24,747 nucleotides of DNA from an uncultured cyanobacterium (lineage in GTDB: Bacteria; Cyanobacteriota; Cyanobacteriia; Cyanobacteriales; Microcystaceae), in NCBI GenBank assembly GCA_963807635.1, contig CAWEDJ010000068.1, positions 1-24,747 on the forward strand, given 5' to 3'. The notes beneath the pieces were generated by a model. It was given only the letters and a program-made list of their open reading frames with translations. It did not search any database and was not told the origin of the DNA. How positions within the stretch are numbered: position 1 is the stretch's first letter; every line of letters begins with the position of its first letter. Both the position numbers and the translations under genes were made by a program. Below, piece by piece: positions 1-24,747 of the stretch.

Positions 1-62
1 AAATACACCAATAATCAAATTCTCTCTACTTTCTATTCTCAACATTCAATTCAAAAGTTAAT

Positions 63-401
63 ATGATAATTATTGAAGACAAACAACGTACCCAACAACG
101 CTTAGGAGTTTCCCCCTCAATCCTTCGTGAATTTTGCCAACAAAACAAAATTACTGAATTATCCGTCTTCGGTTCCATCCTACGAGAAGACTTTAACTTT
201 GATAGCGATATTGACTTATTAGTTAATTTTGATCCTAACGCTCATATTAGTTTAATGGATATGATTAAAATAGAAAATGAGCTTAAAATCTTACTTAAAC
301 GAAATATTGATCTCGTCTCTAAAAAAGCAATTGAAAATAGCAAAAACTGGATTCGTCAGCAGAATATCCTGAATAATGCGGAGATTATTTATGTCCAGTG
401 A
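63..401 (+). CDS. mntA: Minimal nucleotidyltransferase (MNT), antitoxin of a HEPN/MNT toxin-antitoxin pair
   Basis: 112 aa with the GS-x10-DxD motif (VFGSILREDFNFDSDIDLLV), the later 'RNIDLV' element and a typical 'IL..AEIIY' C-terminus. Confidence 0.9.
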   Translation: MIIIEDKQRTQQRLGVSPSILREFCQQNKITELSVFGSILREDFNFDSDIDLLVNFDPNAHISLMDMIKIENELKILLKRNIDLVSKKAIENSKNWIRQQNILNNAEIIYVQ

Positions 402-492
402 TCAGGAAAATATTTTAGATCTTTATCACGCTCTTAATCAAATTCTTACCCTCACCCAAAATATGGATAAAGAAACAACAAATGATTGCTAA
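391..492 (+). pseudogene. Truncated HEPN/DUF86 (HepT-like) toxin, N-terminal 33 aa only
   Basis: ATG at 391 overlaps the MNT end and reads MSSDQENILDLYHALNQILTLTQNMDKETTNDC*. This resembles DUF86 N-termini, but it stops at the convergent glcD stop and lacks the Rx4H motif. Confidence 0.6.
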
Positions 493-1972
493 AAAACTTC
501 TAGATCCTTAAATTCCATCAATTTTCGAGCATTGGCAGATTCTCCACAACTGCGAGGAGTCGGAAATAATTTATTAGGATTCGCTAAATGATCAGGATTA
601 AAACAATCCCTCACCCAAGCCATTGTTTCTAAATCCGTTTCATTAAACATAGACGGCATAAAATTATTTTTATCCGAGCCAATCCCATGTTCTCCTGATA
701 AACTTCCCCCTAATTCGACACAGCGTTTGAGAATTTCTCCCCCTAATTCTTCCACCCTTTCCCATTCTCCAGGCACAGAATTATCGTACAAAATCAAAGG
801 ATGTAAATTGCCATCGCCTGCATGGAAAACATTAGCAATACGGAAACCATATTTTTCGCCTAACGCATTAATATCTCCCAAAATTTCTACCAAACAATTA
901 CGGGGAACGACCCCATCCTGCACAAAATAACTCGGACTCATTTTTCCTGCCGCCGCAAAGGCCGCTTTTCTGCCCTTCCACATGGTTAGGCGAGTTTCTA
1001 AATCATTCGCGGAAGTGGTGTTTCTCGCTCCATTCTTGCGACAAATTTCCGCGACTCGGTGTTTATTGGTCTGGACTTCTATGGGTAAGCCATCTAATTC
1101 GACAAGTAAAATCGCGATCGCATCCCTGGGATAGCAATTGGTTGCAACCACGTCTTCAACGGCATTAATACTAAAATTATCCATAATTTCCATGCCTGCG
1201 GGGATAATTCCTGCGGCAATAATATCGGCGACGGATTGAGCAGTGGCTTCCAAACTCATAAAATCTGCGAGCAAAACACAGATCGATTCAGGAGTTTTCA
1301 GGATTTTTAGGGTGATTTCTGTGGCGATCCCTAACGTTCCCTCTGATCCAACGAATACCCCTGTTAAATCATAACCAGGCATTTCGGGCAAATATCCGCC
1401 CACTTCGATAATGGAACCATCGGGAATAACTAATTTGAGACTTAATACATGATTTGTCGTCGCGCCATATTTGAGACAATGAACACCGCCCGAATTTTCG
1501 GCAATATTTCCACCAATGGAGCAAACGGTTTGACTAGAGGGATCGGGAGCATAATAAAAACCCGCCCCACTGACGGCTTGAGTGACCCAGTTGTTAATCA
1601 CGCCAGGTTGGACGACGACCCGTTGATTCTCTAGATCAACTGACAAAATTTGGCGCATTCTCGCTGTAACAATCAAAATTCCTTCAGCTAAGGGCAACGC
1701 CCCGCCCGATAAACCTGTTCCTGCTCCCCTAGCGACCCAGGAAATTTGATGCTCATGACAAAGTTTGACCACTGCGGCCACTTGTTCGGTGGTACGGGGT
1801 AAAACTGCGAATCGCGGGACGTTGCCGATAACCCGTGAGTCCGTCACATTCGTAGGTCAATAATTCATCTTTGCGCTGAATAACGCCGTCTTTTCCTAAA
1901 ATTGCTTCTTAAGGCTTTAACAATGGGTTGCCATTTATTTTCGGTGGGTTTAAAGAGAGATTTTAGTAACAT
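489..1972 (-). CDS. glcD: Glycolate dehydrogenase/oxidase FAD-binding subunit GlcD (frameshifts in the 5' part)
   Basis: Motifs ARGAGTGLSGGA, YAPDPSS, GSEGTLG, HAGDGNLHP and SGEHGIG. The N-terminus (MLLKSLFKPTENKWQPIVKA..ILGKDGVIQRKDELLTYECDGL) reads in shifted frames from the ATG at 1972. Confidence 0.9.
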
Positions 1973-1976
1973 TTCG

Positions 1977-2381
1977 CTATTTTGGCTTATTTTTTTCTAT
2001 CTTAGCAAAATATAAGTAAGCACTCACGGTTGTCGCATTGGTCACAATGGAAATCATATTCCAAAAAATCACCGCAGGAGCCTGAATCAAGAAACCATAG
2101 ACCAGCCATAGACATTGAAAAATTCCTGTGATGGCCGCCATGCGAGGATTTATTCCCTGACGCGATCGCTTTTTTAGCATCACAACCAAATCGGGCAAGG
2201 AAGCAAAGGTTGTCCCAAATCCAGCAATTAATCCGATTAACTCTACCCCAAAGGGTTTATTAGATGACAAATTTGACGGATTAGCCTGGACGCTCATGAG
2301 AGGAGTGAGAATAAAAGCAACCGTTATCAAGGCATAAATGACATAACGAAAAATTTTAATGACTAACTTATTTTGAATCAT
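1977..2381 (-). CDS. SemiSWEET/PQ-loop (MtN3) family small transporter with N-terminal extension
   Basis: 'IGLIAGFGTTFASLPDL..MLKKRS..GIN....LWLVYGFLI..PAVIFWN' matches the 3-TM SemiSWEET pattern. About 45 extra N-terminal residues look like a signal peptide or TM segment. Confidence 0.8.
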   Translation of the reverse strand: MIQNKLVIKIFRYVIYALITVAFILTPLMSVQANPSNLSSNKPFGVELIGLIAGFGTTFASLPDLVVMLKKRSRQGINPRMAAITGIFQCLWLVYGFLIQAPAVIFWNMISIVTNATTVSAYLYFAKIEKNKPK

Positions 2382-2438
2382 TAGCTCTTAAACTTGATGT
2401 TTGACAACAAATTGTGTTGTGATGACGGACAAACCTTT

Positions 2439-3417
<979 letters not shown>

Positions 3418-3444
3418 AGAATAGGTGAATAGGCGATCGCGACC

Positions 3445-4860
3445 ATGAGCGAATTGAATAGAAAGCCCATGACTGATTTAATGATTCATCTCCAGAATTG
3501 GACTGATCAAAAAAAATTTATTGGTTATGATAATCGTTTTTTTTATCAATTAGTAGAGACGTATATTCAACAATTCAATTTCTCAAAAAAACAGTTAGAA
3601 AATAACTCAATTTTTAAGATTATTTTAGCGGAAAGAGAACCTGATAGATTTCTAGCAGTCTTTCTCGCTTGCATTATCACTAAAACCCTAGTTTTTTTAG
3701 CGAATCCTGATTGGCAAGCATCTGAATGGAAACAGGTTTTTGAATTGGTCGATCCAGATTTGATTTTCGGTCTTGATCAAGATTTTTCGATTAACAATAA
3801 ATCTATCAAAAAAACTTTTTTAGTAAATAATGAATATTTAAACCAAAGTTTAGTGATGATTCCCACAGGAGGCACATCAGGAAAAATTAAATTTGCGATC
3901 CATACTTGGTCAACTTTAACGGCATCCTATCAAGGTTTACGAGAATATTTTAATTTAGAAAAAATTAATTCATTTTGTTTACTGCCTCTCTACCATGTTA
4001 GTGGCTTAATGCAGTTTGTACGGTCTTTTTTAAGTTTAGGTGAATTAATTGTTTTACCCTATTCTTCTTTTAAAAATAATCCTATTTTAGCCTTTGAATA
4101 TCAATCTTTTTTTATTTCCTTAGTTCCTAAACAACTACATTTTTTCTTAGATAATTATCCTGATTGGCTGACTCAATTTCCAATAGTTTTATTAGGCGGA
4201 GAAAAAGCTTCTCTTAACTTATTAGAAAGAGCTAGAGAAAAAAAGATAAAACTGGCTTTAACCTATGGAATGACAGAAACAGCTTCCCAAATTGTTACCT
4301 TGAAACCCCAGGATTTTATTTGCCAGAATAATACAGTCAGCAAAACTCTACCCCATGCTCAAATGATGATCTGTGATGAACAGGGGCAAGAATTATCCAA
4401 TCATCAAACGGGTATTATTGCGATTAAAGCAAAATCTTTATTTTTAGGTTATTACCCTAATTTCAATGATTCTAATATTTTTCTAACAGATGATTTGGGC
4501 TATTTTGATGAGCAAAACTATTTGCATATCATCGGTCGTAATAGCCAAAAAATTATTACAGGGGGAGAAAACGTTTTTCCTCTTGAAGTAGAAACGGCTA
4601 TTTTAGAGACTCAATTGGTGAAAGATGTTGTCGTCATTGGTGTACTTGATGAGCAATGGGGTGAAGTGGTCACAGCCATTTATATTTCTCCTAGCAACGA
4701 TTTTGATTTAGAAGAATTGAAAATTATTCTGAGAAAACAACTCAGTGCTTACAAATGCCCTAAACATTGGTTTGCTGTTGATCAAATTCCGAGAACAACT
4801 ATAGGGAAAATTAATTATCAATTCCTAAAAAAGTATGCCGCGTCCCAATTGAGAGATTAA
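3445..4860 (+). CDS. menE: O-succinylbenzoate-CoA ligase (phylloquinone biosynthesis)
   Basis: AMP-binding motifs IPTGGTSGKIKFAIH, LPLYHVSG, TYGMTET, TDDLG, IITGGENVFP and GKI. The PTGG..G.IKF loop is typical of cyanobacterial MenE. An alternative start is at 3469. Confidence 0.85.
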   Translation: MSELNRKPMTDLMIHLQNWTDQKKFIGYDNRFFYQLVETYIQQFNFSKKQLENNSIFKIILAEREPDRFLAVFLACIITKTLVFLANPDWQASEWKQVFELVDPDLIFGLDQDFSINNKSIKKTFLVNNEYLNQSLVMIPTGGTSGKIKFAIHTWSTLTASYQGLREYFNLEKINSFCLLPLYHVSGLMQFVRSFLSLGELIVLPYSSFKNNPILAFEYQSFFISLVPKQLHFFLDNYPDWLTQFPIVLLGGEKASLNLLERAREKKIKLALTYGMTETASQIVTLKPQDFICQNNTVSKTLPHAQMMICDEQGQELSNHQTGIIAIKAKSLFLGYYPNFNDSNIFLTDDLGYFDEQNYLHIIGRNSQKIITGGENVFPLEVETAILETQLVKDVVVIGVLDEQWGEVVTAIYISPSNDFDLEELKIILRKQLSAYKCPKHWFAVDQIPRTTIGKINYQFLKKYAASQLRD

Positions 4861-4903
4861 TTCGTTGTTGATGCTGATTTCGACTAAGCTCACTCAACTA
4901 CTT

Positions 4904-5412
4904 TTATTGGGATAACTGGCGTTTTAAAATCTCTAAAGCTGACCAACGACCATCCGCACTCACTTCGACTGGGGGAATATCGCCAGGGGAGCTTGGCAAT
5001 CATTTCCGCATAATCGGCGCAGGGGAAACGCTAGGGAAAACTGTTCATAAAGCCATTTTTCAACTTCAAAATGTCCCTCTGGAGAAAGGGTTTCAGAAAG
5101 ATCTTCACAGGAAACTTCTCTTTCCTTGGGAAATTTTTGGGGAAGATCGGCTTCCTTATCGAGCCAAATAATTTCTGATTGGTCTAGGGCTAAACGTTGA
5201 TTATATTGTTTGGTACAGCGATCGCAGCTAAAAGTGATAATGGTTTCTGCTTTGACGGTAATTTCTAAAAAAGTTCCGCCATGCCGAACTGTCATTTTTC
5301 CCCGCACAGGCGTTAAAGACTCTAATTTTGAAACATTTTCATCAATAATTAAAGATTGGGTGCGATCGCCAAAGTTGAGGAGGTGGGGAATATAAATGGA
5401 TTGGATAGTCAT
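4904..5412 (-). CDS. yceD: YceD/DUF177 family protein (frameshift near the 3' end)
   Basis: CDRC motif, 'WLYEQFSLAFPLRRLCGNDC', and the conserved tail 'DGRWSALEILKRQLSQ*' in a shifted frame ending at 4904. Confidence 0.85.
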
Positions 5413-5466
5413 GGGAACTCACCAGAAAACAGAAAATCAATTGACCTACATTCTAAACTGTAAACT

Positions 5467-6216
5467 CTAACCCATACGACTGAGAAAGGTTTTGAGCCGA
5501 TCGCTCTTAGGGTTACTGAAAACATCGTCAGGATGGCCAGCTTCTTCCACAATCCCTTCATTGAAAAAGAGAACTTTATTGGAGACTTCACGGGCAAACT
5601 GCATTTCGTGGGTAACAACGGCCATGGTCATACCTTCTTCCGCTAATTGTTTCATCACATTTAGCACTTCCCCCACTAATTCGGGATCAAGCGCACTGGT
5701 CGGTTCATCAAATAGCAAAACTTCGGGTTTCATACACAACCCCCGCGCGATCGCTACCCGTTGTTTTTGTCCCCCCGATAATTGATCAGGATAGGAATCT
5801 GCTTTGGAGCCTAGACCAACTTTTTCTAAATACATTAAAGCCCGTTCCTTGCATTCCGCGACGGGTAACTTTAAAACTTTTTGAGGAGCCAACATCAAAT
5901 TTTGTAAAACGGTCAAATGGGGAAATAAATTAAAATGCTGAAATACCATTCCCACTCGCACCCGCAACTTTCGTAATTCATTTTGACTCACATTTTGTTC
6001 AGACAGATCTACCCCAGCAACACTCAATTTACCGCCACTAATCACTTCCAATCGGTTTAAACAACGCAAAAAAGTGCTTTTTCCACAGCCAGAAGGGCCA
6101 ATAATCGAAATCACGTCGCCTGGGTACATTGCGCCATTAACTCCCTTGAGTACCTTTAATGAACCAAAGCTTTTTTGAAGATCCTCGCAAACAACGATGG
6201 GCAGAGCGGCGGTCAT
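5467..6216 (-). CDS. bgtA: Polar amino-acid ABC transporter ATP-binding subunit (GlnQ/BgtA type)
   Basis: Walker [10 protein letters not shown]-loop MVFQHFNLF, signature LSGGQKQR, Walker [14 protein letters not shown] and H-loop VTHEM. Confidence 0.85.
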
Positions 6217-6276
6217 GGCAAATTGTCCTACTGAATTGTTATTTTCTTCAAAATATCTAAAGTTTTTCGTCTTAAT

Positions 6277-6292
6277 TGTATAGAAAATTACA
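6277..6292. promoter_or_regulatory. NtcA-binding site between divergent bgtA and bgtB
   Basis: TGTA-TAGAAAAT-TACA fits GTA-N8-TAC. On the minus strand a TA-N3-T element (TATTTT, 6255-6250) lies exactly 22 nt downstream. Confidence 0.7.
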
Positions 6293-6399
6293 TTTTTTAT
6301 CCAGTTGAAGATGAATACTATTGGGGAAATGCAGGATAGAAAGTTTTTACCCCTGGCTCTTCTGTGTGGGATTTGCTTGAGGAGAAAAAATTAATCAAC

Positions 6400-7953
6400 A
6401 TGAAATTTTTTAAAGGATTAGGTCAATTTCGTCACTTAATTTTGGCGTTTTTAGGACTATTTTTAGTATTCGGATTACAGATTATTCCTGCGGTTTCTCA
6501 GGATGCGGGCAAGACTTTCATCGTTGCGACGGAACCAACCTTTCCTCCCTTTGAAATGATCGATAAAAATACAGGAACCTTAACGGGTTTTGATATTGAT
6601 TTAATCAAAGCCATTGGTAAGGAAGTTGATCTCAATATCCAGATTGAAAGTCTGCCCTTTGATGGTATTATTCCTGCGTTGCAATCAGGGACTATCCAGG
6701 CGGCAATTAGTGAGAATACGATCACCGCAGAACGCGCTCAATCTATCGCTTTTTCTAGTCCTTATTTCAAAGCAACCTTAGCGATCGCTGTCCAAGAAAA
6801 TAACAATAGTGTCAAAAGTATAGAAGATCTAAAGGGCAAAAGAATTGCGGTACAAATCGGCACAACGGGAGCAATGGAAGCGGCCAAAGTTCCCAATGCA
6901 GAAATTGTCACCTTCGATTCTCCGGCGATCGCTCTCCAAGAACTGGTTAATGGTAAAGTCGATGCGGTGATCAACGATCGCCCCCGTGACCCTTTTTGCG
7001 ATCAAAGAAGCGGGATTACGAGGGGTTAAAGTTGCCGCAGAAACGGGAACAGCAGATTATTACGGGATCGGGATGCCCAAACCTCGTTCTGAAGCCCTCA
7101 ACCTCAACCGATCGCTGATTAATTACGGACTTTTTAAGGTCATTGAAAAAGGAACCTACAGGGCAATTTATCAAAAATGGTTTGGTGCCGAGCCGCCCTT
7201 CTTGCCCCTAGTCGCCCCTGCCGTGATAGGAACGGCTGATGCGATCACAACTAATGAGACTGGGCCTGCCGAAAACTTCTTTGTGGCTCTCTTCCGCAAC
7301 CTCATTCGCGGTGCTGGTGTTACCGTTCTGTTAACCATTTTTGCCGTTTTCTTTGGGCTGATTGGAGGAACCTTCGTTGCCCTTGGATTACTGTCTCCCG
7401 TTGCCATTGTGCAGTGGTTTTTCCGTATTTATGTGGAGTTTTTCCGAGGAACTCCTATGCTGGTGCAACTCTTTATTATTTACTTTGGTTTACCAGGGTT
7501 ATTTAAAGAAATTGGACTGGAATGGACATTGGAACGTTTTCCTGCGGCGGTAATTGCCCTCAGTTTAAATGTAGCGGCTTATCTGGCAGAAATTATTCGA
7601 GGCGGTATTCAATCCATTGATCCAGGTCAGGCGGAAGCTTGTCAATCCTTGGGAATGAGTCCTTTCCAAACCATGAAAGAAGTTATCTTTCCCAGGCTTT
7701 TCGACGAGTTATCCCACCTTTAGGGAATGAATTTATTACCCTAATCAAAGATACGAGTTTAACGGCAGTTATTGGTTTTAGTGAACTCTTCCGAGAAGGT
7801 CAATTAATAGTTGCTGTGACCTACAAATCCTTTGAAGTTTATATTGCGGTTGCGCTGGTTTATTTAGTGTTGACCACCATTTCTTCTTTCTTCTTTAAAT
7901 GGTTAGAAATCTACCTAGATCCCGTCGGTCAAGCTAAAAAGAAAGCTGCTTAA
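6400..7953 (+). CDS. bgtB: Amino-acid ABC transporter, substrate-binding domain fused to permease (two frameshifts, near 6983 and 7692)
   Basis: SBP family 3 motifs (VATEPTFPPFE, GFDIDL, FDGIIPALQ) continue across ORFs 6986-7723 and 7639-7953 into permease motifs (RGTPMLVQLF, AYLAEIIRGGIQSIDPGQ.EA, NEFITLIKDTSL). Confidence 0.85.
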
Positions 7954-8006
7954 GGGTCAATTTTATCTTAATTTTTTTACTTTTTTATTTAGGTGAGGAG
8001 TGTGTC

Positions 8007-9752
8007 ATGTTAAACAATTTGAGCAAGGTTTTTGGGATTGGGTTAATCGGTTTAGGAATCACTCCTTTATTTTCGGGAGTCGCCCTAGCCAATGAGGATA
8101 ACCTTGAATCCATCCAAGCATTTCAAAAACAGTCCGCCGCGATCGCCCAAAAACGTCAAAATCTGAAACTCAAAACCTTTCAAGATGGAGGTTTCAGTAG
8201 CGACATGGGAAAAATCACCAATGTCTCAGATATGAACTCGCGATCGATGAATCAGGTGACCAGCGTGAATGAACTCAGGGATGTGCAACCGACTGAATGG
8301 GCCTATGAAGCCCTGAAAAGCTTAGTCGAACGCTATGGTTGCATCGTCGGTTATCCCGATCGCACCTTTCCAGGAAATGGCGCCCTCAGCCGTTGGGAAT
8401 TTGCGGCGGGTTTAAATGCTTGTTTAAACACAATGGAGCGTTTATTACAGGAAAATGTCGCCGTTTTACGGGAAGACATCGACAAGCTCAAACAATTAGC
8501 CCAACAATTTGAACAGGAAATAGGGGCAATGGGGGCAAGGGTTGATAATCTCGAAACGCAACGGCCTGATTTAGAAGACCATCAATTTTCCACGACGACG
8601 AAATTAAATGGTGATGTGATCCTGATCTATTCGGGGGTTGCGGGTACAGAACAGGCTAAATGGCCCGCCGAATCAACCCATCCAAAATGGACAAATCACC
8701 GCCAATTACCGATCGCGGATGAATTTTGATACCAGCTTTACGGGGGAAGATCAACTCCGAGTCAGAATCCAAACGGCTAACTATTTCTTAGGCAGAGCGG
8801 GCAGTAATTTAACCGACTTTAACTTTAGTGTTGCCAGTGATAAAAATATTCCCCAGGTCAATAAACTCCAATATCGCTTTCCTGTGGGTGAGAGTTTAAC
8901 CGTTTGGATCAATGGCGCGAAAATCACCCTAGATGATGTTGCCGATCCCCTAGCTCCCTTTACTAATTCCTTTACCGATGGAGCTTTATCCTTCTTTGGC
9001 GCGATCGCCCCGATTTATTTACTCAGCGATAACACAGGGCCCAGGCGCAGGAGCCTCCTACAGTTTTAGTAAGAATTTAAGTTTAGGAGCCTTTTATTCC
9101 GCAGGAAAAGGATATAGTCCCGAATCAGGCCAGGGTTTATTTAATGGGCAATATGTCGCAGGAACCCAATTAACCTATCTTCCTTCCGCCGACACAGGCA
9201 TTGGGATTGCCTACTCTCGCCAATATATTCCTCAGAATCAATACGATAGCTTTGGAGTGGCAGGATTTACAGGTTTAGCCAATGCGGATAATCCCTTTAG
9301 CTTTGCCAATCGGGACAATTTTGGGGATGGGAACGCCACTTCCTCCGATAACATTGCTATCTTGGGGAACCTGGCGCATCGCTCCTGGTTTCAGCATGGA
9401 AGGTTGGGGAATGTACACCAGTGCTTATGCCGAAGGCGGCAATCGCGCGGGAGATAGTGCCGATATTTGGAACTGGAAAGTTAGTTTTGCCTTTCCTGAC
9501 TTGTTTCAAGAAGGAAATCTCGGCGTAATTTCAGTAGGTCAACCCCCCTATGCAGCCACCCTTAGTAACAATAACAATCTCCCTGACGTAACGCCTTCAA
9601 CAACGACGGCTCCTTGGTTTGCGGAAAGTTTCTATGTCTTTAAGGTGAATGAGAATATCTCCATTTCCCCAGGGCTTTGGGTCGGCACAAGTCCTGCCAA
9701 TGAGCGCGATCCCCTCTGGATTGGGGCAATTCGTACTAGCTTTAAGTTCTAG
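8007..9752 (+). CDS. Cyanobacterial outer-membrane porin (SLH domain + OprB-like barrel), three frameshifts
   Basis: Signal peptide, 'QVTSVNELRDVQPTEWAYEALKSLVERYGCIVGYPD', 'QFSTTTKLNG', 'FDTSFTGEDQL' and C-terminal 'GAIRTSFKF'. Confidence 0.9.
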
Positions 9753-9768
9753 AATCCTCAAAATTATG

Positions 9769-9811
9769 AACTGTGGTCACAATTATCCCTAGTTAAGACC
9801 GCAGTTTTTTT
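9769..9811 (+). terminator. Probable intrinsic terminator after the porin gene
   Basis: AACTGTGGTC...GACCGCAGTT stem (long loop) followed by a T run. Confidence 0.5.
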
Positions 9812-9918
9812 AATGTCGTTTTTGAGGTCAAAATCAAAATATTTACCTAGCTTGCTTGCATTCAGAGAAAATAACAGAGACAATATCCATCAAAAGTTCT
9901 ATTAAAAAAAAACGCCCC

Positions 9919-10392
9919 GTGATTGCCATTTACCCAGGTAGCTTTGATCCCATTACCCTCGGTCATCTTGATATTATTGAACGAGGAGCCAAATTGTTCG
10001 AGCAGGTGATTGTGGCAGTCCTGTGTAATCCTAGTAAATCCCCTCTTTTTTCCGTAGAAACACGGATAGAGCAAATTCGGGAATCAACCCAACATCTGAG
10101 GAATATCGAAGTCGATAGTTTCACAGGATTAACGGTAGAATATGCAAAATCACGCCAAGCCAGCGTCCTACTCCGAGGGTTACGAGTCCTCTCTGATTTT
10201 GAAAAAGAATTACAGATGGCTCATACTAATCAGACGCTCTGGGACGGAATTGAGACAGTTTTTTTAGCGACTACCAAAGAATATAGCTTCTTAAGTAGTA
10301 GTATTGTCAAAGAAATCGCCCAATTTGGGGGAACGATTGATCACCTAGTCCCTGAAAATATCGCTAGAGATATCTACGTATATTACAGTTAG
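9919..10392 (+). CDS. coaD: Phosphopantetheine adenylyltransferase
   Basis: [30 protein letters not shown] and [10 protein letters not shown]. The likely start is the GTG at 9919. Confidence 0.95.
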
Positions 10393-10436
10393 ACTAGTAA
10401 AGTTAAAATGAATCTATAAAAAATTTATCGCTAACT

Positions 10437-11190
10437 ATGACACGCCGAGAGAATCCCACTCCTGAAACCAATCAATCCAATACGGCTACTCGTCGTCGGA
10501 TTGTCGATTTTGATGTCCAACAAGAGTTAGCGGAACTACAAGAGTTAATTTATGAAAGTTTTCATATTCCCCTGACAAATTGGACGGTCGTGGATGAAGG
10601 TAAACTTCTCGATCAAATTGAAATGATTAGCGATAATTTACCTGAAGCGATTCAGAAGGCTCTGGCTGTATTAGATCAAGAAGAATCAATCATGACCCAA
10701 GCAGAGGCCTATGCCCAACGAATTGTCCAGTCAGCCCAACAACAAGCGGCGGAAATATTAGATCAATCGGGTATTATTCAACAAGCCGAACAACAAGCCA
10801 GCCAAATTCGTCTCCAAGTGCAACAGGAGGTGGAGGCTCTGCAACGTCAAACGATGAGTGAGTTAGAGCAAATTCGACAGGTGACGACCCAAGAAGTTCC
10901 AGCAGTTTCGCCAACAGACGACCCAAGAGGTTCAACAATATCGCCAACAAACGGTGCGAGAATGCCAGGAAATTCAGCAAGATGCGGATAAATATGCAGA
11001 TGCGGTACTGAGTCGAATTGAGCGGGATTTGGGAGAAATGATGCGGATCGTCGCTAATGGTCGGCAACGGCTGTATGAAAATCCACCGAACCAGAACTCG
11101 GCTAATCAAAATATGATTACTCCCCAAACGAATCAGGTTTCTACCAGGGTTGCTGAACGGGCGGAACGACCGAGAAAACGCACTCGTTAG
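10437..11190 (+). CDS. cdv3: DivIVA-like coiled-coil cell-division protein (Cdv3 type), frameshift near 10900
   Basis: 'HIPLTNWTVVDEGKLLDQI', 'AEAYAQRIVQSAQQQA..ILD..GII.QA' and 'QQDADKYADAVL..IE..L.EM.RIV.NGRQ.L'. It lies directly downstream of coaD, the usual cyanobacterial arrangement. Confidence 0.75.
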
Positions 11191-11322
11191 ACTCTAGGGC
11201 GATTTAGACGTCATTTTGTCGGTTGCTTTCTGATATTTGCCTAGAAATCTCGTCTATCCTATAAATAGCAGAGATAAATGAAATATTTTTCTAAACACAC
11301 TTAACGCAAGACGGTGTAAGCT

Positions 11323-11607
11323 ATGCCTACAATCATTGAAACAGATTTAAAGGAGGTTCTCGACAGAATTGACAAGAGATTAAACTCGATTGAATCTGAC
11401 CTAACCACGATTAAAGTTGATGTCGCAACGGTTAAGACAACGGTTAATTCCCTAGAAAATAGACTAGAAAAAATAGAAACAGAACAGAAAACCTTAATTA
11501 AGGACATGGCAGACCTAAAAGGGGCAAAATCTTTGATTATTCCAATTATCGTCGCAGTTACGACCAGTTTGATTACCTTACTGATTCGCGCGATTCCTAA
11601 CCCTTAA
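11323..11607 (+). CDS. Small coiled-coil protein with C-terminal membrane anchor (DUF4164/XhlA-like cyanobacterial family)
   Basis: 'IETDLKEVL.RID.RL' start, heptad repeats and the hydrophobic tail LIIPIIVAVTTSLITLLI. Confidence 0.7.
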   Translation: MPTIIETDLKEVLDRIDKRLNSIESDLTTIKVDVATVKTTVNSLENRLEKIETEQKTLIKDMADLKGAKSLIIPIIVAVTTSLITLLIRAIPNP

Positions 11608-11812
11608 ATAAATGGCGATCGCATCGTCGAGCAATCGGTGAAGCGATCAAAGCTCAAGATTTCCATTACCAAAAGCGTCGGTCAAATCACTAAATAATTT
11701 TCATCAAATAATTTTCATCTCTGCAAGCATTTCTACTTTCTTCGGCAATGGATATGTGACAATAAAGTTCGTTATCTCTACAATAAAGACGAATTGCTAA
11801 ATTAGGTATTTT

Positions 11813-13849
11813 ATGGAACTGCTTTATCAATATGCCTGGATCATTCCTGTGTTGCCCTTGGTGGCGGCCATGATTGTCGGTCTGGGATTAATTTCTTTTA
11901 ATCAAGTTACCAATGGATTGCGTCAACTCAATGCGGTACTGATCGTTTTTTTCCTCGGTACGGCAATGGTCTTATCCTTTGCGCTGTTGGTCAGTCAACT
12001 GCAAGGTCATGAATCCTATCGCTATATGTTGGAGTGGGCCTCGGCGGGCGACTTCAAGCTAGAAATGGGATTTGTAATCGACCATCTCAGCGCACTCATG
12101 CTGGTAATTGTCACCTCCGTTGCGTTTCTGGTGATGATCTATACCGATGGTTATATGGCCCATGACTCTGGTTATGTGCGGTTTTATGCCTATTTAAGTT
12201 TATTTGCCTCTTCCATGTTGGGTTTAGTCATTAGCCCCAACCTCAGTTCAGGTTTATATTTTCTGGGAATTGGTGGGGATGTGTTCCTATTTGCTGATTG
12301 GCTTCTGGTATGACCGCAAAGCCGCCGCCGATGCCTGCCAAAAAGCCTTTGTGACCAATCGAGTCGGTGACTTCGGTTTACTTTTAGGAATTTTGGGTTT
12401 ATATTGGGCGACCAATAGTTTTGATTTTCCTGTGATTGGAGAACGTTTGGAACAATTGGTTTCTTCAGGAGCCATGAGCGGTGCGATCGCGTCTTTCTTG
12501 GCAATTTTAGTGTTTCTGGGGCCAGTTGCGAAATCAGCCCAGTTTCCCCTCCACGTTTGGTTGCCCGATGCAATGGAAGGCCCGACCCCCATTTCGGCCT
12601 TGATTCATGCGGCGACGATGGTTGCGGCAGGGGTATTCCTGATTGCTCGGCTCTACCCCGTCTTTGAACCCTTACCCGTGGTCATGAACGTGATCGCCTG
12701 GACAGGTTGCACAACCGCCGTTTTAGGAGCCACGATCGCCTTAACGCAAAATGACATCAAAAAAGGATTAGCCTATTCCACCATTTCCCAGTTGGGTTAT
12801 ATGGTCATGGCCATGGGAATTGGAGCTTATTCGGCAGGATTATTCCATCTGATGACCCATGCTTTCTTTAAAGCCATGCTCTTCCTTTGTTCTGGCTCTG
12901 TCATTCATGGCATGGAAGCCGTTGTCGGTCATGATCCCGTTTTGGCGCAGGATATGCGAATTATGGGCGGTTTACGCAAATATATGCCCGTTACTGCGAC
13001 TTGCTTTTTAATTGGAACTTTAGCGATTTGTGGGATTCCCCCCTTTGCAGGTTTTTGGTCTAAAGATGAAATTCTCGGTCTTGGCCTTTGCAAGCGAATC
13101 CTGCTCTCTGGGCGATCGGTTGGTTAACGGCGGGTTTAACGGCTTTTTATATGTTCCGTATGTACTTCATGACCTTTGAAGGCGGTTTTCGGGGTAATGA
13201 TAAATCCTTACAAAATAAGGTGATGGAATTCTATGGATTGCTCACTCCCGCTTTTGGGCCTGGCGCAATGGATGTCAAGGAGTTAGATCATGATACTCAT
13301 CACAGTCATTCCCCCCACGAGTCGCCCATCGCCATGACCCTACCCTTGATGGTGTTGGCCATTCCTTCGGTTCTCATTGGTTTAATCGGCAAACCCTGGG
13401 CTAACCAGTTTGAAGCGTTTATCCATGCCCCAGGGGAAGTCGTGGAAGCGATCGCAGAATTTGATTGGTCTGAGTTTTATGTGATGGCAGGAAGTTCCAT
13501 TGGGATCGGTTTAATCGGCATCAGTATTGCCATTTTGATGTATCTGCAACACAAAATTGATCCCGCCGCGATCGCCGAAAAATTCCCGACTCTTTACCGT
13601 TTGTCTTTAAATAAATGGTATTTCGATGATATTTACGATGCCATCTTTGTGAGAGGTTCACGTCGTTTAGCCCGTCAAATTATGGAAGTGGATTATCGGG
13701 TGATTGATGGAGCCGTTAACCTCACGGGTTTAGTGACTTTGGTTAGTGGTGAAGGTTTGAAATACCTAGAAAATGGTCGCGCTCAATTTTATGCGTTGAT
13801 TGTATTTGCGGCTGTTTTAGGATTTGTTGTTGTGTTTAGTGTGGTTTAA
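11813..13849 (+). CDS. ndhF1: NAD(P)H-quinone oxidoreductase subunit 5 (NdhF1), frameshifts near 12245 and 13085
   Basis: [10 protein letters not shown] start, [53 protein letters not shown] and [14 protein letters not shown]. Confidence 0.95.
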
Positions 13850-13869
13850 TTTTTAAACTTGTTGTATTG

Positions 13870-13903
13870 CAAGCATTCTCTTAAATGAGGGTGCTTGTTT
13901 TTT
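13870..13903 (+). terminator. Intrinsic terminator after ndhF1
   Basis: CAAGCATTCTC-TTAAAT-GAGGGTGCTTG stem followed by TTTTTT. Confidence 0.8.
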
Positions 13904-13971
13904 ATCAACCCAACCTACAGATCGGCGATCGCCCTTAAGATTTGCTATAGTGAAAATAGTAACACTCTAGG

Positions 13972-14433
13972 ATGTTATTGATTATGGCAACCGTTCAAAC
14001 TATCGATTATGAAAGTGATTTTGCTCTTTGGCTTGAAGAAACAGTCACGAACTTAAAATCACAGAATTTCCAACAAGTAGATTGGGAAAATTTGATTGAG
14101 GAGGTCGAGTCCTTGGGAAAAAGTCAACGTAGTGCCGTGCGTAGTTATTTAGTTCGTCTTCTAGAGCATTTGCTGAAGCGTTGTTATGGGTCAATACCTG
14201 ATTGTAATCGCGGTTGGGAAATTGAAATTCGTAATTTTCGTCAACGTTTAATGTTTGAGTTAGAAGATTCCCCAAGTTTGAAAAATTTTATTGTGGAGAT
14301 TTTGCCGAAGTGTTACGGGATTGCATTAGATAACGTTAAAGATAGTTATCCTAATGTTATTTTTCCTGATTATTGTCCGTTTCCTAACGAAGTAGAAATA
14401 TTATTAAATGATAGATTTTGGGAAAAAGACTAA
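13972..14433 (+). CDS. DUF29 family protein
   Basis: 'YESDFALW', 'DWENLIEEVESLGKSQR', 'LLEHLLK', 'W..EI.NFR', 'DSPSLK' and 'FP..CPF....L...FW'. An alternative start is at 13984. Confidence 0.9.
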   Translation: MLLIMATVQTIDYESDFALWLEETVTNLKSQNFQQVDWENLIEEVESLGKSQRSAVRSYLVRLLEHLLKRCYGSIPDCNRGWEIEIRNFRQRLMFELEDSPSLKNFIVEILPKCYGIALDNVKDSYPNVIFPDYCPFPNEVEILLNDRFWEKD

Positions 14434-14469
14434 GATCGCAGTAGAGATAAATTGATCAATAGAAATTCC

Positions 14470-14613
14470 ATCACGTCTTTCTATAGCAAATAAAACACCG
14501 ATCAACCAACCTGTTAACCCATTAACTCGACCCTCGATAATATCCAAACGTTGATCAAGACCTGACACTTTTTCGTCCAGGGTAGCGATTTGTCCTGATA
14601 ATCTTTCTTTCAT
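14470..14613 (-). pseudogene. Fragment of a small coiled-coil membrane-anchored protein (same general class as 11323-11607)
   Basis: 'ERLSGQIATLDEKVSGLDQRLDIIEGRVNGLTGWLIGVLFAI' gives heptads plus the start of a TM helix, then runs into unrelated sequence overlapping the DUF29 end. Confidence 0.5.
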
Positions 14614-14812
14614 GAAAGCTTGTTTTGATAATCATAAAACAACAGTTTTTTAGTCAATGAAACGTGAATTACCGTCTCTGCGATCGCCTAGAAGATAAGC
14701 CGAATATTAAAAATGCGATCGCACTGATTGGAATTTATCCTGAAAAAATGTTTTTATTCCGACAAAAATAAGGCTACAGATAAGCGATCGCGCATGGTGA
14801 CCTTACTATTTT

Positions 14813-15217
14813 TCAACGGGAATCTATGATGTGATCGCGCCCTATTTTATCACCTTCGATTTTATCCTGGGCAATATTATCGCCTCTTTCATTCGTTTGA
14901 ACTGTAACAGTCGAGTTTTGAATGAGAACTGACGCTTTAGAATCTTTGATTGTTTCATCATCAGATACTTCGGAAATATAAGCTGCAAGAAGATATAATT
15001 CCTCTTTTAGTTGGTCTAGTTCTTTGCCAGATAAATTATCTTTATTGTCAATTTTCTCGACAATCTCTATTATTTTATCTGATATTTCTTCTTTAATTCT
15101 TAAAATTTCATCTTCAAGTATATCCCTAATTTGCTGTTGCAAACTTTCAGATAGTCGTTGAATTTTTTTAGAGCGTTCCTGTTTTAGAAGTGTCAATTTG
15201 TCTTGGATTTTACTCAT
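14813..15217 (-). CDS. Hypothetical charged helical/coiled-coil protein with a C-terminal GDKI-repeat motif (possibly the frameshifted C-terminus of the Roc-COR protein)
   Basis: ATG at 15217 lies 7 nt after the Roc-COR stop, with GGAG upstream. The E/K/I/L-rich helical body is followed by VLIQNSTVTVQTNERGDNIAQDKIEGDKIGRDHII. Confidence 0.75.
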   Translation of the reverse strand: MSKIQDKLTLLKQERSKKIQRLSESLQQQIRDILEDEILRIKEEISDKIIEIVEKIDNKDNLSGKELDQLKEELYLLAAYISEVSDDETIKDSKASVLIQNSTVTVQTNERGDNIAQDKIEGDKIGRDHIIDSR

Positions 15218-15224
15218 TGTTAAG

Positions 15225-16793
15225 CTACTCCCCAAGTTTGGCCAGCCCTTTGCTAATACGCTCTTTTAAAACTTCCCGTTGACTGAGCAGTTTTGGGTCT
15301 CTTTGGTAAACAGTAAATGGTTCAATCCCATTCATTAATAGCTGAACGTTAATTGGGGTTGTCATACCATCAGGAATAATTTCGCGTATTCCTTCTCTTT
15401 CACAGGCCAAGATAGTTTGATAATCAACAGAAAAGTTCGGATGGTTTGGAATCGGCACACGTTCTGAGACTTGAAGATTAGCAAAAGTCATGTGAATACT
15501 ATCCAATTCATAACGAATAGCTGCAAGGGCATCACGTCGAGTATTGGGTAAGCCAGTAACAAAAATATTAATCGTTTTTTCTTCAAAATCAGCAACAATT
15601 TGAGCGATATTCTCCTTTAAATTTAAAACGACACCATTACGCCAAACAGAGTTTTGAGCGATAAATTGATTTTGACGTACAATAAACCGAAACACTATAT
15701 TTTCGGGTAAGAAATCGTAACGATATTGAAATTGCAGAGAGTCACTCCAATCCTGTAATTCAACTTCTAGGGGAATTTCTTTAGAAAGCAGATTTGGAAT
15801 AAGAAAACGTTCATTTTTTAATTCATAACACCACTGAAAAAATTGCATGATATCAAGAATAAAGCGATGTTTATTCACAGGGTAACGATTACAATCTAAC
15901 ATTTTTGTTAGTGAGTCGAAAGATACAATGCCTTTATCTTCTCTAATTAAACTAGAAGTAAAAATCGAATAAATCGCTCCCGTCAACCATTCAGGATTAA
16001 TGATAATCGTATGACCGAGTCGAGAATTATCAAAATAGACAATAGAACCGAGATCATGGAGAAAATTAATTAATACTGATTGATCTGTTGATTTAATTAG
16101 TCCATGTTTTATACAGATTATTTGATAATCTTCATAGGCAATATAATCTTCATCTAAATTGACTAAAGCTGCCTTGATTTCAAGCCACGTTTTCGGGATC
16201 AGATTAAAAGTATGTGTAAGAGATGAAATAGTCTGTTTGATAAAATCGCGTAACTCATTAATTCCTCTACCTGTTAAACAGGAAACTTCAAAAATACCTT
16301 TAACGTTAGAAAATTTAGAGAATAAAGTCTTTCGATTTATATCTAGTGGCTGTTCATCGTATTTGTTTCCTACAATTAAAACAGGAGAATTACCACCAAA
16401 TGTTTCTATTATTTTAAGCCAATATTCAAGGCGATTTTCTTCTTGAGAAAGACGACTGTTCAATACGAGGATATATAAAGTACGTCTGGTCAAAAAAAGC
16501 TGATGGGTTGCATAGTAAATTTCTTGACCACCAAAATCCCATAAATCAAGCTTAATTGATTGATCGTCTATGTCTAATAACCATGATTTAATATCAATGC
16601 CTTCAGTTTTATTTTCGCTTGCCTTAAAAGTTCCATTTGTTAGTCTTTTAATAAGAGATGTTTTACCAACTCCTCCTTCTCCGACAAAAATAACCCTCGC
16701 TTCATTTAGAGGTAAAACTCCATCGTCACTAACTTCTGAATTTGATAGTGTAGAGTGGCTTGCTACCGTTTGCAATAAATCTTTTTTATTCAT
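15225..16793 (-). CDS. Roc-COR (Roco family) GTPase lacking N-terminal LRRs
   Basis: Roc motifs G1 GEGGVGKT, G2 KTEGIDI, G3 WDFGGQ, G4 GNKYD and G5 VSCLTG. COR motifs FLHDLG.IVYF, INPEWLTGAIY, FLIPNLL, YRYDFLPE....RFIVR and WRNGVVL. Confidence 0.92.
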   Translation of the reverse strand: MNKKDLLQTVASHSTLSNSEVSDDGVLPLNEARVIFVGEGGVGKTSLIKRLTNGTFKASENKTEGIDIKSWLLDIDDQSIKLDLWDFGGQEIYYATHQLFLTRRTLYILVLNSRLSQEENRLEYWLKIIETFGGNSPVLIVGNKYDEQPLDINRKTLFSKFSNVKGIFEVSCLTGRGINELRDFIKQTISSLTHTFNLIPKTWLEIKAALVNLDEDYIAYEDYQIICIKHGLIKSTDQSVLINFLHDLGSIVYFDNSRLGHTIIINPEWLTGAIYSIFTSSLIREDKGIVSFDSLTKMLDCNRYPVNKHRFILDIMQFFQWCYELKNERFLIPNLLSKEIPLEVELQDWSDSLQFQYRYDFLPENIVFRFIVRQNQFIAQNSVWRNGVVLNLKENIAQIVADFEEKTINIFVTGLPNTRRDALAAIRYELDSIHMTFANLQVSERVPIPNHPNFSVDYQTILACEREGIREIIPDGMTTPINVQLLMNGIEPFTVYQRDPKLLSQREVLKERISKGLAKLGE

Positions 16794-16892
16794 TGATTTT
16801 CCGCGAATTTTTTACAAAGTTATTATTAAGGATTGTTCATCTTGGATTGTAAATTTAACTTTACAATTATAATAAATGATTTTTAACACGAT

Positions 16893-17252
16893 CTAAGCAT
16901 CAATAAAACCTTTTAGAGTAGCAATTGTAATTTTGGCAACAGGATGATTAATTGCTTCTTCTAAAGCCGTCGCACCACCTTCTTTGATGGCATTAAACGT
17001 TCGTTGCTTCAGAGTAGGATTAGCCTCAATACTTTCAATGATTTTAGTACTCATCTGTATTTGTCCTAATGGAGTGCTGCTATCATAATCTTGAGAAAGT
17101 TGAGCAATCAGATTGTGAATGTCCTGAGCCGCTTGAACTAAGTTTTGGGAATGGTAATGAACGATTTTGTCACGACCAATCTTATCCCCTGCGATTTTGT
17201 CACCCGCAATATTATCACCGCCTCCGTCATTTCGTTGGTAAATGTTGGACAT
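16893..17252 (-). CDS. Small protein: N-terminal GDKI-repeat motif plus a cyanobacterial helical domain
   Basis: MSNIYQRNDGGGDNIAGDKIAGDKIGRDKIV followed by 'QNLVQAAQDIHNLIAQLSQ.Y....IE.NPTLKQR..NAIKEGG..ALEEAINHPVAKITIATLKGF'. I recall this helical module at the C-termini of many cyanobacterial multidomain proteins. Confidence 0.8.
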   Translation of the reverse strand: MSNIYQRNDGGGDNIAGDKIAGDKIGRDKIVHYHSQNLVQAAQDIHNLIAQLSQDYDSSTPLGQIQMSTKIIESIEANPTLKQRTFNAIKEGGATALEEAINHPVAKITIATLKGFIDA

Positions 17253-17632
17253 TTTCAGCTTTTTACAAAGTAATTCTTATTTCCCTCAGTTTCTATATAA
17301 ACAAAACTGGCGAGTTTAGTCCCCATTCTAACAACAAAAGTCAAGAGCGATCGCAGTGAACCAAGAATCCCCTTCCCTGAATAAAAGACAGATTGAATCT
17401 AGAGAAAAAATGGGGATCACCGATCCCAGTATCAAAAAGGACGAAAAGGGTTAAATACCAGAAAAACGGTTTATTTTATTGAAATACAAAGATTTTTGCT
17501 GTTCTGATTTTAGACAGAACTATCCAGTTATCCGTAATTTTAGCAACATATCTGTACCGAAAACGACAGCGAGAAAAGAACCCTGTGCTAGAATCAGCTA
17601 TACACAGGGCAAGCTGAGGTGATGGTAAGGTT

Positions 17633-20110
17633 ATGTTTGAACGCTTTACAGAAAAGGCAATTAAAGTAATCATGCTCGCTCAAGAAGAAGCCCGTCGCCT
17701 CGGACATAATTTCGTTGGCACGGAACAAATTCTTCTTGGGCTTGATTGGTGAAGGAACAGGAGTCGCGGCTAAAGTTTTGAAATCAATGGGGGTTAATCT
17801 TAAAGATGCTCGCATTGAAGTCGAAAAAATCATTGGGCGTGGCTCTGGCTTTGTGGCGGTGGAAATTCCCTTTACCCCAAGGGCCAAAAGAGTTCTGGAG
17901 CTTTCTTTAGAAGAGGCTCGCCAACTAGGTCATAACTACATCGGCACGGAACATCTGCTTCTGGGTTTAATCCGTGAAGGAGAAGGCGTTGCGGCAAGAG
18001 TTCTCGAAAATTTGGGAGTCGATCTTTCTAAGGTTCGTACCCAAGTCATTCGGATGCTCGGCGAAACGGCAGAAGTCACCGCAGGTGGCGGTGGTGGTGG
18101 ACGAACCAAAACGCCTACCTTAGACGAATTTGGCTCTAATCTGACCCAATTAGCGGCTGATGGTAAACTCGATCCCGTCGTGGGTCGTCAAAAAGAAATT
18201 GAACGGGTGATCCAGATTCTTGGGTCGCCGGACTAAAAATAATCCTGTTTTAATCGGGGAACCGGGAGTCGGTAAAACTGCGATCGCGAAGGATTAGCCC
18301 AACGCATTGCTAATGAGGATATTCCCGACATTCTCGAAGATAAGCGCGTTATGACCCTTGATATTGGTCTGCTGGTCGCAGGAACTAAATATCGCGGGGA
18401 ATTTGAAGAACGCCTGAAAAAGATTATGGATGAAATTCGCACAAGCTGGAAACGTGATCTTAGTGATTGACGAAGTTCATACCTTCATTGGTGCAGGGGC
18501 AGCCGAAGGGCGCGATCGATGCCGCCAATATTCTCAAACCTGCCTTGGCACGGGGAGAATTGCAGTGCATTGGTGCCACGACCCTGGATGAGTACCGTAA
18601 GCACATTGAACGAGATGCCGCTCTGGAACGACGTTTTCAGCCCGTCATGGTCGGTGAACCCTCGCGTGGATGAAACCATTGAAATTTTCTACGGACTGCG
18701 GGAACGTTACGAACAGCACCATAAATTAAAAATCTTAGATGAAGCATTGATGCGGCGGCTAAATTAGCTGATCGTTACATTTCTGATCGATTTTTACCCG
18801 ATAAAGCCATTGATTTAATCGATGAAGCGGGTTCGCGGGTTCGTTTGATCAATTCCCAATTACCTCCTGCGGCAAAGGAATTAGATAAGGAATTGCGTCA
18901 AATTCTCAAGCAAAAAGATGATGCGGTGCGGGCTCAAGAATTTGATGAAGCCGGTAAACTCCGCGATCGCGAAATGGAAATCAAACAGCAAATCCGAGAA
19001 ATTGCTTCTGCTAAGAAAAACTGAGGGAGAAACGATGAACCTCAAGTGACCGTCGGAAGAAATTGCCCATATTGTCGCTTCTTGGACAGGCGTTCCCGTT
19101 AATAAACTGACGGAATCCGAATCCGACAAACTGATGCACATGGAAGATACTCTCCATCAGCGTTTAATTGGTCAAGAAGATGCAGTGAAAGCCGTTTCTC
19201 GTGCGATCCGTCGGGCAAGAGTTGGACTCAAAAATCCCAACCGTCCGATCGCTAGCTTTATCTTCTCTGGGCCGACTGGGGTTGGTAAAACTGAGTTAAC
19301 CAAGGCTCTGGCCGCCTATTTCTTCGGTTCAGAAGATGCCATGATTCGCCTCGATATGTCGGAGTTTATGGAGCGTCACACCGTTTCTAAATTGATTGGT
19401 TCTCCTCCAGGCTATGTGGGCTACAACGAAGGCGGTCAGTTAACGGAAGCTGTGCGTCGTCGTCCCTACACCGTCGTTCTGTTTGATGAAATTGAAAAAG
19501 CTCACCCCGATGTCTTTAATATGCTGCTTGCAGATTTTAGAAGATGGTCGCTTAACGGATGCCAAGGGTCGGACAGTAGATTTCAAGAATACCCTCTTGA
19601 TCATGACCTCCAATATTGGGTCTAAGGTCATCGAAAAAGGTGGCGGCGGACTCGGCTTTGAATTTGCAGAATGACCAAGCGGAAGCCGCAATACAATCGG
19701 ATTCGCTCCTTGGTGAATGAAGAATTGAAACAATACTTCCGTCCTGAATTCCTTAACCGACTGGATGAAATTATTGTCTTCCGTCAACTCAATCGTCGAG
19801 GAAGTCACCGAGATCGCCGAAATTCTGCTCAAAGAGGTATTTACTCGTTTAGTCGAGAAAAATATCACCCTAGAGGTCACGAGCCAAATTCAAGGAACGT
19901 TTAGTCGAGGAGGGTTACAATCCTTCCTACGGTGCAAGACCCTTGCGTCGGGCGATTATGCGTCTTTTGGAAGATGTCTTGGCGGAAGAAATTCTCATGG
20001 GTCGTTTACGAGATGGCGTAACTGCGATCGTTGACATCAATGAGGAAGGCAAGGTGATTGTTGTCCAAACCGAACAACAGCGAGAATTGATACCCCAAGG
20101 TGTTGAATAA
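17633..20110 (+). CDS. clpC: ATP-dependent Clp protease ATP-binding subunit ClpC (many frameshifts)
   Basis: [32 protein letters not shown] start, [51 protein letters not shown] and YGARPLRR; stop TAA at 20108-20110. Confidence 0.95.
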
Positions 20111-20158
20111 AACTCAGTTTTATCTCGATTCTTGGTGAGTTTTTCATGAACGAATAGG

Positions 20159-20191
20159 ACGGTAGGAGATTAATTTCTTCTACCGTTTTTT
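20159..20191 (+). terminator. Intrinsic terminator after clpC
   Basis: ACGGTAGGAGA...TCTTCTACCGT stem followed by a T run. Confidence 0.8.
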
Positions 20192-20336
20192 GATGTTCAA
20201 ATTTTATTGTTTATATGCTAACCGTGAGTTGATTATTCATCGACTTCATCCTATACCTCTAAAAAAAGTCATTAACAGAAAAGCAAGCATGAGTGAGTAA
20301 AAACTTAATTTTGTCAATATCCCCTAAAATACTTGT

Positions 20337-21581
20337 TTAAGAGTGTATGACTTTATGATCGGGAGAAATCAGACGAATAAATTTTTGTTTAATTTGAGCA
20401 TCAAAAACCTCCCATTTTAATTTCGTATAATCGGTTTGATGGTTAAATCCACCCAAAAAACCGACGGGAATTTCAAATCCCCCCGCCATATCTCGGCCGC
20501 CGCCATAATAACGTCCTTGGCTGTCTTGACCGAGGGTTTCTTTTAAAAACTCGTCGGGATCTAGGGTTAATTTGTTGGTTCTCAGGGAGCCGATCACCAA
20601 TTCAATCTCATTGGTTGTGTCGTGGACAATTCCATAGACGATCGCGGTATGGATATTTTCTTCTGTCACTAAAAAATCTGCCGCCTGGGGAATAGCGTCC
20701 CTATCTTCATAACGCAAATATCCGACTCCTGCCATCGAAAAATTGTTTTGAACCATGCGATTTTTTAGCGATCGCTCAATTACATCCATCACTCTAGAGG
20801 AACGAGCAGATTGGAGAACCGAATTCAACAACTGGGGATCGTAAATTTTACTTAAATAGGAAGCGGCCAAAAAATCAGCCTCCTGAGCTTGAAGTAAATT
20901 AATTGTATCCGAACGAATTCCGTGCATTAGGGCTGTCGCGCATTTAACATGAATGGGATTCGCCTTATTAAAATCCAGGATTCCTGCTTGCAGATATTGG
21001 GTCAAAATCGTCGCCGTTGACCGCATATTGGGACGAATATCGATAAATTCTGCCTGAATTTCCTCCTGTTTACTATGGTGATCAACCACGATGAGAATGG
21101 GGAGATTAGCCTGTTTAGCGAGGGGCATTAATTGACTCGTATTTCCTTGGCTATCCATCAACACACAACCCTGGTAAACCGACAAATCCCGATCTTTGAG
21201 GGTCTGAACTCCCCAACGCTTGGCGGGTAAACCTGTCAATTTAACGAGAGCAATATTTTCTTGATGGGAGAGAGTTCCTGCATAGACAATATCGCATTGG
21301 ATACCGTATTGTTCGGCAATGAGTTGATAGGCCCAGGAACTAGAAAGAGCATCAGGGTCGGGAAAATCTTGAATCACAATCACATGGCGTTCGTCTCGAT
21401 GGCGTTCTAGAAGCCGTTGAAATTTACCCAATAGGCAGGGAACGGAAGGATAGGAAGTCCCATTGCCATTCAAACCTGACCCCAAAGAAATTTCGGGCAA
21501 CAAATCAAAATTAGCCAGATCATTGACTAATTGTGTCTCAAGAAGATTAGCTTCGACAGGGAGGAGAAGTTCTGAATTCAT
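20337..21581 (-). CDS. DHH-family phosphoesterase (NrnA-like oligoribonuclease/pAp phosphatase family)
   Basis: Motifs QDFPDPDA, LMD, VDHH, GIRSDT and a DHHA1-like GGGR. The likely start is the ATG at 21581. Confidence 0.85.
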   Translation of the reverse strand: MNSELLLPVEANLLETQLVNDLANFDLLPEISLGSGLNGNGTSYPSVPCLLGKFQRLLERHRDERHVIVIQDFPDPDALSSSWAYQLIAEQYGIQCDIVYAGTLSHQENIALVKLTGLPAKRWGVQTLKDRDLSVYQGCVLMDSQGNTSQLMPLAKQANLPILIVVDHHSKQEEIQAEFIDIRPNMRSTATILTQYLQAGILDFNKANPIHVKCATALMHGIRSDTINLLQAQEADFLAASYLSKIYDPQLLNSVLQSARSSRVMDVIERSLKNRMVQNNFSMAGVGYLRYEDRDAIPQAADFLVTEENIHTAIVYGIVHDTTNEIELVIGSLRTNKLTLDPDEFLKETLGQDSQGRYYGGGRDMAGGFEIPVGFLGGFNHQTDYTKLKWEVFDAQIKQKFIRLISPDHKVIHS

Positions 21582-21896
21582 TACCAAGATGGATAGAGGG
21601 GATGGGCTTGATCGAAAGAAATTTTTTTACTGAACTTGAAAAGGATTTAAGCCGTATTTTAGAGATTAGATGAATGAAAAACTGCGTAAAATATTTCTCT
21701 TATTCTATTATAGTTTATCGATAAGTTTTATCAATCAATACTCCCATAGTCAGATTTGAAGGGTTTGCTCAAAATCTTGCTCCTTGGAGTGTTGGTTTCC
21801 CTCGCTTAATTGGTAAAAACTTGGCAAACATCGACACATTTTTTTATAATAATGATTCCTGGATACTTTGAGTTGTTCTTGAGGGACTAACTAAAC

Positions 21897-23179
21897 GTGA
21901 TTGATACTAACCTAGAATTTTTGGCTGAAACCGATCCCGCGATCGCGGAAATGATTGACCGAGAACTCCAACGACAACGGGTTCACTTAGAACTGATTGC
22001 CAGTGAAAATTTTGCATCCCCTGCGGTACTCGCGGCCAAGGGTTCCGTTTTAACCAATAAATATGCAGAAGGACTCCCGAAAAAACGCTACTACGGAGGC
22101 TGTGAATTTGTTGACCAAGTAGAACAACTCGCCATTGATCGGGTGAAAGAATTATTTGGCGCGGCCCATGCCAATGTTCAGCCCCACTCTGGAGCGCAGG
22201 CAAATTTTGCCGTATTTTTAACTTTACTTGAACCAGGCGACACCATTTTAGGCATGGATTTGTCTCACGGTGGTCATTTAACTCATGGTTCTCCTGTCAA
22301 TGTTTCCGGGAAATGGTTCAAAGCGGCTCACTACGGCGTAAGTCCTGAAACGGAACAGTTGGACTACGACCAGATTCGGGAAGTTGCCCTAAAAGTTAAA
22401 CCTAAACTCTTAATTTGTGGTTATTCCGCCTATCCCCGTATTATCGATTTTGCTAAATTCCGCGCGATCGCCGATGAAGTCGGAGCCTATTTACTGGCCG
22501 ATATTGCTCATATTGCAGGATTAGTTGCCACAGGACACCATCCTAATCCTCTACCCTACTGTGATGTTGTCACCACTACCACCCACAAAACCCTGCGCGG
22601 GCCAAGGGGCGGTCTCATTATGACCAAAGATGCGGAATTGGGTAAAAAGCTGGATAAATCTGTTTTCCCTGGCACCCAGGCGGCCCCCTAGAACACGTCA
22701 TTGCCGCCAAAGCCGTTGCCTTTGGAGAAGCTCTTAAACCATCATTCAAAGCCTACTCAGGTCAAGTGATCGCCAACGCTCAGGCTCTAGCGGCCCAGTT
22801 ACAAAAACGAGGTTTTAAAATTGTCTCTGGTGGCACGGATAATCATTTGATGTTGGTCGATCTGCGATCGATTGGTATGACAGGAAAAGTCGCCGATCAG
22901 TTGATGAGCGAAATCCACGTTACCGCGAACAAAAATACCGTTCCCTTTGATCCCGAATCCCCCTTTGTTACCAGTGGTCTGCGCTTGGGTTCTCCTGCGA
23001 TGACGACTCGTGAGCTAGAAGAAACCGATTTTGCGGAAATTGGTGATATTATCGCGGATTACTTATTAAATCCTGATGATAAAGCAATCAAACAAGCTTG
23101 TTTGCAACGGGTAACCGATCTGTGTAAGCGTTTTCCCCTCTATCCCCATCTAAAAATTCCTGTCGGCGCGGCGGTATAA
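21897..23179 (+). CDS. glyA: Serine hydroxymethyltransferase (frameshift near 22680)
   Basis: [37 protein letters not shown]-lysine motif [20 protein letters not shown] and SGLRLGSPA. Confidence 0.97.
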
Positions 23180-23314
23180 TCCTGACACGGTAACGGTTTT
23201 TCCAAGACTTTAGGGGGCTGTGAGCAACCGTCAATCAGAGAAATAAGTGATTCAAGGAGGGTATTTTAGGATAGACTCGGACGTAAGAAGCTCTGAATAT
23301 CCCCGTCTAATCCC

Positions 23315-24382
23315 ATGCTTGGTGAACCCTACCATTTGATTGCTTTTGTCATCTCCGTTGCCGTTGTTTGGACGACAACCCCCATCATCAAACGGGTTGG
23401 ACTCAAGGCGGGCTATGTTGACCGTCCCAATGAACGTAAAATGCACCACCGCCCGATGGTTCGCCTGGGTGGTGTTTCTATTTTTGCGGGGAGTTTAATT
23501 GCCCTACTGATTGTCTGGTGGTCGGGGGGCTTCGGTCTTCTCCCCCCCAATAAAGAATGGGAGATTTGGGGCGTTACCCTGGGGGGAATTGCTTTTTTTG
23601 CGATCGGACTAGTGGATGATTTATTTAGTCTGAGTGCTATTTCCCGACTGATTGCTCAAATAGGGGTCGCTGCGATCGTCTGGACCATGGGCATTCGTAT
23701 TGATTTTTTAACCCTGCCTTTTGCGAATCTGATCCATCTCGATTGGTTGAGTCTTCCCATCACGGTAATTTGGTTAGTTGGCATAGCCAATGCCATTAAC
23801 TGGATCGATGGTTTAGATGGTTTGGCGGCAGGAGTTTGTGGCATTTCGGCAGTTGTCTTGTTGATTCTCTGCCTATTTATGGAACAGCCCGCCGCCGCTT
23901 TAGTTGCAGCCGCCTTAGCGGGAGGAGCTTTGGGTTTCTTGCGTTATAACTTCAACCCCGCCCAAATTTTTATGGGAGACGGAGGAGCCTATTTTATGGG
24001 TTTTACCCTAGCAGGGGTTGCGGTTATTGGTTTGGTCAAAATTGCCGCAGTAACAACCGTTGCAGTAACAGCAGTGCTTTTACCCTATCTGGTGTTAGCT
24101 GTACCTATTCTCGATATGTCCGTTGTAATTTTATCGCGTATTAAGAAAGGTCAATCTCCCTTTGTGGCGGATAAGGGACATTTACACCATCGTCTGATTA
24201 AGGCAGGTATTTCTCACCGTTTAACGGTTTTATTTATCTATGCCTTAACGCTCTGGGTGGGAAGTCTGGCTCTCGCTTTCTCTAATATTCCGAGCGGTTG
24301 GGGTTTTGCGGTAGGAGCGACTTTTTTATTAATCTATCTGGGTTGGCAGGTCTGGTCTAATCGTCGTAAAACGAAGGAATAA
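23315..24382 (+). CDS. Glycosyltransferase family 4 (WecA/TagO/MraY-like undecaprenyl-phosphate GlcNAc-1-phosphate transferase)
   Basis: Polytopic membrane protein with RKMH..P..RLGG, GLVDD, NAINWIDGLDGL, YNFNPAQIFMGDGG and DKGHLHHRL. Confidence 0.9.
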   Translation: MLGEPYHLIAFVISVAVVWTTTPIIKRVGLKAGYVDRPNERKMHHRPMVRLGGVSIFAGSLIALLIVWWSGGFGLLPPNKEWEIWGVTLGGIAFFAIGLVDDLFSLSAISRLIAQIGVAAIVWTMGIRIDFLTLPFANLIHLDWLSLPITVIWLVGIANAINWIDGLDGLAAGVCGISAVVLLILCLFMEQPAAALVAAALAGGALGFLRYNFNPAQIFMGDGGAYFMGFTLAGVAVIGLVKIAAVTTVAVTAVLLPYLVLAVPILDMSVVILSRIKKGQSPFVADKGHLHHRLIKAGISHRLTVLFIYALTLWVGSLALAFSNIPSGWGFAVGATFLLIYLGWQVWSNRRKTKE

Positions 24383-24747
24383 AAATTGGAGATTTTGATC
24401 AGTAATAATACAAGAAAATAATTTTAAATCACAATAAAAGAAGTATTAAAAAAGTTGACTCTATTTCATCTATAGCGTTTTTCAGCAGGATCGGTATCGT
24501 GTGCGCCTTTAACTTCTTCCATTTCAGTTGTCAAAAATCTGCTTGAGATTTGTGATTATTTCTAGTCTTTCTGATCTTAATTTCTTGTTTTTTGGGGACA
24601 TAGTTACCATAAATTAACAAACAGAACAATCTGACATGAGAGCGAATATCATGGACTAATCAATTTAGCGTCTTTTTTTTAAGAGCGGGGTGAAGAAAAT
24701 TGATGTTTTTCCAAGATTCACGGGATTATCAGATTCTTTTTTTATGT

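Follow-up and report, generated by a model that had tools for sequence, protein, structure and literature searches.

A BASS11-like motif shared by two small genes around a Roc-COR GTPase gene in a cyanobacterial cassette: a candidate amyloid-linked Roco system

Signalling through short amyloid motifs has been described for pairs of neighbouring genes. In the NLR/Bell systems with the motifs BASS1-10, and likewise in fungal NWD2/HET-S, adjacent collinear genes share a G/N/Q-rich motif of about 25 residues; the article on these systems places it at the N-terminus of a NACHT/NB-ARC receptor and at the C-terminus of the effector, describes all-in-one and split forms side by side in multicellular or colonial bacteria, and shows BASS1-10 to be depleted in lysine (Dyrka et al., bioRxiv 10.1101/2020.01.06.895854). 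The Bab/Agp system (BASS11; GapS6a/GapS6b) carries the motif Q-x3-G-x-G-D-N-[IV]-x-G-[ND]-K at the C-terminus of Bab, a Bell/Babybell domain with an N-terminal hydrophobic helix, and at the N-terminus of Agp, a partner of the TPR-GreA/B-PIN or STAND type. According to the main text of the preprint, Agp activates Bab, BASS11 peptides form fibrils and are needed for the anti-phage activity, proline substitutions of N100 and N12 abolish assembly together with T5 resistance, and in E. coli one system can be given the motifs of another (Ibarlosa et al., bioRxiv 10.1101/2024.11.07.622273). A third class, the LRR-AP-GTPase(Roc)-COR proteins, is common in cyanobacteria and was predicted to comprise counter-invader systems; the article describes single chains with LRRs, a Roc-COR core and variable, fused C-terminal effector modules (Kaur et al. 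2021, PMC8195603). The source data of its Fig. 6 contain 0 occurrences of BASS, amyloid, HetE or DUF4926, and in the main text of the Bab/Agp preprint no passage on Roco, COR, LRR or GTPase was found, while its Extended Data Fig. 1B could hold a COR example. In the literature searched, with few subscription journals covered, no Roco-amyloid system was found, in agreement with the first-pass annotation, which knew of none.

We analysed a cassette of three genes, A, B and C, in a stretch of 24,747 nt, here called the window. It resembles Bab/Agp in a related motif, in matched copies at the termini of neighbouring products (in the window those of A and C, two genes apart), in a small helical partner and in a mobile, defence-like setting. 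In contrast to Bab/Agp, the partner is a Roc-COR GTPase, the motif is extended by GDKI pentads, the polarity is inverted with the motif of A at the N-terminus, the receptor-side copy resides on a third gene, and A is not a Bell/Babybell domain. B shares the Roc-COR core of the LRR-AP-GTPase-COR proteins, but has neither their LRRs nor their fused effectors. The cassette would work like Bab/Agp and NLR/Bell and is a member of neither system. On balance we lean towards a three-part relay: a Roco GTPase and a small helical effector would be coupled through a BASS11-like motif, in a polarity opposite to that of NLR/Bell and Agp/Bab. Judged from the sequences, the new element would be the link of a known amyloid motif family to a Roc-COR GTPase and the inverted polarity; the motif itself is known and not restricted to Roco proteins, and on these points the earlier interpretation, supported in part, is corrected.

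All three genes are co-oriented on the minus strand (Table 1), and their first description, B being a Roc-COR gene, was confirmed by coordinates and Pfam matches. A DUF29 gene flanks the cassette on one side and a divergent clpC on the other. The GC content of the cassette is 31-38 % versus 45-51 % in the conserved flanking genes, and in related genomes it is present at two different genomic sites; a mobile, defence-type cassette is part of the best explanation. A promoter scan gave 12 sites versus 11.8 expected, no RNA data set containing the stretch was listed, a PADLOC search gave nothing of note for A, B or C, and a STAND gene is absent among the cassette genes.

Table 1 Features of the cassette (positions in the window)
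Feature	Position	Strand	Remarks
Gene A	16893..17252	-	119 aa; N-terminal BASS11-like motif and five-helix domain
A motif, residues 3-30	17163..17246	-	QxxxGxGDNIAGDK core, then (G/R)DKI pentads
A helical domain, residues 36-118	16899..17147	-	last helix (101-117) mildly hydrophobic
Gene B	15225..16793	-	522 aa; Roc-COR GTPase without LRRs, without fused effector
B P-loop GEGGVGKT, residues 38-45	16659..16682	-	sequence motif
Gene C	14813..15217	-	134 aa; helical hairpin/coiled coil (3-84), N/Q/V/T stretch, motif
C motif, residues 103-130 (19-aa core 112-130)	14828..14911	-	Bab/partner profile, 20.6 bits

The 19-residue segments GDNIAGDKIAGDKIGRDKI (A 12-30) and GDNIAQDKIEGDKIGRDHI (C 112-130) are identical at 16/19 positions. 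As first noted, A and C share nothing else: tblastn against the genome restricted the similarity to 20 aa (E 2.7e-4), and hhalign aligned 28 columns (E 4e-7). A loose six-frame regular expression had just four matches in the 4.03-Mb genome, so the A-C match is not due to chance; besides A and C these were a coiled-coil false match and a motif-plus-helical gene (C7), the sole other real copy. Silent codon differences were present at 9 of the 16 residues common to A and C, the other seven codons being identical, and in 18 pairs from different loci identical codons at shared residues amounted to 50 % in own pairs versus 46 % in cross pairs. These differences argue against a recent DNA duplication or a recombination junction, and by the sequence comparison the match is maintained at the protein level. 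Among 267 collected motif variants, the best match of the C motif outside the C family was the A family (16-17/19), and across 18 distinct close homologues the columns of the A motif were 99 % identical. Another explanation takes the motif copies as a by-product of gene fission or reshuffling, a linker or a DNA junction for module swaps, with no joint function. A does equal the tail of fused Roco proteins from an internal Met onward, the genes between split partners at Roco loci vary (a membrane protein and, as after insertions, DUF6883/DUF4926, HNH and XisH/I genes), and P0028 resembles a split pair joined by a deletion. This explanation is nevertheless quite improbable, considering that the silent sites are not homogenised, that the terminal motif was retained in 24/24 distinct full-length close homologues of C and also in a 42 %-identical one (P0051/P0059), and that Roco-terminal copies recur in several families.

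The affiliation of the motif was examined with a profile of 11 segments of Bab homologues and their partners, which had been reached without the GDK pattern. Among 14,578 ORFs of the genome, scored in 1.72 million windows, it ranked A first (23.1 bits) and C second (20.6 bits); the next ORF reached 12.5 bits. Of the distinct Roco end-motif tails, a set defined by a related regular expression, 18/21 scored 5-20 bits, while 94 other Roco tails had values of -3.4 bits or less. From this ranking and these scores the motif of A and C is BASS11-like at the sequence level and a member of a known motif family, the resemblance having been tested via homologues in place of the ECOR25 sequences and the published logo. 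The amyloid-like character suggested in the first-pass annotation was in this way substantiated as a resemblance to the tested BASS11 of Bab/Agp. The Bab homologues match PDB 9h9v (E 1.6e-18) and GapS6a and end in QxHxGxGDN[IV]xGNK; their partners begin alike. One pair, L277/L278, matches the residue spacing given for Bab and Agp in the preprint text (10.1101/2024.11.07.622273): allowing for a shift by one position and a Thr in place of Ser, the 109-residue protein of L277 fits I87-G88-S89-V90, Q92, D99 and N100, and N12 is present in its partner if numbering starts at the second Met. A and the L277 protein are identical at 10/21 positions, the similarity of A to the Bab homologue being confined to the motif. 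In a Photobacterium locus (L188), a HetE-N/GapS6a-like gene ending in the motif adjoins a GapS6b-like gene beginning with it, and both partners have the GDK-pentad form.

A broad scan of prokaryotes found the motif in at least 125 stretches from Chloroflexota, cyanobacteria, actinomycetes and others. A set of 52 motif-bearing proteins was picked by hand, apparent low-complexity repeats being left out: 30 carried STAND/NACHT, TIR, caspase/CHAT, EAD, TCAD2, Roco or HetE-N domains and ten had no Pfam match. The motif is thus not limited to Roco proteins and occurs also with NACHT/nSTAND, TIR, caspase/CHAT and EAD7 proteins. GDKx repeats were also seen in low-complexity proteins without a defence domain (e.g., L159, L173, L195, L206, L212), and in a word search of the BASS data file the earliest occurrences of GDKI, GDKV, GRDK and GNKI lay within the negative sets taken from the PDB. 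A complex prediction for three copies of A(1-38) and three of C(93-134), an input unlike the calibration of the tool, gave an uninformative score of 0.02. In our estimate the motif probably forms amyloid-type stacks, and a co-assembly of A and C through it is rather likely. Alternatively, the motif may act as a docking tag without amyloid templating. A and C would then pair through a small number of beta-strands or through GDKI repeats of complementary charge, A being a stoichiometric partner, an inhibitor or a decoy and not a killer. The lysine-rich, highly charged motif, the lack of a known toxic fold in A and the absence of locus-specific co-variation, as expected for a generic tag, are in accordance with this, and fused Roco proteins, in which a single polypeptide has both the motif and the A domain, do not require templating in trans. 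We consider a docking tag unlikely, however: among characterised motifs, the nearest one has been demonstrated to act as an amyloid switch (10.1101/2024.11.07.622273, main text), and most fused forms have a Met shortly before the motif that could yield free A.

Gene A, the presumed effector, has no recognisable toxic domain in Pfam, NCBIfam and PADLOC, in the fold search or in the HetE-N search, and its helical domain belongs to no family of the three collections searched. AlphaFold2 placed helices at residues 36-52, 61-77, 79-92, 94-101 and 104-118, whereas residues 1-32 were disordered in the monomer model (pLDDT <50). The best structural match had an uninformative Z of 5.6, and the absence of Bell from this listing excludes no relation. 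Foldseek returned nothing at E <= 0.001, a PDB sequence search with the A alignment gave 0 matches, and the ESM Atlas related A to cyanobacterial clusters without a name and gave TCAD2 as a lead (0.88). No HetE-N or GapS6a match was obtained for A itself; one of 25 homologues matched HetE-N with E 0.07. The final helix (101-117) has a mean hydropathy of 0.85 (0.95 in the N-terminal-most helix of a Bab homologue), a faint hint that the most hydrophobic helix of A lies opposite the motif end and so mirrors Bab. All 14 longer homologues of A contain COR-B and have the A domain at their C-terminus; from the sequences, A is therefore a released copy of the tail module of cyanobacterial LRR-Roc-COR proteins. 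The motif precedes the A domain in 13 of them, and 12 of these 13 motif-bearing fused forms have a Met 8-18 residues before the motif, at the place where free A starts. Free effector may thus be made from an internal start codon of fused genes. Among fused proteins P0027 is the closest to A (65 %), and over COR it is likewise the closest to B outside the orthologues (42.5 %), which suggests an origin of the cassette in a fused gene of this kind.

Gene B contains Roc (residues 33-146, E 8e-32), COR-A (200-336, E 9e-38) and COR-B (351-488, E 9e-30) by Pfam, with all nucleotide motifs G1-G5 present in the window copy (GxxxxGKT, TEG, DFGGQ, NKxD, SCL). An N-terminal LRR sensor is missing: about 30 residues precede Roc and no open frame lies upstream, a feature common to L002, L003, L296 and L297. 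A fused C-terminal effector is missing as well, the reading frame stopping 34 residues past COR-B after a short basic tail, helical by inspection. Reversed polarity with the motif at the C-terminus on the GTPase side, as proposed at first, applies to other Roco loci; in the window, B itself was without the motif in regular expression and domain searches, and C bears it instead. Switch motifs are altered in three of the four full-length B orthologues, to DFSVQ in L003 and L296, which are near-identical to each other, and to DFGRQ in L297, while P-loop and NKxD are retained.

Indels break the housekeeping genes clpC, ndhF and glyA in this assembly, and therefore the B/C boundary was examined as a possible sequencing frameshift. 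The stop of B is identical in L002 and L003 and in three metagenome loci (L296-L298), and a contig of run X1 spans the junction (15030-15383) free of gaps, so an assembly frameshift was rejected. A programmed +1 frameshift is not favoured, since the GGGG run differs in L003 and a separate, conserved ATG is available to C. Among the rows listed, contigs of three runs had a one-base gap at 15703 within B; in the strains behind these runs B may be disrupted, or the gap may be compensated. Two of 40 related genomes contained the whole cassette. L002 has it at the same site as the window; in L003 it is flanked by an acetyl-CoA synthetase-like and a mutL-like gene, both identified by eye from the translations. 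Pairwise dN/dS values over five loci were 0.06-0.15 for A, 0.14-0.25 for C and 0.27-0.43 for B, with 0.39-0.56 for its Roc part. By these sequence comparisons purifying selection acts on A, B and C, a pseudogene cassette is rejected, and A-B-C is a real cassette under selection; the L297 copy of C is frameshifted.

The faster evolution of B bears on a further explanation, in which A and C are a functional pair and B is a relaxed remnant or scaffold, the trigger coming from C or from an LRR-Roco or NLR elsewhere. B has neither LRRs nor the motif, Roc evolves fastest and its switch motifs changed in L003, L296 and L297, STAND, TIR and caspase proteins use the motif family as well, and the genome holds another LRR-Roco (C63) besides the other motif gene (C7). 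Yet B is full-length between A and C in all four complete relatives (L002, L003, L296, L297), its overall dN/dS stays below 0.45, P-loop and NKxD are kept, and the tail of the C63 Roco is of another kind, a membrane type. This explanation is therefore improbable.

Gene C, the presumed adaptor, starts most likely at ATG 15217, 7 nt past the stop of B, and not at TTG 15235, because its homologues begin with MSKI. The first-pass annotation had described a helical body with a terminal motif, which was upheld. The protein consists of a long helical hairpin or coiled coil, a beta-prone stretch and the C-terminal motif. It is rare, present in two of 401 genomes of the order including its own. The fold search led to generic helical hairpins (best Z 7.6), the ESM Atlas had no matches above 0.8, and a metagenome scan yielded three loci with C alone as query and none with the C alignment. 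Two distant relatives differ at their C-terminal ends: the first shares this motif, and the second has a beta-type motif of another kind.

The motif was found in 51 of the 401 genomes. Its recurrence at Roco loci was assessed in a sample of COR-B places in 301 cyanobacterial genomes, drawn regardless of the motif; 80 of 84 were included, the omitted ones being two in the genome of the window, that of L002 and one weak match. A Roco ORF with a complete 3' end was obtained for 77: five ended in the motif, 22 in a fused helical module and 50 otherwise. All five motif-ending Rocos had a gene of motif plus helical domain within 2.5 kb downstream, compared with a helical-module ORF downstream of one of the 72 others (Fisher p 3e-7, overstated, as kin are not independent). 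Over all loci, a set that includes loci fetched by the motif and is biased in this way, 20 of 23 motif-ending Roco ORFs (18/21 distinct) had a helical-module gene downstream. The effector at split Roco loci is the A domain or a second helical type. The window cassette differs from these loci in its upstream effector, in a Roco without LRRs and in the receptor-side motif on C. The earlier annotation had proposed to look for co-varying motif pairs beside Roc-COR genes in cyanobacteria; the pairs recur, and locus-by-locus co-variation was not found. In 18 pairs, counted without L126 and two duplicate loci, motif identity was 0.575 within the own locus versus 0.563 across loci (permutation p 0.23), which argues against a strict lock and key.

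For the relay that we favour, the following course can be envisaged. B would be the nucleotide switch, C a motif-bearing adaptor replacing the Roco tail, and A the effector converted by templating. C would bind B, probably via the tail of B and the first helix of C; this contact must be assumed, because the GTPase of the window carries neither motif nor LRRs. In this way C would supply in trans the motif that other Rocos bear at their own C-terminus. A nucleotide-dependent oligomeric change in B would gather the motifs of C and nucleate a cross-beta stack, the motifs of A would join, and the helical domain of A would be clustered or opened. Activated A might then be harmful to the cell, with the membrane as a conceivable target, and so act in abortive defence. 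That B controls the A/C co-assembly has in our estimate a slightly better than even chance, and cell death or anti-phage defence as output is an even bet. Several observations count against the relay: no co-variation in the 18 pairs, a sensor-less B, the altered switch motifs in three of its four full-length orthologues, the dN/dS of Roc (0.39-0.56), an A with no recognisable toxic domain in the searches above, the frameshifted C in L297, a lysine-rich motif as opposed to the K-depleted BASS1-10, and GDKx repeats in non-defence proteins. Roc-COR is moreover known as a dimer, a smaller nucleus than a STAND ring (PMC7159879).

As a tentative generalisation, somewhat short of even, amyloid templating may be a way of signalling for bacterial Rocos: the Roc-COR dimer, changed by its nucleotide, would nucleate a C-terminal BASS11-type cross-beta seed, here on C, and switch on helical death effectors with N-terminal motifs, mirroring NLR/HET-S. 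Structural studies of LRRK2, which is linked to Parkinson's disease and to whose switch B is related, use Roco proteins of bacteria as models. In the survey of LRR-AP-GTPase-COR proteins the defence role of Rocos is so far a prediction; if the proposal is true, the cassette links them to established amyloid-controlled abortive defence, adds a GTPase to the STAND and TPR-GreA/B-PIN receptors of amyloid signalling and implies that its polarity can be inverted. The unnamed helical effector family of A occurs in many cyanobacteria, including bloom-formers, and homologues of A and C are present in named records, KA717_07260 and KA717_07270 of Woronichinia naegeliana WA131.

Between the window and L002, a related genome with the cassette at the same site, synonymous distances of 0.30 and 0.43 were obtained for the Roc-COR GTPase gene B and for gene C, compared with 0.04 for A and 0.07-0.17 for the flanking genes. 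Judged by these distances, B and C seem to have been swapped between strains separately from A. In the fused LRR-Roc-COR-A proteins P0027-P0039, a methionine was kept 8-18 residues upstream of the motif, with a valine in P0037; its position equals the start of free A, and it may act as an internal translation start.

By sequence, the A domain is also partnered with a canonical NLR (L129/L211). The two proteins have a common motif, QQNFNAPVxGVAGxVxGDQII, that differs from the GDK type and is N-terminal on both. The motif in which DUF6232 membrane proteins (L149, L197, L207, L260, L111) end is repeated where the small helical protein that follows them begins; the hosts are actinomycetes and one cyanobacterium. 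These pairs are possibly a membrane-sensor version of the same motif wiring.

The short ORF in L107 is a possible motif adaptor: one of its motifs resembles the stretch with which the upstream NACHT-HEAT protein ends, the other a downstream HEAT-helical protein. The Azospirillum ORF precedes a small gene cluster containing an ATPase, and Streptococcus proteins carry the motif mid-chain. Large viral contigs (L280, L290, L295) encode proteins, each 450 aa or longer, with a BASS11-like motif near the C-terminus; these may be decoys carried by phages, or the products of defence genes. The third motif gene of the own genome, grouped with L130, comprises an unnamed N-terminal region, GDK pentads and a helical domain of the second type, with a broken LRR-TIR gene upstream.

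Genes on contigs C10 and C63 of the same genome are frameshift-split like four in the window; all these frameshifts are probably assembly indel errors. The first 455 codons of clpC in L002 are without interruption.

Coordinates of motif-bearing and frameshift-split genes
Feature	Location	Remark
67-codon ORF, nearly all two motifs	L107:5881-6084	
Azospirillum short membrane-type ORF (GDK pentads at its end) and the gene cluster after it	L153:5800-9179; L162; L190	Loci given jointly with the Streptococcus proteins
A-domain gene and next gene, NB-ARC-TPR	L129:5548-8593	Same as L211
Third genomic motif copy	G000:C7:10086-10670	L144; listed with L130
clpC, frameshift-split	window 17642-19904	
ndhF, frameshift-split	window 11813-13849	
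glyA, frameshift-split	window 21897-23179	
oprB porin gene, frameshift-split	window 8007-9752
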